From a virus (taxonomy: Duplodnaviria > Caudoviricetes), in IMG/VR virus record IMGVR_UViG_3300026088_000016, positions 1-64,000 of that record: a stretch of DNA of 64,000 bases; one strand, written 5' to 3'. This document shows, in pieces, positions 1 through 64,000 of the stretch. Within the stretch, counting starts at the first letter, position 1, and each line of letters opens with the position of its first letter. Below the pieces are notes generated by a model. It searched no databases. It saw only the letters and a program-made list of their open reading frames with translations, and was not told the DNA's origin. Both the position numbers and the translations under genes were made by a program.

Positions 1-210
1 ATTCCAGATGCTCTCCAGCTTATACCCGAGCCGCTGGGCAGCGAGCCCGAGAGTGCTGGTCCGGACTCCCTTGACCGGGCGCGTTGACTTCCGAATGTCT
101 TTGATGACCCGGACAATCTCCGACGTGGGCCGGCCAGTGACTGCCGAGAGAGCCGCGGGGCCACACCAAAGCGTCGTCTTCAAGTCGTGCTTGATTGGAT
201 GCAAACTCAT
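1..210 (-). CDS. Partial CDS running off the left edge; possible papain/C39-like peptidase fold
   Basis: ATG at 210 overlaps the TGA of the upstream ORF (ATGA). Translates MSLHPIKHDLKTTLWCGPAALSAVTG...; WCGPAAL resembles a Cys-peptidase nucleophile motif. Not in the supplied ORF track. Confidence 0.5.
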   Translation of the reverse strand, partial: MSLHPIKHDLKTTLWCGPAALSAVTGRPTSEIVRVIKDIRKSTRPVKGVRTSTLGLAAQRLGYKLESIWN

Positions 211-458
211 ATTTTCCCTCCCGGGCGGGAAGCCTTCACGAAGTTTGATTCCGTCACCACGCCGGGAGTTCCAAACCTCCCGCCCATGTTCAACACCCAA
301 CCCGCCGGACCTCGCATAACCGCGCGTCCCGTCTTCTCCTTCCACTCCTGACCGTTACGACCGATTCCGTTTGGAATTAGAATCGTCACCCGGTCCCCGG
401 CTCGAAGGGATTCAACAATCTGCGGCCAACTCTGAAGCGTAACATCTTTTTTATTCAT
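207..458 (-). CDS. Hypothetical protein (83 aa)
   Basis: ATG lies just downstream of a consensus promoter; coupled to the next gene. Confidence 0.7.
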   Translation of the reverse strand: MNKKDVTLQSWPQIVESLRAGDRVTILIPNGIGRNGQEWKEKTGRAVMRGPAGWVLNMGGRFGTPGVVTESNFVKASRPGGKI

Positions 459-463
459 GGCTG

Positions 464-492
464 AATGTAGTCCAGCACTGCGCGCCCGTCAA
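464..492 (-). promoter_or_regulatory. Sigma70-type promoter TTGACG-N17-TACATT
   Basis: Near-consensus hexamers with a 17-nt spacer, immediately upstream of ATG 458. Confidence 0.7.
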
Positions 493-498
493 TACGAT

Positions 499-795
499 TC
501 AGCGCTTAGGGGATTTACTGACAGGGTTAATCCACGGCGTCCCCCACCAGCGGCGAACCCGGAACAGCGCGCACTTGTGGAAGCTGGGGACCGGCACGCG
601 GTAAACGTAGAGACCGCGGACCAGCACCAAGTCATAGGGGCCTTCGATGTCGGCCCACGTCTTCATGCCGTCCGTGGAAATCTCCAGCACGTCCCGGCAT
701 TCGTAGTGCGGGTCCCAGAGAACCGACAGACCCCCGGGCCGGACGTTGCCGGCGTGGATTGCACCCGCGAGAAAAAGCAGTAGCGCGAGTTTCAA
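499..795 (-). CDS. Hypothetical secreted/membrane protein
   Basis: Probable TTG start at 795 overlapping the upstream TGA; N-terminus MKLALLLFLAGAIHA looks like a signal peptide. Confidence 0.6.
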   Translation of the reverse strand: MKLALLLFLAGAIHAGNVRPGGLSVLWDPHYECRDVLEISTDGMKTWADIEGPYDLVLVRGLYVYRVPVPSFHKCALFRVRRWWGTPWINPVSKSPKR

Positions 796-1040
796 ATTGG
801 CAGCTCCGTTTCTGTCTTGGTGATGATGGTGGTCTGCTCGTGAAGCGTGAGCCGGAACTCCAAGTGCAGGTTGCGCTCCTTGTGCTGCTTCACAATCTGG
901 ATTGCCTCGTCGGCGGAGTAACCAGAGACCCCGGCGAACGGTTTGAAGGGGCCCGACTCGCCTTTCACCCGCGACGTCATCACGAATGAAGTAGCGCGAC
1001 AGATGAACGGGCCCCCTTCGTTGTTGGTGTTGGTGTTCAC
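792..1040 (-). CDS. Hypothetical protein
   Basis: GTG start overlaps the TGA of 1037..1396 (GTGA). Confidence 0.6.
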   Translation of the reverse strand: MNTNTNNEGGPFICRATSFVMTSRVKGESGPFKPFAGVSGYSADEAIQIVKQHKERNLHLEFRLTLHEQTTIITKTETELPI

Positions 1041-1396
1041 AGGCCAAGCACCTCCCGGGCGGCGTCGTCCCACTTCGCCGGCCCATGACCCCGGGTTCGC
1101 ATGTCGAGCATCCACAGAACCAGCCGGCGAAGCTCGATGTTCTCCGACTTGAGTTTCATCGCGGGAGTCTCGACGAATTTTTTCTGGGGCGGTTGCAGGG
1201 AAAAAACCTTGGCCCGGATGAGTCCCTCGAACCGGTTGCGCTTGGTCCGGAAATTCGTGAGGTGCCGCGGCTGGTCACTGGAGGTGTATCGGATGAACCT
1301 CGGGTCAACCCCGATGATGGTCATCCGCGTCGGCAGTTGTGGGCCGTTGTCTTCGAGATAGACTTGGCCAACTTCGAGTGTGAGGTGGTTTTTCAT
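1037..1396 (-). CDS. Hypothetical protein (119 aa)
   Basis: ORF track; fits the coupled array. Confidence 0.7.
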   Translation of the reverse strand: MKNHLTLEVGQVYLEDNGPQLPTRMTIIGVDPRFIRYTSSDQPRHLTNFRTKRNRFEGLIRAKVFSLQPPQKKFVETPAMKLKSENIELRRLVLWMLDMRTRGHGPAKWDDAAREVLGL

Positions 1397-1400
1397 TTAG

Positions 1401-1598
1401 TTAGCGAGTGATGTTGGTGTCTGGAATTTTCTTGTCCGCCCGGGCTTCGTTGTAAACCTGAAGCGCTGCGCAGCAAAAGCAGTCACGGCATCCGCAGATG
1501 CGACCGATTGCCGCGTGCGGATTGTTCAGCGCATCGGCGCCCCTCTCGGCGAGCAGTTGGCGCGCTTTGGCGAGTTGATTTGAATACGTGGCTTTCAT
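1401..1598 (-). CDS. Small Cys-rich hypothetical protein
   Basis: ATG 1598 in a TGATG overlap; contains CGCRDCFCC. Confidence 0.65.
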   Translation of the reverse strand: MKATYSNQLAKARQLLAERGADALNNPHAAIGRICGCRDCFCCAALQVYNEARADKKIPDTNITR

Positions 1599-1900
1599 CA
1601 CAGCACTCCATTCACGGGGGTTTCCCGGGTGACGCCTTCGAGCTCCCACGACTTGAACGGGGCGGGTATCGGGCGGAGTGAAAAGCCCGTGTTGGACTTG
1701 CAGTTGCGGCGCATGAATCCGTAACGCGCGAGCCACGCATGAGCCTCGGCGATTGTCTCAAACTTCCGGGCATCCTCAACACGGCAGACCGTGATGGAGT
1801 GGTCCCACGTTTTGCTCTGGTCCTGCGCCCAGCGCGAGACGGGCGCGATGGCGTAGGTGTTCGGGTGAGCGGTGTCAATCTCGAATCGAATCGTAATCAT
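1598..1900 (-). CDS. Hypothetical protein (100 aa)
   Basis: Directly downstream of the promoter at 1906-1934. Confidence 0.7.
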   Translation of the reverse strand: MITIRFEIDTAHPNTYAIAPVSRWAQDQSKTWDHSITVCRVEDARKFETIAEAHAWLARYGFMRRNCKSNTGFSLRPIPAPFKSWELEGVTRETPVNGVL

Positions 1901-1905
1901 GGAAG

Positions 1906-1934
1906 AGTGTAGTTCAGGTGGTGCTCGCTGTCAA
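1906..1934 (-). promoter_or_regulatory. Sigma70-type promoter TTGACA-N17-TACACT
   Basis: Perfect -35, near-consensus -10, 17-nt spacer. Confidence 0.75.
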
Positions 1935-2236
1935 TACAGGTCAGCGACAGCTTTTGGCGCGCGGATTTCTGGATTGTTGGGCCACGTCGGGCTCGACTCG
2001 CATTCCGAAAAGCGAGTGTCCAAGTCTCCACTCTTCAGCACTGCGAAGCGCGTGTTGGCCAGCCATTCGGCGTCGTCTTTGAACTGGACCGGATATGGTT
2101 GCCCGTCCTTCCACGTTCCAACGCGCGCCCAGTCAGGCGTATGCTGCCCGGTGTAGCGGTGAACGAATGCCACGAGGACGTGGCGCTTGTCGTAGTCGCT
2201 CAGGTCAGAGCCGAGCTTGGTCCACTTTGCAATCAC
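1931..2236 (-). CDS. Hypothetical protein (101 aa)
   Basis: ORF track; start overlaps the upstream stop. Confidence 0.7.
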   Translation of the reverse strand: MIAKWTKLGSDLSDYDKRHVLVAFVHRYTGQHTPDWARVGTWKDGQPYPVQFKDDAEWLANTRFAVLKSGDLDTRFSECESSPTWPNNPEIRAPKAVADLY

Positions 2237-2553
2237 GACACCACCTCCGCTTTGATGAACATGATGTGAGCGGTCGCCGGCCGGCCGCAGAAGACGCCAG
2301 TGCGAACCAGCACGTCGCCGGGCGTGAGCTCCAGTGTCTGGTTCTCAAACTTCGGGAAGCCCGGGCTGCGTCCAACCGCGTGTGAGGCGCCATCACGAAA
2401 AAGAGTGTAGTAAGAACGCGAGCCTCCGTCCCAATACGAGTTGACAGAAGCAGCGTGGGGCTTCGCGTCGAGTGCGACGGAGACGGTTTTCTTCCGGTAG
2501 TCACCGGGCAGGTATTGCTTGAAGGCAGAGGCTGGACGAGTTTCAGAGTGCAT
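2233..2553 (-). CDS. Hypothetical protein (106 aa)
   Basis: ORF track; contains NSYWDGGSRSYY. Confidence 0.7.
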   Translation of the reverse strand: MHSETRPASAFKQYLPGDYRKKTVSVALDAKPHAASVNSYWDGGSRSYYTLFRDGASHAVGRSPGFPKFENQTLELTPGDVLVRTGVFCGRPATAHIMFIKAEVVS

Positions 2554-2564
2554 AAGTGGTTGGG

Positions 2565-2834
2565 TTAGAGTATGTAAGAGGTGAGTTCATACCGGCCAGA
2601 ATCCATCCGGTAAAGTGAAAGGTGCAGCGCCTTGTTGGTGCATTTGCCACGGAGCGAGATAATCTCAATCGTCTCACGCGCAGTGCAGCCGGAGTAAATG
2701 CAGTAGTTGAAGTCAAAACGAGCGCGCCAATTCTGGTCAAGCTCGGCCTTGGCATTGAATGCGAAGTGCTCCACCGCGTCGAGCGCGCCGGCCAGCGTGT
2801 TGAAATAAACGTCGGAGTTGAGTTCAGAAATCAT
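2565..2834 (-). CDS. Hypothetical protein
   Basis: Probable ATG 2834 (MISELNSD...); C-terminal YRMDSGRYELTSY. Confidence 0.65.
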   Translation of the reverse strand: MISELNSDVYFNTLAGALDAVEHFAFNAKAELDQNWRARFDFNYCIYSGCTARETIEIISLRGKCTNKALHLSLYRMDSGRYELTSYIL

Positions 2835-2838
2835 GGGA

Positions 2839-3084
2839 TTACAGGATGACGGATTGACCAACCTTGAGGGCGTGAACCAACGGCAGCGAGTAGGGGCCAA
2901 GCGTGAGCTTGAGCAGTCCGCCCGTGCGGATGAGCCCGCGCTCCTCATGGGACTTCAGGACGTTGTCCTCCAGCACCATGAACGAGTCAATCTGGAGGGA
3001 GCCATCGGACATGACAACGTCGGTGGTGACAGCGAAACGGTTCTCGGACACCCGGGCGATGGTGAAGGTCGGTCGTTTATTCAT
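2839..3084 (-). CDS. Hypothetical protein (81 aa)
   Basis: Downstream of the promoter at 3091-3118. Confidence 0.65.
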   Translation of the reverse strand: MNKRPTFTIARVSENRFAVTTDVVMSDGSLQIDSFMVLEDNVLKSHEERGLIRTGGLLKLTLGPYSLPLVHALKVGQSVIL

Positions 3085-3090
3085 GGTGGT

Positions 3091-3118
3091 AAGGTATCAC
3101 GGCCTCGCCGGCCGTCAA
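3091..3118 (-). promoter_or_regulatory. Sigma70-type promoter TTGACG-N16-TACCTT with extended TG
   Basis: Hexamers visible on the minus strand upstream of ATG 3084. Confidence 0.6.
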
Positions 3119-3124
3119 TACGGT

Positions 3125-3319
3125 TCAGAGCTTAGGGGTTTCCCCGGTCACCAGATTCGTTTTTGGGTTGCACTGATGCAGGCTGAAGGAACCGTCCCGG
3201 TAGTCGCACACCTTCTGTGCGCCGTTGGCCTTCAAGACAACCGTGTAAACATTGACCGGACAACGTGGGCATTTATGCACCCGATACTGGCGGAGGTTTG
3301 AAAAGTTGTAGAAGGTCAT
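3125..3319 (-). CDS. Small hypothetical protein, possible Zn-ribbon
   Basis: CPRC...C...HQC pattern. Confidence 0.55.
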   Translation of the reverse strand: MTFYNFSNLRQYRVHKCPRCPVNVYTVVLKANGAQKVCDYRDGSFSLHQCNPKTNLVTGETPKL

Positions 3320-3324
3320 GGCGG

Positions 3325-3579
3325 TTAGCTGTTGAAGTTCTCGGCAAAGAGCGAGTGCGTGAGAAACTTGGGCGCGCTGAACATCCGGCAGCTAAGGGCC
3401 ACCCGGTCCAGCTCCAGCGCGTTGCCGGCGCTGATGAGCGCGCCGGCCGTGTTGAAGTGGACCCCGAGGTAAATGGAGATGGTGGTCTGGCCTTCGCCAT
3501 CCACGACATTGAGCTGGCGGGCGCGAAGGCAGAGTTCTTTCCCGTGCTTCCGAATCGTCCGAAGTTGTGCGGTTGTCAT
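3325..3579 (-). CDS. Hypothetical protein (84 aa)
   Basis: Downstream of the promoter at 3586-3613. Confidence 0.65.
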   Translation of the reverse strand: MTTAQLRTIRKHGKELCLRARQLNVVDGEGQTTISIYLGVHFNTAGALISAGNALELDRVALSCRMFSAPKFLTHSLFAENFNS

Positions 3580-3585
3580 GGTGAG

Positions 3586-3613
3586 AAAGTATCACCACCT
3601 CGGGCGCCGTCAA
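3586..3613 (-). promoter_or_regulatory. Sigma70-type promoter TTGACG-N16-TACTTT with extended TG
   Basis: Same architecture as the promoter at 3091-3118. Confidence 0.6.
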
Positions 3614-3659
3614 GCGGGCCAGCGAGAAAAACTTACTGTCCGCGGGCTAGGGGATTCAC

Positions 3660-3920
3660 CTATCCACCGATGTCAGAGGCCGAGCACCCGATGTTCTTTG
3701 TGAAGCTCACGTCGCCTTGCCAGTCAATCTGATTGAATGGAACGGCCGGCGGTGGTCGAACCATCGCGAGATATTTTTTCATCAGCCGGCGCTTGTGGCG
3801 AAGCCAGCGCTTGCGTGACCAGTTGCGACGCAGACCGCGCGGGACTGCGAAGCAGTATGAGACCCGATACGGCGCTGAGACCCACGCCGGATTTACTTTG
3901 TGCTCGTCACTCATGGTCAA
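3660..3920 (-). CDS. Hypothetical basic protein
   Basis: ORF track; start is TTG 3920 or ATG 3914. Confidence 0.55.
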   Translation of the reverse strand: MTMSDEHKVNPAWVSAPYRVSYCFAVPRGLRRNWSRKRWLRHKRRLMKKYLAMVRPPPAVPFNQIDWQGDVSFTKNIGCSASDIGG

Positions 3921-4225
3921 TCAAATTGGTCAGTGACCCGACCATACACTGCGTAGAACGCAGCCTTGAGACACGCGCGCCGCGCAGCGGGTGTGCCGGG
4001 CATACCGCGTGCGAATCCGTGTTGGCTCAGAATTTTGTCGAGCGGGTCGCACTGGCAAACCATCTCGGCCATCCGCTCCTTGACCTTCGCGGCGTCGTAG
4101 TTGACTGACGCCAGCTCCCACTCAGCGCGAGTGCGCTTGGTTTCTGTCTGCGCAGTGCGATAGCTGAGTGACGCGCAGATTGCGTCAACAGATTCGCCGC
4201 TCAGGTTGTCGGGTGTCTTGCTCAT
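3917..4225 (-). CDS. Hypothetical coiled-coil protein
   Basis: ATG 4225 overlaps the upstream stop. Confidence 0.65.
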   Translation of the reverse strand: MSKTPDNLSGESVDAICASLSYRTAQTETKRTRAEWELASVNYDAAKVKERMAEMVCQCDPLDKILSQHGFARGMPGTPAARRACLKAAFYAVYGRVTDQFD

Positions 4226-4518
4226 ATTTTTCGGGGTTTGAAAAATTCCACGTTGGTCTCCCACACGCCGGGCGCTTTCTCGAACCGACCGACGTAAGCG
4301 GCCCACTCGTCGAACAGCACCACCTCCGCGCGACCGGCTTGGTCTTGCAGGTGCAACGCGAGACGATGCTTCACGTTCTCGATACTCGTGAGATGGTCCG
4401 CGTAATCCTTCTCAGCCTTTTTCATCCGCTCGTGGACCGCTTTGGTTTCCTGACGAAGTTCCAGCAGCAATTTGACAGAGTGGACCAGCCCGTATTCGTT
4501 TAGGGAGTTGTTACTCAT
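4222..4518 (-). CDS. Hypothetical coiled-coil protein
   Basis: ATG 4518 (MSNNSLNEY...). Confidence 0.65.
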   Translation of the reverse strand: MSNNSLNEYGLVHSVKLLLELRQETKAVHERMKKAEKDYADHLTSIENVKHRLALHLQDQAGRAEVVLFDEWAAYVGRFEKAPGVWETNVEFFKPRKI

Positions 4519-4786
4519 GGGCGATGGTGAAGGAAAAAGGTTCAACGGGCCGGCTGGTATCAAAGCGGTCGATGAAGGCCGACGCAGCCGGAGGCGTGTC
4601 AACGATTCCAAATGGAAGTCCAAGCATCTCGGAGTTGGAAGAACAGTTGGGCCCGAAGACATCTTTCAGCGCGCGCGTCACTGCGCATTGGCGCGATGGG
4701 AGATAGTTTCCGTTTTTAGAATCGCGAAGCTTCATCGCCTTGTCGATGTGTTGTTGTGTGACGTGGATGATGGTCAGTTTTTTCAT
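4511..4786 (-). CDS. Hypothetical protein
   Basis: ATG 4786 (MKKLTIIHVTQQHID...) overlaps the upstream stop. Confidence 0.65.
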   Translation of the reverse strand: MKKLTIIHVTQQHIDKAMKLRDSKNGNYLPSRQCAVTRALKDVFGPNCSSNSEMLGLPFGIVDTPPAASAFIDRFDTSRPVEPFSFTIAHE

Positions 4787-5169
4787 AGAGTGTCTTTGTA
4801 AGTCCAGACCCAGAACGCGGAACAGTTCACGCAGTAGCGACAGCCGCATTGCTCACCGAGTTTCGCCGCGAGGCGAAGACGTTCTTCAAAGGGCGCCTTC
4901 TCTTCAGCCGGGCTGGTGAGTGGCAGGATGTATTGCTCCACGTCACCAGTGACGTGGCCCTCACGAAGTTTTTCAATCCTCTGGTCTGCGTCTGCGCCCA
5001 TCACGCGAAGCTCGTTCGAGAACTTCTGGAGCGCGAAGTTCATGCGCCCTGCGACGGAGCGCGGTCCCTTAGCATACTTGGGATTGCAGCGCGTCATAAA
5101 TTCCAACGCTCGAAGGAAGATGTCGCGCAGGTCAGATGCGATGAGCTCGGCTTGGTTGTAGAGTTTCAT
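4783..5169 (-). CDS. Hypothetical protein (128 aa) with C-terminal CGCRYCVNC motif
   Basis: ORF track; coupled. Confidence 0.7.
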   Translation of the reverse strand: MKLYNQAELIASDLRDIFLRALEFMTRCNPKYAKGPRSVAGRMNFALQKFSNELRVMGADADQRIEKLREGHVTGDVEQYILPLTSPAEEKAPFEERLRLAAKLGEQCGCRYCVNCSAFWVWTYKDTL

Positions 5170-5714
5170 TGCTTGTGGGTGTCGAAGGTTTCGCGCGTGG
5201 TCTTCAACAGGTGAGAGAGCTTGGCCGACAACTCCGCACTGAACTTGAGATTTGGCACGCGCTGCCCGAGTCTCAGTATGGTGAGCCGAAAAACAGTGCG
5301 CTCTGCGTCCAGCTTCTGCGCGCGTCGAATATCGAGCTCGGCTGCGCGCTCACGTTTTTCACGTCGCAGGGTTTCGAGCTCCTGCCCGGTCTCTTCAGCC
5401 AAGCAGGCGAGCTGGCTGAACTTCCGATGGAGCGCATCCCAGAACTCGTGGTAGGCCGCACGCTTGTCTGCGTCACTGTTCCCATCGCGCGAGATGTCAA
5501 TGGAGTCGAATCCGTCTGGGAAATTCGGCCGCGCGTTGTCATCTGTGAAGGCGTCAAGCTTCGACAGCGCAACGTCGTAACGATACGCCGCCTCTTCCGC
5601 GGTGTCACAGAACGCGCGCAGCGTATGGTAGGTTCCGTTCAGACGGATTTGAAGATACCATCCGGTGTTGTCATTGCGGAGCGTGATGCCGTGGTAATCA
5701 TGGTTCGTTTTCAT
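5166..5714 (-). CDS. AP2/ERF-like DNA-binding domain protein with C-terminal coiled coil
   Basis: YHGITLRNDNTGWYLQIRLNGTYHTLRAFCDTAEEAAYRYD fits the AP2 pattern Y.G.....G.W...I.........F.TAEEAA..YD. Confidence 0.7.
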   Translation of the reverse strand: MKTNHDYHGITLRNDNTGWYLQIRLNGTYHTLRAFCDTAEEAAYRYDVALSKLDAFTDDNARPNFPDGFDSIDISRDGNSDADKRAAYHEFWDALHRKFSQLACLAEETGQELETLRREKRERAAELDIRRAQKLDAERTVFRLTILRLGQRVPNLKFSAELSAKLSHLLKTTRETFDTHKQ

Positions 5715-5941
5715 GTAGGAGTATAAGTCATGGAAGACTAGAATGTCCACCGATAGGCGGAGCCCAATAACACGACGGCTGTTTAAGACTGGGAACATCC
5801 ATTTTCAATTACGTAATATACAATCTAAAATTTTAGAAAGAATAGATACAGAGGTATGTCTAGGCTTTCAAACAGCCTCGGCGTTGGTGCGCGCCAGTTC
5901 CGCGGTTGACATCCGGCGCCCAATCGCCTTCTTTTTCTGTA

Positions 5942-6121
5942 ATGCCCGACGACAAGACTCTACGACGAACCGACGCCAAGGCGTCACGATGCAACGACGC
6001 TACGCTGTCACGACTTCACGCTGACTCGCCTGTTGCACTGGCGCTGCACAAGGAAGGCCGCAAGCTGGCGCGTGAGAAGCGGCGCCGTGAATGGTATGAG
6101 AAGCATGGAGGTGGTAAGTGA
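5942..6121 (+). CDS. Small basic hypothetical protein
   Basis: ATG 5942 follows TTGACA at 5906; stop overlaps the next start. Confidence 0.5.
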   Translation: MPDDKTLRRTDAKASRCNDATLSRLHADSPVALALHKEGRKLAREKRRREWYEKHGGGK

Positions 6122-6789
6122 ATGACGACCTGAAGTTTGCAGAGCAGAAGCAGCGCGCTGACGTTGCTCAAATCTTCATGGTCTTCATGGCCACTGTCGG
6201 TGACGTGGAGAAGACAGCGCTTGCGCTTGAGCTTGACCCGGCGTTCGTTCAGTGGCTGGCCACGCAAGAGGGCTGGTCTGACAAGGTTAGGCGCATGTCG
6301 GTCATGTCGAAGACCGGCAAGCCCGGCGACTTCGAGCGCGCACAGAACCGCGCGTTGAACTACGTTCAGACCCATCGCGTCCGGATGCTGATTGACCGCG
6401 TGCTCGGTGAGCTGGCCGGCATGAACTCCGAAGAGTTGACTGAGCGCTTGCGTTCCCGAGACCGTGAAGGCATACCCGCGAATCTCTCTGCACGTTTTTT
6501 CGCTGACATCATGTCTGCCTTGGACAAAGTTCACATGCTATCATACTACGCGCTAGGCGATTCCGTTGGTGAGCGCGTCGAGCGTAGCAAGGATGCCGCG
6601 GACCAATCGGTGAACAACATCCACGCAGCGCTCATTCAAGCGCTGAACAATCCAGCACTGTCCACTTCCTCGACACAAGACATTGTGCTCGAAGCATCTG
6701 AGGCAGTTGTTGCCCAGTTGTCTGAGCGAAAATCTGGAGAAGAAGTGGTCGAGGATAAGATGCTTGGCCCAAAACCTGCTGATGCGTGA
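6118..6789 (+). CDS. Helical HTH-like protein, candidate terminase small subunit
   Basis: 223 aa; N-terminal HTH-like segment ending in EGW; first large gene of the + block. Function is inferred. Confidence 0.4.
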   Translation: MNDDLKFAEQKQRADVAQIFMVFMATVGDVEKTALALELDPAFVQWLATQEGWSDKVRRMSVMSKTGKPGDFERAQNRALNYVQTHRVRMLIDRVLGELAGMNSEELTERLRSRDREGIPANLSARFFADIMSALDKVHMLSYYALGDSVGERVERSKDAADQSVNNIHAALIQALNNPALSTSSTQDIVLEASEAVVAQLSERKSGEEVVEDKMLGPKPADA

Positions 6790-6823
6790 AAATCACGCAT
6801 AGTGATGCGTGAAAATCACGCAT
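6781..6823. repeat. Two tandem copies of a 20-bp unit, GATGCGTGAAAATCACGCAT, containing an 8-3-8 palindrome
   Basis: Identical copies at 6781-6800 and 6804-6823 (23-bp period); each contains ATGCGTGA-AAA-TCACGCAT. Confidence 0.95.
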
Positions 6824-7300
6824 TAGTGGATAGGTCGTTGAGTATCAATGGCTTGAGTGTCTCCGTTTCTGTGGAACCTCGGACAAGATAAGCCGGCAAA
6901 GCCTGCCGACCGTAGGTTTAGCGTTAAAGCGACCCCGCGGGGGGTTTTCTCGGGGGCCGGGACTCCGCTCAGTGACCCCAGAGAAAATATGGAAAAGTTT
7001 ACCGCGAGGGCAAAATCTTCCCTGTCCTGATGAGACACAAGTGTCCAGCGTGAGACACTCACCTAACGGTGGACAGCCGGCGCTGGGTGTGCGATACTTT
7101 TTCGTTGCGCCGTGCCCGTGCTGGCCGGTAGCCCGAGGAATCCGTAAGGACCCTCTCGTGAAGAGCGATAGCAGGCGAAGTGCGGGAGAGCACAGAGACT
7201 GGAACGGTCACTGCGACCTGAGACGAACGAATGCCCAGTAAGCCGCGAGTCGGCCGAAATGCGTGATGGTCGCAAGTTCACTCCCGCGGCGGCGCAACGA

Positions 7301-7330
7301 TTGACAGACGTGTTACACTGATGCTATGAC
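7301..7330 (+). promoter_or_regulatory. Probable sigma70 promoter TTGACA-N18-TATGAC
   Basis: Upstream of the AAGGA SD and ATG 7348. Confidence 0.5.
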
Positions 7331-7347
7331 ACCGCCCTCAAAGGAAC

Positions 7348-7536
7348 ATGAAGACCAAACCTCCGCTCGGCATTGAACCGAAGTGGCTCTGGGAAGAGCG
7401 CCGAATGTGGGGGTTGATTGAAGCCGTCGCGCGATACGCCCGGGTCGGCCAGCCAATCCCGACAGACTGGCTGGAAGAGCTGGAGTATAAACTTCGCGAC
7501 CGACGAATCAGAAGCCAAGGTGGAATCACAACATGA
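7348..7536 (+). CDS. Hypothetical protein (62 aa)
   Basis: AAGGA SD; contains PPLGIEPKWLW. Confidence 0.65.
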   Translation: MKTKPPLGIEPKWLWEERRMWGLIEAVARYARVGQPIPTDWLEELEYKLRDRRIRSQGGITT

Positions 7537-7742
7537 AAAAGAAAACCCAAAAGCAACCCGTTCACACCGTCGTCATCCTCGCGGATGGCTCAGTCCTGCC
7601 AGTCCCCGGCTGTCATTACATCGGGCCGGAGACCCCCTCCGGCTGTCGTTATTTGATGACTCGCCGCGATGGAATCACCCTGATGGTGGTTCCCCGGGAC
7701 GTCGTCATACTCACCAACTGGACTCACCCCGACCACGCATGA
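7533..7742 (+). CDS. Hypothetical protein (69 aa)
   Basis: ATGA overlap with the previous gene. Confidence 0.6.
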   Translation: MKKKTQKQPVHTVVILADGSVLPVPGCHYIGPETPSGCRYLMTRRDGITLMVVPRDVVILTNWTHPDHA

Positions 7743-7809
7743 GTGTTGGAGAACTTTGCACAATGTCGTTCGTCGCGGGGATTCTCGTGGGCATGTGCAT
7801 CATGTGGAA

Positions 7810-8013
7810 ATGAGCGCCGCGGATAAGAAGCCCGTTGAGTTCCAGTATCAGACGAGCCATTACGTGGACCTATCAATCCTTCCTGACGAGAAGTTTGAGG
7901 TCCAGCTTCGCTCGGCGACGCAAATCCTGTCGAAGTGGATATTTGATACCCGGGAGAAAGCGATTCGCGAAAGCCTGATTAAGTTGGGATGGACTCCCCC
8001 GCCAAAGGTATGA
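7810..8013 (+). CDS. Hypothetical protein
   Basis: ATG 7810; ATGA overlap with the next gene. Confidence 0.6.
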   Translation: MSAADKKPVEFQYQTSHYVDLSILPDEKFEVQLRSATQILSKWIFDTREKAIRESLIKLGWTPPPKV

Positions 8014-8378
8014 GCAAACACATCCACAAGCATGACCGGAAGCTCTGGTCCTTCTGCGAGCAAGTGGTGTGGACCTACGCGAGTCTCTACGACCTGACCA
8101 TCTCCGACGTGAAGCCGGTCAAGCGAAAGAACGCGGGCAACCGGTTCGGACAGTGCAGCAAGCATGGGATAGTCCGGCTGACGCTGCGGGACTTTTCGCA
8201 CGGACACTGGGCCCGCCGGCCGGAGCTGGCGTATGAAATCGTGGATACGATTGCGCACGAACTCGCGCACCTGCGGCACCAGAAGCACGACTCTGCTTGG
8301 CTGAAACTTTACGCGAACATTCTGGCGGGGCTGTCGAGCACCAAGGTTCTCCAGAAAATAAAACGATTACGGAAATGA
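8010..8378 (+). CDS. SprT/YgjP-like zinc metallopeptidase
   Basis: FGQCS and TIAHELAHLRH (HExxH) motifs. Confidence 0.75.
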   Translation: MSKHIHKHDRKLWSFCEQVVWTYASLYDLTISDVKPVKRKNAGNRFGQCSKHGIVRLTLRDFSHGHWARRPELAYEIVDTIAHELAHLRHQKHDSAWLKLYANILAGLSSTKVLQKIKRLRK

Positions 8379-8593
8379 GCCGGAGAGACAAGCTTTTTCT
8401 GGTGGGGTGGATGTCCGCCCGGCTCGGGGAATTAACGGTTGAATCCCGCGAGGACTGGTCAGACGTATCGTTGGACGCGATAGCCCGGGCTCATCTTCGG
8501 CTGTCATACTTCCGGGAAATTTATCGGTTGAATCGTGAACTGGTGGAGGAAGTTGACATCCCCGCCCCCGCGTGCTACTTTCAGGGACGATGA
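8375..8593 (+). CDS. Hypothetical protein
   Basis: ATGA overlaps on both sides. Confidence 0.55.
   Translation: MSRRDKLFLVGWMSARLGELTVESREDWSDVSLDAIARAHLRLSYFREIYRLNRELVEEVDIPAPACYFQGR
8553..8581 (+). promoter_or_regulatory. Strong sigma70-type promoter TTGACA-N17-TACTTT with extended TG
   Basis: Ends 9 nt before the recombinase ATG. Confidence 0.7.
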
Positions 8594-9339
8594 ATGTTTT
8601 TGGTTACCTCCGTGTTTCGGGCAAAGGCCAGCTTGAAGGCGACGGCTTCGACCGTCAGCGCGACTCCATCCAGAAGTTCTGCGACTTCAAAGGCTGGCGC
8701 GTGATTCGCTGGTTCGAGGAGAAGGGAATCTCCGGCACCTACGAAATGGACGACCGGCCGGCGCTGACCGAGCTGGTCTCCCTGCTCGGCCCGGGGACCA
8801 CAGACACTTTTGTCGTTGAGAATGCCGACCGGCTCGCGCGAGACCTGATGGTCTCCGAGCTCATACTCGCTGATGTGAGGAAACTCAACGCCAAAGTTTT
8901 CGCCGCGGAATCGCAAATGGAGATGACCACCTGCGGAGACCCGACGCGGGTGCTCATCCGACAGGTGCTCGGCGCGGTCTCCCAGTGGGACAAGTCGATG
9001 CTCGTGAAGAAACTCCGAGCGGCCCGGGACCGGAAGTCTGCCGCGGGGGGCCGGCGCATTGAGGGCCCCAAGCCGTATGAGCTGCGGAGCCCGGAGGCCA
9101 AGGACGTGGCCCAGTCGATTTACGAGATGCGTGAGCGCGGGCTCACCTTTTTGGAGATTGCGAATTTTCTGACGAAGAAATCAATCCCGACTCCGGAAGG
9201 AAAATCCTACTGGCTGCGGTCATCCGTCCACTCAATCTATGAACGCCATTCCCGTCGTTTTCGACGCGCCGAACCTGTCCGAGTCAATCCGGAGATGGTT
9301 GACCAAATCGGACACGTCCTGCCCCAACCCGCGGTGTAA
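8590..9339 (+). CDS. Serine recombinase (resolvase catalytic domain plus short recombinase/HTH domain)
   Basis: GYLRVS (catalytic Ser), RQ, E.GISG, RPAL, DRLARD motifs; C-terminal helix-turn-helix with PTP.G..W. Confidence 0.9.
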   Translation: MNVFGYLRVSGKGQLEGDGFDRQRDSIQKFCDFKGWRVIRWFEEKGISGTYEMDDRPALTELVSLLGPGTTDTFVVENADRLARDLMVSELILADVRKLNAKVFAAESQMEMTTCGDPTRVLIRQVLGAVSQWDKSMLVKKLRAARDRKSAAGGRRIEGPKPYELRSPEAKDVAQSIYEMRERGLTFLEIANFLTKKSIPTPEGKSYWLRSSVHSIYERHSRRFRRAEPVRVNPEMVDQIGHVLPQPAV

Positions 9340-9344
9340 AGATT

Positions 9345-9677
9345 ATGCCAAGCCAAAAAGACATGGAGACTTCAGCCTTACCCAAGGCTCCGGAGTCTGT
9401 GAAACCTGCAACCCCCGCCACGCCAACTGCACCTGTGCAACCTGCGGCGCCAGCTACTACGTCGAGTGTTGCCCCGTCGGCGGACAAGTTCCGCGATGAC
9501 TGCATCGTTCTCATTCTGAGCCCCAAGGGCACGGTTCACCCGATGGTGAACAAGCCCGGCGGAGCTCCCGGCGCGCGTATCTTCGAGAACTCGGACGCGG
9601 CGGTCTCGGAGGTGCTGTCAAACAAAATCGCATCCACGAACCCATTCGCCATCATCCCGCTCAAGGGCCTGTTCTGA
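9345..9677 (+). CDS. Hypothetical Pro/Ala/Thr-rich protein
   Basis: ORF track. Confidence 0.65.
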   Translation: MPSQKDMETSALPKAPESVKPATPATPTAPVQPAAPATTSSVAPSADKFRDDCIVLILSPKGTVHPMVNKPGGAPGARIFENSDAAVSEVLSNKIASTNPFAIIPLKGLF

Positions 9678-9769
9678 TGTCGATTGGTGCCATGTTGACT
9701 CTCGCTTTAATTCTCCTCTGCGTTGCCGTGCTGTTGATGAACAGCGACCGGGGGAATTCGGATGAGTAA
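9677..9769 (+). CDS. 30-aa single-TM peptide
   Basis: TGATG coupling; MSIGAMLTLALILLCVAVLLMNSDRGNSDE. Confidence 0.45.
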   Translation: MSIGAMLTLALILLCVAVLLMNSDRGNSDE

Positions 9770-9989
9770 GGTAATCTACGGGACGACCGAGCTCGCCACA
9801 CCGCGGGCGGTCGCCGACCGGTTGGAGGAGATGAATCTCAGCGCTAAAGGCAAGAAGGATGCGTGGAGTGCTTTTCTTGCCGGGCAGGTTTTCGCGGTGG
9901 TGAATAAACCCAGCGGTCGGTATTACTCCGGATTCACGAAGAGCTCGGCTGTTGGCAGGACTTTACAGAAGCTCTGCCGCCCGAGTTGA
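9762..9989 (+). CDS. Hypothetical protein (75 aa)
   Basis: ORF track. Confidence 0.6.
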   Translation: MSKVIYGTTELATPRAVADRLEEMNLSAKGKKDAWSAFLAGQVFAVVNKPSGRYYSGFTKSSAVGRTLQKLCRPS

Positions 9990-10014
9990 CATCGGCTCCT
10001 CGGCCGGCATATTG
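9986..10014 (+). promoter_or_regulatory. Promoter TTGACA-N16-CATATTG
   Basis: Same motif and spacing as the promoter upstream of the capsid gene. Confidence 0.65.
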
Positions 10015-10022
10015 TCGTTGAA

Positions 10023-10301
10023 ATGTCTGTTACAATCAACCTTAGCTGGCCGGCTAACCCCGGGTCCGAGTTCGTCAACAAGTATGAAGTCCGCGAGTCG
10101 AGAGACGGCGGAGCATTCAACCTCATCGCCAACGTGACTACCCCCGCACATCAGATTCTCAATCCTCTGCCCGGCGCCTACCGCTGGAAGGTGCGTGCTG
10201 TGAATTTCGTGGGCACTGGTCCTGACGGCAACGTCGCTGATGGTCCGAGCCAAGTTCCGACGGCGCCCGGGGACATCACCATCGAAATCATTGTCGCGTA
10301 A
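10023..10301 (+). CDS. Single fibronectin type III domain protein (possible capsid decoration)
   Basis: LSW...Y.V...Y.WKVRAVN..G.GP pattern. Confidence 0.8.
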   Translation: MSVTINLSWPANPGSEFVNKYEVRESRDGGAFNLIANVTTPAHQILNPLPGAYRWKVRAVNFVGTGPDGNVADGPSQVPTAPGDITIEIIVA

Positions 10302-10765
10302 TGAATTCTTTTCTTCGAGCAATTGGCGGGTTCGGTCTGGCTCTCGTGATGCTGGTCGGTTGCGTGACCAACCGCACTCCGCTTACGCCGGAGCAAAAGA
10401 TTGACCGTCTCGCTGCGACGCTGCGGATTGCCGTCAGCTCCGCCGTGACGGTCGCCACGGAAGACCGGAAGCCCGAGACGCGCGAGAAAATCGCGCTGGC
10501 CCGGAGTCTGGTCAACGGGGTCCTCACGTCTGGCGACTTGTCGCCGGAGAAGATTGTCGAGTCTCTTACGCCGCTTCTTCGCGACGCGAAACCGGAAGTC
10601 CGGCTCGCTGCGACGACTGCGTTGAGCTTGATGGAAGTTTACTTCATGGATTACGTGGTTCCCCTGCCGGAAGGTGAGGGCGCCGTGAACGCCAAGAAGT
10701 TTTTGAGCGCGGTGGTTGCCGGCATTGACGAAGGTCTAAAGTTGGCGCCCCCGGTAGTTCAGTGA
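10301..10765 (+). CDS. Lipoprotein
   Basis: Signal peptide with lipobox LVG-C; helical mature region. Confidence 0.7.
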   Translation: MNSFLRAIGGFGLALVMLVGCVTNRTPLTPEQKIDRLAATLRIAVSSAVTVATEDRKPETREKIALARSLVNGVLTSGDLSPEKIVESLTPLLRDAKPEVRLAATTALSLMEVYFMDYVVPLPEGEGAVNAKKFLSAVVAGIDEGLKLAPPVVQ

Positions 10766-10807
10766 TACGTTAGTTTAGCTCACCCGCCATGTGCGGGAAG
10801 AGATACC

Positions 10808-10825
10808 GGAGTCGCTCGCGACTCC
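10808..10825 (+). other. GC-rich hairpin before the tRNA cluster
   Basis: GGAGTCGC-TC-GCGACTCC; no U-tract. Confidence 0.5.
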
Positions 10826-10832
10826 AGTCAAT

Positions 10833-10910
10833 TGCGGGGTGGCGCAGTCTGGTTAGCGCGTCAGCCTCATAAGCTGAAGGTCGCCGGTTCAAATCCGGCT
10901 CCCGCACCCA
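10833..10910 (+). tRNA. tRNA with CAT anticodon (Met or Ile2); initiator-like body
   Basis: Full cloverleaf: TGCGGGG/TCCCGCA, GCGC D-stem, TCAGC-CTCATAA-GCTGA, GCCGG-TTCAAAT-CCGGC; CCA encoded. Confidence 0.95.
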
Positions 10911-10928
10911 ACTTCTCGTTCCCCTAAA

Positions 10929-11002
10929 GGGGCGATAGGGTTCATGTGAGTCGAACACGAATTCACGTCACCCTCCGGTGTCCAGCCCGGCGAATTGGCC
11001 CC
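10929..11002 (+). ncRNA. Unidentified 74-nt structured element between two tRNAs
   Basis: GGGGC/GCCCC closing stem, AGGGT/ACCCT arm with inner GTGAGTCG/CGAATTCAC, CCGG/CCGG hairpin. Confidence 0.5.
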
Positions 11003-11024
11003 GATAGCGGCCTGTCCAATTTGT

Positions 11025-11094
11025 GGGCTCGTAGTTTAACGGAAAACACCCGGCTTTGACTCCGGGGACAGCGGTTAGAACCCGTTCCAGCCCG
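11025..11094 (+). tRNA. tRNA-Gln(TTG), non-canonical
   Basis: GGGCTCG/CCAGCCC-G, GTTT/AAAC D-stem, CT-TTG-AC loop, T-loop TTAGAAC; no encoded CCA. Confidence 0.75.
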
Positions 11095-11100
11095 CCTTGT

Positions 11101-11173
11101 GCCACTGTGATGCTTGGAGCCGACTGGAACTCCAAATCCCGGTGACAGGGTTCAATTCCCTGCGGTGGTGCCA
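11101..11173 (+). tRNA. tRNA-Trp(CCA) with a reduced D-arm
   Basis: GCCACTG/CGGTGGT-G-CCA, loop CT-CCA-AA, CAGGG-TTCAATT-CCCTG. Confidence 0.75.
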
Positions 11174-11175
11174 TT

Positions 11176-11455
11176 TTGCGGTAACTCAGACTCAAGGCCG
11201 ACGATGCTTCTCCTCTGCGGAGGATGAATACCCGGCGAAGCGGAGTAGTTATTGAGACCGTGACCGGGTAGTGGGCGGGCCACTCGCGAAACCTGCGATA
11301 GTGCGTTCAAAGAAACTCCGCTTCTCTTTTAGCACGGAAACTCTGTATGACGGAGGCGTGGCAGTGCGCAAGCCACGGCAGGTTGAAAACCGCTCTTGCA
11401 AGGACGGTGAGTATCGAAGAATCCTATGCTGGCTAATACCCAGCTCCATGCACCC
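11176..11455 (+). ncRNA. Large multi-stem pseudoknotted ncRNA of unknown family
   Basis: At least nine helices are visible, including a perfect 10-bp loop-loop pairing of 11237-11246 with 11315-11324; no coupled ORF. Confidence 0.75.
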
Positions 11456-11460
11456 TTTCG

Positions 11461-12318
11461 ATGTCCAAGTCAGCTCTGCTTTGGGTCACTTACAAAAAGG
11501 ACCTGCCGTTCTTCGAGGCCAGCCTACGCTCCTACCAAAAGTTTGCGTCAGGCTTTGCCTACGCAAAAGTCATCGTCCCCCTTGATGACGTCCCGGACTT
11601 CCAGAAAATCTGTGACCCCGCGGGCGTAATCGTCGCTGGAATCGGCGAACCGCCGGGCAAGGGAATGCTCATGCACATGGCGATGCAGATGCTCGGGGAG
11701 ACTCATTTTCCAGCCGACGCCGGCTTCATTTTTCATATCGACGCGGACTGTGTTTTCAATCAGCCCACAACCCCGCAGGATTATCTCCCCGGAGACAAAC
11801 CCATCATCTCTTTCCGAAACTGGGACAAGCTCCTGTCCCGGCCGGTGGAGCAGGATGAAGTGCAGACGTTCATGGGATTCACCGGGCGCACCATCGACTT
11901 CAACCGCGGCGCGTATCTCTGGAAGTTTGCGGCCGACTTCGCACTCGGATTCGCGTCGCAGCGGCAGACCATGACCCAGATGCCCATCGTGCATCGGCGG
12001 GAGACCTACGCGCGGGCGCGGGCAATTATCCAGCGCCGGTTCAACACCGACATCATCTCGCACGTTCTCCAAGGGCGGAACGAGTGGCCGCAGACGTTCT
12101 GCGAGTTCGAGACGCTCGGCACGGTGGCCCATCGTTATTTTCAGGACCGCTATCACTGGCATGAGCTCGACGTGCAGGGAACTTACCCGGTGCGGAACGT
12201 GACGCAGACGTGGTCGCACGGCGGACTCGACGCGACGGTCGAGCATGGCCGGCCACAAATCATTGCGGGGGTTCATCGTTCTCCGCGGGAATACTTCACC
12301 TCGCTGGGACTCCTATGA
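11461..12318 (+). CDS. GT-A-fold glycosyltransferase-like protein
   Basis: Hydrophobic beta-strand followed by DAD (FHIDADCVF); paralog of 12821..13648. Confidence 0.65.
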   Translation: MSKSALLWVTYKKDLPFFEASLRSYQKFASGFAYAKVIVPLDDVPDFQKICDPAGVIVAGIGEPPGKGMLMHMAMQMLGETHFPADAGFIFHIDADCVFNQPTTPQDYLPGDKPIISFRNWDKLLSRPVEQDEVQTFMGFTGRTIDFNRGAYLWKFAADFALGFASQRQTMTQMPIVHRRETYARARAIIQRRFNTDIISHVLQGRNEWPQTFCEFETLGTVAHRYFQDRYHWHELDVQGTYPVRNVTQTWSHGGLDATVEHGRPQIIAGVHRSPREYFTSLGLL

Positions 12319-12824
12319 ATGTGGTCCATAGCGTAAGCTTCCCTCGAAGCGGACACAGGTTCACCACGGAACTTTTGCAGGCTTACTTCGGGCCAGCGCT
12401 GGTGTATTCGGGAGAGCCCGCCCCGCCGGAGGCAAATTTCATCAAGCATCACGACCAAGATGGCGCTCTGGAGGTTGACCCGAACGGACACTATCTGGTT
12501 CAGGTTCGCGACCCGTTCGACGCGGTCTGGTCGTGGTATAAGATGACGGTGGACCTCGACGGGATTCCGGACACCATTCAATCCTACCGCGGAATTTTCT
12601 TGGAGAAGCTGGACTATTGGACGGGGTTCATGCGGAAGTGGGTTCTCTCGGACCTTCCGAATCGGGTCATCGTGAAGTATTATGACCTTGTCACCCATCC
12701 GGCCAAATCCCTTCGTCGCGTCCTCCCGCTGTTCGGGGAATACCCGGACCGGGCCCGTGTAGAGAAGGCGGTGCGGGAAGTAGCGGTGATTGAACGTCGC
12801 ACTCCAAATTTTTATTTGCAATGA
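12315..12824 (+). CDS. PAPS-dependent sulfotransferase
   Basis: 5'-PSB loop SFPRSG, 3'-PB motif VRDPFDAVWS, and KYYDLVTHP (YEDL..DP-like). Confidence 0.85.
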   Translation: MNVVHSVSFPRSGHRFTTELLQAYFGPALVYSGEPAPPEANFIKHHDQDGALEVDPNGHYLVQVRDPFDAVWSWYKMTVDLDGIPDTIQSYRGIFLEKLDYWTGFMRKWVLSDLPNRVIVKYYDLVTHPAKSLRRVLPLFGEYPDRARVEKAVREVAVIERRTPNFYLQ

Positions 12825-13648
12825 GCTCACACCAAATCCTTATCGCATCCTACGCGCGCGACTTCATCTGGCTCGAACCAAACCTGAAGTCGCTGCAAAA
12901 ATTCTGCGTCGGCTTTCTCCCGCCGGTTATCTCGGTCGATGGTCAGGATTTCTTCGCCGCGAAGAAAATGGTGGACCGACTTTATCCGGGCGCGACGGTG
13001 GTCCAGAAGGACGGGCGCCGCGGGCAGGGATTCATGCGGGCGCAAATCTCCATGATGCAGGGCGACCTGCTTTGTCCGAACGCGGACTTCGTCTATCTCG
13101 TCGGCTCCGACTGCATCGCGTGGACCCGGTTCGCGCCGGAGACGTATCAATACAACGGGAAGCCGGTGATGCTCTACAACTCCCGGAAGTATTTTGAGGA
13201 CGCGCACGCGGGGCACCCGATTCAGTGGATGGACAGCACCGCGCAGATTCTCAAGTTCCCGGTCAACGGGGAATACATGCGCCGGCTCCCCATCGTTTAC
13301 CCGAAGGAGCTTTTCAAGCCGGTCCGCGACCACGTCGCCGCGGTGAACGGGATGGGCTTCGAGGACTACATCTACAAGCGGAACTCGGAGGGCGGGCCCG
13401 TCTCGGAGAGCAACATTCTCGGAGCCTTTGCTTGGGAGAAGATGCGGAACCTCTATCACTGGATGCACGCTGATGGGAACGAAGAGTATGCGAATTATCG
13501 CCGGGACTTTCCAGACCCGCTCATTCAGTTCTGGAGCCACGGCGGACTCGACCGGCCGGCCGAGGCGTGCATGAACTACTCCCACGGAAACACGCACGGG
13601 AAATCCCCGCGGCAGGTGATGAAGGACATCCTCGGAAACGACTTGTAA
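12821..13648 (+). CDS. GT-A-fold glycosyltransferase-like protein (paralog)
   Basis: YLVGSDC at the DxD position; shares WSHGGLD and E...LG..A with 11461..12318. Confidence 0.6.
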   Translation: MSSHQILIASYARDFIWLEPNLKSLQKFCVGFLPPVISVDGQDFFAAKKMVDRLYPGATVVQKDGRRGQGFMRAQISMMQGDLLCPNADFVYLVGSDCIAWTRFAPETYQYNGKPVMLYNSRKYFEDAHAGHPIQWMDSTAQILKFPVNGEYMRRLPIVYPKELFKPVRDHVAAVNGMGFEDYIYKRNSEGGPVSESNILGAFAWEKMRNLYHWMHADGNEEYANYRRDFPDPLIQFWSHGGLDRPAEACMNYSHGNTHGKSPRQVMKDILGNDL

Positions 13649-15558
13649 TGGCGCTCCCAAAAAATTCAGCGCAGCGACTTCTCGTCAACCGGGTCTCAGA
13701 ACGGTTGCACTCCGATGACTACTTCGGGGCGGCGAAGATTTACGCGGAGTTCGTCCGCCAGTCCACGACGATTCTTCCGCCGGTAGAGACCAAGGAGCAG
13801 GCGACCATGATGCTCTCGACGCTCCTGCATTGGTGTCTTGAAAACAACGGATACGAAGAAGCGGCGCAGCTACTCTGGGGCCCGACTCAATTTGACCCGC
13901 GGTCCGACGCGACTCAGCGGGTGTGGAAAGCGTTTGAAGAGTCCGACCTGTTCATGCTGATGGGCGCGGGCTCAATGTCGAAATCCTACTCGATGGGCGT
14001 GCGTCTTTTTCTGGAATGGATAAGAGACCCCGAGCACACGCACATCAAAGTCGGCGGTCCGAGTGAGAACCATCTCAAGGAAAATTTGTTCAACCATCTG
14101 GTTGCGCTCCATCGCCAGTCCACCATCCCGCTCCCGGGCAAAGCACAGGACCTGTTCATCGGGCTCGACTCCAAGGCCCGTAAGGGTGCAATCTCCGGGG
14201 TAGTGATTCCGCTCGGGCAGAGTGGCGCCGGCCGGTTGCAGGGTGTGAAGCGCGTGAATCGGAAGAAGCCGCACCCCGTCTTCGGGAAGATGACGCGGCT
14301 GTTCATTTTTCTGGACGAAATCATCAACATCCCCGACGGCATCTGGCAGGACTTGGACAACGCGATGTCCCAGATTGACGGCACGCACACCGCGAAGATT
14401 GGTGGCGCGTTCAACCCGACCGACCAGTCGAGTGAAGCGGCCAAACGCTGTGAGCCCGTCGAGGGCTGGGGCAACTTCGACCCCGAGACGCATTTCGATT
14501 GGATTTCTAAACGCGGATGGCGGGTGTGCCGGCTGGACGCAGCGCGTTGTGAGAATGTGCTCCAGAAGAAACAAATCTTCTCGGGGTTGCAGACGTTCGA
14601 GGGTTTGCAGGCGCTCATCCTGAACTCTGGCGGCACGGACTCGGCCGGCTACTGGGTGATGGGCCGCGGATGTTTCCCGCCCTCTGGAACGTCGATGTCG
14701 ATTATCCCGCAGGGGATGCTCAACGCCTTCAAAGCGGAAATCATCTGGTATGATGAACCGTCCCCGGTCGGCTCGGTTGACTTGGCACTCGAAGGCTCTG
14801 ACACCGCCATCTTCTACAAGGGCCGGTTTGGTCTGGCCACTGGTGTAATCTTCCCGCCGTCGCTCCAGTTCCCGAACGGGCAGACGGTCATGTTCAAGGA
14901 CCATAAAGGAAACAAGCGGCCCCGGCCGGTGCTCCTCGCCGAGACAAAGCTGAAGCTTCCGCGCGGGGACACGGTGGACATGAAGAACGAGATTCGCCGG
15001 GTGGCCAATACTTTTTCCATCCGCCCCGACCGGCTCGCGGTGGACCGCACCGGTAACGGCCAAGGCGTTTACGATTTGCTTCGGTTCGAGTGGGGCGAAG
15101 TGATTGGCGTGAACTACTCGGAGTCAGCCGGCGAGACGCGCATCATGGTGGAGGACCACGATACTCCAAAAGAATTGTATCTTCGTGTGGACAGCGAGCT
15201 CTGGTTCGCGACCAGAAAATTTCTGGAGTTCGGATACGTTTACGGCGCGGCCGGGCTTCCGACCGAGGAGTTGTTCCCGCAGCTCACCGGGCGCCAGTTC
15301 CGGATGCAGGGCAAGCGGGCGCGCGTGGAAAGTAAGCCAGACTACAAGTCCCGCAACGGTGGAAAATCTCCCGACGACGCGGACGGCTTCACGCTTTTGA
15401 TTCACGCGGTCCGGAAGGCGTTTGGATTCATCCCCGGGATGTCGCCGGAGAACTCGACCGAGTCGAATCCAAACTTCGATGAGGACTACGGGGCCGACGT
15501 CCGAATCTCCGTGGACAACCGGTTTGAGGATTTGGATGGGCCGGACCCCAACATGTAA
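13648..15558 (+). CDS. Terminase large subunit
   Basis: Walker A-like GAGSMSKS, Walker B FIFLDE, nuclease motifs VDLA.EG.D, VDRTGNG, SPDDADG. Confidence 0.9.
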   Translation: MALPKNSAQRLLVNRVSERLHSDDYFGAAKIYAEFVRQSTTILPPVETKEQATMMLSTLLHWCLENNGYEEAAQLLWGPTQFDPRSDATQRVWKAFEESDLFMLMGAGSMSKSYSMGVRLFLEWIRDPEHTHIKVGGPSENHLKENLFNHLVALHRQSTIPLPGKAQDLFIGLDSKARKGAISGVVIPLGQSGAGRLQGVKRVNRKKPHPVFGKMTRLFIFLDEIINIPDGIWQDLDNAMSQIDGTHTAKIGGAFNPTDQSSEAAKRCEPVEGWGNFDPETHFDWISKRGWRVCRLDAARCENVLQKKQIFSGLQTFEGLQALILNSGGTDSAGYWVMGRGCFPPSGTSMSIIPQGMLNAFKAEIIWYDEPSPVGSVDLALEGSDTAIFYKGRFGLATGVIFPPSLQFPNGQTVMFKDHKGNKRPRPVLLAETKLKLPRGDTVDMKNEIRRVANTFSIRPDRLAVDRTGNGQGVYDLLRFEWGEVIGVNYSESAGETRIMVEDHDTPKELYLRVDSELWFATRKFLEFGYVYGAAGLPTEELFPQLTGRQFRMQGKRARVESKPDYKSRNGGKSPDDADGFTLLIHAVRKAFGFIPGMSPENSTESNPNFDEDYGADVRISVDNRFEDLDGPDPNM

Positions 15559-15601
15559 GTCGTGCCTTGACCGGCCCGGTCCCAAATCGCATCTTGTTCT
15601 C

Positions 15602-16180
15602 GTGAGCGTTCGACCCAACCCAAATCTCTATCCCGACGGCGGCTACATTTTCATCGAGGGCGATGGGACCCGCTTCCGGGGTGACAGTTGGAAGAACCTG
15701 ACTTCCAAAGTGGCCGACTACCGCGCGCGGAACAATCGCCCCGCGGGTGACCCGGAGTCAGAAATTTTCACGCAGTATTGTGTCCGGATGCCGAGTCATT
15801 GCAAGAACATGACGGCCGGCCCGGTGAAGGTAATCGACGGACATCACTCGCTCTCCCTGAACCAGAGGGTGATGCAGTTCATCTCGAACCTGCTTGAGTG
15901 GAAACGGAAGGCCGCGATTCCCCGGGTGCCCGACTCGGTTGCAGCCGAGCGCGCGGCGGTGTGTGCGTCCTGCCCGAAGCATAAACCGTTGGTGCAGACC
16001 TGCCAACAGTGCTTGAACACGGTCGCGCATGGCCGGAAGGTGATTTTGGACGGCGCCGCGAGTCACCATCAGGGACTCCTTGCGTGTGAGGCACTTGGGG
16101 AAGATTTGCCGCTCACGGTTCACATCGAGCAGCCGGCGGTTCCGGCCGACCGGGTCCCGTCTCATTGTTGGCGTAAGTGA
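15602..16180 (+). CDS. Cys-rich putative Zn-binding protein
   Basis: CxxC motifs (CASCP, CQQC, C...C...CW); start is GTG 15602 or ATG 15536. Confidence 0.65.
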   Translation: MSVRPNPNLYPDGGYIFIEGDGTRFRGDSWKNLTSKVADYRARNNRPAGDPESEIFTQYCVRMPSHCKNMTAGPVKVIDGHHSLSLNQRVMQFISNLLEWKRKAAIPRVPDSVAAERAAVCASCPKHKPLVQTCQQCLNTVAHGRKVILDGAASHHQGLLACEALGEDLPLTVHIEQPAVPADRVPSHCWRK

Positions 16181-16488
16181 TTGTCCCAAATCCATTTAGG
16201 TTCGCATTGGCGATGATTCGTGCCACTTTGGCGCTGTTTCGTGGTCCAGTCATGGTGGACGAGCCGACGCTTACCACGCGCCGGGAGTCTTGCGGCGCCT
16301 GCCCGCGGAACGAGAACGGCTGGTGTGCGGAATGCACCTGCCTGATTTCTCTCAAGACACAATTTTCAACTGAGGAGTGCCCGCTCGGTATCTGGCGAAA
16401 GAGGTTGACACCTTGGGGCTTCCTCGCAACTTGGATTACACATGCTAGACGATTCAAAGTCCGGTTACAACACCTCCGAATCCGTTAA
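16177..16488 (+). CDS. Cys-rich putative Zn-binding protein (DUF6171-like pattern)
   Basis: RR..CGACP...CAECTC....K......CPLG.W. Confidence 0.65.
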   Translation: MIVPNPFRFALAMIRATLALFRGPVMVDEPTLTTRRESCGACPRNENGWCAECTCLISLKTQFSTEECPLGIWRKRLTPWGFLATWITHARRFKVRLQHLRIR

Positions 16489-18562
16489 TACCACTGGGGG
16501 TATTAACGCTCCGGACTTGTCGCCGGCCGGCAAGCCGCAGCGCCGCGCTCTTTCGAGCATCTCGCAGATGCGGAATCTGATTTCTTCCCTGAAGACTGCC
16601 GCTCGCGAGCGCAACACTCGCAACGCGCGCATCGCGGCGAAATACAACTCGGAGAAACCGCATCGTCAGGAATCTCTCGAAGCGGATGGTCTCGGTTGGA
16701 AAAGCAATTTCACCACGAAGCCGCTGCCGATGCTGATTAACAAAGTCAGCCCGCGCTTGAAGAAGGCGCTCGACGCGGTCAAGTATCTCACCAACTCCAA
16801 ACTTCCTGACGAAGTTCCGGGCGCCGCGGAGAAGACCGAAGCCTTCCGCCGGGAAATTACGACGCTCATTCGCTCACGCCCCGGGTGGAGCGACTTCCTC
16901 ACCGAAATCAGCATGGAAGACGTGCTGTATGGTTTCGCGGCCGTCGCGTGGCTTGATGAATTCGGTTGGATGCCCAAATTTTTCCGACAAGACCAGTTCT
17001 ACGTTCCTACCGGCAACAAGCAGGAAGCAGCCAAGACACAGCTCACCATCCTGAAGGACAAATATCTCATCCACGAATTGTTCTCGATGGTTGAAGACCG
17101 GGAAGCGGCCAAGGCCGCGGGATGGAAAGTCGAGAACACAATTGACGCCATCAACAAGGCGATGCCCGACTACCGCCGGAACAAGTCTGATGGTTGGGAA
17201 CGGGTTTACGAAGACCTGCAACGCGAAGCGAACGTCGGCCTGTCTCACGAAAACGGCGCGATGGTGATTTGTGTCTGGCACCTCTTCGCTCAAGAAGTGG
17301 ACGGGAAAGTTTCGCACTACATCCTGACGGATGAGGGCGCTGGCAAGGACTCGAAGGAGCTCCTGTTTGAGCGCGAAGACCAGTTTGAATCCATGCCCGA
17401 CGCGCTGGCCCTTTTCGCGTTCGAGTATGGCAACGGCACGCTCCACGGTTCCAAGGGAATCGGCCGCGAAGTTTACGCGATGGCGGCGATGCTCGACCGC
17501 GCGCGTAACGAAGTTGTGGACCGGATGAATCTTGCCGGCAAGATTATCATTCAAGGCGACGACAAAGCGCTTCGCCGGTTCAAGATGTCGATTGTCGGTA
17601 ACGCCATTCTCATCGGACAGGGCTATCAGGTGACGGAGCGGAAAATCAATCCGGACATCGAGTCCTACCTTCAGCTCGACCAATTTCTCACCTCTCTTCT
17701 CGACCAGATGGCAGGCGCGGTAACGCCAAAGGCGTTGGAAGGGGAGCGCGTCACAGCAGCGGCAGTAAATCTCCTCGCGAGTCGGGAAGAAGAGTCCCGG
17801 GATACCGTCACAGGCCGGTTTCTCACGCAGTTTGCCACAGCCCAGTCCACGATTCAGAAGCGCATCTGCGACCCCAACGTGTCCGATGAGGACGCGAAGG
17901 CGTTTCAGAAGAAGATGCTCAACATCATGTCGCGCGAGGAGCTCACGCAGATTGCCGGGATGCCGGTTGCGGAGACCGTCGCGGACTACACCACGATTGA
18001 GCGCCAGCAGATTGTTGCCATCGCCGCGGAGAACAAGGGCGACCCGCTTTTCAATCAGAAGGAGCTTCGCCGCCGCTCGATGTCGGCCCAGATTGACGAC
18101 GAATTCGCGAACTCGGTTCTTCTTCCGGATGAAGACCCAACGATTGTCTCCGAGCAGACCCGGCTCCAGCAGATGGAAATGCTTTTGATTGCCGGACAGG
18201 GAACACAGGTTCCAGTTTCTCCGCGCGACAACCACGTCGTCCATCTTGGAATTCTCATGCCGGCGCTCGAACAGGCCGCGCAAGTCACCGCGCAGCAGCC
18301 AGACGGTCTCCCGGTTTTGGAAGCCATCCTCGCGCACGCGCAGGCGCACCTTCAGGGCGCGGAGCAATCCGGCGTTCCCAAGGACCAACTCGCCCCCATC
18401 GCCAAAATCATCAACTCACTCGCTCAAGAGCTCCCGAAGTTGAAACAGATTGCGGACGCTGAACAGGCCGCGCAACAGGCGCAGCAGCAGGTCCAGCTTG
18501 AAGACGCCGCCCATCAGGCCGGCGCCGCCGATGCCGCAGCCGGCAAGCCTCCACAGATTTAA
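16442..18562 (+). CDS. Portal protein
   Basis: 706 aa, mostly helical, between terminase and scaffold; Gln/Ala-rich C-terminal helix as in podovirus portals. Confidence 0.8.
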   Translation: MLDDSKSGYNTSESVNTTGGINAPDLSPAGKPQRRALSSISQMRNLISSLKTAARERNTRNARIAAKYNSEKPHRQESLEADGLGWKSNFTTKPLPMLINKVSPRLKKALDAVKYLTNSKLPDEVPGAAEKTEAFRREITTLIRSRPGWSDFLTEISMEDVLYGFAAVAWLDEFGWMPKFFRQDQFYVPTGNKQEAAKTQLTILKDKYLIHELFSMVEDREAAKAAGWKVENTIDAINKAMPDYRRNKSDGWERVYEDLQREANVGLSHENGAMVICVWHLFAQEVDGKVSHYILTDEGAGKDSKELLFEREDQFESMPDALALFAFEYGNGTLHGSKGIGREVYAMAAMLDRARNEVVDRMNLAGKIIIQGDDKALRRFKMSIVGNAILIGQGYQVTERKINPDIESYLQLDQFLTSLLDQMAGAVTPKALEGERVTAAAVNLLASREEESRDTVTGRFLTQFATAQSTIQKRICDPNVSDEDAKAFQKKMLNIMSREELTQIAGMPVAETVADYTTIERQQIVAIAAENKGDPLFNQKELRRRSMSAQIDDEFANSVLLPDEDPTIVSEQTRLQQMEMLLIAGQGTQVPVSPRDNHVVHLGILMPALEQAAQVTAQQPDGLPVLEAILAHAQAHLQGAEQSGVPKDQLAPIAKIINSLAQELPKLKQIADAEQAAQQAQQQVQLEDAAHQAGAADAAAGKPPQI

Positions 18563-18564
18563 TT

Positions 18565-18912
18565 ATGTCCGAACCTACGACCCCCTCTGCACCCAAGGCC
18601 GCGCCCTCGAAGCCCCATCCTCACTGGGACTCCGACGACTCGCGTGTCCTCCGTCTTTTTCTGGAATCCGACTCGGGTAAGCGCGCTCTCGCGTGGCTGA
18701 AATACTGGAGGCCGGAACTTCTCGACGGGAGTCATCAGATTAAGACGCTCGTGCGAAGCGGGCAGGTGAAGGGTTACGACGACGCAGTGGATAATCTCAA
18801 TTCGCTTGTCCGTGAAAACCCGATTCCGGATGATGGGACCCCTCAGTCAATCGAATACCCCAGTCTCGACGACGATTCCAAGTGGACGGACTCCGAGAAC
18901 GAAAGAAAATAA
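18565..18912 (+). CDS. Small head-associated protein (Bbp19-like position and pattern)
   Basis: LFLESDSGKRALAWL, immediately after the portal. Confidence 0.55.
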   Translation: MSEPTTPSAPKAAPSKPHPHWDSDDSRVLRLFLESDSGKRALAWLKYWRPELLDGSHQIKTLVRSGQVKGYDDAVDNLNSLVRENPIPDDGTPQSIEYPSLDDDSKWTDSENERK

Positions 18913-18915
18913 TTT

Positions 18916-20253
18916 ATGGCAGAAGCTACCACCACCACTGATAATCCTGTTGCCGATTTGGAAATAAACGGCGAAGGCGAACCGAAGACCGTGAGCAACC
19001 CCGATACGGAGTCTGCTCTCAATGACGCTCTACGCGCTGAAGGGTTCAACCCCGACGGCTCCCCGTATGAAGCAAAACCGGCGGACATCACTCCGAAGGA
19101 CAAGAAGGACGAGCCGGTTGTTCCCCCCGCGGCGACGGGCCCCACGGGTCCGACTGGAGTTTCCGCTGGAATCTCCGCAGGCGCGACTGGTGCCACTGGC
19201 GCCCCCGCGGCGACGGGTGCTCCGGCTGACGAATTCGACGCCATCCAGCTCCCTCCGCACACCAAGCCGAAGACCGATGAGTCCTTCACGAAAGTCAAGA
19301 CTCTCGCCCGTCAGCGGATTGCTGAGATTGAAAAAGAGCGCGAAGCGCTCAAGACCAAGCTGGCCGAAGCTGAGAAGCTGGCCAAAGATGGTCTCCCGGT
19401 TGAAGCCAAGAAGGAACTCGAAGAGCTGCGGACCTTCCGCAAGCAGATGGACGTGGAGGCGGACCCCGAGTTCAAGAAGTTTGACGCGACGGTTTCCTCG
19501 AACATTGAGGCGCTGTATTCCAAGCTCGCCGTGAGCGGATTCGAGAAGGCCACCATTGAGGAAATCAAGAAGATGGGCGGTCCCGCGGAAGTGAACTGGG
19601 ACAAGCTCCTCGCCGACGGAAAGATTTCGTCCGGCCTGAAGCGCTTCATCGACGGCAAGCTTTTCGAGAACGATGACCTCGTCGAAAAGAAAAAGCAGGC
19701 GATTGATACCGCCAAGAAGAACGCCACGGAGTTTCTCCAAAAGCGCGAAGCCGAGGTAGCGAAGAGCGCTGACGCTTCTGCCACTGAAGTCCACGAGACG
19801 TGGACCAAGGAAATCATCCCCAAGATGGACTGGCTTCGCACGGAGAAAATCGACGAGAAGATGACTCCGGAGAAGAAGGAAATCGCGGAGGCGCACAACA
19901 AGCTGGTGGCCGACATCGAGTCGGAAATCAAGGAAGCGCTTTCGGACAACAGCCCGCGCATGAAGGCGATGTTGACCGCCGGCTACGCGCAGAGCCGAAA
20001 ACTCCGCTGGGAATTCGACCGGTTGAAATCCGGTTCGGATGCGAAGATTGCCGCGCTGACCAAGGAGCGTGATGAAGCGAAGTCGCTTATCGAACGCATC
20101 AAGAAGGCGTCTCCCGGACGGGTGACAACTTCCGCGCCGCAGAACACGCCCGCGAAGAAAATCACGGCCTCGTCGCATCTCGCAGTTTCGACGGACCAGC
20201 ACCTTGATAACCTCTTGGCCGAAGTCGAAGCCGAGAAGGCCGCGAGGGGCTAA
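18916..20253 (+). CDS. Capsid scaffolding-like protein
   Basis: Acidic low-complexity N-terminus, Lys/Glu coiled coil, upstream of the capsid gene. Confidence 0.7.
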   Translation: MAEATTTTDNPVADLEINGEGEPKTVSNPDTESALNDALRAEGFNPDGSPYEAKPADITPKDKKDEPVVPPAATGPTGPTGVSAGISAGATGATGAPAATGAPADEFDAIQLPPHTKPKTDESFTKVKTLARQRIAEIEKEREALKTKLAEAEKLAKDGLPVEAKKELEELRTFRKQMDVEADPEFKKFDATVSSNIEALYSKLAVSGFEKATIEEIKKMGGPAEVNWDKLLADGKISSGLKRFIDGKLFENDDLVEKKKQAIDTAKKNATEFLQKREAEVAKSADASATEVHETWTKEIIPKMDWLRTEKIDEKMTPEKKEIAEAHNKLVADIESEIKEALSDNSPRMKAMLTAGYAQSRKLRWEFDRLKSGSDAKIAALTKERDEAKSLIERIKKASPGRVTTSAPQNTPAKKITASSHLAVSTDQHLDNLLAEVEAEKAARG

Positions 20254-21071
20254 TGGAAATTCCCCCGGAGACCCTCCGGGAGGGCCGAAATGTTTTCGTT
20301 GCCCTCCCGTGGTATAAGTCTGCCTCGCCGCTGACGACCTTTTCTCTTCTGGCGATGGCAGACCGGACCCGCATGGCGTTCGGTCTTGGCTTCGGGGATG
20401 CGTTCATCGCGCACTCCCGGAACAAGCTGGCCACTCAATTCGTCAACTCCACCTTGGAGTGGATGCTGATGGTGGACGACGACATGGTGTTGCCCTTCGG
20501 CGATGCCAACTGGTTCAACGGGACAACTCAGTTCAAGCTCGACGACAAGTTCGCCGGGCTGCACACCCTCAATCGACTCCTATCTCATGGAAAAACTCTG
20601 GTTGGCGCGCTGTATTTTGGTCGTTGGAAGGCGGGCCATCCAGTCTTTGCCGAGGGCAAGCACATGGAGAAACTACTCCGCTCAGGCGGTCCACGCGATG
20701 AAGTTCGCCCTACCCGGTGGGTTGGAACTGGCACTTGCCTTTTCCACCGCTCGGTTTTTCTGGACGTGGAGCGCGAGTTTCCTCAACTTAGCCGTGAGCA
20801 AAATTCGGGAACTGGTCAATGGTTCACCTCCTCCGAGCACGACCTCGACAAAGCCGTAGCGACCATCATTGAGCGCGGCGAGATTCAGGACATCAAGCAA
20901 CTCCTGAAGGAACTCGAAGAGGCCCGGCGCCGTTCCGCGGTGAACTCGGTTCACGGAATCGGCGAGGACGTTCAGTTCTGCACCCGCGCAGTTCAGGCCG
21001 GGCACCAGCCGCACGTTGACCTTGGCCTTTGGTGTGGTCACGCCGGCAACTGTATCTTCCCACTTCGATGA
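20253..21071 (+). CDS. GT2-like (GT-A) glycosyltransferase
   Basis: SRN, WMLMVDDD, VGTG.CLF.RSVF, GEDVQFC.RA..AG, VD....GH.G. Confidence 0.8.
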   Translation: MEIPPETLREGRNVFVALPWYKSASPLTTFSLLAMADRTRMAFGLGFGDAFIAHSRNKLATQFVNSTLEWMLMVDDDMVLPFGDANWFNGTTQFKLDDKFAGLHTLNRLLSHGKTLVGALYFGRWKAGHPVFAEGKHMEKLLRSGGPRDEVRPTRWVGTGTCLFHRSVFLDVEREFPQLSREQNSGTGQWFTSSEHDLDKAVATIIERGEIQDIKQLLKELEEARRRSAVNSVHGIGEDVQFCTRAVQAGHQPHVDLGLWCGHAGNCIFPLR

Positions 21072-21805
21072 AAGCCGACCACCGAAAAATTCTGTTGGCT
21101 CTTCAGTTCTGGGACGGTGACAAGGCGCAGGCCATGCGCGTGGCCCGGCTCATCGCGGATTTGGAAACGCGCATGAGCGACCGCGCGGACTTTCTCTTCG
21201 TCTCCCGGTTCGACTGCCCGCATGACTTGGATACGATTGGTTACGTCGCGCGCAAGTTCAAAGTCCGGCACCATGTTTCGCGGAGGCGCGCGACCGGCTG
21301 GCCGTTTGGACCGAATGAACTTTGGTTCGAGACGATGCAGTATGCCTACGAGCACACCATCGACGACAAGCGTATTCCAGAATACAAAGCGGTGCTGACG
21401 TTCGAGGCGGACGCGCTCCCGCTCTGTCCAAACTGGATTCCAATGCTCTCGGATGCGTTCGACCAGAGTCAGCCGGCGTGCATCGTCGGCGCGCTCCTGA
21501 AGTATCCCGGGCTTCACGTCAACGGCAACGCTCTCTTTTCCTGCGAGCAGAATTTTTCTCACTGGATTTCCCGTCAGGTGACGGGCTGCACTCCACACGG
21601 CGGATGGGATTACGTGCTGGCGCCGCGGTTCAAAGAGTGGGGCTGGAAAGACTGCGCGCTCATGCGCTCGTGGTGGAAAACCCCCACGCTCCAGCGGGAA
21701 CAATTCGAGCAGCTCCAAGCCCAAGGCGTCGCATTTCTCCACGGCATCAAGGACGGCTCCGCGCTGGACATGGTCCGGGAGAAGTATCGGTTGACTTCCG
21801 TCTGA
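21068..21805 (+). CDS. Glycosyltransferase-like protein (GT-A)
   Basis: VLTFEADALPL (DxD-like), HVNGNA, GWD, FLHGIKD. Confidence 0.55.
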   Translation: MKADHRKILLALQFWDGDKAQAMRVARLIADLETRMSDRADFLFVSRFDCPHDLDTIGYVARKFKVRHHVSRRRATGWPFGPNELWFETMQYAYEHTIDDKRIPEYKAVLTFEADALPLCPNWIPMLSDAFDQSQPACIVGALLKYPGLHVNGNALFSCEQNFSHWISRQVTGCTPHGGWDYVLAPRFKEWGWKDCALMRSWWKTPTLQREQFEQLQAQGVAFLHGIKDGSALDMVREKYRLTSV

Positions 21806-21967
21806 GGAAGTGGGAGACTGCTTTAGCGGGAAGGTTGGATAGACTACCTTCATCAGCGACGTGGATTAGTCTCCACTGAGCACCCGGCCACCGGGGATGA
21901 AATGGGCCGACCTCCGCTCGGTCGCGGTAGGAGCCCAATAAGCACCGAGCCGCGGCCACCAATTTAT

Positions 21968-22113
21968 GGCTGACGGGGAGGAAACGCGGTCCCTACTTCG
22001 CGAGCGGGGGCACGGATTTCTCGCCCGACGCTCCAAAGGCGAACGCTCTCTGCGACGGTGGAGAGAACGCTTAGGACTTCGGGAGAAGTGGGTTCGACTC
22101 CCACCGCCGGCCA
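21968..22113 (+). ncRNA. tRNA-like element with a canonical T-arm and acceptor-like end
   Basis: GTGGG-TTCGACT-CCCAC (22088-22104) followed by CGCCGGCCA, which pairs with GGCTGACG (21968-21975). Confidence 0.6.
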
Positions 22114-22126
22114 TTCTCTTTTCTTC

Positions 22127-22155
22127 TTGACGTTCGGTTTCTCCCCCGCATATTG
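22127..22155 (+). promoter_or_regulatory. Promoter TTGACG-N16-CATATTG for the major capsid gene
   Basis: Matches the motif at 9986-10014. Confidence 0.7.
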
Positions 22156-22159
22156 AAGG

Positions 22160-22312
22160 TGAGACTATTCCCACTGTCTCATGGGACGTTGGAGCCTAAA
22201 ATCCCTCGGAGGCTCGCGAGGGTGCGGTAAGCCATAAGTGGCTTGTGTAACGCCCGTTACACTTAAAACCGGGCATCAACGAAACCCCGAATTCGGCATC
22301 TTCGCCGGATTC
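22160..22312 (+). promoter_or_regulatory. Highly structured 5' leader of the capsid mRNA
   Basis: Five hairpins, three with loop-downstream complementarity; AAAGG SD follows. Confidence 0.6.
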
Positions 22313-22331
22313 CAATTAGAAAGGCCATCTT

Positions 22332-23603
22332 ATGGCTGAATGTGTAGCTCCCGATACGCTGAGTGATATCAGCAAGAAAGACACGAGCCGCCTCGTCGGT
22401 TCTGTCGCCAAGGCCCTCGCGGCCAACTCTCCATTTCTGAACATCCTCGAAGGCGGAACTTTTCCGTCTGGAGTGTCAGATGAAATCCGCAGTTCTGTCC
22501 AGATGCAGGCCGCGCCCGGCGATTCTCTCGCCCTGCCGACCTTCGTTTGCGATACGGACCTCTGCGGCACCGCTGGTCTTCAGGACCTGACGGATTCCGT
22601 GGACTTCACGGCCCGCCTCGAATCGAAGCGCGGCAAGGGTCCCCGGATTTGTATGAAGAAAGGATTTTCTTCCTACAAGACCGCCTACACCGCGGCCGAG
22701 GATTCCCTCAAGAAGCTCGTGACCCAATACATCAACGCGGACATCCGCGCTCAGTTGTATCTGCGTTCCGCTTCCAAGTTCAACGCTGTCGCCAACTACG
22801 ACTTCGACTCGCTGTTTACCGGCGGCTCTGAGACGGACATCGGCGTCAAGTTCGCCCCCATCCTCCCCACGGGCGCCGTCAGCTTCAAGGCGATTCATCG
22901 CATTGCCCGGCACCTGAAGGAGAATCTGTTCGCCGATATGTTCGACGCGAACGGCGAAGGCCAGATGCACTTCCGGTTCATTGGCTCCAGCGACATCATC
23001 GAGTCCCTCCGCAATGAGGCCGATGTCAAAGACGTGCTGCTTTCCTTCGTGAACGGCAGCTACAAGTTCGGCGAAGAGTCCCTCCGGGGCTACTCGTGGG
23101 AAACGGCCGGCGCCTACCGCGGTATCGCGTTCGGTGTTGACCAGCGCCCGCTTCGCGCGACCGGCTTCAACGGCTCCGGCCTGTTGAGCCTCGTGGACCC
23201 GCTGACCATCGTCAGCAACGTGAGCAAGAACACGGCGTATGCCAAGCTGAACCCCTCGTGGGCCGCGGCTGACTACGAAGTGGCCTTCCTGTTCGCGCAG
23301 GGTTCCTTCAAGCGCCTCGTTCCTGAGCGCTATGTTGGTGAAGGCAGCTTCAAATTCGCGCCCCAGCTTCACATGGGTGAACTGGACTGGCACTACCAGA
23401 TGGACAACGACTGTAACCAGTGGGGTGACTTCGGCTGGCACAAGTATCAGATTACTCGTGCTTACCAGCCGTTCCGTCCTCAGTTCGTCGTTCCCATCCT
23501 CTACAAACGCTGCCGCGCCGACCTCGGCCTGAGCGCTTGCACGCCTGACAGCTCTTCGAGCTACACGGGCAACGACACCTTCACGACTGTCGGAGTGTGC
23601 TAA
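22332..23603 (+). CDS. Major capsid protein
   Basis: 423 aa after the scaffold; strong codon bias; own promoter and terminator. Confidence 0.85.
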   Translation: MAECVAPDTLSDISKKDTSRLVGSVAKALAANSPFLNILEGGTFPSGVSDEIRSSVQMQAAPGDSLALPTFVCDTDLCGTAGLQDLTDSVDFTARLESKRGKGPRICMKKGFSSYKTAYTAAEDSLKKLVTQYINADIRAQLYLRSASKFNAVANYDFDSLFTGGSETDIGVKFAPILPTGAVSFKAIHRIARHLKENLFADMFDANGEGQMHFRFIGSSDIIESLRNEADVKDVLLSFVNGSYKFGEESLRGYSWETAGAYRGIAFGVDQRPLRATGFNGSGLLSLVDPLTIVSNVSKNTAYAKLNPSWAAADYEVAFLFAQGSFKRLVPERYVGEGSFKFAPQLHMGELDWHYQMDNDCNQWGDFGWHKYQITRAYQPFRPQFVVPILYKRCRADLGLSACTPDSSSSYTGNDTFTTVGVC

Positions 23604-23629
23604 CCCACACTACCGGTTCGTAGGTAGCG

Positions 23630-23666
23630 GGCCGGGTTCCGTTGCAGAGCGGGACCCGGCCTTTTT
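23630..23666 (+). terminator. Rho-independent terminator after the capsid gene
   Basis: GGCCGGGTTCCG/CGGGACCCGGCC stem followed by TTTTT. Confidence 0.85.
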
Positions 23667-23759
23667 GGTTCTCTGCGGTGACGGTCTCTTCTTTTTTCGG
23701 AAATGCGCGTTGACTTGAAAGTTTACTCGGCCTCCCTTGTCGGGACCGGAGCTCCAGTC

Positions 23760-23915
23760 GTGAATTTGATTTTCGACAATCTCGAACCACTCTTGAAGGC
23801 GCTTGTTCTCATGGGACAAGCGGGTGTGGCTTTCGTCACCATCCTTTACATTTACTCGAAGTGGAAAAACTCTCGGAAGGGACCGCCGAAAGACAACGAC
23901 GAGGAGTCTGAATAA
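23760..23915 (+). CDS. Small single-TM protein, holin-like
   Basis: Hydrophobic [22 protein letters not shown] followed by a charged tail; GTG start assumed. Confidence 0.45.
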
Positions 23916-25039
23916 TGTCCTGTTCCACTTGCAGCGGGGATTGCACCTGCAACCAGAGTATCGACGCCACCAACGGGTGCGCGCCGTGCGGCCAATGTCC
24001 CACAAACTCGGCCGATTGCGAAACGCTCCCCAGCGCTCTCCAGAATTTTATTGACGCCTTCTTCGGCTCTGTCACCAAGACCGAAATCAATGGCGAAGTC
24101 GTCTGGACTCTTCCCTGCTCGCTCGACGTCGGGCTCGAAAACAATCCCCGCGGCGCCAACGAAGGGCTCGCGTGCTATTTTCTTCGGCTGTTCTCTGACG
24201 GCCTGCTTGGGCTCACCGGCCCCAAAGGGGAAACCGGCGACAACGGCGCGAACGGACGCAACGCCTACACGATTACGACCCAGTCGTTCGTGACTCCCAC
24301 GGTTTCTTCTCCGAACACGCAGTTCAACGTCATCCCGAATCCGATTCTCGGTGTCGGGCTCGAAATCTTCATCGAAGGTTGCGGATGGCTGGAAATCACG
24401 AGCATTTTTCAGGACCAGACGATTTTTGCGACCCTCATTGCTGCGGTTCCGGTGCAGGAAGTGACGATTCCCGCGGGACGAGTGGTTCTTCCTACAGGTC
24501 CGCGCGGCGCAGGTCTCACGGGCGCGACCGGTCCAACAGGTCCGAAGGGCGACCAAGGTCTTCAGGGCGTCAAGGGTGACGCAGGCGCATCTGGCGCGAC
24601 GGGCCCGACTGGTCCATCTGGCGCGACTGCGACCAGCTCGAATTCTGTCGTCTCTGTCACGGGCGGGTCTGACTACACGATGACGGCATCCTACGCGAAG
24701 CTCGACTTCGGTGTGGTGGACTTGGAAATCACTTTGCCGGCTATCGGGGAATATCTTGTTTTGATTTCTCTGGAGATGCTGAACAACTCGGGCGCGCACC
24801 GTCAGTGGACTTTCAAGCTTTTCAACTTCACGACGACTGCGGACGTTGCGGAGAGCGAGACCCAGCACTGTCTTCTCGACGCGACCGGGACCGTTATCGA
24901 ACAGCGCACCATCTGGGCGCGCGTGGTGACGACCACGGTAAACAACGTCATTCAAGTTTACACCAAATCTTCTGCGGCGACGGCGACCCAGACGATTTAC
25001 CAACTCAATTCTCGAATTGCTTACATCCGGCTTTCGTGA
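23915..25039 (+). CDS. Collagen-like virion fibre protein
   Basis: Cys-rich N-terminus, two Gly-X-Y runs, beta-rich C-terminal head. Confidence 0.75.
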
Positions 25040-25263
25040 ACCATACTCTCCCAAAAATCCGTGACACCGCTGGTGATTTTGCTTCTCCTTGCTGTCCTCG
25101 ACCTGAAGGGACGAAAGAGCTCCACAAATACCCGCGCACATTGCCCGCGCGACCCTTCGACCAAGACACGGTTGACGTGCTTCTTGACGAAGACGGAGTC
25201 CCAATCCTCGACGAGCAAACCGGCACAACGATAATCGACGACCTCAGGTTCATCAATGGCTAA
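25036..25263 (+). CDS. Small acidic hypothetical virion protein
   Basis: GTGA overlap; [12 protein letters not shown] motif. Confidence 0.6.
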
Positions 25264-26458
25264 AGTATCTCAATACGACGAAGAGTTGTCAGTAAACCCG
25301 TCCGGGTTTCTTTTCATGGCGGTGGATACCGGCCTGACTGATTCCAACGGGGACATCATTTACAAGACCAAGAAAATCACCAAGGACAAGGTGGGCGCAC
25401 AGGGACCGATTGGTCCTCAGGGCGCGGATGGTCCGACGGGTCCCACCGGTCCCACTGGTGCAGGTTCTGCCGGACCGACTGGGCCGACAGGTCCGACGGG
25501 TGCGGCCGGGGCCACGGGTCCGACAGGTCCAACGGGGACTACGGGTCCGACTGGTCCGACGGGTGCGGCGGGCCCAACCGGCCCCACTGGAGCTTCTGGT
25601 CCAACGGGACCTGCGATTACCGAGTTGGCGTCTCCAAAAGGGACGGCAATGGAGTATTTTGACGATTACGCAGCCGGCTCTATTTCCACCTTCAATCTTG
25701 GCTGGGGGTGGGCGAATGATGGGGTCGGGACAGGATGCACAATTGGAACACAGACCCATATCGACGGACGCTCAGAACAACGTCTTCAAATCAACAACGG
25801 ACAATACGGCCGTCGTATGCCGTGGGGAGACAAATGGAACCGGGTTCGTATTGTTCTGCTTTGGCGCGTGAATGCGGTCGCCTCCATCAGCAACGTAAAC
25901 GGATACGTGGGGATTTGTAGCGGAACGACCAACATGGTGGCGAGCAGCTCCACCGATAACTTCATCGGGCTGCGATGGGGCGACGGTGCCAGCACCCTGA
26001 CGTTCTCGAACGGAACGGTGATGGACAAGTTCAACATGGGAACTTCCTTCCGGTTTTATTCTCGGCGGGCAACGACTTCAACTCTTATTGCCGCGGGTGG
26101 GTCGGGTCACTTTGTTTCCTCGACAGAGGGATTTCTTTCCGGGATTGCGTATGAAGTCTCCCGTCCTGTTTTCGCGACTAACGGGACGAGTGTGACTTAT
26201 GCCCATAAGGAGGTTTCTACGGATACGGCCGCGGTTGAGTTTTCTCGCTCTAAGGATGCCATGAACCAGCTCATTTGGGATGACTCTACGTCTTCGACCA
26301 CTGTTACCACCGCGGAGACCGCGATTCTCGGCGGTATCGCGGGGACTACTTCCGCCGCGTTTGACCAGAGCACCGGAATTCTTGACACCCTCAATTTCAG
26401 TTGGGCAATGACAGACGGTCTTCAAATTGCAGCCGTCGGAGTTCGGAAAGTTTATTAA
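25256..26458 (+). CDS. Collagen-like fibre protein with (GPT)n repeat
   Basis: Long GPTGPTGA repeats; beta-rich lectin-like C-terminal domain. Confidence 0.8.
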
Positions 26459-26461
26459 CCT

Positions 26462-26821
26462 ATGAAGTATCCAATCGACCTCGGTCGCAGCATGAAGGAC
26501 TCGATGCCAGAAATGGCAATGTCCCCGAGCAAAGACAAACATTATCCATCGCTTTATCTCGACTGGGATTCTGACTACGAATTGCCGGAGTCCGGCACGA
26601 TGGTCATCAAGTTCGAGAAGGTCTCTGAGAGCAACAGCAAGGGCAAGAACAGCAAGCCCCACCAGTCGGTCACTCTCGAAATCAAATCCATCGAGAGCGT
26701 GAAGGGTGGGAAATCCAAGTCCGACTCGAAAGAGGAAGAGACCGGCGACGTTCTCGACCGTCTGAAGAAGGAAGTGGAATCGGACAAGGAAGAGTCCGAC
26801 GAAAACTACAAAGAGGAATAA
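26462..26821 (+). CDS. Acidic/Lys-rich hypothetical protein
   Basis: ORF track. Confidence 0.7.
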   Translation: MKYPIDLGRSMKDSMPEMAMSPSKDKHYPSLYLDWDSDYELPESGTMVIKFEKVSESNSKGKNSKPHQSVTLEIKSIESVKGGKSKSDSKEEETGDVLDRLKKEVESDKEESDENYKEE

Positions 26822-26824
26822 CTG

Positions 26825-27772
26825 ATGCTCCTTGTCAGCGACATCTGGGATGAGTCCAAGGTAATTTTTGGACACTGCAACGAGACGCGCCTGTTCCGGC
26901 AAATCTCGGACTCAATTCAGCTCTTGGCCAACAAGGGCGAGGTTGACCCGCTGGTCGGTTACGTGGACATCTGCGTGACCGCGCGCTGCGTTACGCTGCC
27001 CCGCGAAGTCGAGACGGTGCTCGCCGTGAACATCGGCGGTCATCCGGCGCTGGGCCATGACGAGCTCTTCAGCTTCCATCTTAACGGCCCCGGAGATTTC
27101 CGGGAATCGTGCAACTTCGACTGGTTCAACACCGGAAACTTTCCGACGTATCGGGACCTGCCCTGCCCGGCCCGGCTCATCGCATTTCTCAGCTCCGCGG
27201 AGGACGAAGGGAAACAGATTCGGGTTTTTGGTTTCGACGACCAGAACCAGCCGCTCCGCACGCAGATTAACGGCGAGTGGATTGACGGGCTCTTGGTCCC
27301 CACGATTTTTGGTTACGCAGTTCCTTCCAGCAATGACCCGAAGGTTTCCCGCATCACGGGAATTGTGAAGGACCGTATGGTCGCGAACGTGCGGCTCAGT
27401 TCTTTCGACAGCTCCTCTTCTTCGGGAACTCTTCTCGGAATTTTCGAGCCCGACGAGACCCGCCCGAGCTATCGTCGGATTCGCGTCGGCCCCGGTTGTG
27501 ATTGGGTCCGCATCTGCTATCGCAAGAAGACGTCGGATGTCCGGAGTGTTTACGACCGCATCCTGCTTCACAGCCGGATGGCTCTTCTCCTCGCCATGCG
27601 CGCGGTGAAGAAATACGAAGAGAACGACCTCGGGGTTGCGATGCAATTTGAAGCGCAGGCGTCACGCATCCTCACCGAGAAAGAATCCATTTTGACCAGC
27701 CCGGTGGGCAGTCCGATTCAGGTGGAAGACCGGAACGGCATGAAGCTCTCCGGCTGGGATGATGTTGACTGA
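26825..27772 (+). CDS. Head-tail adaptor / tail tubular A-like protein
   Basis: Position before the large beta-rich gene; helical termini. Confidence 0.6.
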   Translation: MLLVSDIWDESKVIFGHCNETRLFRQISDSIQLLANKGEVDPLVGYVDICVTARCVTLPREVETVLAVNIGGHPALGHDELFSFHLNGPGDFRESCNFDWFNTGNFPTYRDLPCPARLIAFLSSAEDEGKQIRVFGFDDQNQPLRTQINGEWIDGLLVPTIFGYAVPSSNDPKVSRITGIVKDRMVANVRLSSFDSSSSSGTLLGIFEPDETRPSYRRIRVGPGCDWVRICYRKKTSDVRSVYDRILLHSRMALLLAMRAVKKYEENDLGVAMQFEAQASRILTEKESILTSPVGSPIQVEDRNGMKLSGWDDVD

Positions 27773-29751
27773 TGGCCCTGAACAAAGGACAAGAGGGGGA
27801 CGGCGTATTTACAGGCGGGACAAATTCCGACCTGCATCCAGTCTATCTCCCGCCCGCGAGCTACGCGCGCGGAATGAACCTCGTGAACCGCGGCGGGCGC
27901 CTCCAGTGCCGTCCCGGCTACCGCTGTCTTGCGGCTTGGCCTGAAGGCCGGCTCCAAGGCTTCTTCATTTTTCGTCCCCGCATCGGGGAGCCGATTCTCG
28001 TCTTCGCCGTTGCCGGCCGAATCTACACGAGCTTGTATCCGTTCAAGGAATACCGACAACTGGAGGACCTGCAATTCTCGGACACGTCCCGCCAGCTCTT
28101 CTTCGCGCAGACGACTCAGGCGCTGGAACGGAATGATGACGGGAGTCTGACGCTCATCGAGCCGCGGAATCTTCTCATCATTCAGGACGGTGGATTCACC
28201 AGCCCGGGTGTCTTCGATGGCACGACGGCTTTTCACTCCCGCGGATTTGGTGCGATTCCGATTGGCGGTCCGATGGCGTGGTCCGGAGACCGACTCTGGG
28301 TGGCCCGGAACAATCAGGTGTTCGCTGGAGACTTGGCGAATCCGCTCTCGTTCACGGAAGCGCTCTACATCACCACGACGGCTTCGTTCCTGTTCAAGGG
28401 AGAGGTCACAGCTTTTTATACCATCAACAGCGGAGCCTCTGTTCCGCAGCTCTTGGTTTTCACCCGGGACAACACCGAGGTTCTTCAATCGGGAGTCCGA
28501 CTGCGCGAGCAGTGGATTTCAATCGCGGACTTCCAGCGGGAAGTTCTCCCGAACATCGGCTGCGTCTCCGAACGCTCGGTGGTTGCGCATGGCGGTTATC
28601 TGTGGTGGTTCAGCCGCTACGGGCTCGTTTCTTTTGACAGCGCCTCTCAGGCATTCGTGACGTCGTCTCTTCCGTATCTGGACCAAGAGATGTCAGACAG
28701 CAAGACCTACCTGTCTCCAGATTTGTCAGGAGTCGCCGCGGGAGTCCACGAAAACTATCTGATGGTCAGCGTTCCGTATGCGGAGGAATTCAACAAGCAT
28801 ACGTGGGTGCTGGACAACTCTCCCATCCCGACGAAAAAGCAGGTGGTGCCAGCGTGGAATTCTTTCTGGACGGGCACCCGGCCGGCGCAGTGGTTCAGCG
28901 GAGTCATCATGGGCCGGGAGCGGGTGCTCTACATCAGCCCGGACCACGACGGAGTAAATCGTCTGTGGGAGGCTTTCACTCCTGACCGACGGGACGACGG
29001 ATGCCACATTACTTGGTGGGCCGAGTTGCGCGCGTATGCGGACAATTCGCCCGCGAAGAACAAGGAATTTCGATACGCGGACCTTTGGTTCTCGGAGTTG
29101 AGCGGCGTGGTGGACCTTGCGGTCTTCTGGGCCGGCGCCAACCGCGGGAAATACAAACGGGTTTTGACGAAGCGGATTCGTGCCGCTCGCGGGATGCTGC
29201 GGATTGACCGAATCATCAACATGGCGACTCGGATTTTCTCGCTGAAGAAGCAGAGCCGGTATCTGCGGACGGCGGATGCGCGGCAGCAGTCTCCTGAAGA
29301 GGACCTGTCGAGTTGCGGAATTGAGTCGCCTTACATGGAGTTCAAGGACGATTCCATCCAGCTTTTGATTGTCGGCTCCGGTCCCGCGGCGCTCTCTAGC
29401 GTCCTGCTTTACTTTTCTGACGGTGACAAGCTCGACGACTCCGGTAAGTGCGAAGAGGATGAGACTCAGGAGAGCTTTGTCCGGTTCGACGGCGCGGCCG
29501 TGAAGTCTGACGACATCGAGACGGCGCAAGCCGAGTTTGAAGCGGGGAGCCGCTCCGAGCCCGAGCTGTTTTTCGCCGCCCGGGCCGAGACGGTCACCGC
29601 CGAAGGCTTTACCGAAGTCGGAGTGGGCGAACACACGACTCCAATCTCCCAGCAGTGCGCGGATAAAGTGGCTTCGACCATCGCGCGGCGCATGGCGTCG
29701 GCTCGACTGGAGGAACTTCTCCCGCTTCGGGTCAGTCAGGCAATCGAATGA
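27772..29751 (+). CDS. Tail nozzle / tubular B (P22 gp10-like) beta-propeller protein
   Basis: 659 aa, beta-rich; N-terminal GMNLVNRGGRLQCRPGY as in podovirus nozzle proteins. Confidence 0.7.
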   Translation: MALNKGQEGDGVFTGGTNSDLHPVYLPPASYARGMNLVNRGGRLQCRPGYRCLAAWPEGRLQGFFIFRPRIGEPILVFAVAGRIYTSLYPFKEYRQLEDLQFSDTSRQLFFAQTTQALERNDDGSLTLIEPRNLLIIQDGGFTSPGVFDGTTAFHSRGFGAIPIGGPMAWSGDRLWVARNNQVFAGDLANPLSFTEALYITTTASFLFKGEVTAFYTINSGASVPQLLVFTRDNTEVLQSGVRLREQWISIADFQREVLPNIGCVSERSVVAHGGYLWWFSRYGLVSFDSASQAFVTSSLPYLDQEMSDSKTYLSPDLSGVAAGVHENYLMVSVPYAEEFNKHTWVLDNSPIPTKKQVVPAWNSFWTGTRPAQWFSGVIMGRERVLYISPDHDGVNRLWEAFTPDRRDDGCHITWWAELRAYADNSPAKNKEFRYADLWFSELSGVVDLAVFWAGANRGKYKRVLTKRIRAARGMLRIDRIINMATRIFSLKKQSRYLRTADARQQSPEEDLSSCGIESPYMEFKDDSIQLLIVGSGPAALSSVLLYFSDGDKLDDSGKCEEDETQESFVRFDGAAVKSDDIETAQAEFEAGSRSEPELFFAARAETVTAEGFTEVGVGEHTTPISQQCADKVASTIARRMASARLEELLPLRVSQAIE

Positions 29752-30161
29752 ACACCTTCGCGGCGCTAAATCCAGCTTCCCGGCGGGCGATTCGGATTCC
29801 CTACGAATCCCCGCTCATCTGCCAGCTCGCCTCAGAGGCGTCCGGGTCGGCCGGAACCTCGTTGAATGTGCTTGACATCCTCCCGACGGAACAAGTGGCC
29901 GGCCCGACTCTCTCGGTGCTGCTTCTGGAGGACAATTCAGTGCAGCTTTCGTGGACCAACACGGTCCCAGACGCTTACGCATACATCATTTACCGCGCGA
30001 CCGTCGCGGAAGGCCCCTATTCGGTCCAAGCCTCGGGGATTTTCGACCGGATTTTCGTTGACAATCCCCCGTCTGGCAACTACTTCTATAAGGTAACAGC
30101 GCTTGAGCCCAATTTCGGCGAGACGACTGCTTCCAACGTGGTTTCAATCACCGTTCCATGA
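29748..30161 (+). CDS. FN3/Ig-like virion protein
   Basis: VQLSW....AY.IYR....GPY...D....YFYKVTA pattern. Confidence 0.75.
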   Translation: MNTFAALNPASRRAIRIPYESPLICQLASEASGSAGTSLNVLDILPTEQVAGPTLSVLLLEDNSVQLSWTNTVPDAYAYIIYRATVAEGPYSVQASGIFDRIFVDNPPSGNYFYKVTALEPNFGETTASNVVSITVP

Positions 30162-31225
30162 GTGACCTGTTCAAAACTAATTTCGTAATCGTCGCGGCGC
30201 CGCTTCCTCCAGACCTCGAAGGGGATTTGCAGGAGATTTTCGACGCCTACACCGCGCGGTTGCAGATTCAGTCCCCACAGGGGCAGAATTTTTTCGTGAC
30301 CGGTGACGTGGAGCCCTCAACCAACTCCGGACCGTGGCTGAAAAACGGAGACCGGTGGTATGTGTTCGACACGGCCTTGGGCCGATACGTTCCCATCAAC
30401 ATCGAAGACAGCGTGACTCAGGTTTACGTGGTCTCGGACGTCGAGCCGGATGCTCCGACGAACGACGACCCGGTGATTTGGTTGCGCACCGCGAACTCGC
30501 GCGTGATTGGCTGGTATTTCTGGGATGGAGCTATCTGGCGACCCGGTGGGAATGTGCCCCCGAGTGGTCCGACGGCTTCCCGTCCGACTACTCCAAAAGA
30601 TTTGGAGCAGTTCTTTGACACGGACATCGCTTGTCTTCTTCACTGGGAGCGCGGCGCGTGGCGGACGGTCTCGGGAACTCCCGGGGACATCAAGTTTGTC
30701 ACCACGGCGACGCTGACCGCGGCTATCACGGCGAATCCCGGATGGATTTACGTCGGTGAGAGCACTCTCGACTGGCGCGGACGTGTTTTGGGCATTGCGA
30801 CCAAGGACCCGGGGGCAACTCCGGAGACGGCGTATCCGACGAGCGCTGGAATTTCTTCCCGCGCGCAGGCGGACGTCGCAGGCGCGGAGACGGTGACGCT
30901 GACTTCGGTCCAAGTCGAGCAACACTCACACGTTGTTGGCTCGGCGACATTGCTGAACAGCGACAACAACGCATACTTCCAGCGCGTGGACGATGCGGAG
31001 GCCCCGGCGATTCCCGGGCCCAAGCCGCCGAATTATTTTCAGGTGAATGGTGACGGTTCCACGAATGGAACGCACAACGGCGTGATGCCGGACCCCGCGA
31101 ACGGGACGATGTTCATCACTTCCCGCCAGTTCAGTCTGGCGGATGTGCCGAACTACACGGGCGCGGCTGAATCGCACGAGAATATGCAGCCGACGCTGTT
31201 CCTGTGGGCCTTGGTGAAGACGTAA
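30158..31225 (+). CDS. Tail fibre / collar-like protein
   Basis: PGDIKF collar-like motif, G.E.VTLT..Q...HSH, HENMQP at the C-terminus. Confidence 0.7.
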   Translation: MSDLFKTNFVIVAAPLPPDLEGDLQEIFDAYTARLQIQSPQGQNFFVTGDVEPSTNSGPWLKNGDRWYVFDTALGRYVPINIEDSVTQVYVVSDVEPDAPTNDDPVIWLRTANSRVIGWYFWDGAIWRPGGNVPPSGPTASRPTTPKDLEQFFDTDIACLLHWERGAWRTVSGTPGDIKFVTTATLTAAITANPGWIYVGESTLDWRGRVLGIATKDPGATPETAYPTSAGISSRAQADVAGAETVTLTSVQVEQHSHVVGSATLLNSDNNAYFQRVDDAEAPAIPGPKPPNYFQVNGDGSTNGTHNGVMPDPANGTMFITSRQFSLADVPNYTGAAESHENMQPTLFLWALVKT

Positions 31226-31644
31226 TGGAGATTTCTCCCGTCAATCTCGAAGAGTTGCACGAAATAGAGCCGATGGCTCGCGAGTGCTTCCGGGATTTCA
31301 AGTATCCGGGGACGTTCGACTGGAAAACTTTCTCGGGACTGTGGAAGATGCACATTGAGACCGGAATTGGTCTCATTCTGCGCGCGGGGAACGCCGGGCT
31401 CCTCGGAATGGTGATTGGTCCAGACCAGTTCAACGGCTGGCGCACCGCGATGGTCAATTTTTGGTTTGTGATGCCGGCCGAACGCCGTCATGGGCATGGT
31501 CGGGACCTTATTCTCGCCGCGGAGGTGGTCGCCGCGGAGGAAAAGTGTCGTCGGATTCTCATGGGGCATCCGATTGGTTACGTGAAGTTTTTTCAGCGAA
31601 TGGGATTCACGCCTGTAGAGGTGGGCTTCCAAAAGTTACTGTAA
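31225..31644 (+). CDS. GNAT acetyltransferase
   Basis: FWFVMP.ERRHGHGRDL (R/QxxGxG motif A), FFQRMGF. Confidence 0.85.
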   Translation: MEISPVNLEELHEIEPMARECFRDFKYPGTFDWKTFSGLWKMHIETGIGLILRAGNAGLLGMVIGPDQFNGWRTAMVNFWFVMPAERRHGHGRDLILAAEVVAAEEKCRRILMGHPIGYVKFFQRMGFTPVEVGFQKLL

Positions 31645-31645
31645 T

Positions 31646-32977
31646 ATGGGTCAAGTTCTATCATCGGGCACGTCAATCATCTCCGGGGTGCTGGAGAAGC
31701 GCGCCGCCGACAAAGCGTATAACACGCAGAAACACGGCGTCATCAAGCAACAGAAGTTGCTGGCGGATGAATACAACCCGGACCGCGTAAATACGCTGGT
31801 CAACAAGTATGACAAGGGCTTCCTCCAGAAGCGGCTCGATTTGCAGAAGGAGTTCGACCCGGAACTCTTCGCACTCCGCGAGCAGGGCAAGAAAAATCTC
31901 CTGACGGAGCTTGGCCGCGATAACGCGACCCGCATGTCGCAGAAAGTCGCGACGAAGCTGTTCGACGAGAACATCAACCCGAACGAAAGCTCGGAGAAGC
32001 TCAAGGACAAACTTTTCAATGAGGCCAACTCGGCTCTGGAGCAGGGTGCGTCTCTCCCGCCGGAATTTCAGGCGGAACTGGTCCGCTCAGGTCTCTCTGG
32101 TGCGGCCGGCAGCGGATTTACCCTCGACAAGAAGTCGATTGGCGGTCCTGTGGCGCACGCGCTCGGTTCGGAGGCCATCAAGCTCCAGCAGATGCGCCAG
32201 CAGCAGGCAATCCAGCTCGGGCAGGCCGGGCAGCAGCTCACTGACGCGCGCACTCGCATCCTGAGCAACATTTTTCCGACGATTCAGAATTCGGAGCAGA
32301 CGGCCGAGGGTCGGAGCGCCGCGGCGTTCGCCATCGGCAACGAGAATCTCCCGAGTGGCGGTCTCACCGGCAAGGAAGCTCTGAGCTACGACATTGCCGG
32401 CAAGGAAGGCAATCGTCAGCTCACCGGTCAGAAGTATGACATGCGGGCGAACAAGACCCTGCGTAACGCGGCCTTCACGAACAATCTCATCGGTCAGTTG
32501 GGGTCCGCAGGCGGACTCCTCTATACTCCGCAGCAATACGACACGGGCCAAGGCCCGGGAGTCGGTGGTCCAGTTGCAGCCCCGGCCGGAGGCGGCGGTG
32601 GCGGTGGAGACATGCTCGGTGGTTTGCTGGGCGGAGGCGGCGGTGGCGGTGGTGGCGGAGGCGGCGGTGGAATGAATATCAGTTCCATCATCGGACTCGC
32701 GGCCATGTTCTGCGACGCAACCATGAAGGAAGTGACCGGTCAGGTTTACCCGTCGGACATTCTCGCGAAAGTTCGTGAGCTCCCGATGAGCCGCTGGAAA
32801 TACATCAACCCGGTTCTCGGCGAAGGAGAACACATCGGCACGATGGCTCAAGATTTTAACCGACTCTTTCCGAATGAAGGGGGCGACAAGGTGATTCCAA
32901 TGGTGGACATCATCGGAGTATTGCTCGCCTCGGTTCAGGCCCTCGCGAAAAAAGTCGAACAGTTGGAGAAACGATAA
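31646..32977 (+). CDS. Ejection/pilot protein with a C-terminal peptidase S74-like chaperone domain
   Basis: Gln-rich coiled coil, Gly-rich linker, then CD...K, W.Y, HIG.MAQD, D..GVLLASVQAL..KV..LE. Confidence 0.75.
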   Translation: MGQVLSSGTSIISGVLEKRAADKAYNTQKHGVIKQQKLLADEYNPDRVNTLVNKYDKGFLQKRLDLQKEFDPELFALREQGKKNLLTELGRDNATRMSQKVATKLFDENINPNESSEKLKDKLFNEANSALEQGASLPPEFQAELVRSGLSGAAGSGFTLDKKSIGGPVAHALGSEAIKLQQMRQQQAIQLGQAGQQLTDARTRILSNIFPTIQNSEQTAEGRSAAAFAIGNENLPSGGLTGKEALSYDIAGKEGNRQLTGQKYDMRANKTLRNAAFTNNLIGQLGSAGGLLYTPQQYDTGQGPGVGGPVAAPAGGGGGGGDMLGGLLGGGGGGGGGGGGGGMNISSIIGLAAMFCDATMKEVTGQVYPSDILAKVRELPMSRWKYINPVLGEGEHIGTMAQDFNRLFPNEGGDKVIPMVDIIGVLLASVQALAKKVEQLEKR

Positions 32978-33501
32978 TGCCACTTACAGTCCCCACATCT
33001 GGAGCGATGGCTCCATCGCCCGCACTGGTTCAGCCGGCCGATTTGCAACCCGCCCTCGACCGCCTTCATCAGGCTTACAAGGAAGGCTTCATCACTCAGC
33101 AGGACATCCAGAAGCGCACCGCAGTCGGAATCTCCGACGCGCAGGCGCAGCGCAAGCAGAACGAAGCCGCCGGGGCGAAAGCCGAGCAGGACCGCAAGGA
33201 CCAGCAAGGTGGCAAGGGCTACAGCAAGCCCGGCACTTTTGCGCGCCTCACTGGAATCGGCACCGCGCCGAAGCCGGCGATTCCGACGCCAGCATCTCTT
33301 CCGGCATCCCCGGTGAACCCGAATGCGGGAGCCACGGAAGGTGGTCTGGAGCCAGCCGTGATTCCGACCCCGGCCGCAGCGGCACCGCCCGCTCCCAGTC
33401 CCTATTTGCAAGCAGCCTCGGCCGACGATTTCAATCCGGTTCACGAATCGACGGACGACCTTTTGAAACTTGTTCAAGAGGGCGGCTACATGTTCCCGTA
33501 A
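32977..33501 (+). CDS. Pro/Ala-rich internal virion protein
   Basis: TAATG coupling; ejection region. Confidence 0.65.
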   Translation: MPLTVPTSGAMAPSPALVQPADLQPALDRLHQAYKEGFITQQDIQKRTAVGISDAQAQRKQNEAAGAKAEQDRKDQQGGKGYSKPGTFARLTGIGTAPKPAIPTPASLPASPVNPNAGATEGGLEPAVIPTPAAAAPPAPSPYLQAASADDFNPVHESTDDLLKLVQEGGYMFP

Positions 33502-33505
33502 TCTC

Positions 33506-34726
33506 ATGCCTCTTCAGGACCCGAAAATTCAATCAGCGCTTGCCGAGTTGCGGCGTCGTGGAGTCATTCCGTCAGACGAACAACTCTCGCCATCTCCCGG
33601 GGCGCCACAGGATGAAGTTCCTTCGCTCCGAGAACCAGCTCCTTCGGCTCCGGCCCCGGTGACTTTGCAGGACATCTCACCGATGCGGTCCACTGGTGCG
33701 ATGCCCGCGGAAGATTTGTCCAGTCCTCGTGATGTCGAGCGTCAGCTCAAGCTGAAGACCATGAAGGGCCAGCTCGCGATTCAGGACGCAGTGAACGAAC
33801 TCAATCGGCGCGGAGTCAACCTCAAGTTGAAGACCCAGCCGGCGGAAGAGGAAATCGTCACCCGGCAGGCCGGCGAAGCGGTGGAGAATTCCCGCGGTCA
33901 GGGAGACCCGGAAGCCTTCAAAGGTGCGTGGCGTCAACTTTTTCCCGGGAAGCCCCTTCCCCGGAAGAACGGTCAGATTGATTACGATTCTGGTCAGGAC
34001 GACATTGACGTCGAGCTCGACCGTCGCAAGAAACTCGAAGCGGCCAAGGTTGGGGCGCACAATGTCGTCGAGACAAAGGTCAAACGCATCAACCCCCAGA
34101 CCAAAAAGGAAGAGGAGGTTCTGGTGCGGACGGACAAGATGACTGGACAGAATTTGGGTGAGACCGTTCTGAATTCTCAGGCCCCGACCCTTAACGAGCA
34201 GGAAGGGCAGGCTGCGCGGTATTCCGCGCGCATGAACTACAATCAAAAGATTCTGACGGATACTGAAAAGGCCGGGTTCAATCCGACGGCCATCAGCACC
34301 ACTCTTCAGGGCTTTCTTCCAAACCGTTTTCAGCCGGAGCAACGACAGATTTACAATTCGGCGAAGCAGAACTGGATTGCGGCTGTTCTCCGTAAGGAAT
34401 CTGGTGCTGCAATTGCGGCCAAGGAATACAAGGATGCCGACCGCCAGTATTTTCCGCAAGACGGGGACGCTCCGTCAGTGGTGAAACAGAAACAGGCGCT
34501 TCGAGAGCTTGCTGAAGAGGAAATGACGAAGTCCATTGGACCGTCGGCTCCCGACCGGGCTCACCCTGCGGCTCCCGGCGCAGCTCCCGCGGCGCCCGCC
34601 AATACTTCCACTGAGACTCCGGTCTCGGTGAACACTCCCGCCGAAGCTCCTGCGACGGCAAAATTCATCAAGTCCCCCGACGGCCGCGTATTCCGGAATC
34701 CGAAATACACGGGAGTCGTTCAATAA
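33506..34726 (+). CDS. DNA transfer / ejection protein
   Basis: LRKESGAAI...E.......YFPQ.GD....V.QK motif typical of podovirus injection proteins. Confidence 0.7.
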   Translation: MPLQDPKIQSALAELRRRGVIPSDEQLSPSPGAPQDEVPSLREPAPSAPAPVTLQDISPMRSTGAMPAEDLSSPRDVERQLKLKTMKGQLAIQDAVNELNRRGVNLKLKTQPAEEEIVTRQAGEAVENSRGQGDPEAFKGAWRQLFPGKPLPRKNGQIDYDSGQDDIDVELDRRKKLEAAKVGAHNVVETKVKRINPQTKKEEEVLVRTDKMTGQNLGETVLNSQAPTLNEQEGQAARYSARMNYNQKILTDTEKAGFNPTAISTTLQGFLPNRFQPEQRQIYNSAKQNWIAAVLRKESGAAIAAKEYKDADRQYFPQDGDAPSVVKQKQALRELAEEEMTKSIGPSAPDRAHPAAPGAAPAAPANTSTETPVSVNTPAEAPATAKFIKSPDGRVFRNPKYTGVVQ

Positions 34727-34729
34727 GAA

Positions 34730-37700
34730 ATGCCCAACTCTGCCACATCGACAGACCCCTTTGCGGGTCTGGAGGAAGTCAAAGCTCCGTCTTCGGCCGC
34801 TCCGGACGCATTCGCCGGACTCGAAGAGGTGAAGGCCCCGGAGGCGGACGCCTTCTCTGGCCTGAAGCCGGCGGACAATCTTGACTTGCAGGATGAGTCT
34901 TCACTTGCAGGAGACGACGCTTTTCGTCCCGCGCAGTTCATCGCAGAAAATCCGGGTGTCGTCAATGAGCCGGACCGTTTCAAAAAGCTCATCAACGTCT
35001 ATCGCCAGAAGCGGGTGACCGGTCTCAGCGCCGGCAAGGTTGCCGCGGCGGCGGTTCACGAAGCTCCCGGCGTCATCGCGAAGACAGTCAAGGGCGCAGG
35101 CCAGCTCATCAAGCGCGCGGTGGACATCGGTGTCCAGCCGGCCGCGAACGAAGTTCTCGGACTCGTCACCGGCACCAATATGGCGCCGCTCCGCGAGGAG
35201 ACCCGCAAGGGACAACTCAAGGCAGCGGGTGAAATTGCCGCGGGCACTGAGCAAGCCGTCACAGGTCTCGCACAGCTCGGCGGGCAGGCCGCTCGAAAGC
35301 TTTTTGGCACCGCGCCGGACAAGCTTACGGACTCCGAGCTCTACGACCAGCTTCTGGTCGATTCCGAATTTCATAAGCAGACCAATCAGATTGCGCAGGG
35401 TAACAGTGACCTGTCGAAGTCGATTGGTCTCGACTCAGAGTTCCTGTCCAAGAACGGAGTCCAATTGGACCCGAAGGCGATTGAGAATCTCTCGCTGGTG
35501 GACCCGCTGACTCTGGTGGCGACCGCAGGTGTTTTCAAGGTGGTGGGGGTTGGAGGAAAAGTGATTGCTACCGCAGCGACCAAGCTGGGTGGAGAAGCAG
35601 TCATCAACGGTCTCAAGACGATTGCTGGAAAAAGTTTGCAAGCTGCCGGTCAGGTGGCCGCAGCGACCGGCAAGGTGATTCAGAAAGCTCCGCTCCGCAC
35701 TCCAAGTGTGGCAGCGATTGGCGGAAGTCTGGCGACGGGGAATGTTCCCCATGCAATCGCGGCGTCGGTTGTCCCCGCGGCGGTCCGCTTGGGCGGTCGC
35801 GCGCTCGAAGCCGGCGGACGAGTCGCGGCCGAAGTCGGTCAGGCGGCAGTTCCCGGGTTCATTGGTCCTCCGACCGCAGCAGCGGCGCGTCTCGCGCAGA
35901 TTGCTGCCTCTCCGGCCGCTCAGGTGGTCAAAGGGGTGGCCAAGGGTGGCGCGGCTGGTGCGGCCCTCGCGGCTCCGTTAGCTCTCGCGGCCGACGAGAA
36001 CCAGACGGCCGGCGCAATCCTCGGTGGTGGCGCAGCGCTTGGTGCAGTGGCCGGCGCGGCTCACGTTGGCGGAAAGATTGCCGGCAACGCCGTGGCCAAC
36101 GTCGTGGCGAAGAAGTTTTTCGACCCGCACTCGATTCCTTTCGAGCCGGTTCAGTCCCCCGGCTACGGAGTGGACAAAGCATTGGATGCAACGCACGATG
36201 CGGCGATGCAGACCCTCTCAGCACCCGAGCAGAATGCTATCAATAATTTCCGGGAGGCTCTCCGCGCGCAAGGCGGCGAGATTTATGTGCAGGACCCGCA
36301 GGCTTATGCCGACCGGATTCGCCAAAGTCTTCAGGCTGAGAACGGCGGCGGTCCGCTGACCCCGGAGCAGGAAGCGAAAGCGACGGCGTATGCCGACACG
36401 CACGCGGAGTTCGACGGGTTCATCACGGACTCGAACGGCCAGCCGCGGCGAGTGGTCTTCCTCAACGGCGGCGCCAAGGGTCTCCCCCATGACGCGGGGC
36501 ATCTTTTTCAGTCGCTGTTGGACCCACAGAAGCAGACGCAGCTTCGGGATTCAGTTTTCCAGTCATACACGCCGGAGCAACTGAATGAGTTCGGCAAAGC
36601 CTACACGGACCGTCTCGGGGACCCGGAGTATTTCAACAAGCTCGGGGAAGAGGCCGGACGCAATAAGATTGCGGACGAAATCATCGCCGAGAACTTCAGC
36701 CAGTTGTTCGGGAATACCCCGCTCTCGGAGCTCAAGGGGCCCAAGTCATTCTTGGAGACCCTCGGACGCACTGCGGCGGAAGCCGGAGAATCCCTCGGTC
36801 TTGACCTGACTGGTGGTCGGACGACCCCAGACCTTCAGGCGACTCCTTCCATCCGTCTCCAGAACGTGCTTCGGAATGCGTCCCGGGAAGTCCTGAACGC
36901 GCCGGCCACAAAGGAGAAGCTCACACTGACCAAGGCGACCGCGCCGGAGAAAGTTCCGACGGCCGCAGAGATTCCGGCAGTGTCCGCTAAACCAGACGCT
37001 ATTCAACCGCCAGTGTCTGCTAAACCAGACGTTGCCGCAGAACGCGCGAAGGTCACGGGCATTGCTGAAGCCCGCGAGCTCACCAAGGATAACCCGGAGG
37101 CTTCGGCCACGGTGGATACCATTTCCAAGTCGATGGAGGCTGGGAATCCCGCGCTCAAGATTGAGCATCGGGGGATTACTTCCCAAGCCCCCGTCGGCCC
37201 ACGCGGAGAAGCTCGTGGTCCTCGCCGCGGCACGCAGGAAGCCGGCTATGCCGAGTTGGAGCGGCTCCAGATTGAGAATCGTGCGAACGCGCCGGAGTCG
37301 GTCGTCTCGGTCCATGAGAAAACTTTTGTGCCGGTGCGTTGGGTGAATCAAGGTGGCAAGGCCACGCTCATCGCGATGTCGATGGACAAGATTCTCGGCA
37401 ACATCCGGAAGATTACCGAAGAGGCCGCAGCGAAGAAGGCCGACAAACTCATCCCCTACGAAAGCGTTGGTGGAGAACTCACGGAGAAGGGTTGGAATGA
37501 AGCTCTCGCCGATGTTAAGACGTATGCGGAAAATCAGTCTAATGGGTATCGTGGTGATGGGGCTCGTCTTGTCCGACCTAGCGATGAGGCCGGTGTCAGC
37601 ATCCCGGCGGAGAATCCGAACTACACTCCGAAAACTCTCGGGGAAGCTCAGGCGAATTTCGCGAATCTCGTCCAAGGAATCGCACCGCCACAGACCGCGC

Positions 37701-40700
37701 GAATGGTCAAAGGACAAGTTCCCGGCAACGTCAAGGCGCAGCTCGTCGCAGAGGTAAACCAACGGGTCCCGCAGCCGGTCGCGAAGATTTCCCCCAAGGA
37801 CATCACCAAGCAGACTTTTGGAAAGCCGTTCGAGGGACGCACCGTCAAAGAGACGAACCCCCTCCGCAATGAACTTTCGAGCAAGGGCGTCAACGTCCGG
37901 GCGCTGACCGAAGCGACGGAACGATTCGCCGCGCAAGACATCGCAAGTGTTGGCGAGGCCGCGCCAGAAGCGCAGATGAAGGCGCCCGTGACTGATGTCA
38001 TCCGCGGGGGATTCCTCCCGGCCGGAAAGACGGTGGAACAGTTTGGGAAAGAAATTATCAGCCAGAGCGGAGATGACTGGCTGAAGACGGCGCAAAGTTT
38101 CAAAGGTGGGCTCACTCCAGAGGCGTATCGCCTTGGGCTCGGTCTCACTGATGTCGCGGACGTGAAACGTCTGACGGACCTTCGAGATGAAGCGTTGGCG
38201 AAATATCGGGAAGAGATTACGGCGGGACGCGCGGAGGAGGCTTATCCGTGGACCACCAAGGCTCAATTTTTCTCGGAGGCCCTCGGAGCGGCAACAGATA
38301 CTGGTAGCGCGGCCAATCCTCGGGTTGGATGGCGTCGAGTCATGCCAGATGCGAAGGCCCCATTCCCGCAAGGGAAGGCCGAGCCCCGGCTCGAACAACT
38401 CCGCCCGGAACGTCTTTTCCTCCCCGCGGCGGACATTGAGAAAAGTTTGGACCCAATCAAGCGCGCGGCGATTCGGACCCGTAGTGGAAAGATTTACGAG
38501 GGCTCGTGGCACGGTGAAGCCTACACCGAGTTTGCCGACGCGATTGCGCGCGGTGAAGCGAACGAGAAGCTCCCGCCGGGATTCTCCAGTCTGACTGACT
38601 TGCTGGACTCCGTCATGTCCGGCGACCTTGCTGCCGAAGGCGTGAAAGATTTTGTCGAGGACGGTTTCGTGACCGAGAAGGGAAAGTTCCTGAATCGGGC
38701 GCAGGCGCTCGACCACGCGGAGAAGATTGGACAGTTGAAGGCTGGAGCTCCAGCAGAGAAGAACTCTGCGCGTGGCGAAGGCGTTCTGGAGTCGGCTGAG
38801 TTTGAGAACGAGCGGTCATTTCTCCCCAAGGGTGACAAGCCGATTCGTGACCTTGCGTCCGAATACGCGAAGACTGCAAAGATTCCCTACACCCCGCACG
38901 AGACCTACACTCCGCTGAATCCCAAGCTCGGGGAGAAGCTGGCGGATTTCTACGACTCGGCGAAGTCAGACCCGACTGACCCGGCGGTCCAGAAGTCGTA
39001 TCGCGCGCTGGCTGACGAGACCCTCGCACAATACAAGGCGATGACGGACGCGGGCTACACCATCGAACCGTTCAAGGGCGAAGGCGAGCCTTACAAGAAC
39101 AGCGATGAGGCGATTGCGGACATCCGGGACAACAAGCACCTCTATTTTCTCCAGACCGAGAAGACGTATGGGGCGGAAGGCGAGGCGAAGACCTCGGCTA
39201 ATCCCATGCTCGCGGACTCTGGAATCAAGATTGATGGACAGAAGCTTTTGGTGAACGACGTGTTCCGCGCCGTCCACGACTTTTTTGGTCACGGTAAAGA
39301 GGGCTATCAGTTTGGCCCCCGCGGCGAGTTCAACGCTTGGCGCGCTCACTCCGAGATGTTCTCTCCTGAAGCGCAGGGCGCGCTTGCCGCAGAGACGCTG
39401 GCCCAGAACTCATGGGTGAACTTCGGTAAGCAGGTCCGCGGAAAAGAACTCGCACTTAAGGACCGCCCGTTCGCAGAGCAGAAGGCCATCATCGTCCCGG
39501 ATGAACTCATTCAGGAAGCGAAGAACCGGAATGCGGGGGAGATGAAGTTTCTCCCCTCGAAGGAGCCCCGGGCGATTAAGGACGCCGCGGTCCAAGACCC
39601 GGAGACGGGGAAGATTTACACAGGCCGGTATCACCTCGCGGCGTTCGATGAAGCCTCGAAAGCCGGGTTGCCGGAGAAGACACTCGAAAGGCTGGTTGAT
39701 GGATTCGTCACTAATGAGGGGGAATTTCTAAATCGGGAGGATTCTTTTTCCCGGGCGGTGGAGTTGAAGCAAATTACCCCGGATGATTACCGGGAGCAGA
39801 TTCAGGCATACAAGGACGAAGGAGTGCCAGTGGCGGACGTGCCGTCATCCTTGGAGAACACTCTCTTCAACGATGTCCGTTCTGACCAACGAAAAGCGTT
39901 CTTGCCCCGCAAGAAAGCCGGCGGCAAGGTGAATCCCGAAGACCTCACCAAGCGTGATGAGCAAGGTCGCCCGCTCACGCGCGGTGGACTCGTGGATTAC
40001 ACGAAGCTCTACGCGGAGAAGTCGAAGAAGGCCAAGGAGCAGGAAGCGGCCGACCTAGCGTCGATTCCGAAGAAATACTCGGTGTCGGAGAAGATGGAAC
40101 CGCCCAAGGGTTCTCTCACCGGATGGGTGTTGCCGAATGATGAGTTCGTTCCACTTGATACTGCATATCACGAAGATTTTCTCGCTAAGAACTCGGAGCA
40201 GTTGAACAAGGAGTTCGGAACGAATCTGTCTTCAAAAGCGAACCCGGAGGAACGTCTGGGTGCGCTCCAAAAAGGTTTCGTCCGCGTGCGTTACACGCCA
40301 AATGACGGAACCGTCCGCATTGAAGCTGCCGCGAACAACTGGACTCCCAAAGTCCAGAAATCAATTCTCGACAAGCTGGAAGAGCATGAGAATTCTATCG
40401 CCCGCGTTTATGCGGCCGTGATGGATTCCAAGGGCAATGTTGTGGACTCGGTCTCAGAACGGGTGGCAGAGCTGGACGGGCCTGAACGAATCGCGGCGAT
40501 GAAAGACGCGCTGTCGCAGCTCAAAGGCGCAACGACGGAACGCCCGAAAGGTGTTGGTCCGACCGACATCCAGCGCGCACGCGCGATGGGCCAGACCCGG
40601 GAGCCACAGTTTCTTCCGAAGCCCGGCACCAAAGAGTTCAACGACTACGTGGACGCGCGCATCAAGGACAGCAAGAAGTTTCCGGAAGCGCTCCCACTCG

Positions 40701-42004
40701 AATTTCGCAAGGACGAGTCCGGGGATTACCGCACCGGATTCAATGGCGACGTTCTGCCCGTCTCCAAGGACTACGACCTCGCTGGCACTCCGCTCGCGAA
40801 GAAGTCCAAAGGCAAGACGCCAGAGCAGACCGAAGACAATTTCACCAGCGCACTCGCCAAGGGGCTGGAGAAGGAATACACGGAGGCCAAGAAGAACCCG
40901 TCCATCAAAGCTGGAGAGACGTGGTATAGCGTCTGCCGTGAGAAACTTCAGGCCCTTCTCGGTGAGGACACCAAGATGTTCGCGGAGCTTCTCGGCGCAA
41001 CGTCGCCGCAGACCAACGTCGATGCCAACTTCGCCTTCGCACTCGACGCCTACAATCAATTCAAGCGGGGCGCCTACGACAAGATGCTGGAGAAGTATCG
41101 CGAGGGCAAAACCAAATTCAAGACGGGTGACTTGGATGAGTTCATTTCTGAGACCGGCAAGAAAGGCGCAAAAGCGACCTACGACGCCTTCATGTATTGG
41201 TGGGCCGAGAAGAACAATCTCGTTCCCACTCAGAGCAACGGGAAACGATTCGGGATGAACTCCCGCGCGGTCCTTCGTGTGCTCGACGGCTCATGGCTGG
41301 AGAACGTGAAAGGTCCCAAGACCCCGAACTTCACCGGCAACCTGACGGGCTCATCCTTCGAGGCGACAATCGACGTCTGGGCCATGCGGACCCTGCACCG
41401 GCTGGCGAATGAGGGCAACCCCAAACGCTGGCGGATTCAATCCGGCAACGAGACCGGGGTGACGGACTCCGACTTTTTCACCGGGCAGAAAGCTTTTCGT
41501 AAGGCGGCGGAAAAACTGGGTCTCCAGCCGGATGCGCTTCAGGCGATTCTCTGGTTCAACGAGAAGGACCTTTGGGAGAAGAACGGCTGGACGTCATCGG
41601 TCGGAAAGAAGAAATCCGACTACAACGTGTTGCTCCAAGCGACCGAGAAGACGCCTGAGGGGTTGCTGAAGAAAGTTGACAAACAGCTCTCTTTCGACGA
41701 CCGTTCTTTCTTGCCTATGAAAAAGAAAGACTACAAAACTGCGGTGGAGAAGGCCGGATTTGAATTTCGAGACTGGCTCGACATCCTGCCTAACGGACAT
41801 GTTCTGTCGAACCCAGTTCCTCTGGTTCAGGTCCCCCGGGATGCCAAACCCCCGCCGGGATTCACTTTTCAGTGGTCCACGATTTTCTACGTCGAGGGTC
41901 ACGACCATCCTAAAGGGACAAAGATTGTCGCAATGGTTGCGGCGCCGGCAGAGAAGTCGGTTGACAAGTCGGTGTCTCCCGGCGATATTGAAGGGAAAAA
42001 GTAA
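34730..42004 (+). CDS. Giant polyvalent ejection-region protein (2424 aa)
   Basis: Ala/Gly-rich hydrophobic N-terminus, zincin-like motifs, duplicated small modules, HhH-GPD/DUF7178-like domain, seven FLP-bounded modules. Confidence 0.85.
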   Translation: MPNSATSTDPFAGLEEVKAPSSAAPDAFAGLEEVKAPEADAFSGLKPADNLDLQDESSLAGDDAFRPAQFIAENPGVVNEPDRFKKLINVYRQKRVTGLSAGKVAAAAVHEAPGVIAKTVKGAGQLIKRAVDIGVQPAANEVLGLVTGTNMAPLREETRKGQLKAAGEIAAGTEQAVTGLAQLGGQAARKLFGTAPDKLTDSELYDQLLVDSEFHKQTNQIAQGNSDLSKSIGLDSEFLSKNGVQLDPKAIENLSLVDPLTLVATAGVFKVVGVGGKVIATAATKLGGEAVINGLKTIAGKSLQAAGQVAAATGKVIQKAPLRTPSVAAIGGSLATGNVPHAIAASVVPAAVRLGGRALEAGGRVAAEVGQAAVPGFIGPPTAAAARLAQIAASPAAQVVKGVAKGGAAGAALAAPLALAADENQTAGAILGGGAALGAVAGAAHVGGKIAGNAVANVVAKKFFDPHSIPFEPVQSPGYGVDKALDATHDAAMQTLSAPEQNAINNFREALRAQGGEIYVQDPQAYADRIRQSLQAENGGGPLTPEQEAKATAYADTHAEFDGFITDSNGQPRRVVFLNGGAKGLPHDAGHLFQSLLDPQKQTQLRDSVFQSYTPEQLNEFGKAYTDRLGDPEYFNKLGEEAGRNKIADEIIAENFSQLFGNTPLSELKGPKSFLETLGRTAAEAGESLGLDLTGGRTTPDLQATPSIRLQNVLRNASREVLNAPATKEKLTLTKATAPEKVPTAAEIPAVSAKPDAIQPPVSAKPDVAAERAKVTGIAEARELTKDNPEASATVDTISKSMEAGNPALKIEHRGITSQAPVGPRGEARGPRRGTQEAGYAELERLQIENRANAPESVVSVHEKTFVPVRWVNQGGKATLIAMSMDKILGNIRKITEEAAAKKADKLIPYESVGGELTEKGWNEALADVKTYAENQSNGYRGDGARLVRPSDEAGVSIPAENPNYTPKTLGEAQANFANLVQGIAPPQTARMVKGQVPGNVKAQLVAEVNQRVPQPVAKISPKDITKQTFGKPFEGRTVKETNPLRNELSSKGVNVRALTEATERFAAQDIASVGEAAPEAQMKAPVTDVIRGGFLPAGKTVEQFGKEIISQSGDDWLKTAQSFKGGLTPEAYRLGLGLTDVADVKRLTDLRDEALAKYREEITAGRAEEAYPWTTKAQFFSEALGAATDTGSAANPRVGWRRVMPDAKAPFPQGKAEPRLEQLRPERLFLPAADIEKSLDPIKRAAIRTRSGKIYEGSWHGEAYTEFADAIARGEANEKLPPGFSSLTDLLDSVMSGDLAAEGVKDFVEDGFVTEKGKFLNRAQALDHAEKIGQLKAGAPAEKNSARGEGVLESAEFENERSFLPKGDKPIRDLASEYAKTAKIPYTPHETYTPLNPKLGEKLADFYDSAKSDPTDPAVQKSYRALADETLAQYKAMTDAGYTIEPFKGEGEPYKNSDEAIADIRDNKHLYFLQTEKTYGAEGEAKTSANPMLADSGIKIDGQKLLVNDVFRAVHDFFGHGKEGYQFGPRGEFNAWRAHSEMFSPEAQGALAAETLAQNSWVNFGKQVRGKELALKDRPFAEQKAIIVPDELIQEAKNRNAGEMKFLPSKEPRAIKDAAVQDPETGKIYTGRYHLAAFDEASKAGLPEKTLERLVDGFVTNEGEFLNREDSFSRAVELKQITPDDYREQIQAYKDEGVPVADVPSSLENTLFNDVRSDQRKAFLPRKKAGGKVNPEDLTKRDEQGRPLTRGGLVDYTKLYAEKSKKAKEQEAADLASIPKKYSVSEKMEPPKGSLTGWVLPNDEFVPLDTAYHEDFLAKNSEQLNKEFGTNLSSKANPEERLGALQKGFVRVRYTPNDGTVRIEAAANNWTPKVQKSILDKLEEHENSIARVYAAVMDSKGNVVDSVSERVAELDGPERIAAMKDALSQLKGATTERPKGVGPTDIQRARAMGQTREPQFLPKPGTKEFNDYVDARIKDSKKFPEALPLEFRKDESGDYRTGFNGDVLPVSKDYDLAGTPLAKKSKGKTPEQTEDNFTSALAKGLEKEYTEAKKNPSIKAGETWYSVCREKLQALLGEDTKMFAELLGATSPQTNVDANFAFALDAYNQFKRGAYDKMLEKYREGKTKFKTGDLDEFISETGKKGAKATYDAFMYWWAEKNNLVPTQSNGKRFGMNSRAVLRVLDGSWLENVKGPKTPNFTGNLTGSSFEATIDVWAMRTLHRLANEGNPKRWRIQSGNETGVTDSDFFTGQKAFRKAAEKLGLQPDALQAILWFNEKDLWEKNGWTSSVGKKKSDYNVLLQATEKTPEGLLKKVDKQLSFDDRSFLPMKKKDYKTAVEKAGFEFRDWLDILPNGHVLSNPVPLVQVPRDAKPPPGFTFQWSTIFYVEGHDHPKGTKIVAMVAAPAEKSVDKSVSPGDIEGKK

Positions 42005-42007
42005 CCT

Positions 42008-42181
42008 ATGAACAAGAACTTCAAGCCCCTCAAAATCGAAGATTTCAAGCTCACTCCTGAGCAAAAGAAGACCCTCGTGTCCGGCTCGCAGACGTTTCTG
42101 CCCCCGGCGGACGAGGACGGTGAACCACTGGCCACCGAGCCGGATACGCAAAACCAATCTCATGCCCCAAGTAAGCCCTGA
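42008..42181 (+). CDS. 57-aa hypothetical protein
   Basis: ATG 3 nt after the giant gene; MNKNFKPLKIEDFKLTPEQKKTLVSGSQTFLPP...; below the ORF-track cut-off. Confidence 0.5.
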   Translation: MNKNFKPLKIEDFKLTPEQKKTLVSGSQTFLPPADEDGEPLATEPDTQNQSHAPSKP

Positions 42182-42776
42182 AGACCTCGTCCCCGCTGCG
42201 GCGGGTGAAACACCGTCCCCCGAGCCCGCCGCGGCTCCTGCACCAGAAGCGGCACCCAAGGAATCCCCCGCCAGTGATGAGTTGCCAGATGAGCTCTTGA
42301 AAGAGGCTCCGGCACTCCAATTGCTTCTCCAAGGCGCCCCTCCGGCCACCATCGCCCCCAAGGATGCCGAATACCCTGAGCTGAAGGTTGTTGCGAAGCA
42401 TCTCAAGGACCTCGGCAAGGCCGGCTTCGGCGTCTATCCGACGGCCGACGGAGCTAACATCGTCTTCTTCAACGGGTTGTATGTGACCCCCGAGGACGTT
42501 GCTGCGGCCGACAAGGCCGGCACGCTCGACCAGATTGCCGTTCCCTACGACGAGCTACGTGGCGCGCTGGGCGCACAGGATGGCACCGCCAGCGCGTCGG
42601 GAGCAGCTTCCGCGCCGGTTACACCCCCGCAGGCCGCGGGCGCTCCTCCGAACGCCTCCACGGAGAACAAACTCGCTTCTGCGCGCATCAAGAACACCTC
42701 CGTCGGTGCGCCGACATCCGGGCCAGTCCCGGGCCAAGGCCGAATCCTCAACAACATCCTCAAACCGGTCGTGTAG
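42162..42776 (+). CDS. Pro/Ala-rich hypothetical protein
   Basis: Probable ATG 42162 (MPQVSPEDL...). Confidence 0.7.
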   Translation: MPQVSPEDLVPAAAGETPSPEPAAAPAPEAAPKESPASDELPDELLKEAPALQLLLQGAPPATIAPKDAEYPELKVVAKHLKDLGKAGFGVYPTADGANIVFFNGLYVTPEDVAAADKAGTLDQIAVPYDELRGALGAQDGTASASGAASAPVTPPQAAGAPPNASTENKLASARIKNTSVGAPTSGPVPGQGRILNNILKPVV

Positions 42777-42788
42777 TTCAAGCCATGC

Positions 42789-43000
42789 TTGAACTACGGC
42801 GACGGAACTAATCAAATGCCACTCAATGACCCCTCCGACCCGATGCCCGGCGGACAGCAAGATTACAGCCCCGAGTTCGACGAAGAAAATCGTCGCCGGC
42901 AGCAGATGGAAAACCAGCCGACTCCGCACAACGGCCACGATGAAGAGGCCGACCGAATCCGCCGACTCAACGGCGGCAGTGGAATCGGAGGCGAAATCTA

Positions 43001-43001
<1 letters not shown>
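42789..43001 (+). CDS. Small acidic hypothetical protein
   Basis: TAATG coupling with the next gene. Confidence 0.55.
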
Positions 43002-44698
<1,697 letters not shown>

Positions 44699-45953
44699 GC
44701 TCTTACTGGACCAGCCGTCTCCCCAGAGGAGCGCGAGCCGGTCGAAGTAAGCCTGATACTGGTGCTTCACGGTCCTAATCGAATACTTCTCAACAGCTCG
44801 ACTCCTGATGTAAAAGGGGTCGAGCTTTTTTACGTCCTCGATGGCTTGCATGAACTCACCAAGGTAGTGACAACGAAAACCCGTGCGGCCTTGCTCCACC
44901 GTCTCGGTGAAACCGCCCCACGGCGTTGAGATGACGGGTGTGCCGCAAAGCTGGGCTTCGACCGCAACTTGGTTGAACGGTTCGATGTAAACCGTCGGAG
45001 TCAGGACCGCCCGGGCGCGCGACATCCAGTCGTTGCGCGTCTTCATGTCGAGCGCGCCGAGATACTCGGCCCCGTGAGTCACCAAAGACTTGTCACCGTG
45101 CCCGATGATTTTCAACGGAACCCCCGCGGCATCCGCAGCCCGGCAGGCAATCTCCAGACCTTTTCTGGGCGTGAGCCGGCCAACGTAGAGCAAAAAATCT
45201 CCCCGCTCATTCCAGTGCCGAAAAGGAAACTCAAATTCGTCGTAGAAGCAGGGGATGACGGTGTCGAAGAATCGTCCGTTCGGGATTTGCTGTGCGCCGT
45301 AGCAGACGTGCTTCCACGCTTCGCTCTCGAACACCCGGTAGGGACCAAAAGAGCCGTTGTAGCCGATGGAATACTCGACGAACATCAAGTCCGGATGCGC
45401 GTCAGCGACGGGCTTCTGGGAGGAGCCTCCGATGCTGCAAATGAAGTCCCGCGGCTGCTTGCGCTTGGCGATTTCCTTGGCCATGCGCGCGTTGGCGAGC
45501 TGCCACAACGGGGACCACTCTTCCACGTAGGCATATTGGTAGGGCGTCGGCTCCGGCTCACCCTTCGCATTTTTTGTGCTGTTGAGCAGGGTCTCCTGTT
45601 CTTCCTTTCGGACGACTGTCACCAGCTCATCGCAGGGCGCCTCATTCTGTTCGGAGGCATAGAGGATGACTTCGTGGCCGAGCTGCTTCAGCAACTCGGC
45701 AAAGCGGATGGTGGCGACGCAGAACCCGCAGAGCGAATACGCGCGGGTGGTCTGGACGTTAGGAAGGGCCAGCAGGTGGATTCGATATTTGTTCATTGGA
45801 GTCCAATCGCGAGCCCGAAGACCCGGATTCCGTATTGCCAGTGGAAGAAGGCCCAGCTTCCGGGACCGACATGACGGGGGCAGCAATAGGCGATTTCAAT
45901 CCAGCCGATGTGGATGGTCCAGACCGGACCATATTTCTGGTTCAATCGAAGTT

Positions 45954-46190
45954 TCACGAGCGCACCCCCAAGTCTCGAAGGTCCTCGGCCGAATAGACCC
46001 CCGTCAAGGTGTTGGGTGCGTCGTATTCGGTCTCGAAGTCCACGGCGACGGTCCGGGGCTTCTTCACCCTCCGGCCTTTCTCCGCGTCCTTGGCGTGACC
46101 GGTTGGATTGTTGAGTTGCTTGGCGAGACGGCGGGCTTTGGCCACTTCCATCACGCTGTTCATTCGCTGGATTGTTGCTAAGTTAAACAT
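45954..46190 (-). CDS. Hypothetical protein (78 aa)
   Basis: ORF track. Confidence 0.6.
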   Translation of the reverse strand: MFNLATIQRMNSVMEVAKARRLAKQLNNPTGHAKDAEKGRRVKKPRTVAVDFETEYDAPNTLTGVYSAEDLRDLGVRS

Positions 46191-46509
46191 AGCTCACTAT
46201 CGCACGGTCCGCGTGGATTGCAACCCTCTTTCGACGAATTTTTTCAAACCGGGAGATGAGCCCGGGGTCTTGGGATTCCGTTACGGACTCCCACAGTTCC
46301 TCGAACTGAAAACCCTCTTTGTCAGAGAGTTCCGTGCGGAGCAGAACGCAGTCCAAGCAGGTCTTGAACCTCATCGGCTCGCCGTCCCAGACTCCAGAGA
46401 TGCGCTCATACTTTTCCCCGGGACGAATCTCTCCGCGGCACTCGCAACAACGGTGCCGCTTCCGGGCGACCGGCGTCACGGTGCTACAACATTCAGGTCC
46501 GTCAATCAT
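46183..46509 (-). CDS. Small Zn-binding phage protein
   Basis: [19 protein letters not shown]...SGVWDG....KTC..C. Confidence 0.75.
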
Positions 46510-47483
46510 GGGGCGTGTCTCTGTTCGTGATACGCCAGTTCAAAATCAGCCTTCACCATCATGTTCACCAGCTCGGGGAAGCTCACCGACGGCTTCCATT
46601 TCAGAATCCGCTTGGCGCGTGTCGGGTCTCCGAGCAGCAGGTCAACCTCCGTTGGACGGAGCAGGCGCTGGTCGAATTCCACAAACTCTTTCCAGTTCAT
46701 GTCCATCGCCGAAAAGGCCAGCGACAGAAACTCCCGGACAGTGTGAGTCTCACCTGTGGCAATCACGTAGTCACCCGGCTTTTCCTGTTGCAGCATCAGG
46801 TGCATCGCCTTGACGTAGTCGCCGGCAAAGCCCCAGTCACGCTTCGCGTCCAGATTGCCGAGCACGAGCTTGTGCTGGAGCCCATACCAGATTCGGCCGA
46901 CGGCGCGGGTGATTTTCCGCGTCACGAAGGTCTCTCCTCGGCGGGGAGACTCGTGGTTGAAAAGAACCCCGTTGCTCGCGTGGAGCCCGTAGGCTTCGCG
47001 GTAGTTGACGGTGGAGTGATGGGCCAGCACCTTGGCGCACCCATACGGACTGCGCGGGTAGAAGGGCGTCGTGATTTTCTGCGGCGTCTCCACCACCTTG
47101 CCGAACATCTCGGACGAGCCGGCCTGATAGTAGCGCGCGTCCGGGCAACAGGTCCGGACCAGCTCCAGCAACCGGACGGCGCCAAGCCCGGTGGCGTCGG
47201 ACGTGTAAACCGGCTGGTCGAAGCTCACCCGGACGTGTGACTGCGCGGCGAGGTTGTAAATCTCGTGTGGCTTCACCTTCAGTAGCACTTGCGCCATCGC
47301 GGTGACGTCGAGCAGGTCGCAGTAGTGAAGAACGACTCGTTTGAAAATGTGGTCGATTCGCGACGTGTTGAAAGATGACGAGCGCCGGATGGTGCCGTGG
47401 ACCTGATAGCCGAGTTTGAGCAGGTGCTCGGCGAGGTAAGAGCCGTCTTGGCCCGTGATTCCAGTGATGAGCGCTTTTTTCAT
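46506..47483 (-). CDS. gmd: GDP-mannose 4,6-dehydratase
   Basis: [73 protein letters not shown]. Confidence 0.97.
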
Positions 47484-47929
47484 GTAATTTTTTCAAACTC
47501 TGAAATTGGGATGTCGAGAAGTTCTTCGATGTCAGTTGAGATGTTCCGGTCCAGACGGTCAAACCTCCCGCCCACCTTCCGGGGGAGGCTCTTGAACATC
47601 TCGGGGGTAATGGCGGTCACGTAAATCCCGTTATCGCACTTGATGGCGAAGACAAACTGGGCCCCCGCGGATTCTGCGGCGTGCAGACAATACCGGACTT
47701 TGTTCAGACTGAGGTGAATGGTCGCGTAATCCCCAAAAACCATTCGCCGGGTCTTCACCTCCACGACTGCCTCCACCTTCGGGGGCTCTCCGGGCCGGAC
47801 AAGTGTGAAGTCGTAGGCACAATCCGGTCCGGCAAGGATAAATCCCAGCCCGTAGTGAACCGAGAGAGTCTGGGCCACGTCCTTTTCGTTCTCCCGGTCT
47901 CTCGGCCGGCACATTCTTGGGTCTCTCAT
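47480..47929 (-). CDS. PD-(D/E)xK-type nuclease-like protein
   Basis: E......L...YDF...VEVKTR. Confidence 0.65.
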
Positions 47930-49395
47930 ACGAAATGGCCGGGGATGTTGTAGGGGCGGTCAGCGACGACTTTGGCGAACTTCAATTCGATGTCATACGT
48001 TGCCGTCTTCCCGTAGCGCGGGTGAACGAGAAAGAAAACTTGCTTGGGGTCCACGGGAGAGAAACCGTTGGCCAGCCCGTAGCCGTCCACACCGGGAAAA
48101 CCTCCATTAACGATAACCGCCCCGCGCGCATGGGGGAGAACAATCCCTCGGTGAAGATGCCCAACAAGATAGTAGTGTGGGCTCGAATCACCATCCTTGC
48201 CATATAGCTGGGAGTTGGCGGAGACCATTCGGCCAACAGCATGATTCGGAATTCCCAACGCTCGGTCGCCTCCTCGAAGCTGGTCGCCGTGGCTGAGATG
48301 GAATTTGAACCCCTGAACCGAGAAGAGCGAGAAGGGTTGCTCGTCAAGATTCCAGTGGACGGTTTGGATGTCGCGCGTGAGAGCTTGGGTGTAGGCATAG
48401 ACGAAGGAGTCGAGGTTCGAGTAGCGATTGTCCGTCGGCATCTTGTGCTGGTTCATCCAGCGGGTGTGATTTCCAACGGTGCATTGAACGCGGATGGACG
48501 GCACCAACGGCGCCAGATTCCGGATGAACTGCGCGAACGCATGGCCGGCGCCGAACCATTGTTGGAAAAGAGTCGATTGCTGGCCGGCCTCGGTCGCGTG
48601 ATTCAGCGCGCCGTGCAACATGTCGCCGCCCATCGCGATGACGAGCTCTGTGACTTCGGTGGTCGTGTGGTCACGCAGGATGCTCGTGACGGCCTCTTCG
48701 TAGAACTTCAGGCGTGCGAGGAATGTCTCGAAGTTGTATTCACCGAAGCCCATCGTCTGAGCCGGCAGAATCTCCTGCCCGACGTGCGTGTCCGAGAGAA
48801 AAAGGACAGCCGATTGTGACTTGCCCCGTCCGGGCGAGACCTTGACGACCGGCGGCAGCGCAGAATAGCTTTTCGGCGCGAGTTCCCGGGCGAGTTCAAC
48901 CAGACGGTCAACAGCGGCTTGCTCTTTCAGCGCGCGTTCGTATTTCTTGTTCAGCGAGGTGAACTGGGCCTTCCAGAAGTCAGAGCCAACGCGCGCCTTG
49001 TCATCTTCGTAGGCCGGCGGAGGAGTGGAGCCGATAGGATAGACCGGCTTTCCGTTTATGTAGGTTACGAGTGACGCACCAGTAACGGACGAGATGCAGT
49101 CTCCAGCCCCCACCGGAAATGTCTTGCCCGGCTGGAAGGTCGCCGCGGCGGAGAGTTGGCCTCCAGCGGTAAACGGAGAAACCATTTCTCCCGGGGCTCC
49201 CGGAGGACCTTGGGGACCCGGTGGTCCCATGACCGGCTTGTTGACGACGAGACCCGCGATGGCAGCGGCGAGACGCTGGCGCTTTCCGCGGATAGCCGCT
49301 TCACTGCGGCCCGTCCGGATTGCGACTTCTTTATTCGAGAGACCGGGAGTTGCGAGGAGCGTCAACTCGGCGACTGTCCAAGGATTAGGGTTCAT
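47926..49395 (-). CDS. Calcineurin-like metallophosphoesterase with N-terminal HTH
   Basis: LSDTHVG, GGDMLHG, GNH, SHGD, VGHLH; N-terminal WT..E...L...SNKEVA..GRSEAAI. Confidence 0.85.
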   Translation of the reverse strand: MNPNPWTVAELTLLATPGLSNKEVAIRTGRSEAAIRGKRQRLAAAIAGLVVNKPVMGPPGPQGPPGAPGEMVSPFTAGGQLSAAATFQPGKTFPVGAGDCISSVTGASLVTYINGKPVYPIGSTPPPAYEDDKARVGSDFWKAQFTSLNKKYERALKEQAAVDRLVELARELAPKSYSALPPVVKVSPGRGKSQSAVLFLSDTHVGQEILPAQTMGFGEYNFETFLARLKFYEEAVTSILRDHTTTEVTELVIAMGGDMLHGALNHATEAGQQSTLFQQWFGAGHAFAQFIRNLAPLVPSIRVQCTVGNHTRWMNQHKMPTDNRYSNLDSFVYAYTQALTRDIQTVHWNLDEQPFSLFSVQGFKFHLSHGDQLRGGDRALGIPNHAVGRMVSANSQLYGKDGDSSPHYYLVGHLHRGIVLPHARGAVIVNGGFPGVDGYGLANGFSPVDPKQVFFLVHPRYGKTATYDIELKFAKVVADRPYNIPGHFV

Positions 49396-50029
49396 TTTCT
49401 GGTGGGTTTTGTTTTTTGAAATCTTCGGGCGTCTCCGCGGGGTTCTCCGGCTCCGGGCGGTCCACAAAGTCTGCGATGATTCGGAACTGGTGCGCGGGGA
49501 CGCGATGAAAAGCTGCGTCGAAATCGGCAAGCGCTGCGGCGGGTGTCCGGCCGCGGCCGACAATGTGCATCCCGGGCTCTTCCAGCTTGCCCCAGAAGGC
49601 GATGAAATACTGGTCCGCGTAGGTCGCGATAGTCGGCTTCAGGATGATAGACGGCCGCTTGTGCATCTCCACCAATTCGAGATTCGCTTGGAGAAGCTGT
49701 TCCTGCTTCTTGTGTGCAGCCAGCATCGCCTTGTGGATGTCGCCTTGCTGGCTGAGAGACCAGCGAGGCACGTCCTCGACAATTGATTCCAGCCTCTCGC
49801 ACGCCTTCATCAACGTGGTCTCAGCGGCGATTTCGTATTCTGGCTTCTGAGGGACCGAACCTTCCTCCGGGACTCGTTGGGTCACGATTCCGCGCATCGA
49901 GTTCACGATATGCAGCAGGATTCCGACTTGGTATGACGTGAGTTCCTCCCGGGTTGGAACGGAGAAGACGGGCTGCGGCGACGCACTCTCTAATCCCCCG
50001 CCGACGTTGTCTGAAGGTCTTCGATTCAT
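49385..50029 (-). CDS. Hypothetical protein (214 aa)
   Basis: ORF track; coupled. Confidence 0.7.
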   Translation of the reverse strand: MNRRPSDNVGGGLESASPQPVFSVPTREELTSYQVGILLHIVNSMRGIVTQRVPEEGSVPQKPEYEIAAETTLMKACERLESIVEDVPRWSLSQQGDIHKAMLAAHKKQEQLLQANLELVEMHKRPSIILKPTIATYADQYFIAFWGKLEEPGMHIVGRGRTPAAALADFDAAFHRVPAHQFRIIADFVDRPEPENPAETPEDFKKQNPPENEP

Positions 50030-50553
50030 TTTCTCAGCGTATGCTTCATCCAGTTCAACAAGTGTAACGCATCGACTGCGTTGTCGTCCAACTTTAGACC
50101 GGTGTTCTGGTCCACCACGAATCCCTTGCCCAGAGTGAACTGTGGATTCTTGCAGAGATAACGGGCCATGTCATCCTTTTCAGCGCGGCCCGAGCCGGTG
50201 GCGAATTTCTTCAGCGTTCCGACGGGACAGCATTCAACCTGACACTGAAACTCATCACTCACGAGCCAGACCACCGCGCGCCACGTCGCCCACAGATGGG
50301 CTTGCTTGGAGGTGGACGCGAACTGCACGTCTTCAAAAACAATCCATTCGGGGGCGGAGTGACGACAAAGAAGTCGGACCCAGCGCAACATCCGCATGAA
50401 CCGCATGTCGCAACGGCGGTCCATCCGCAGCTTGGCTTGATGCTTGATTTCCTTCGGAGTCGCCAGCAAAATGCTACCACACGAAAGCGGATAGCTGTCA
50501 ACCTCCAGCGCGTAGCCGGTGGTCGTTCCAAGGTCAAGCGCGAGGATTCTCAT
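50026..50553 (-). CDS. RuvC-like Holliday junction resolvase
   Basis: ILALDLG, FED, LKKFATGSG.A.KDDM, D.NAVDA. Confidence 0.85.
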   Translation of the reverse strand: MRILALDLGTTTGYALEVDSYPLSCGSILLATPKEIKHQAKLRMDRRCDMRFMRMLRWVRLLCRHSAPEWIVFEDVQFASTSKQAHLWATWRAVVWLVSDEFQCQVECCPVGTLKKFATGSGRAEKDDMARYLCKNPQFTLGKGFVVDQNTGLKLDDNAVDALHLLNWMKHTLRK

Positions 50554-50650
50554 TTGTCTCGATTGCAGTAGGCGTGCCAGATAACAGCCCGGATTGTTGC
50601 AAGGTCGCCGCCGATTCGGTTTGCGGCTTCGATAACCCAGTCAGGATAGT

Positions 50651-51292
50651 TCATCGTCGGTCCACTCCCTTTTTGTGAAGCGCTTTGCGGAGCTTGCCCA
50701 GCACCTCTTCGTGAATCTGGCGGACCCGTTCGCGCGTCATCTTCAGCCGGCGCCCGACTTCGGCCATGTTCAACCCCTCCTCATACATGAGGGACAGCAC
50801 GAGTTGCTCGCGCTCTGAGAGCCCGGCCTTTCCGGATTCCAGAAGCCCGTGGATGTAGTCGGCGAAGTCAGTTTCCTCGGTCGGATGCTCCACACTGGTC
50901 TCAACCCCCGGGGAGGCGATGGAGATGAGCGGCATTTCTGGTGTCTCCGGGAGCGGCACAAAGCGGGCGGAGTCGCGCCACATCTTCGAGATGGCGCCGC
51001 GGATGAAGGGCCGCAGGTAGCTCGTGAACCGGTTGCCGCGCGTAGCATCGAATTGCTTGCGGTCCACGGCCTGAATCAGCGCCTCGTTGGCGGCGGAGAC
51101 AACCTCGTCGTCGGGAAAACGGCCCCCGGCGCACTTCCGGGCCACGATGGCAACGAAAAGCAGGTGATGCTTGATGATGGTGTCGCGCGCGGCTTCGTCG
51201 CCGGCCTGCATTTTTCGGAAGAGTTCCTGTTCTTCCTCCCGCGTCGATTTAACGAATCGCAGGTTGGTGTTCACTGAGTAGTAGTTGCTCAT
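50651..51292 (-). CDS. Sigma70-family RNA polymerase sigma factor
   Basis: Region 2 (A...L..AV..FD..RG.RF.SY....IRG.I) and region 4 (LSERE...GL..AEVG....TRERVRQI). Confidence 0.92.
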   Translation of the reverse strand: MSNYYSVNTNLRFVKSTREEEQELFRKMQAGDEAARDTIIKHHLLFVAIVARKCAGGRFPDDEVVSAANEALIQAVDRKQFDATRGNRFTSYLRPFIRGAISKMWRDSARFVPLPETPEMPLISIASPGVETSVEHPTEETDFADYIHGLLESGKAGLSEREQLVLSLMYEEGLNMAEVGRRLKMTRERVRQIHEEVLGKLRKALHKKGVDRR

Positions 51293-51425
51293 TTCAATCG
51301 TTTCCTTCGTTCTTCAAGTTCTTTCCAACGGCGGTCTAGGTCCCGTTGCCACGGCTCGAATACTACCCACCAAAGAAAGCCGAAGGACACCACAAACCAG
51401 AGAATCATCAGAAAGAATAGCGTAT

Positions 51426-53684
51426 TCATTTCTGTTCAAAGTTTGCGTTGCCCTGCGGCGGGGGATTCCGGCGCTTGAAGTGGTGGTCCCGCTCGATAAT
51501 CCAGATGCGCTCGAAGTCAGAGTCGTCGATAGTCACCTTCAGCATCCCTTTAGCCTGAATCTGGGCGAGGAACCGGCCAAATTGCTCCTGACGGTAGCCG
51601 CGGAGCAGCTCCGCGAAGCTCGGGTCTTTCGACATCGCGATGCGCAAGTCTGTGCTCGTGCCTTGCCACGTCTTGGCGGTCGCGTTCGATGTGAAGAAAT
51701 CCTCCCGGAGCCATTTCACCAGCAGCTCGAAAAATCCGTTCACCGGAGTCGATTGGTTCGCCGCGCGGAGCAGGGTCGGTTCGCAGTAGGAGTTCATGCC
51801 CCAGCGGGCGACTGAGCCCTTGGTGACAGATTCCGGCGGGACAAATTCGAGCAGCCACGCGAGGAGATACGGCATCTCGCGCTCCACGATGAGAGTCATC
51901 TCGTTTTTCGGCGCGAACACAAACGGGCTGTCCGGGTTCATCCGGAAGATGAGCAGCTTGTCCCGGCTGTTCATGTCCAGATTCGGGATGTTGCGCAGGC
52001 TCTCGGGGTCGTCGTTACAAGTGAGAATGATTTGATGCTCCCACGGGACCATGCCGGCCTTGCGGAACTTCTCGTTGACACGGTGCTCCGGGTTCGCGAG
52101 AGACTGCTTGAGTTTCTCCGAGAAAATCCGGTGGACCATGTCAGAGGAAAGGCTCGTCCCGTCGTCCACGCACCAGACCGCCACTTGAAAGAGCTCCGAG
52201 TTGAATCCGTCGGAGCCGGAGAAATAAGCTCCGGCCTCGGCGAATCCCCCAAGGGCATATCCCACGACCGCGCGGGACAAGAATGTTTTCCCCTTCCCGG
52301 CGGGACCGCAGAAGATGACGCCGAGCCCTTGCTCAGGCTTCCGATTCAGGCAACCGCGGTAAGCCCGCTGAAAGCGAGTGAGAAAGAGCGGGAGCTGTTC
52401 CGCATTGGTGAACGCCGAGTCGAGGAAAGACGAGAGGACCGGGAATTTTCCGTTCGGGCCCCACTCGGATTTTTCCGTCGCCGGCTTGATGGCATCCCGG
52501 GAGTGAAGATTCAGGATGAGCTCGCCCTGATACTGAATGAGCCCCTTGGGGTAGAACGCGCAGCTCTGCGCACACTGCACGCGATTGTTCATCGCGATGA
52601 AATTGAGCGCGCGGTCCACTTCCGACGGCTCGGCGCCCTTGGTCTTGGTCGAAAGACCGTGGCTGACGTTCAGGAAACGGCGAATGTGGTCCTGCACGGC
52701 GTCCTGCCACTTCCCGGTAAGGTCCTTGTAGAAGTAGCGCTGGCCGTCGTAGAAAATCTCCTTTACGGCGTCGCCGAGCCGGGTGTTCTCGACTTGCTCG
52801 ACGAACTCCGCGCCGACGATTTCTGCCCACGAGAAAAAGCTCTTGGAAGCGTGCGCGGCGAAGGTGTGCATTCCGGTCTCGCGCACAATGGCCGACTTGG
52901 GAGACTCAGAGCCCGGGACCCAGAATGAGGGCCCTTGAGCGGACACCGAGAACTCGCCTTCCCAGCCGGAGAACCGCGGGTAGCGCTTGACGCACTCCTC
53001 GCGAATCTTGTTCATGTCCGCGGCCTTGCCGAGCTCCTTGCGGGCCCAGTTATACCTTTCGGAGAACTTCATCACGAACCCAGTCATCTCAGACTCGGGG
53101 ATGACGTAGTCGGAGAGCTTGGTCCACCGCGCGCCGTTGGTGTAGCAGCGGCTGATGGTGGTGAGGGCGCCCTTGTCGATGCCGGGGAGCATGTTCAGGG
53201 GCAGGAAATCAAACCATTTTTCTTGAAGCTGTTTGCAGAAGTGCGCGCAGGGAAATTTGATGGGCGTCTGGAGCATCCAGAGGAACCGGCCGTTGCCCGA
53301 GAGAGTTTGCTCGAACCACATCGGCTTCCGGTCGCCCATGTAGGTCACGTATTTCTTCGCTTCGTCGAGCGACATCGACACGTCGCAGTCGATGGGAATC
53401 GTCCACTGGCTGTGCGGGGGATTCGCGTCTTCTCCGTCGCCGCAGGAAATTCTCAGTCTAGGATTTATTCCCTCAAAAGGGGAATAGACGTGATACTTGG
53501 TGTCGGGGAGGTTAATCCACGCATCCCGGGCCGCTTTATCGGTAAAACACTTCTGAGGGACCAGAACCAGTTTGTCTTCATTCCACTCCCACGGAAGACA
53601 ACCCTCCACCAGTTCAGTCGTGGAGAGGCGTTGAAGGTGCAGAAACATCGGAGTAAAGATGTAGGAGTCAGTCGGTTTTGTCAA
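51426..53684 (-). CDS. Primase-helicase (PrimPol-like N-terminus, SF3/DUF5906-like ATPase)
   Basis: DCD and QTLSGNG primase-like motifs; GPAGKGKT Walker A; FNSEL; CVDDG Walker B. Confidence 0.85.
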   Translation of the reverse strand: MTKPTDSYIFTPMFLHLQRLSTTELVEGCLPWEWNEDKLVLVPQKCFTDKAARDAWINLPDTKYHVYSPFEGINPRLRISCGDGEDANPPHSQWTIPIDCDVSMSLDEAKKYVTYMGDRKPMWFEQTLSGNGRFLWMLQTPIKFPCAHFCKQLQEKWFDFLPLNMLPGIDKGALTTISRCYTNGARWTKLSDYVIPESEMTGFVMKFSERYNWARKELGKAADMNKIREECVKRYPRFSGWEGEFSVSAQGPSFWVPGSESPKSAIVRETGMHTFAAHASKSFFSWAEIVGAEFVEQVENTRLGDAVKEIFYDGQRYFYKDLTGKWQDAVQDHIRRFLNVSHGLSTKTKGAEPSEVDRALNFIAMNNRVQCAQSCAFYPKGLIQYQGELILNLHSRDAIKPATEKSEWGPNGKFPVLSSFLDSAFTNAEQLPLFLTRFQRAYRGCLNRKPEQGLGVIFCGPAGKGKTFLSRAVVGYALGGFAEAGAYFSGSDGFNSELFQVAVWCVDDGTSLSSDMVHRIFSEKLKQSLANPEHRVNEKFRKAGMVPWEHQIILTCNDDPESLRNIPNLDMNSRDKLLIFRMNPDSPFVFAPKNEMTLIVEREMPYLLAWLLEFVPPESVTKGSVARWGMNSYCEPTLLRAANQSTPVNGFFELLVKWLREDFFTSNATAKTWQGTSTDLRIAMSKDPSFAELLRGYRQEQFGRFLAQIQAKGMLKVTIDDSDFERIWIIERDHHFKRRNPPPQGNANFEQK

Positions 53685-53967
53685 CCGATGGTTTGGGGAT
53701 GAGCGCTCTCAACCGGGCGTTTCTCTCGCTCACCCGCCGATTGCACTCATCGTCTCGCTCCTTCGGGCCCGAGGTGTATCCGGTATCAAAGGTGCAACCT
53801 CCGTTCCCACACTGGGGGCAATGGGCAAAAAAGATTGACCCTCCTCCGTTATTAGAGCACCGTTGAGCCTCGTGCTCGCCGAAGGTGAACACGCATTCAC
53901 AATTGGGGCACTCAGAAATCATCTCCTCCTTGTCCGGGGTCTTCAGTCCTACTCGAATGATTTTCAT
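53668..53967 (-). CDS. Small Zn-ribbon protein
   Basis: CPNC...CPQC. Confidence 0.65.
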   Translation of the reverse strand: MKIIRVGLKTPDKEEMISECPNCECVFTFGEHEAQRCSNNGGGSIFFAHCPQCGNGGCTFDTGYTSGPKERDDECNRRVSERNARLRALIPKPSVDKTD

Positions 53968-56012
53968 TTTCGGTAATGGGGGACTACGTTCGCTTCCGCG
54001 TCCACTGGGAGCCCGGGCATATACTCGGGCGTCTGGCTCATCACATGGCGGACGTCTTCCGCGGTGACGGACAGGTCGGCCTCGTTGACGGCTTCGTCGT
54101 GGACGTTCCAGAGCGGGTCAATTCCTTGGTCGTCGAGCGCGAGCAACTGGTCAGCGAAGATGTCGCGCGCCGTGGCCTGCACAAGATTTTCCGTGAGCTT
54201 CCCGCCGTAGAGATTTTCCCGGATGACTGCATTCTTCTTCGGGTTGAAAACGTCCGCGGTGTAGCAGCGCTTGAAAATGTATCGAGCCGGATTATCGGGG
54301 TCAACGGTGGCCTTGCGCTCGCAGCGGACGTTCGGGTATCGGAGCTCCCGGCCGGAAGGCAGAGTGATGGTAAAGTCCCCGCCCTCGCTGTCCCGGAATG
54401 CTTGGTCCAGCCGGCGCCAGATGCCCGGGCTGTCCGGGTCGTTGCTCGCGATGAGGGGATTCTGTTCGCGATACTCCTTCACGATTCGCTTGGAGTTGGA
54501 ACCGTATCCCGGGAGCATCTTCGGGGACCCGTCGGTGTTGTAGCAGAGATTCCCGTCTTGATTGGTGGCGTGAATCTCTTCGGGGTCATCGACCGTGATG
54601 TCGATGCCGGCCATGTCGTAGGCGACGGTGATGAACTTTTCCCAGCCGCAGCCGTAGCCCAGCCCGAGAACGCGCGCCTTGGCCAGCGCATACAGGTCCT
54701 TGTTCTCCTTCTTCAGCATTCCGCCGGTCCAGCCCATCGTCGCCCGGGCGTGAGCTTCGTAGGGTGACTGGCCGCGGGACATCATCTCCAGCATCGCCTT
54801 ATCCTTGACCAGCCACGCGAGGACGCGCGGCTCAATCTGCGACAAGTCCGAGATAATCATCTGCCGGCCGGGCCGCGCAGTGAAAAGGGCCCGGATGTCG
54901 AGCGAGCACTGGACCCAGTCAGGAGCGACGCCAAATCGTTCCAGCCCCTTGTTGATGTCAATCAACCTCACCGGGTCAGTCACGAGCCATCCGTCGTTGT
55001 CACAATAGAGCGGCTCCTTGCGCATGTTCTGCATGTTGAACCCACCGGAGCCGGACCAGCGTCCGGTGTGCGCGCCGAAGTAAAGCAAATCGAACGGGAA
55101 GCAGCCGTCCTCATAGAGCCGGGCCCGGAGTGTTTCCAGTGTCGTGATGAACTTGTTAATGACCCGGTAGTCGGTGTAGGCTTTCACCCACTGATGCTTG
55201 GGCGCGTATTCAGCCGCCCACAGGTCATACGCTTCCTCACCGTCGCGTGTCTTGACCGGCGGCGGGGGAATGTTCACCATCCGGCACTGCGCGGCCACGG
55301 CAATCGGGCTCGTCGGCTTCTTGCCCTCTTTCATCCACGGGAGAACGGACTCAGCCTGCACAAGCATCTTGCAGGCGACGGAGTAGAACTGTTCCAGCTT
55401 GACGGTGTCAATCTGCGCGCCGCGTCGGCACTGCCGGATGGTCAGCTCGGAGATGCGCCGCTCCCGCGTCGGCCAGAGATGCGAAAACTCGTTCCAGATT
55501 CTCCAGCAGTAAATGGCGTCCTGCTTGGCGTATTCGGTCATCGACTTCCCGCCGTCTTCGGCCGAGAGCATCTCCCACGTTTTGCCGTCGGCGTCGCCGC
55601 GGACCGACTTGTCGAGCTTGACACCGAAAAGGAACTCCGCGGCCCGGCCCAAGTCGCGCCGGCTGCAAACGTAGGTTGAGAGGTTCGCCGTGCAGTGCCA
55701 CTCGGGAATCTTCAGGCGAGGCGCCTGCCCACGCTTGACGAGCTCCTCGTAAACAGAACTATCGAATGCGGCGTTGTGCGAAAGAAGAACTTGGCCGTCG
55801 AGCGCGTCCCAGTTGAAACGGTTACGGTGCCCGGCCCATGCGGTTTCACCATCGTAAACTGAGATGAAGTAGGCGTCGAAACGGGGGTCCCGGACGTAGC
55901 GCTGCATTCCTTGCTGCTTGATGCCGAGACCCTCTTTCTTGTTGTAGTAGGTTTCAAAGTCTAATGAAGTTGGCACCCGGGAGCATAACACCCCCGGGTG
56001 CCCGAAGTCCAC
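53964..56012 (-). CDS. Family A DNA polymerase with 3'-5' exonuclease
   Basis: LDFET, HNAAFD, TGRWSG, DLSQIE.R, AKARVLGLGYG, ENLVQATARD, VHDE; real start may be GTG 55976. Confidence 0.95.
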   Translation of the reverse strand: MDFGHPGVLCSRVPTSLDFETYYNKKEGLGIKQQGMQRYVRDPRFDAYFISVYDGETAWAGHRNRFNWDALDGQVLLSHNAAFDSSVYEELVKRGQAPRLKIPEWHCTANLSTYVCSRRDLGRAAEFLFGVKLDKSVRGDADGKTWEMLSAEDGGKSMTEYAKQDAIYCWRIWNEFSHLWPTRERRISELTIRQCRRGAQIDTVKLEQFYSVACKMLVQAESVLPWMKEGKKPTSPIAVAAQCRMVNIPPPPVKTRDGEEAYDLWAAEYAPKHQWVKAYTDYRVINKFITTLETLRARLYEDGCFPFDLLYFGAHTGRWSGSGGFNMQNMRKEPLYCDNDGWLVTDPVRLIDINKGLERFGVAPDWVQCSLDIRALFTARPGRQMIISDLSQIEPRVLAWLVKDKAMLEMMSRGQSPYEAHARATMGWTGGMLKKENKDLYALAKARVLGLGYGCGWEKFITVAYDMAGIDITVDDPEEIHATNQDGNLCYNTDGSPKMLPGYGSNSKRIVKEYREQNPLIASNDPDSPGIWRRLDQAFRDSEGGDFTITLPSGRELRYPNVRCERKATVDPDNPARYIFKRCYTADVFNPKKNAVIRENLYGGKLTENLVQATARDIFADQLLALDDQGIDPLWNVHDEAVNEADLSVTAEDVRHVMSQTPEYMPGLPVDAEANVVPHYRK

Positions 56013-56014
56013 CG

Positions 56015-56347
56015 TTAGGTCTTGAGAGTGCAGCCGATGGACGGATGCCGCATGACTTTGGACTGAACGATGACGAGAGCTCGAAAAGCCAGCTTCTCTT
56101 TGAAGTGCTGGAGCGCGGTCCCGGTGATAAGAACGTCATGGTCAGGGTCCGGGATAACCACGTCCGAGGAAGGTCCCCCCGCAGTTTGGCGGATGACCGC
56201 CTCCACCTCGGCTTCGATTTGGTCAAGGAAATCTTCCCCGACGCGGGTGAACTTGCCGGCGCGGCGTTCCTTGCTGACTTTCAGCGCGTAGGCTTTGACG
56301 GCGCTGCGGTTGATTACCGACTGGGTTCTGGTGATTGTGGTTTCCAT
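56015..56347 (-). CDS. Phage histone-fold-like protein
   Basis: INRSAVKAYA...KFTRVGEDFLDQIEAEVEAVIR and C-terminal RHPSIGCTLK resemble prokaryotic/phage histone alpha1-L1-alpha2-L2 (from memory, unverified). Confidence 0.55.
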   Translation of the reverse strand: METTITRTQSVINRSAVKAYALKVSKERRAGKFTRVGEDFLDQIEAEVEAVIRQTAGGPSSDVVIPDPDHDVLITGTALQHFKEKLAFRALVIVQSKVMRHPSIGCTLKT

Positions 56348-56351
56348 TTTT

Positions 56352-56606
56352 TCAGAGTTCTCCCGTGGTTGAGGTTTGTTCGGCGACGAGCTCGTCAATC
56401 CGGCGCGAGGCGTGCCAGCCTTCCCGCCAGAGCGGACGGGACCGGGAGTGCAGGTCGCAGGATTCCACCGGGAGCCCGGCGTCGTGTGCGTTGAACCCCG
56501 TCTCCCAAGACTGATATTTCGAGAGCATGGAGGCGTCGAGGGGTATCGGGTCCGCAGGAAGTTTTCCTTCCCGGGCCCGCCGTAGTAGCATGTTCAGTAT
56601 GTTCAT
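56352..56606 (-). CDS. Rmf/CrpP-like small protein
   Basis: GF.A...G.....C........W..GW pattern. Confidence 0.55.
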   Translation of the reverse strand: MNILNMLLRRAREGKLPADPIPLDASMLSKYQSWETGFNAHDAGLPVESCDLHSRSRPLWREGWHASRRIDELVAEQTSTTGEL

Positions 56607-56845
56607 TTTTTGAGGTTTTCCGACAGTTGAGAAGCGAGGTTGATTGCCGCCAAGGATTCGTGGAAGCTCGACGACTGGAGCTGTCCCGGCTGAGTGGGGG
56701 ACTGCGTCAGATAAAGAACCACGCAATGATTGTTCGATTTTTCGGGGCAACAAGCGTTCCGGGACCGCATGGCGGCTTTCTTCAGCTTGTTGATTTCCGT
56801 TACACTGAGAACCAGATATTGTTTTGACATATCGGAAGGTCGCAC
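56603..56845 (-). CDS. Hypothetical protein
   Basis: ORF track; ATGA overlap. Confidence 0.55.
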   Translation of the reverse strand: MRPSDMSKQYLVLSVTEINKLKKAAMRSRNACCPEKSNNHCVVLYLTQSPTQPGQLQSSSFHESLAAINLASQLSENLKK

Positions 56846-56860
56846 CGGTCTGCCCGGCTG

Positions 56861-56898
56861 TCAAAAAGAAAAAGCCCCTATCTCACGATAGGGGCTTT
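56861..56898 (-). terminator. Rho-independent terminator
   Basis: Perfect 12-bp stem AAAGCCCCTATC/GATAGGGGCTTT (56871-56898), followed on the minus strand by a long T-tract. Confidence 0.9.
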
Positions 56899-56914
56899 AC
56901 GGTTCGAGGCAGAC

Positions 56915-57226
56915 TCAGTGAGTCAGCTTGGCCGCGCGCTTCGGCACCAAGCCGGCGCGTTGCAGACGGCCGCGGACTGCGGCCTTGGAGCGATGGGGAA
57001 TCGCTTGATAGGCCGCGGCATGGCCGGCAGTCCGGAAGGACTGTTCGACCAATTGGAGTTCCTTGATGCTCCACTCCGCGCCCGCGGAACGGGCGAAGGG
57101 CGGCTTTGCGGGGTGCATCACCGGGAGGGAGTTCAGAGGAACCAACTGAGTCGTCGGAGCGACCGGCGCATTGACTGCGCGAGTCGGATTCTCGCCGCGG
57201 ATTTCGATGGGGATGGCGTGGCTCAT
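56915..57226 (-). CDS. Small HTH protein (GcrA/Myb-like pattern)
   Basis: WSIKELQLV...RSKAAVRGRLQRAGL. Confidence 0.55.
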   Translation of the reverse strand: MSHAIPIEIRGENPTRAVNAPVAPTTQLVPLNSLPVMHPAKPPFARSAGAEWSIKELQLVEQSFRTAGHAAAYQAIPHRSKAAVRGRLQRAGLVPKRAAKLTH

Positions 57227-57228
57227 GG

Positions 57229-58128
57229 TTAGCAGCCTTTGATGGACGCAATCAGCGCCTTCAGTCCATCGGTCACGGGACCGGCGGGACGGAAGTCAGG
57301 CACTGGCGACGTGTTGCCCGTCGGGAACTTCTTCATCTCGGAGCCGAGCGTGAAAAAGTTGTCCGAGTAAGACACGTTCGGATTGCCGAACGAGCGGGTC
57401 TTCCGGAACGTGAAGATGGTCTTCGCGCCGGAGTTGTAGTCGGAGCCCTTCATGGTCAGCATGACCATGACGTATTGCTTCCCGTCCGCGAGGTAGGGAA
57501 ACACGGTCTGGTTCGGGTCCGGGAATGTCGCCGGCTTTTCCACCAGCAACATCGCGGTCGTCATGTAGTCGAACCGGCGCAGCGCTTTGACCGCGGGGTT
57601 CTCCTTGTTGGCCTTGACGGACTCGTTCCATTCCTTGTAGTCGAGCGTGCCGCCACACTTCACCACCTCTTCACGAGTGCGGCAATGGAGCCCGAGACCG
57701 CCGCCGTCCACCTTCTCGACGAAGCTGGTGCGCTTGAAGCCAATCACCACCACGTTGAGCGGAGCGGGAGCGGCCGGCAACGGCTGGTTCGGCAGTGCCT
57801 TCGGCACGGAGAACAAGACGTGCGTCTGGTCCAGAACGATGTCGCAAGCGTTGAAGACCAGCGACAGGTCGCCGACCTTCTTCACGATGTTGATTTTCGG
57901 GATGATGATGTCTTCAAACCCGATGTTGTTGTCGTCGAAAATCGCGTGAGGCGATTCCGCCGGCACAGAGACCGCGCGTTCCGTCGGCACGGAGCCACCG
58001 GATTCGGGGCCCTGTTCCGCACAGCCGGCATCGGCTGGAGCGGGTTCACAGGCGGTCGTGGTCGTCTCAATGGTCACTCCCTCCACAGGAGTTTGAACGA
58101 CGTTTTTCTCGAAGCTAACTTTGCTCAT
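57229..58128 (-). CDS. Replication-cluster protein, possibly ssDNA-binding
   Basis: 299 aa, strong codon bias, typical SSB position. Function is inferred. Confidence 0.45.
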   Translation of the reverse strand: MSKVSFEKNVVQTPVEGVTIETTTTACEPAPADAGCAEQGPESGGSVPTERAVSVPAESPHAIFDDNNIGFEDIIIPKINIVKKVGDLSLVFNACDIVLDQTHVLFSVPKALPNQPLPAAPAPLNVVVIGFKRTSFVEKVDGGGLGLHCRTREEVVKCGGTLDYKEWNESVKANKENPAVKALRRFDYMTTAMLLVEKPATFPDPNQTVFPYLADGKQYVMVMLTMKGSDYNSGAKTIFTFRKTRSFGNPNVSYSDNFFTLGSEMKKFPTGNTSPVPDFRPAGPVTDGLKALIASIKGC

Positions 58129-58169
58129 GGTTTCGTTTTTTGGTTTGGTTGTTGCAGAGATGGCGGCGA

Positions 58170-59222
58170 TTACAGTTTCACCACCAAAATGTCCTGATTG
58201 GGGACGACGTAGCGGTTGACGGACGTGCTCTCGACGAACACTTGGAAGTCCTTCAGCTCCGCGGGGCCGACCTTGATTTCTCCGACGACCGGGAGACCCA
58301 GCACATGGCGAATTTCGTCGTTGTTGCCCGAGTAGAGATGCCCGTCCGGCTTGGTGCGCAGACAGATTTTCTTGTGGGGCTGAATCGTTTCGGGCTTGAC
58401 CAGCTCGTAGAACGCGGAGCCGATTACATACGGCTTGCTCGTCGCGCGCTCGACGAACGACGCGATGGATTCCCTGCCGCTGCCCGTCGCCTTGAACACC
58501 GTGTAGGCGTCCGTGACCGGCTTCAGCTTTTTCACAACGTCGGTGCGCTTGCCAACCGCGGGAGTGAAAAGGTTCTTGGAAGAGCGAACGCCACTGGCCC
58601 GAAGGGTCATGTAGTTCTGCGTCGCCGCCTTAACTGCGTTGCTCGCGTCGTTCAGGCCCGCCTCGGAGGTGCAATCCCATTGCTGGATGTTGCCGGTGGA
58701 AAAACCAAGCTCCCGGCATTGGCGATGGGCTCCGTCGGTGGGGACCAGCGCACAGACCGTCCAGTTCTCCTTCAGGTGCTCGAAGCGTTCCTGAAGCAGC
58801 CGGCGGTTCGAGTTGCCCGGGTAACGGTCAACCGTCTCCTCACCGTCGGTGATGACGTAAACGAGAAACGCATGGTCCGCGTGCAGTTCCGGCGTCTGGC
58901 CGAGTTCCGCGAGCGTCAGGAGGGTTGCCTGAATCAGCGGAGTGCCGCCGGTCGGGGAGTATTGACCCTTCAACGAAGGCAGACGCAGCACGTCGCAGTC
59001 ATACGCGATGCAGCGGGTCTTCGTGCCGTTGAACAAATACAGCGAGACTCGCGTCTCCTGTTCCTGTTTCACCGATTGCTCGGCGAGCGTTTTGATTTGG
59101 TCGTCGAAAACTCGAACGACTGCCGCCTGATGGCGGCTCATTGAGCCGCTCTCGTCAATGACGAAGGCGACGTGGTTAATCGGCCGGAGCCGGATGGTGT
59201 TGGTGGTGTTCATAAAAATCAA
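58170..59222 (-). CDS. von Willebrand factor A domain protein
   Basis: MIDAS motifs VIDESGSM, GGTPL, VITDGEE. Confidence 0.85.
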   Translation of the reverse strand: MIFMNTTNTIRLRPINHVAFVIDESGSMSRHQAAVVRVFDDQIKTLAEQSVKQEQETRVSLYLFNGTKTRCIAYDCDVLRLPSLKGQYSPTGGTPLIQATLLTLAELGQTPELHADHAFLVYVITDGEETVDRYPGNSNRRLLQERFEHLKENWTVCALVPTDGAHRQCRELGFSTGNIQQWDCTSEAGLNDASNAVKAATQNYMTLRASGVRSSKNLFTPAVGKRTDVVKKLKPVTDAYTVFKATGSGRESIASFVERATSKPYVIGSAFYELVKPETIQPHKKICLRTKPDGHLYSGNNDEIRHVLGLPVVGEIKVGPAELKDFQVFVESTSVNRYVVPNQDILVVKL

Positions 59223-59235
59223 AGTAGCACTCGTG

Positions 59236-60408
59236 TCAATCTTTGGCGACCTTCTTGTCGTCCTGCACCCGGCTCTGGCGGAGGAACGAGAACGGCTTGC
59301 CGAGCTCGATAGCGCCGCCGGCTATCGCCGCCTTGCCGAAGTCTTCCACCGTCTTCTCCTTGGCGCCGCGGAGGGCCCAAGTGGAGACCAATTTTTCGAG
59401 CTCCCCGATGGGAACATCGAACAGTTCATCCACGAGATGCTGGTGCTCCGCCGGGATGTAGTTCTTGGCAATCTCGCCAAGCTGGCGGGCTTTCACGACG
59501 GCACGACGTTGCGATTCAACAAGGGTGTAGCCCTCGGGGATGAAGTCCGGGTCCTCGACAGTGCGAGCGGTGGCTTGGCGTCGGAACGCCTCGGCCCACG
59601 TCGCCACGATGGCAGCGAGCTTGATGCCGAGAGCTGCATCCTTGGAATTGGAAACCATCGACGGCGTGACCGTCTCCGGGATTTCGAGGGGGCGATACTT
59701 CTTCCCGAGCTTGAGCGCGACTTCCGCAACCTTCGGACACTTGCCGATGAGACCGCAGAAAAGGCAGCTCGACGTGTTGGGCGTCGCCATCGAAAAATCT
59801 TCGGGGTCCTTGCGGGCTTCAATCGCGCGCATCACCACAGTCCGAACCCGGACCAACATGGTGTCGAAGTCGGCCGCGATGAAGGTGTGCTCGGTGGTGT
59901 AGTCGAGGTGCGGCATGATGAACCGGACGATGACTTTCTTCACCTTGGGGAACGCCTTGATGACACCAAGCGCGTAGGCGATGCCCTGAAGGTTGTTCTT
60001 GGCCTCTTCGACCGCGTTGTTGCCGAATTTCCAGTCGATTACCTCGGCCTCAATCTGGTCGGCCGACACAAGAACCACGTCCGCGTAGCCGGCGGTGGTG
60101 CCTTGGAACGAGCCGATTTTCTGGTCGTCCACCGGGAGATATTGCTCCTTGAGCATGGTTCCGCCGGGATACATCTTGAAGCGTTCCTCGGCGAACTCGA
60201 TGCAGTTAATCACGGCCGCGGCGCGGTAGTCGGGGAGCTTCGGGTCGTCAATTTTGGAATCGACGGCGTCGTGCTGGCGAGTGCCGACCTTGGCCATTTC
60301 ATGGACTTCGCCTTCACGCTGCTCGAACTTGGGACACCCCTCGCGCATCTGGAGGGAACTGGGGGAATAGGGGTGATGGACGCGGGACTCGGAGGTTTCA
60401 GGTTTCAT
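59236..60408 (-). CDS. PD-(D/E)xK exonuclease, Cas4/DUF2800-like
   Basis: SPSS...CP, GTRQH, G.AD, IDWKFG, Q..AY, C.FC....CP. Confidence 0.85.
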   Translation of the reverse strand: MKPETSESRVHHPYSPSSLQMREGCPKFEQREGEVHEMAKVGTRQHDAVDSKIDDPKLPDYRAAAVINCIEFAEERFKMYPGGTMLKEQYLPVDDQKIGSFQGTTAGYADVVLVSADQIEAEVIDWKFGNNAVEEAKNNLQGIAYALGVIKAFPKVKKVIVRFIMPHLDYTTEHTFIAADFDTMLVRVRTVVMRAIEARKDPEDFSMATPNTSSCLFCGLIGKCPKVAEVALKLGKKYRPLEIPETVTPSMVSNSKDAALGIKLAAIVATWAEAFRRQATARTVEDPDFIPEGYTLVESQRRAVVKARQLGEIAKNYIPAEHQHLVDELFDVPIGELEKLVSTWALRGAKEKTVEDFGKAAIAGGAIELGKPFSFLRQSRVQDDKKVAKD

Positions 60409-60428
60409 AGAATGCACAAACGCAAAAC

Positions 60429-60457
60429 CAAGATGCGAATTCAACCCGGGATGTCAA
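60429..60457 (-). promoter_or_regulatory. Promoter TTGACA-N16-CATCTTG
   Basis: Same spacing as, and near-identical to, the motifs at 9986 and 22127. Confidence 0.6.
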
Positions 60458-60833
60458 CCCCGATATTGTTGATTTTCGACGAGAGCCAACTCGGATTGAG
60501 ACGACGTTCGGATTTGAAGTCCACCGCTCCGGCGTAAACCGGAATCCCCATGCGGAGGGCCTCCCGCACTTCCTCCCGGGCGCCACTGGACTTCATCCAG
60601 TCCGGCGTAAGCACGAGAGCCTCACAGCGACGGAGGATTTCCAAGTCACCCTCAAGCCAGACCGAATCTGGCGCGGCACCCTGAAAAAATCTCGTATTGG
60701 TGTGCGGACAGATGGCGCACCAACCCGGCGTGCGCCAGATTTCGAGCGAAAGCGCTTCGGCCCGACGGATGTTCTGCTCAATCTCCCACGCATTCTCCGC
60801 GCGAAAAGGCCCGGCGACGTATGCGATTTTCAT
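60441..60833 (-). CDS. DUF4406 / nucleoside 2-deoxyribosyltransferase-like protein
   Basis: YVAGP, CPH, WL.GDLEILRRC, W.KS.GA.EE...A...G.PV. Confidence 0.8.
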   Translation of the reverse strand: MKIAYVAGPFRAENAWEIEQNIRRAEALSLEIWRTPGWCAICPHTNTRFFQGAAPDSVWLEGDLEILRRCEALVLTPDWMKSSGAREEVREALRMGIPVYAGAVDFKSERRLNPSWLSSKINNIGVDIPG

Positions 60834-60948
60834 TGGCAGTGACAGGTGCAGGGATGGTTCGCGGCCCGGAAAATCTTGGCCCACTGTCTCCCGCCCCAAA
60901 TCATCAGGGCGAGACAAACCATTCCGGTGATAACCCACTGATACGGTC

Positions 60949-61317
60949 TCATACCACCAGACCCTGTTCCTTCGCGCGCTGGCGGGCCGCGGCCCACTTA
61001 TCCTGCGTGCGCTTGCTCTCTGCCTGCTTCGGCGCGGCCGAAGTGGGTGTTACCACTTCGACCACACGAAGCGAGGCGATTTTGCCGCGGCGCAGCCGGG
61101 TCTGTTGCTCGGCGCAGAGTTCTGCGTAAGCGTTGGTCTCGGGACGGCCCCGGGTTCCCCACAGGGTCTGCATGATTTGTTTTGCACTGCGCGCTACTTT
61201 TCCCATATCACTTCTTTCGGTTGCGTGGCTTGAAGCCGGGCGTGTGTTCGATTGCGTGAAGCAACCGAATCTGAGCGTCCGCATTTTTCTTCGTGCAGTT
61301 CTTGCACTTGACTCCAT
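60949..61317 (-). CDS. Basic hypothetical protein
   Basis: ORF track; start uncertain (1206-equivalent MGKVAR at ~61206 is possible). Confidence 0.45.
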   Translation of the reverse strand: MESSARTARRKMRTLRFGCFTQSNTRPASSHATERSDMGKVARSAKQIMQTLWGTRGRPETNAYAELCAEQQTRLRRGKIASLRVVEVVTPTSAAPKQAESKRTQDKWAAARQRAKEQGLVV

Positions 61318-61388
61318 GCGGGCTCGTCACTCGGACCCCACCACTTTTGGTTTTGGTTTCTTTGTATGGCATCTGTCTTCCCTCCTTT

Positions 61389-62906
61389 CTAACATACTTC
61401 TGGAAATTTCTCCAACTTTAGGTTCGGGATGGCGGCGCAAAGGTCGCCATCGTTCAGCAGGTCAATGCGGTCCAGCTTGCCGGCGACAGCCTTGTGGACG
61501 CGCTCCTGCACCGTGCCAGCCGCGAGCACGAACCGAAAAAGGGCTTTCGATTTCCCGAGTGCTCGACGCAGCCGGCCGACTACCTGACGGGTTTGCTTGG
61601 CGGAATATCCGAGCGAGCCCAGCCCCAGCCGCGGGAATTCGCCCCGGACGTCGTGAAGGTTAATCGACTCAGAGCCGGCGGCGTTGGTGCAGACGATGTA
61701 GGGTTCTTCGTCACGTTGAAAAGCATCCACGCAGGCCATGCGGCGGCGGGCTCCTGCGTCGCCAGTCTGGGAGCCGTCCACGCGACAAGTTGTGCCCAGC
61801 ATCTTGCAGCATTCTTCGACGGTCTCGCGATAGTTGAAGAACAGCGCAACGTGTCTGCCTTCAGCTTTCGCATCCTCGGCCAGCTCCACGAACACCGGGA
61901 GCATCAGCATCTCGATTTCTTGCTGGTCCCGGATGAGTTCCGTCAGCGCCGCCACGTCGCCAGCGCGTCTTGCATTGATTCGGTCAACGGCACACTGCAT
62001 CCGGCCATAGAGAGAAGCGATGCGACCAGCAGCCTCGCAATTGTAGAGCTCCGCCGTGATTTGGATTTCTGGGAAGGCATCGCCAAGCGAATCAATACGC
62101 ACCCGGGTTCCCCGCTCGGGGAAGAGTTCAGCGTGAAGAGCTTGAAGAATTTCCCTTTTTCGAGCTGCTCCTGCCGTGAAGTGCAGCCCGAGCATAGGAA
62201 GCTTCTGACAACCATGTCGGAAGGCCCATTGATAGAAACCCCGGGGGCCCGCGCCGTCTCGTGCATCGACCAAGTTGTGCAGGCCCAGCAGGTATCCCAA
62301 GGCGCGAAAATGGAGTGGCGACTCTGCGACGGTGGCGGACAGCACGAGTGTTTTAATCCGCTGGCGTCTTGCTGCAATGAGCATATCAGCTTGGAGAGAC
62401 TTGAGAGCCGAGCAACGGTGTGCTTCATCGAAGACAAGAGTCTGAATGGCGGAGTGCCAGTTAAACTTACCGTAGGCATGAGGCACTGGTTTAGAAACAA
62501 GTTCATGGGGCGAGTGGGGTTGAGGATATGGGCAAAGGTCGGTTGGGTCTTCCGGATGGACGATGCGCTGACATCGGGTGCAACGGTGAATTCTTTTTCG
62601 TTCGGCCGGCATCGGGTTGTCCCACCAGCCGAACGGAGTCTTGCCCAGCCGGAGCGCTTCGTAGTGGAGCGCGTCGAACTCGGTGTTGAGATGAGTTCCC
62701 ATGCGCTGCCAGCCGGCGACAGAGACCCGCGGGCAGACAACCAGCGCTGCGTCGTTCAGCGCCCGCAGGACGGCGATGGCGTGCGCGGTCTTCCCGGTGC
62801 CCATCTCAGAGGCGTCGAGCGCAGCGCCGTGCTTGAGAAGAGCCCGAAGCAGTTGTCGCGCTGCTTCGGGCTGGTGCGGTAGCAATCCTGTCGGGTCAAT
62901 TTCCAC
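61389..62906 (-). CDS. SF2/SNF2-like helicase
   Basis: EMGTGKT, VFDEAH, LSAT, ES.NL, Q.VGRLRR. Confidence 0.9.
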   Translation of the reverse strand: MEIDPTGLLPHQPEAARQLLRALLKHGAALDASEMGTGKTAHAIAVLRALNDAALVVCPRVSVAGWQRMGTHLNTEFDALHYEALRLGKTPFGWWDNPMPAERKRIHRCTRCQRIVHPEDPTDLCPYPQPHSPHELVSKPVPHAYGKFNWHSAIQTLVFDEAHRCSALKSLQADMLIAARRQRIKTLVLSATVAESPLHFRALGYLLGLHNLVDARDGAGPRGFYQWAFRHGCQKLPMLGLHFTAGAARKREILQALHAELFPERGTRVRIDSLGDAFPEIQITAELYNCEAAGRIASLYGRMQCAVDRINARRAGDVAALTELIRDQQEIEMLMLPVFVELAEDAKAEGRHVALFFNYRETVEECCKMLGTTCRVDGSQTGDAGARRRMACVDAFQRDEEPYIVCTNAAGSESINLHDVRGEFPRLGLGSLGYSAKQTRQVVGRLRRALGKSKALFRFVLAAGTVQERVHKAVAGKLDRIDLLNDGDLCAAIPNLKLEKFPEVC

Positions 62907-63090
62907 TTGCGTAATTGCACCACGAAGCGTGATTCCCTATTTTCCCACAGCATTCATAGACGGGAGCGTCGAACGGACTCACCACGCTCTCGGTCTTCTC
63001 GAAGACCTCGCATTCGCCTTTCGACAAATGGCTCTTCAGTCCGACGAGGTCGAAGTCGGGTTCAGCACAAAACGGACAACAGATAGTCAT
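62896..63090 (-). CDS. Small Cys-rich Zn-finger-like protein
   Basis: CPFC...LKSHL..C and CC...H..C. Confidence 0.6.
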   Translation of the reverse strand: MTICCPFCAEPDFDLVGLKSHLSKGECEVFEKTESVVSPFDAPVYECCGKIGNHASWCNYASGN

Positions 63091-63704
63091 AGGATGATTC
63101 GGACCACTTCGATTGCCCCTTCGTAAATGGAGCCGTCGATGGGCATCATCCTACCATTCTGCGGCTCAAAAAACAACCATTGGCCGTCGTCGCGCTGGAT
63201 GACGTTAATCGCGTGATAGAAATCCCCCGTGAACGAGTGCGAGAACAGGTCGTAATATCCGTCAACGTGGATGAGGGCGATGCCGACGACGGGCGGGGGT
63301 GGAAGCATGTAGGACTCGGTCCTCATGTTCCAGCACTGCGCGAGGTAGAAAAACTCCAGAGCGAAGTTGTCGCAGTCCCACGCTTCGGACTCGTAGGGGA
63401 AAGGCTCCTTGCGCGCTTTCCAGAAGGCAATCAGGCTGTCAATCGACTCGGGCGAGAGCTGCCGATAGATTCCGTCCCACGGTCCGTCCTTCAGCTCCTC
63501 GTTGGCCTCGGGCCAGAGGAGGGACGACATGTCCGAGACCAATTCATCACGACGAATAAACTTCGTCGGGTCCAGCCCGACAATCGTCCCGGACTCCTGC
63601 TCATCGACGACCGGCGTCGAGGTCGTCAATAACTTCATCCCGGAGGTCAAGCCCCCGCAACAAAGAGCGCACACGAGCGCGATACCAATCCAACCAAACT
63701 TCAT
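63087..63704 (-). CDS. Membrane-anchored papain/transglutaminase-like cysteine peptidase
   Basis: N-terminal hydrophobic signal; WDCDNFA, HAIN, FFEPQ catalytic-triad pattern. Confidence 0.65.
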   Translation of the reverse strand: MKFGWIGIALVCALCCGGLTSGMKLLTTSTPVVDEQESGTIVGLDPTKFIRRDELVSDMSSLLWPEANEELKDGPWDGIYRQLSPESIDSLIAFWKARKEPFPYESEAWDCDNFALEFFYLAQCWNMRTESYMLPPPPVVGIALIHVDGYYDLFSHSFTGDFYHAINVIQRDDGQWLFFEPQNGRMMPIDGSIYEGAIEVVRIIL

Positions 63705-64000
63705 CTGCTACCTGTCCTATCTGCGGTTCGGCGTTTTTCTTGAACTCGTTCAACTCGCCTGCCAACCGCGCTCGGAGCAAGTAGAACCACGGCGGGTCAA
63801 ACAGGACGCACGCCTTATCCGCCCAGCAGAGTAGGGATGGAGATTGATTTGTCTGGCGGGACAGTTCACGACTGTGACCGACCGCCAGAAGGTAGGTAGC
63901 AAAACCGTAGGAGCGAACCTGATTCTTGGGGACTCGGAAGAGCGGGCAGAGGAAATGCACCGCCCGGGCTGCGAGGCAAGCGCCCTTCACCGGATGCTTT
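63601..64000 (-). CDS. Possible partial hypothetical protein at the right edge
   Basis: Open frame to the window end; overlaps the next gene by about 100 nt. Confidence 0.3.
   Translation of the reverse strand, partial: KHPVKGACLAARAVHFLCPLFRVPKNQVRSYGFATYLLAVGHSRELSRQTNQSPSLLCWADKACVLFDPPWFYLLRARLAGELNEFKKNAEPQIGQVADEVWLDWYRARVRSLLRGLDLRDEVIDDLDAGRR

Follow-up and report, generated by a model that had tools for sequence, protein, structure and literature searches.

A compact, doubly pseudoknotted RNA with covarying helices at the junction of tRNA array and packaging genes in uncultivated phages

The window analysed here is a stretch of 64,000 nucleotides from a 72,250-base IMG/VR virus record. 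Within it, a tRNA array is followed by an intergenic, non-coding stretch (11176-11455), which lies between the end of tRNA-Trp at 11173 and the start of the next gene at 11461 and had been flagged in a first-pass annotation as one ornate RNA of about 280 nt. The genes that frame it are the following.

10833-10910: tRNA-Met (ARAGORN)
11025-11096: odd tRNA with an 8-nt anticodon loop (ARAGORN)
11101-11173, plus strand: tRNA-Trp (CCA), the array unit immediately 5' of the element described below (ARAGORN)
11461-12318, plus strand: first gene of the downstream operon; its product is GT-A-like, 285 aa long, and the DxD motif in it is invariant

The downstream operon consists, in order, of the GT-A-like gene (a methyltransferase gene in the related loci L010 and L026), a paralog, a gene weakly matching the large terminase, and genes for tail and virion proteins. 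The L011 counterpart of the gene weakly matching the large terminase (4533-5894, 981 aa) has a match to Hom_end_hint (intein/homing endonuclease). A search of genome contigs found the neighbouring gene on one MAG contig only. ARAGORN assigns 8-nt anticodon loops to the tRNA at 11025-11096 of the window ('ttga') and to a tRNA in L058 (1647-1721, 'ttaa'), with Rfam tRNA scores of 49.5 and 45.1 bits respectively; these tRNAs may read frameshifts or stop codons, or may adopt alternative 7-nt registers.

The 285-aa downstream protein has 82 metagenome relatives, and about 100 loci were collected from the contigs of these relatives and by alignment-based scans of IMG/VR and JGI metagenomes. A single-protein search of IMG/VR found no related loci, whereas the alignment-based search succeeded. 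Alignment with the relatives was confined to the 5' part of the flagged stretch (its first half, 11174 to about 11330), and a covariance model of this core (R1) identified exactly one copy per locus in 17 loci, with scores from 154 down to 9 bits, including lineages in which the neighbouring protein is only ~35% identical. These 17 homologous loci comprise 15 distinct sequences and belong to related uncultivated phages from soil- and sediment-type metagenomes. A model of the 5' domain built on four sequences (R2) was too narrow, and a further iteration (R3) reached 10 sequences. BLAST of positions 10770-11600 against deposited phages returned tRNA-Met as the sole match.

The conserved unit spans 11178-11324, or about 150 nt, and the rest of the flagged 280 nt is not conserved; the stretch is accordingly not the single large RNA that it had been taken for. 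In L002 and L004 the conserved part occupies the interval from the tRNA to 9 nt before the start codon, and in the window, L052 and L008 it is followed by an extra 95-135 nt that are different in each. We consider it very probable that 11178-11324 is a real structured RNA. The elements of this RNA and its flanks are listed below.

11174-11177, plus strand: U-rich junction (UUUU) from the tRNA 3' end to P1, of a type common to other array units
11178-11192, plus strand: 5' strand of helix P1 (P1a 11178-82, bulge 11183-84, P1b 11185-89, P1c 11190-92), from covariation in alignment A10 and the own-versus-foreign duplex test
11197-11236, plus strand: hairpin domain B, with closing helix 11197-200/11233-36 and inner hairpin 11211-15/11220-24 with a UGCG loop, from RNAalifold and pair counts
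11237-11246, plus strand: 5' strand of helix K, within P1 (conserved core 11238-45)
11247-11261, plus strand: 3' strand of P1 (P1c 11247-49, bulge 11250-51, P1b 11252-56, P1a 11257-61), from covariation and the duplex test
11264-11284, plus strand: small pseudoknot, in which strand a (11264-66) pairs with a' (11276-78) in the loop of P3 (11270-74/11280-84)
11290-11307, plus strand: P4, a short hairpin (11294-97/11302-05) with a GAUA/AUAG loop, the weakest helix with 79% of cells paired
11306-11314, plus strand: A-rich single strand before the K 3' strand, found in every member
11315-11324, plus strand: 3' strand of K, which closes the pseudoknot and forms the 3' end of the conserved element (conserved core 11316-23)
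11325-11331, plus strand: U-rich junction that follows K, with a consensus in relatives of a single base (mostly A), a C, A or U, and UUU
11332-11455, plus strand: tRNA-like insert outside the conserved RNA, read from the sequence and absent or replaced in relatives

P1 is built of three segments with 2-nt bulges and connects the sequence next to the tRNA with that immediately following the 5' strand of K. The first-pass annotation had paired CGGTAACT with AGTTATTG here; the two regions do pair, but in a different register, covariation giving 11178-82 with 11257-61, 11185-89 with 11252-56, and 11190-92 with 11247-49. It had also pointed out the perfect 10-nt inverted repeat 11237-46/11315-24, which is present (a perfect 10-nt pair is expected by chance about 0.04 times in 280 nt, as a rough estimate) and corresponds to helix K, a long-range pairing that covaries in the homologs and is thereby shown to be functional. 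Searches of IMG/VR with the 10+10 pattern gave no match in exact form and 13 stretches in relaxed form, only 2 of which are true members. Because the 5' strand of K lies inside P1 and its 3' strand outside, ~70 nt further on, P1 and K constitute a true pseudoknot, and are predicted crossing helices that both covary. The pairing is thus a pseudoknot across P1 and not the loop-loop (kissing) contact first envisaged. Nor is the K 3' strand held in a conserved hairpin loop, as the helices AAAGA/TCTTT and GTGC/GCAC that were supposed to enclose it have no counterpart in relatives where the start codon follows within 9 nt.

The evidence for these helices comes from comparison of the homologs. RNAalifold recovers the closing helix of hairpin B (11197-200/11233-36) and the long-range helix K. 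Seven mutually complementary, compensated sequence variants of K are found, among them GAAGCGGAG/CUCCGCUUC in the window, GAGACAGCG/CGCUGUCUC in L058 and AAACGGGAGC/GCUCCCGUUU in L062. P1 was not aligned by MAFFT alone; each member has its own complementary P1 sequence pair. When the strands of each member were paired with each other or with those of other members, own strands gave -16.3 kcal/mol for P1 and -15.7 kcal/mol for K, compared with -11.0 and -11.3 kcal/mol for foreign strands, and the own-strand values were not reached in 20,000 permutations for either helix. Pair counts were made on two alignments that were fitted to the model structure and so favour it. In alignment A4 (17 sequences) 91% of cells are paired, compared with 79% in shuffles and 38-45% with slid partners, and in alignment A10 (10 members, P1/B model) the values are 88%, 69% and 28-46%, although the significance is overstated by the shuffle controls since the aligned sequences are mutually related. 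Both sides change in 13 of the 22 pairs of A4, with compensation in 5 of 8 K pairs, and in 10 of the 16 pairs of A10, including 9 of the 12 in P1. Single-sequence folding was no better than that of shuffled sequences (z = +0.55 for 11174-11460 and +0.06 for 11325-11463); as the folding energy is unremarkable, support for the structure rests on the homolog comparison and not on energy.

The smaller helices behave in a similar manner. The GCCG/CGGC helix that closes domain B, the UGCG-loop hairpin within it and AGUGG/CCACU (P3), all of which had been picked out by eye, show compensated changes in the homologs; GC/CG swaps are seen in the pair counts for the B closing helix, and the sequence of the inner hairpin differs in each lineage. 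Strands a and a' covary, with the three variants CCG/CGG, CGG/CCG and GGC/GCC, and of 16 sequences tested, 12 contain the motif, compared with 3.6 in shuffles. Taken together, the predicted helices P1, K, B, a/a' and P3 are all shown by the comparison to stay paired through compensated changes. That the tRNA cluster ends with a structured non-coding RNA containing a pseudoknot, as had been proposed, is thus borne out by the 17-locus homolog collection and by the covariation in P1 and K. Compared with L015, to which it is closely related, the L053 copy (521-686) has mismatches without compensation in K, B and P1, and may be decaying or reflect an assembly error.

Other explanations for the conservation were considered and rejected. 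The 5' domain is 82-85 nt long in close relatives, differing by 1-3 nt; these length changes, which are not multiples of three, rule out protein coding together with the compensated helix changes. A DNA-level site (pac/cos or attP) would not account for strand-specific G-U pairs and compensated changes, which point to an element acting at the RNA level.

The remaining ~125 nt at the 3' side of the flagged stretch are best described as a separate, putative tRNA-like module found in this genome only. This insert has a terminal stem of 7 bp with one C-A mismatch (11332-38/11445-51), adjoined by a T-arm-like hairpin with 5 bp and a 7-nt loop (11428-32/11440-44), and ends with A and CCC (rather than A-CCA), followed by UUUCG and the start codon. 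It resembles the tRNA-like modules of other arrays. The insert was called neither by ARAGORN, even with relaxed thresholds, nor by Rfam at E up to 10, and no homologs were found, the search of IMG/VR with its T-arm-like hairpin returning unrelated hairpins only. The AACCTGC/GCAGGTT helix and all the helices within 11333-11455 involve sequence that every relative either lacks or has in a different form, and are not supported by the comparison.

Scanning against Rfam 15, one of the checks that the first-pass annotation had put forward, gave only tRNAs and weak, chance-level matches to unrelated families (whole window, gathering scores; 10700-11700, E up to 10), with no family matched, GOLLD and ROOL included. 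Twelve homologous loci searched at E up to 1 likewise gave no family match for the element. The impression that hallmarks of tmRNA, RNase P and group I introns are lacking is in agreement with these searches, in which no such match appeared. The element was also rejected as a tRNA or tRNA-like RNA, since it is not called by ARAGORN (with relaxed settings too), does not match RF00005 and has no CCA after K. Set apart from known families by the Rfam 15 models, the element is, on this comparison, a candidate member of a previously undescribed family. A structured-RNA survey of IMG/VR reports 10,006 candidates (PMC10690425).

Several enigmatic RNAs are known from phage tRNA islands. The nearest analogy is with RNAC and RNAD of phage T4, small stable non-tRNA RNAs from the T4 tRNA region with no known role (PMC3014915), which like the element are non-tRNA RNAs of a phage tRNA cluster. 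T4 is however an AT-rich coliphage, whereas the element is known from metagenomes only, and a sequence relation is not expected. GOLLD (RF01998) and ROOL (RF03087) are encoded by phages and prophages near tRNA islands, contain multiple pseudoknots and have no known function (PMC12286853). They share with the element a pseudoknotted fold and proximity to phage tRNA islands (a matter of context, not a criterion for membership), but GOLLD is often longer than 800 nt, compared with ~150 nt for the element, and neither model was matched. The suggestion that this might be a short GOLLD-like variant consequently fails on both model match and size, all of the tests used here being negative.

A different relationship to GOLLD can be envisaged, whereby a giant array RNA of 0.3-1 kb, including tRNA-Met and variable modules, would have the element as its conserved 3' domain. 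GOLLD likewise has a conserved 3' region and a variable 5' region, sometimes with embedded tRNAs, and GOLLD env-38 is located downstream of a Met-tRNA with tRNAs in its linker (PMC12286853). The arrays analysed here contain long unannotated stretches and open with tRNA-Met, which is first in every array whose upstream region was covered and is followed by tRNAs and unannotated units. We nevertheless view a giant RNA as very unlikely: GOLLD and ROOL were unmatched in the window and the 12 loci, the L002 array consists of just two tRNAs and the element within 319 nt, and the modules, with their CCA ends, resemble separately processed units.

Some of these modules are themselves conserved. A ~142-nt array module is 84.5% identical between L010 (1460-1601) and L015 (3822-3960), in which the neighbouring proteins are only ~50% identical, and this suggests a putative second conserved non-coding RNA family in these arrays; such conservation of other modules across distant lineages would also suit a giant array RNA. 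In the window a 115-nt unannotated unit with a CCAAUUU end (10911-11024) lies between tRNA-Met and the next tRNA and shares the short motifs CCCGGCGAA and CGAUAG with the element, and similar units in L004, L008 and L010 end in GAUAG, a few bases and then CCACCAAUUU. Non-canonical tRNA-like modules are found in L033 (579-655), L035 (about 660-720), L060 (1366-1438), L009 (2380-2500) and L085 (1890-1990). They have a 7-bp terminal stem, often with an adjoining T-arm-like hairpin, and a discriminator base with CCA or CCC before a U-rich junction, and are mostly missed by default ARAGORN and by Rfam.

HDV-like theta ribozymes are located directly 3' of gut-phage tRNA genes and are pseudoknotted (PMC10879173), and thus resemble the element in both position and type of fold. 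By analogy, the element could be a ribozyme of a new kind that cleaves itself where tRNA and element meet or immediately past K, maturing the 3' trailer of the tRNA and setting the 5' end of the next RNA, as has been proposed for the theta ribozymes. Its two pseudoknots represent a complexity that is usual for small ribozymes, and 9 of 10 sequences begin P1 with a G, paired as G-C or G-U. We consider the chances of this to be slim, however, as the models for HDV-like, twister, pistol, hatchet, hammerhead and glmS ribozymes were unmatched (window at E up to 10; 12 loci at E up to 1) and no invariant unpaired nucleotides are prominent over all 17 members. The order of strands also differs. The HDV fold runs P1, P2, P3 hairpin, P1', P4 hairpin, P2', with a hairpin after the second pseudoknot strand, whereas the element runs P1, hairpin B, K, P1', hairpins, K'. 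A GGCGAA stretch that recalls J4/2 of HDV is not conserved, being missing in L085, L062 and L009.

The cores of RNase P RNA (P2-P3-P4) and of group I introns (P3-P7) are built around an outer helix that surrounds a hairpin domain together with one strand, the 5' one, of a further helix, whose 3' strand comes after another hairpin and an A-rich strand. The element has the same topology, which we regard as a lead and not as evidence, but it differs from these RNAs in lacking a terminal P1, a bulged U in K, and domains of the specificity or P4-P6 type. An RNase P RNA would be expected to match RF00010 or another RNase P model, with the conserved regions CR-I and CR-V. A search of the phage's own genome with RF00010 at E up to 10 found nothing, although control genomes were detected, and none of the RNase P or group I models (RF00028 among them) was matched at E up to 10. 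As the upstream tRNA ends 4 nt before P1, there is no room for the exon-pairing helices (P1 and P10) of a group I intron.

The size and pseudoknotted fold of the element would be usual for a riboswitch aptamer, and the first downstream genes encode transferases (glycosyl-, sulfo- and methyltransferases), which raises the idea of a riboswitch for a metabolite tied to these enzymes. This is extremely improbable in our view, since riboswitch aptamer models of any Rfam class were unmatched in the window and the 12 loci, the first downstream gene varies by lineage, the spacer is variable and often contains a tRNA, formation of K does not cover the start codon, and there are few invariant unpaired positions.

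The position of the element within the array is more informative with regard to its role. It is always on the tRNA strand, starting 2-8 nt after a tRNA or tRNA-like unit ends, and the sequence before it is typically CCA and then AUUUU. K is followed by one base (mostly A) and then CUUU or AUUU, an arrangement that resembles the 3' terminus of tRNA genes in which CCA is not encoded. With relaxed ARAGORN settings a low-scoring tRNA is found directly 5' of the element in L008, L010 and L015, and directly 3' of it in L058 and L060. The L015 tRNA (3962-4049), just upstream of the element, has the anticodon CUA and would read amber codons. Modules with a 7-bp terminal stem and a CCA or CCC end lie between the element and the first ORF in L033, L035, L009 and L085, and a canonical terminator occupies this position in L062. 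The latter (1953-1990) is an intrinsic terminator with a 9-10-bp G+C-rich stem and six U, located before the first late gene. L010 (1867-1930) and L026 (5834-5840) have near-identical elements that differ by a ~60-nt hairpin insertion between K and the start codon, with CUUU on either flank of the hairpin, and the U-rich junction appears from such comparisons to be a likely insertion hot spot for modules.

The tRNA-type junctions on both flanks, together with the tolerance of tRNAs or a terminator before the late genes, favour the interpretation of the element as a stand-alone gene of the array, for an RNA other than a tRNA, which would be processed like its neighbours and would end in helices. 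We put this reading forward with about even confidence, the function being deduced from position only. The RNA would be made within the array precursor and would be released by host tRNA-processing nucleases at the U-rich junctions that it shares with its tRNA neighbours. The product would be a compact particle in which P1 secures the 5' end and K the 3' end, an arrangement that would confer resistance to exonucleases, and it may act as a folded RNA, by binding or catalysis, around the switch to late gene expression. Against a stand-alone gene, the element has no CCA end, unlike the surrounding tRNA-like modules, and in 6 of 18 loci (L002, L004, L026, L015, L053 and L034) K ends 5-11 nt before the start codon, an arrangement that is possibly ancestral and suits a cis-acting leader equally.

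Such a leader of the late (packaging and structural) operon could operate in more than one manner. The pseudoknot, at the new 5' end after removal of the tRNA, could shield a long mRNA from 5'-end-dependent decay, or K and the U run could constitute a regulated terminator/antiterminator gating read-through from the array into the late genes. The six loci with a start codon directly after K provide the main argument for this, and the element invariably lies upstream of the same operon (GT-A-like gene and weakly matching large terminase) on the same strand. P1, only 2-8 nt from the upstream unit, would be at the very 5' end after tRNA processing, K is G+C-rich and followed by a U-rich run, and no promoter-like site was found between array and gene in the window. 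Since most genes of this phage (starts 7418-29748) are without a Shine-Dalgarno sequence and have A/U-rich sequence before their start codons, the missing Shine-Dalgarno sequence after K is uninformative; this pattern hints at a host that may not rely on Shine-Dalgarno pairing.

A leader is unlikely on balance, although it retains an appreciable probability. At least 8 lineages have an intervening tRNA or tRNA-like module, or in the case of L062 a terminator, between the element and the first ORF, and excision of an intervening module would disconnect the element from the mRNA. The spacer ranges from 5 to 290 nt (26-290 nt in the other 12 of the 18 loci). The same U-rich junction is present after ordinary tRNAs, where a terminator role is impossible, and stabilisation of a 5' end needs only a simple hairpin. 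The stand-alone RNA gene is therefore the reading that we prefer.

The enigmatic RNAs already known from phage tRNA islands are GOLLD, ROOL, the T4 RNAs C and D and the theta ribozymes, and the element matches none of these. It adds a compact, doubly pseudoknotted family with clear covariation, in arrays that are also rich in non-canonical tRNA-like modules. We see a small chance that it represents a novel class of RNA, catalytic or nuclease-blocking, at the boundary of tRNAs and late operon, which would take the form of a self-cleaving or tRNA-processing ribozyme for non-canonical tRNA-like units or of an exonuclease-stopping, knot-like fold; if the element is indeed catalytic it would be a new ribozyme class. 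Its size is suited to direct biochemistry, including cleavage assays, chemical probing and structure determination. As the element stands where the tRNA array gives way to the packaging genes, its role could reveal the way in which these arrays are processed or late expression is established.

Follow-up and report, generated by a model that had tools for sequence, protein, structure and literature searches.

A giant protein of 2424 amino acids encoded by an uncultured phage appears to be a cargo polyprotein of the polyvalent type, in which short F-x-P motifs at the junctions between modules would serve as sites for a phage-encoded endopeptidase; we favor this reading, including the predicted cleavage, with slightly better than even confidence. 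The gene occupies positions 34730-42004 (plus strand, as are all features described below) of the window, that is, the 64,000-nucleotide stretch that was analyzed, which comes from the record of a complete 72-kb virus, and its neighbors are tail-fibre and virion genes. The product can be described as a polyvalent-type virion-module protein in which a carrier half at the N-terminus is followed by a C-terminal array of cargo. In the proposed scheme, the conserved N-terminal 1094 residues would act as the carrier, consisting of repeats, hydrophobic segments, a zincin-like H-[E/D]-x-x-H...E domain and a beta-barrel region, and the C-terminal 1330 residues would comprise seven cargo modules that fold independently, with FLP ahead of each one in a disordered linker. 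A lineage-specific phage endopeptidase, most likely the embedded zincin-like domain itself, would recognize F-x-P and split the array into separate proteins, either inside the capsid or once the array has entered the host by ejection, and a single incorporation signal would load many effectors at fixed stoichiometry. The scissile bond would probably lie just before the phenylalanine, so that Phe, x and Pro would occupy P1', P2' and P3', respectively.

The tripeptide FLP is found seven times in the protein, with Phe at residues 1095, 1230, 1364, 1607, 1724, 1961 and 2327 (nucleotides 38012, 38417, 38819, 39548, 39899, 40610 and 41708, respectively), and all seven copies lie beyond residue 1094; the translation of the open reading frame thus bears out the number, positions and C-terminal confinement of the motif that had been reported in the first-pass annotation of this DNA. 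FLP is the most over-represented tripeptide of the protein: 0.45 copies are expected from composition, in agreement with the earlier estimate of under one, and in 20,000 shuffles the count never reached seven, the maximum being five. The nine-base codon strings come in six different spellings at the seven sites, and no DNA repeat was found there, so the motif is conserved at the protein level, as had been proposed from the synonymous variability of its codons, and the absence of a repeat rules out an explanation at the level of DNA.

The motifs delimit modules of 135, 134, 243, 117, 237, 366 and 98 amino acids, exactly the lengths first given. Junction 1 (residues 1095-1097, positions 38012-38020), in which F never varies and P hardly varies among family members, matches [FY]xP in 76 of the 88 homologs that span it and opens module 1 (38012-38416; module family 4), for which a Pfam search returned no match. 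Junction 2 (residues 1230-1232, 38417-38425; [FY]xP in 32 of 51 spanning homologs) is followed by module 2 (38417-38818; module family 2), and junction 3 (residues 1364-1366, 38819-38827; 44 of 63) by module 3 (38819-39547; module family 1, phrog_3170), for which the ESM Atlas gave no usable match. Next come junction 4 (residues 1607-1609, 39548-39556; 46 of 63) and module 4 (39548-39898), which has a confidently modeled fold and also belongs to module family 2; modules 2 and 4 had been taken for paralogs, and a BLASTP E-value of 3e-8 at 29% identity supports this relationship. Junction 5 (residues 1724-1726, 39899-39907; 29 of 57) precedes module 5 (39899-40609; module family 3), and junction 6 (residues 1961-1963, 40610-40618; 43 of 94) precedes module 6 (40610-41707; module family 0), which matches Pfam family PF23802 (DUF7178) with an E-value of 9.8e-11. 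Module 6 is predicted to adopt an HhH-GPD glycosylase-like fold: Foldseek matches its model to 3knt with a probability of 0.99 and an E-value of 0.03, and VIA-align to 3n0u with a Z-score of 8.7 over 182 residues, the top 20 rows all belonging to the HhH-GPD superfamily. The last junction (residues 2327-2329, 41708-41716) is spanned by one homolog only and opens module 7 (41708-42001), which is modeled with low confidence and has no relatives among the sampled homologs.

An AlphaFold model was built for residues 1595-2424, a region that holds four of the seven FLP motifs, at model residues 13, 130, 367 and 733. The segments with pLDDT below 50 are model residues 1-9, 104-144, 341-367 and 726-741, so that junction 4 lies at the edge of such a segment, junctions 5 and 7 inside one, and junction 6 at the end of one. 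All four modeled motifs thus fall within or border low-confidence linkers that separate confident domains, which agrees, for these four sites, with the claim that FLP is located at domain edges. The comparison of homologs that had been set beforehand as a check on the first-pass annotation points the same way: homologous alignments end within 10 residues of FLP in 46% of the cases versus 12% expected, and at sites that are spanned, the homolog has [FY]xP in 46-86% of the cases, depending on the site. Judging from these alignments, the motif is kept at the same module borders, and the breakpoints of module gain, loss and reshuffling coincide with it.

More than 250 giant homologs of the 2424-residue protein were detected, on contigs of approximately 70 kb, and its C-terminal half matches 5363 clusters at 50% identity. 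An alignment-based scan of viral contigs yielded 80 loci; a scan of viral contigs with a single sequence found no relatives. In 50,697 phage records, searches for cultured relatives with the DNA of the gene and with the N-terminal half of the protein gave no match. Module 6 had only distant matches, in Gordonia, Mycobacterium and Tunturiibacter phages. The Pfam content differs among the homologs, some of which bear PF18760 (ART-PolyVal), PF00583 (GNAT) or methyltransferase domains; in the protein analyzed here only DUF7178 and the zincin-like motif were seen, and searches of Pfam and PHROGs, run with the whole protein and module by module, identified nothing beyond DUF7178 and families of unknown function. 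The ESM Atlas neighbors are LPD23/LPD1/ART-PolyVal clusters with a score of 0.95, which is a lead only.

Examination of the homologs suggests that FLP is one variant of a family-wide code. The first 120 homologs sampled contain 354 FLP tripeptides versus 52 expected, and those without FLP have FQP (up to 10 copies), FMP, FSP, FKP, FEP (7 copies), FRP or FMA (9 copies) instead, so that the family junction motif is F-x-P, with x being L, Q, M, S, K, E or R depending on the lineage. When 127 homologs were each cut at their own motif, 721 modules in 37 families were obtained, and the same module families occur in FLP, FQP, FMP, FKP and FSP proteins, with the order and copy number shuffled. Two sites of one protein that precede modules of different families share their middle residue in 84.5% of the pairs, compared with 33% for sites of different proteins; orthologous modules differ in this residue from lineage to lineage. 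It tracks the tree of the N-terminal domain, and one FKP protein (P0031) has nearest N-terminal relatives that are exclusively FLP proteins. In the N-terminal portion of approximately 1090 residues, the protein's own motif was seen once versus 9.8 times expected in 59 proteins, and in neighboring genes it shows no enrichment (10 versus 11.5 expected). In trees built for module families 1 and 0, the modules group mostly by variant (11 and 18 changes, respectively); the resolution is too weak for proof of a transfer of modules between lineages.

The first-pass annotation also pointed to FLP in the two flanking open reading frames, starting at 33506 and 42008. Each indeed contains the tripeptide once; in their relatives, however, the junction code is not followed, so these copies are real but not meaningful, and a part for them in the code is ruled out. 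The FLP of the upstream frame is missing from its orthologs in L002 and L024, and at the position of the downstream one, which is conserved within a small-protein family of its own, FLP, YLP, FMP, HFP, FLA or YLS is found irrespective of the variant used by the giant protein.

Several elements of the carrier half are compatible with a role in incorporation and delivery. Three D-[AP]-F-[AS]-G-L repeats near the N-terminus (residues 9, 26 and 40; positions 34754-34864) are a possible incorporation or anchoring element, and Gly/Ala-rich hydrophobic segments identified in a Kyte-Doolittle scan (residues 253-286, 334-352 and 402-448; positions 35486-36073) are candidate membrane-inserting parts of an ejection protein. 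Delivery into the host along with the DNA, a further feature of polyvalent proteins, may be suggested by the location of the gene among tail-fibre and virion genes and by these hydrophobic segments. Downstream, residues 472-732 or so (36143-36925) resemble a zincin, with the motif H587-D-A-G-H591 (nucleotides 36488-36502) and the residues E650, A653 and E654 (nucleotides 36677-36691); the two histidines and these three residues are invariant in 32 diverse homologs. The two glutamates are located 59 to 63 residues past the second histidine, in a predicted helix, where a zincin would have the glutamate that serves as the third metal ligand, so either E650 or E654 is a plausible ligand. Among 85 homologs, approximately 56 have HExxH and approximately 28 have HDxxH; in the protein analyzed here, the strict HExxH signature is replaced by HDAGH, with Asp in place of the catalytic Glu, and its zincin activity may therefore be altered or lost. 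In characterized zincins, replacement of the general base Glu by Asp usually reduces the activity strongly.

At the level of structure, VIA-align matches residues 472-732 to the catalytic domain of anthrax lethal factor (1yqy; Z-score 7.2 over 166 residues), PPEP-3 (6.1 over 160 residues) and PPEP-2 (5.7 over 154 residues), although a Z-score of about 7 falls in the range that VIA-align calls middling. All matches with Z-scores of at least 5 are to anthrax lethal factor, its relatives (Certhrax) and Pro-Pro endopeptidases; edema factor, YbeY and PprI appear among the lower-scoring rows. Foldseek gave no match with an E-value below 0.001 for the zincin region, nothing but low-complexity noise came out of a profile search against PDB sequences, no sequence-level match of the domain to any peptidase family was obtained, and the models PF18818 (MPTase-PolyVal) and PF18838 (LPD23) matched neither this domain nor the genome. 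In the AlphaFold prediction, junction 1 was not positioned in the zincin cleft, which counts against the processing reading.

One motif at each junction, the uniform and lineage-specific x, the avoidance of the motif in the N-terminal half and the presence of a zincin-like domain upstream of the array fit processing best. Peptidase_S78 and CLP_protease, the two protease families searched for, have no match in the genome, which adds to the case for the embedded domain. Of the three functions initially offered for FLP, the processing site accordingly fits best, and the capsid-loading signal and the pure recombination linker fit less well. Against an endopeptidase count the Asp in place of the general base, the middling fold match and the location, outside the zincin domain, of the carrier-half columns that best track the variant.

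Conceivably, F-x-P could instead be a non-proteolytic docking motif, whereby a lineage-specific partner grips the linkers to fold up, package or unfold the array without cutting it; this partner might be a chaperone, a protein of the capsid, portal or core, or the conserved beta-barrel region within the carrier half itself. A uniform, lineage-specific x demands a reader that is not necessarily a protease, and the zincin-like domain of this phage lacks the canonical Glu. A candidate reader lies in the most conserved part of the carrier half (residues 786-1094; 37085-38011), which ends at the invariant G1094, immediately ahead of junction 1, and contains a small SH3/Sm/WYL-like barrel (residues 786-1088) that VIA-align matches to WYL/Sm-like barrels with a Z-score of 9.2 over 89 residues; proline-containing peptides are frequent ligands of such barrels. 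The strongest association with L, Q or M was seen for alignment columns at residues 940-1060, in the same region, but it comes from few sequences (nine non-L ones, namely, five of the Q type and four of the M type) and is confounded by phylogeny. Moreover, a motif at every junction, even before the short last module, suits cutting, and loading would not need it; a capsid-loading signal in particular is disfavored because it would not require one copy per junction. The exclusion of the motif from the carrier half, too, fits the avoidance of unwanted cuts. All things considered, a docking role appears unlikely.

Returning to the processing reading, its most elaborate form would be a self-contained code, in which the embedded zincin, similar to lethal factor and Pro-Pro endopeptidases, has a P2' pocket that co-evolves with x and cuts before Phe everywhere, so that the effectors start with Phe, a residue destabilizing for ClpS/ClpAP, and make up a stoichiometric set with a built-in lifetime. 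We attach only little weight to this full version.

A host factor, either a protease or a degradation adaptor, could read F-x-P after ejection, with x differing because the hosts differ. The motif is specific to the cargo array, the catalytic position of the zincin-like domain is occupied by Asp, and the genome has no match to Peptidase_S78 (the prohead protease) or CLP_protease, the two protease families that were sought, all of which would be compatible with such a reader. However, tripeptide specificity that is so narrow and switches so fast is rare in broad-function host proteases, and the invariant residues resembling a metal site within the same polypeptide offer a simpler reader, so we consider a host factor very unlikely. 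Equally improbable, in our view, is a passive linker or domain cap that is kept by descent, marks the points of cassette exchange and is read by nothing: modules are indeed exchanged at these points, much as in polymorphic toxins, where short boundary motifs, such as VENN in CdiA, mark swappable ends, but without a reader x should drift site by site rather than agree in some 85% of the pairs within proteins versus 33% between them, orthologous modules bear different x in different lineages, and homologous recombination cannot be guided by a motif without conservation of its DNA, which leaves a pure recombination linker unsupported.

A processed cargo polyprotein is not without parallels. Polyvalent proteins of phages and conjugative elements are likewise large, with many unrelated domains and domain content that varies among homologs. 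Of the features by which they are recognized, the 2 to 15 distinct domains have a counterpart in the seven modules and the multi-part carrier, and the mosaic domain content in the 37 module families shuffled among 127 homologs. Conflict domains such as MPTase, ART, GNAT and methyltransferase are another of their hallmarks; ART-PolyVal, GNAT and methyltransferase domains occur in homologs, whereas DUF7178 and the zincin-like motif are all that the protein analyzed here shows. Embedded metallopeptidases have been predicted to set the domains of polyvalent proteins free (Iyer, Burroughs, Anand, de Souza and Aravind 2017; PMC5512222), but no junction motif is given in that work, in which the word 'linker' occurs 0 times, whereas here a tripeptide is present at every junction; furthermore, the zincin-like domain of the giant protein is neither PF18818 nor PF18838 and has Asp for the expected Glu. 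The same authors cite N4 gp50, which has a metallopeptidase domain yet is packaged unprocessed (PMC5512222), and this precedent counts against the endopeptidase reading.

Viral polyproteins, with their picornavirus 3C and potyvirus NIa sites, are similar in having many units per polypeptide and a short consensus at each junction. In these, the site consensus changes between virus lineages along with the protease. The analogy between polyvalent proteins and viral polyproteins has been drawn before (Iyer et al. 2017; PMC5512222). The latter, however, are replicase or capsid precursors, whereas the present protein is virion cargo of a DNA phage, with a candidate zincin and predicted cleavage. The resemblance to MARTX toxins consists in interchangeable effectors within one giant delivered protein, unstructured linkers and an embedded protease proposed to free the effectors. 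In MARTX, an internal cysteine protease domain that cuts after Leu frees the effector arrays; these are secreted bacterial toxins with no relation in sequence or fold to the phage protein, which would be delivered by phage ejection.

Anthrax lethal factor and the Pro-Pro endopeptidases, zincins of MEROPS family M34 with H-x3-H and a downstream Glu, are the best fold matches of residues 472-732. Pro-Pro endopeptidases read positions P3 to P3', with the P3' proline being a key determinant (PMC12828418), which would match a cut just before F-x-P. Unlike the M34 enzymes, to which there is no sequence-level similarity, the domain in this phage has Asp at the position of the catalytic Glu. Finally, among the internal proteins of T4 and the head cargo of phiKZ and SPN3US, a targeting part loads the protein into the capsid, and short consensus sites are trimmed before ejection. 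There, the sites lie in separate proteins and are cut after Glu by a dedicated prohead protease, whereas here they join the modules of one polypeptide, and the two protease families searched for, Peptidase_S78 and CLP_protease, have no match in the genome.

The cleavage of polyvalent proteins was predicted in 2017 without defined sites; the F-x-P family supplies exact candidate sites for it, together with naturally occurring variants of the site (L, Q, M, S, K, E and R), each of which could be paired with its own carrier half. If the junctions are cut, the modules would form an inventory of phage-delivered proteins, mostly of unassigned function, that act independently of one another, and pairs of junction and enzyme would be orthogonal processing tools.

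The giant ORF at positions 34730-42004 (+), in a source virus record that is complete at 72,250 bases, encodes 2424 residues, among which the tripeptide FLP occurs seven times, with the Phe at residues 1095, 1230, 1364, 1607, 1724, 1961 and 2327; the nucleotide positions assigned to these motifs in the first-pass annotation were confirmed on the translated ORF. Only 0.45 occurrences are expected from composition, none of 20,000 shuffles of the protein attained seven, and FLP is its top over-represented tripeptide. The seven sites show six different nine-base spellings and no direct DNA repeat, so the motif is conserved at the protein level, as the annotation had proposed from synonymous codon variation; the paralogy that it had proposed for cargo modules 2 and 4, the stretches starting at the second and fourth FLP, also holds (E 3e-8, 29% identity).

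Three independent lines of evidence, namely, breakpoints, module families and structure prediction, agree that the FLP motifs are module borders. Within the C-terminal half, 46% of the alignment ends of homologues lie no more than 10 residues from an FLP, compared to the expected 12%, and in alignments that span sites 1-6, [FY]xP stands opposite the FLP in 76/88, 32/51, 44/63, 46/63, 29/57 and 43/94 cases, respectively. When 127 homologues were each cut at their own motif, the resulting 721 modules formed 37 families, and identical families were found in varied order and copy number across FLP, FQP, FMP, FKP and FSP proteins. These families include a DUF7178 module of ~385 residues, which is usually the last, and others of ~260, 200, 150, 126 and 115-130 residues; their order in the giant protein is 4-2-1-2-3-0-x, and, whichever variant a protein uses, their profiles place [FY]xP where modules begin. 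Modelled with AlphaFold (mean pLDDT 78.8), residues 1595-2424 form confident domains parted by segments with pLDDT <50 (model residues 1-9, 104-144, 341-367 and 726-741), and the four FLPs of this stretch map to model residues 13, 130, 367 and 733, which bears out their suggested location at domain edges.

A search with the C-terminal half detected >250 homologues, 1300-3300 residues long and mainly from contigs of ~70 kb, that differ in Pfam content (GNAT, methyltransferases, ART-PolyVal, DUF7178 and others); an exhaustive search gave 5363 cluster representatives. The first 120 homologues contain 354 FLP in total, against 52 expected, and roughly half of them are enriched in it, with the run of motifs always beginning near residue 1100; each of the remaining ones over-represents a different tripeptide, FQP (up to ten copies), FMP, FSP, FKP, FSV or YLP. 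Additional viral contigs (IMG/VR loci) contribute FEP (seven copies, locus L040), FRP (four, L041) and FMA (nine copies of FMA(E), L039), and a 3381-aa protein of locus L075 contains x-M-P-D seven times; given such variants, the third position of the junction is changeable as well. Flanking positions are weakly biased: small or basic residues tend to precede the motif directly, and Lys/Gly and then Glu/Lys tend to follow.

The middle residue of the junction tracks the phylogeny of the conserved N-terminal half: L forms a large clade, M and S/V form one clade each, and Q falls into more than one. With the sites located by module profiles and hence independently of the middle residue, this residue was the same in 84.5% of within-protein site pairs preceding different module families, compared to 33% between proteins. 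The nearest N-terminal relatives of the homologue P0031, which has five FKP sites, are all FLP proteins, and this points to a switch of the middle residue at all of its sites. Across 59 proteins, the protein's own motif is depleted in the N-terminal ~1090 residues (1 seen vs 9.8 expected; since the sequences are related, the nominal P of 6e-4 overstates the significance), with no depletion of other F-x-P tripeptides, and the neighbouring genes of 21 loci show no excess of the motif (10 vs 11.5 expected). Because the middle residue is uniform yet switchable at every junction, and the motif is confined to the cargo array, the sequence pattern apparently requires that something reads it. This family-wide view of a single junction position whose middle residue is lineage-specific is new here; we found no description of an F-x-P junction motif in the literature.

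FLP does occur, as first reported, in the flanking ORFs 33506 and 42008, but neither instance belongs to the junction code. The one in ORF 33506 was rejected because it is absent from its orthologues in loci L002 and L024. ORF 42008 (42008-42181, +; 57 aa) starts 4 nt past the stop of the giant gene and encodes a small protein; some 20 related loci conserve it downstream of the giant gene, and its pattern, L-[TS]-P-E-E ... G-[SA]-Q-x-[FY]-[LM]-P, leads into an acidic tail. The position is conserved within this small-protein family, reading FLP, YLP, FMP, HFP, FLA or YLS, but was rejected as well because, in these loci, the reading is independent of the giant protein's variant.

In the N-terminal carrier half (~1094 aa), H587, H591, E650, A653 and E654 are invariant across homologues, as are G1094 and F1095 at the first junction; HExxH is the form in most homologues, HDAGH that of this phage and about 28 relatives. 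The predicted structure of residues 458-1110 (mean pLDDT 74.5) gave no significant PDB match by Foldseek. With VIA-align, residues ~472-732 matched the catalytic domain of anthrax lethal factor (Z 7.2, 166 aligned), PPEP-3 (Z 6.1, 160 aligned) and PPEP-2 (Z 5.7, 154 aligned), with Z values in the range that the tool terms middling; YbeY and PprI were among the weaker rows. The giant protein has no sequence-level peptidase match, and we assign residues ~472-732 to a putative zincin-like domain because of the conserved residues together with a fold signal that is weak yet consistent. In the genome, neither of the two protease families looked for, Peptidase_S78 (prohead protease) and CLP_protease, has a match.

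VIA-align also detected a small WYL/Sm-like beta-barrel within residues 786-1088 (Z 9.2, 89 aligned). Conservation in the carrier half peaks at 37085-38011 (+), where many Pro, Gly and Asn are invariant, and the small barrel of this region models as WYL/Sm/SH3-like (Z 9.2 over 89 aa to PafBC); the columns best tracking the junction variant (aa 982, 999, 1002 and 1047) lie inside the region, in a comparison that includes only 9 non-L sequences and is confounded by phylogeny. At the extreme N-terminus, D-[AP]-F-[AS]-G-L occurs three times (aa 9, 26 and 40; 34754-34864, +) and may serve in incorporation or anchoring.

Among the cargo, module 6 (40610-41707, +) is DUF7178 (PF23802), the most widespread module of the family, and its model has an HhH-GPD DNA-glycosylase-like fold (Foldseek, 3knt, probability 0.99; VIA-align, 3n0u, Z 8.7 over 182 residues, the top 20 rows all being of the HhH-GPD superfamily). 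Viral contigs of ~40 kb (L045-L081) likewise encode giant proteins with a DUF7178 module. Module 3 (38819-39547) matches phrog_3170, and no named relatives were found for the other modules.

The giant gene sits in the virion module, downstream of a weakly terminase-like ORF, collagen-like tail-fibre genes and an ORF weakly matching an internal virion protein, with a further fibre gene downstream. The upstream gene at 31646-32977 (+) lies in a series of collagen-like fibre genes (23915, 25256, 43001), and the fibre-like protein that it encodes carries a Peptidase_S74 intramolecular chaperone domain (E 1.4e-7) at its C-terminus. The minus strand carries genes for DNA polymerase, helicase, exonuclease, a glycosyltransferase and a nucleotide-sugar enzyme, the latter two (phrog_3408 and the epimerase/dehydratase-like phrog_540; 44630-47483) being convergent with the last fibre gene. 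Apart from a serine recombinase/invertase-like gene (8572-9339, +; phrog_95/125, E 7e-31), the genome looks lytic. None of 50,697 cultured phage records resembles the giant gene or its N-terminal half.

The best-supported mechanism, and a somewhat probable one, is that the giant protein is a cargo polyprotein whose modules would be freed by site-specific cleavage at F-x-P. That the modelled zincin-like domain is the enzyme is a more tentative proposal. Pro-Pro endopeptidases have a cleft that reads P3 to P3', with an important P3' proline (PMC12828418), and, by analogy, a cut just before the Phe would put the F-x-P proline at P3'. However, Asp replaces Glu in the zincin motif of this phage, and the N4 virion RNA polymerase, despite a metallopeptidase domain, is reported to be packaged uncut (PMC5512222). 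It seems unlikely that F-x-P is instead a non-proteolytic docking motif, for which the beta-barrel region would be a possible reader, and that it is the site of a host factor is quite improbable. No better are the prospects of a passive linker, which the uniform middle residue within proteins disfavours.

The giant protein fits the class of polyvalent proteins, for which embedded metallopeptidases have been predicted to release domains (Iyer et al. 2017; PMC5512222), and differs in the junction motif, which that work does not describe. Under the cleavage mechanism, the carrier half would enter the virion with the cargo modules trailing, and these would then be released through site-specific cleavage at F-x-P, possibly by the embedded zincin-like domain.
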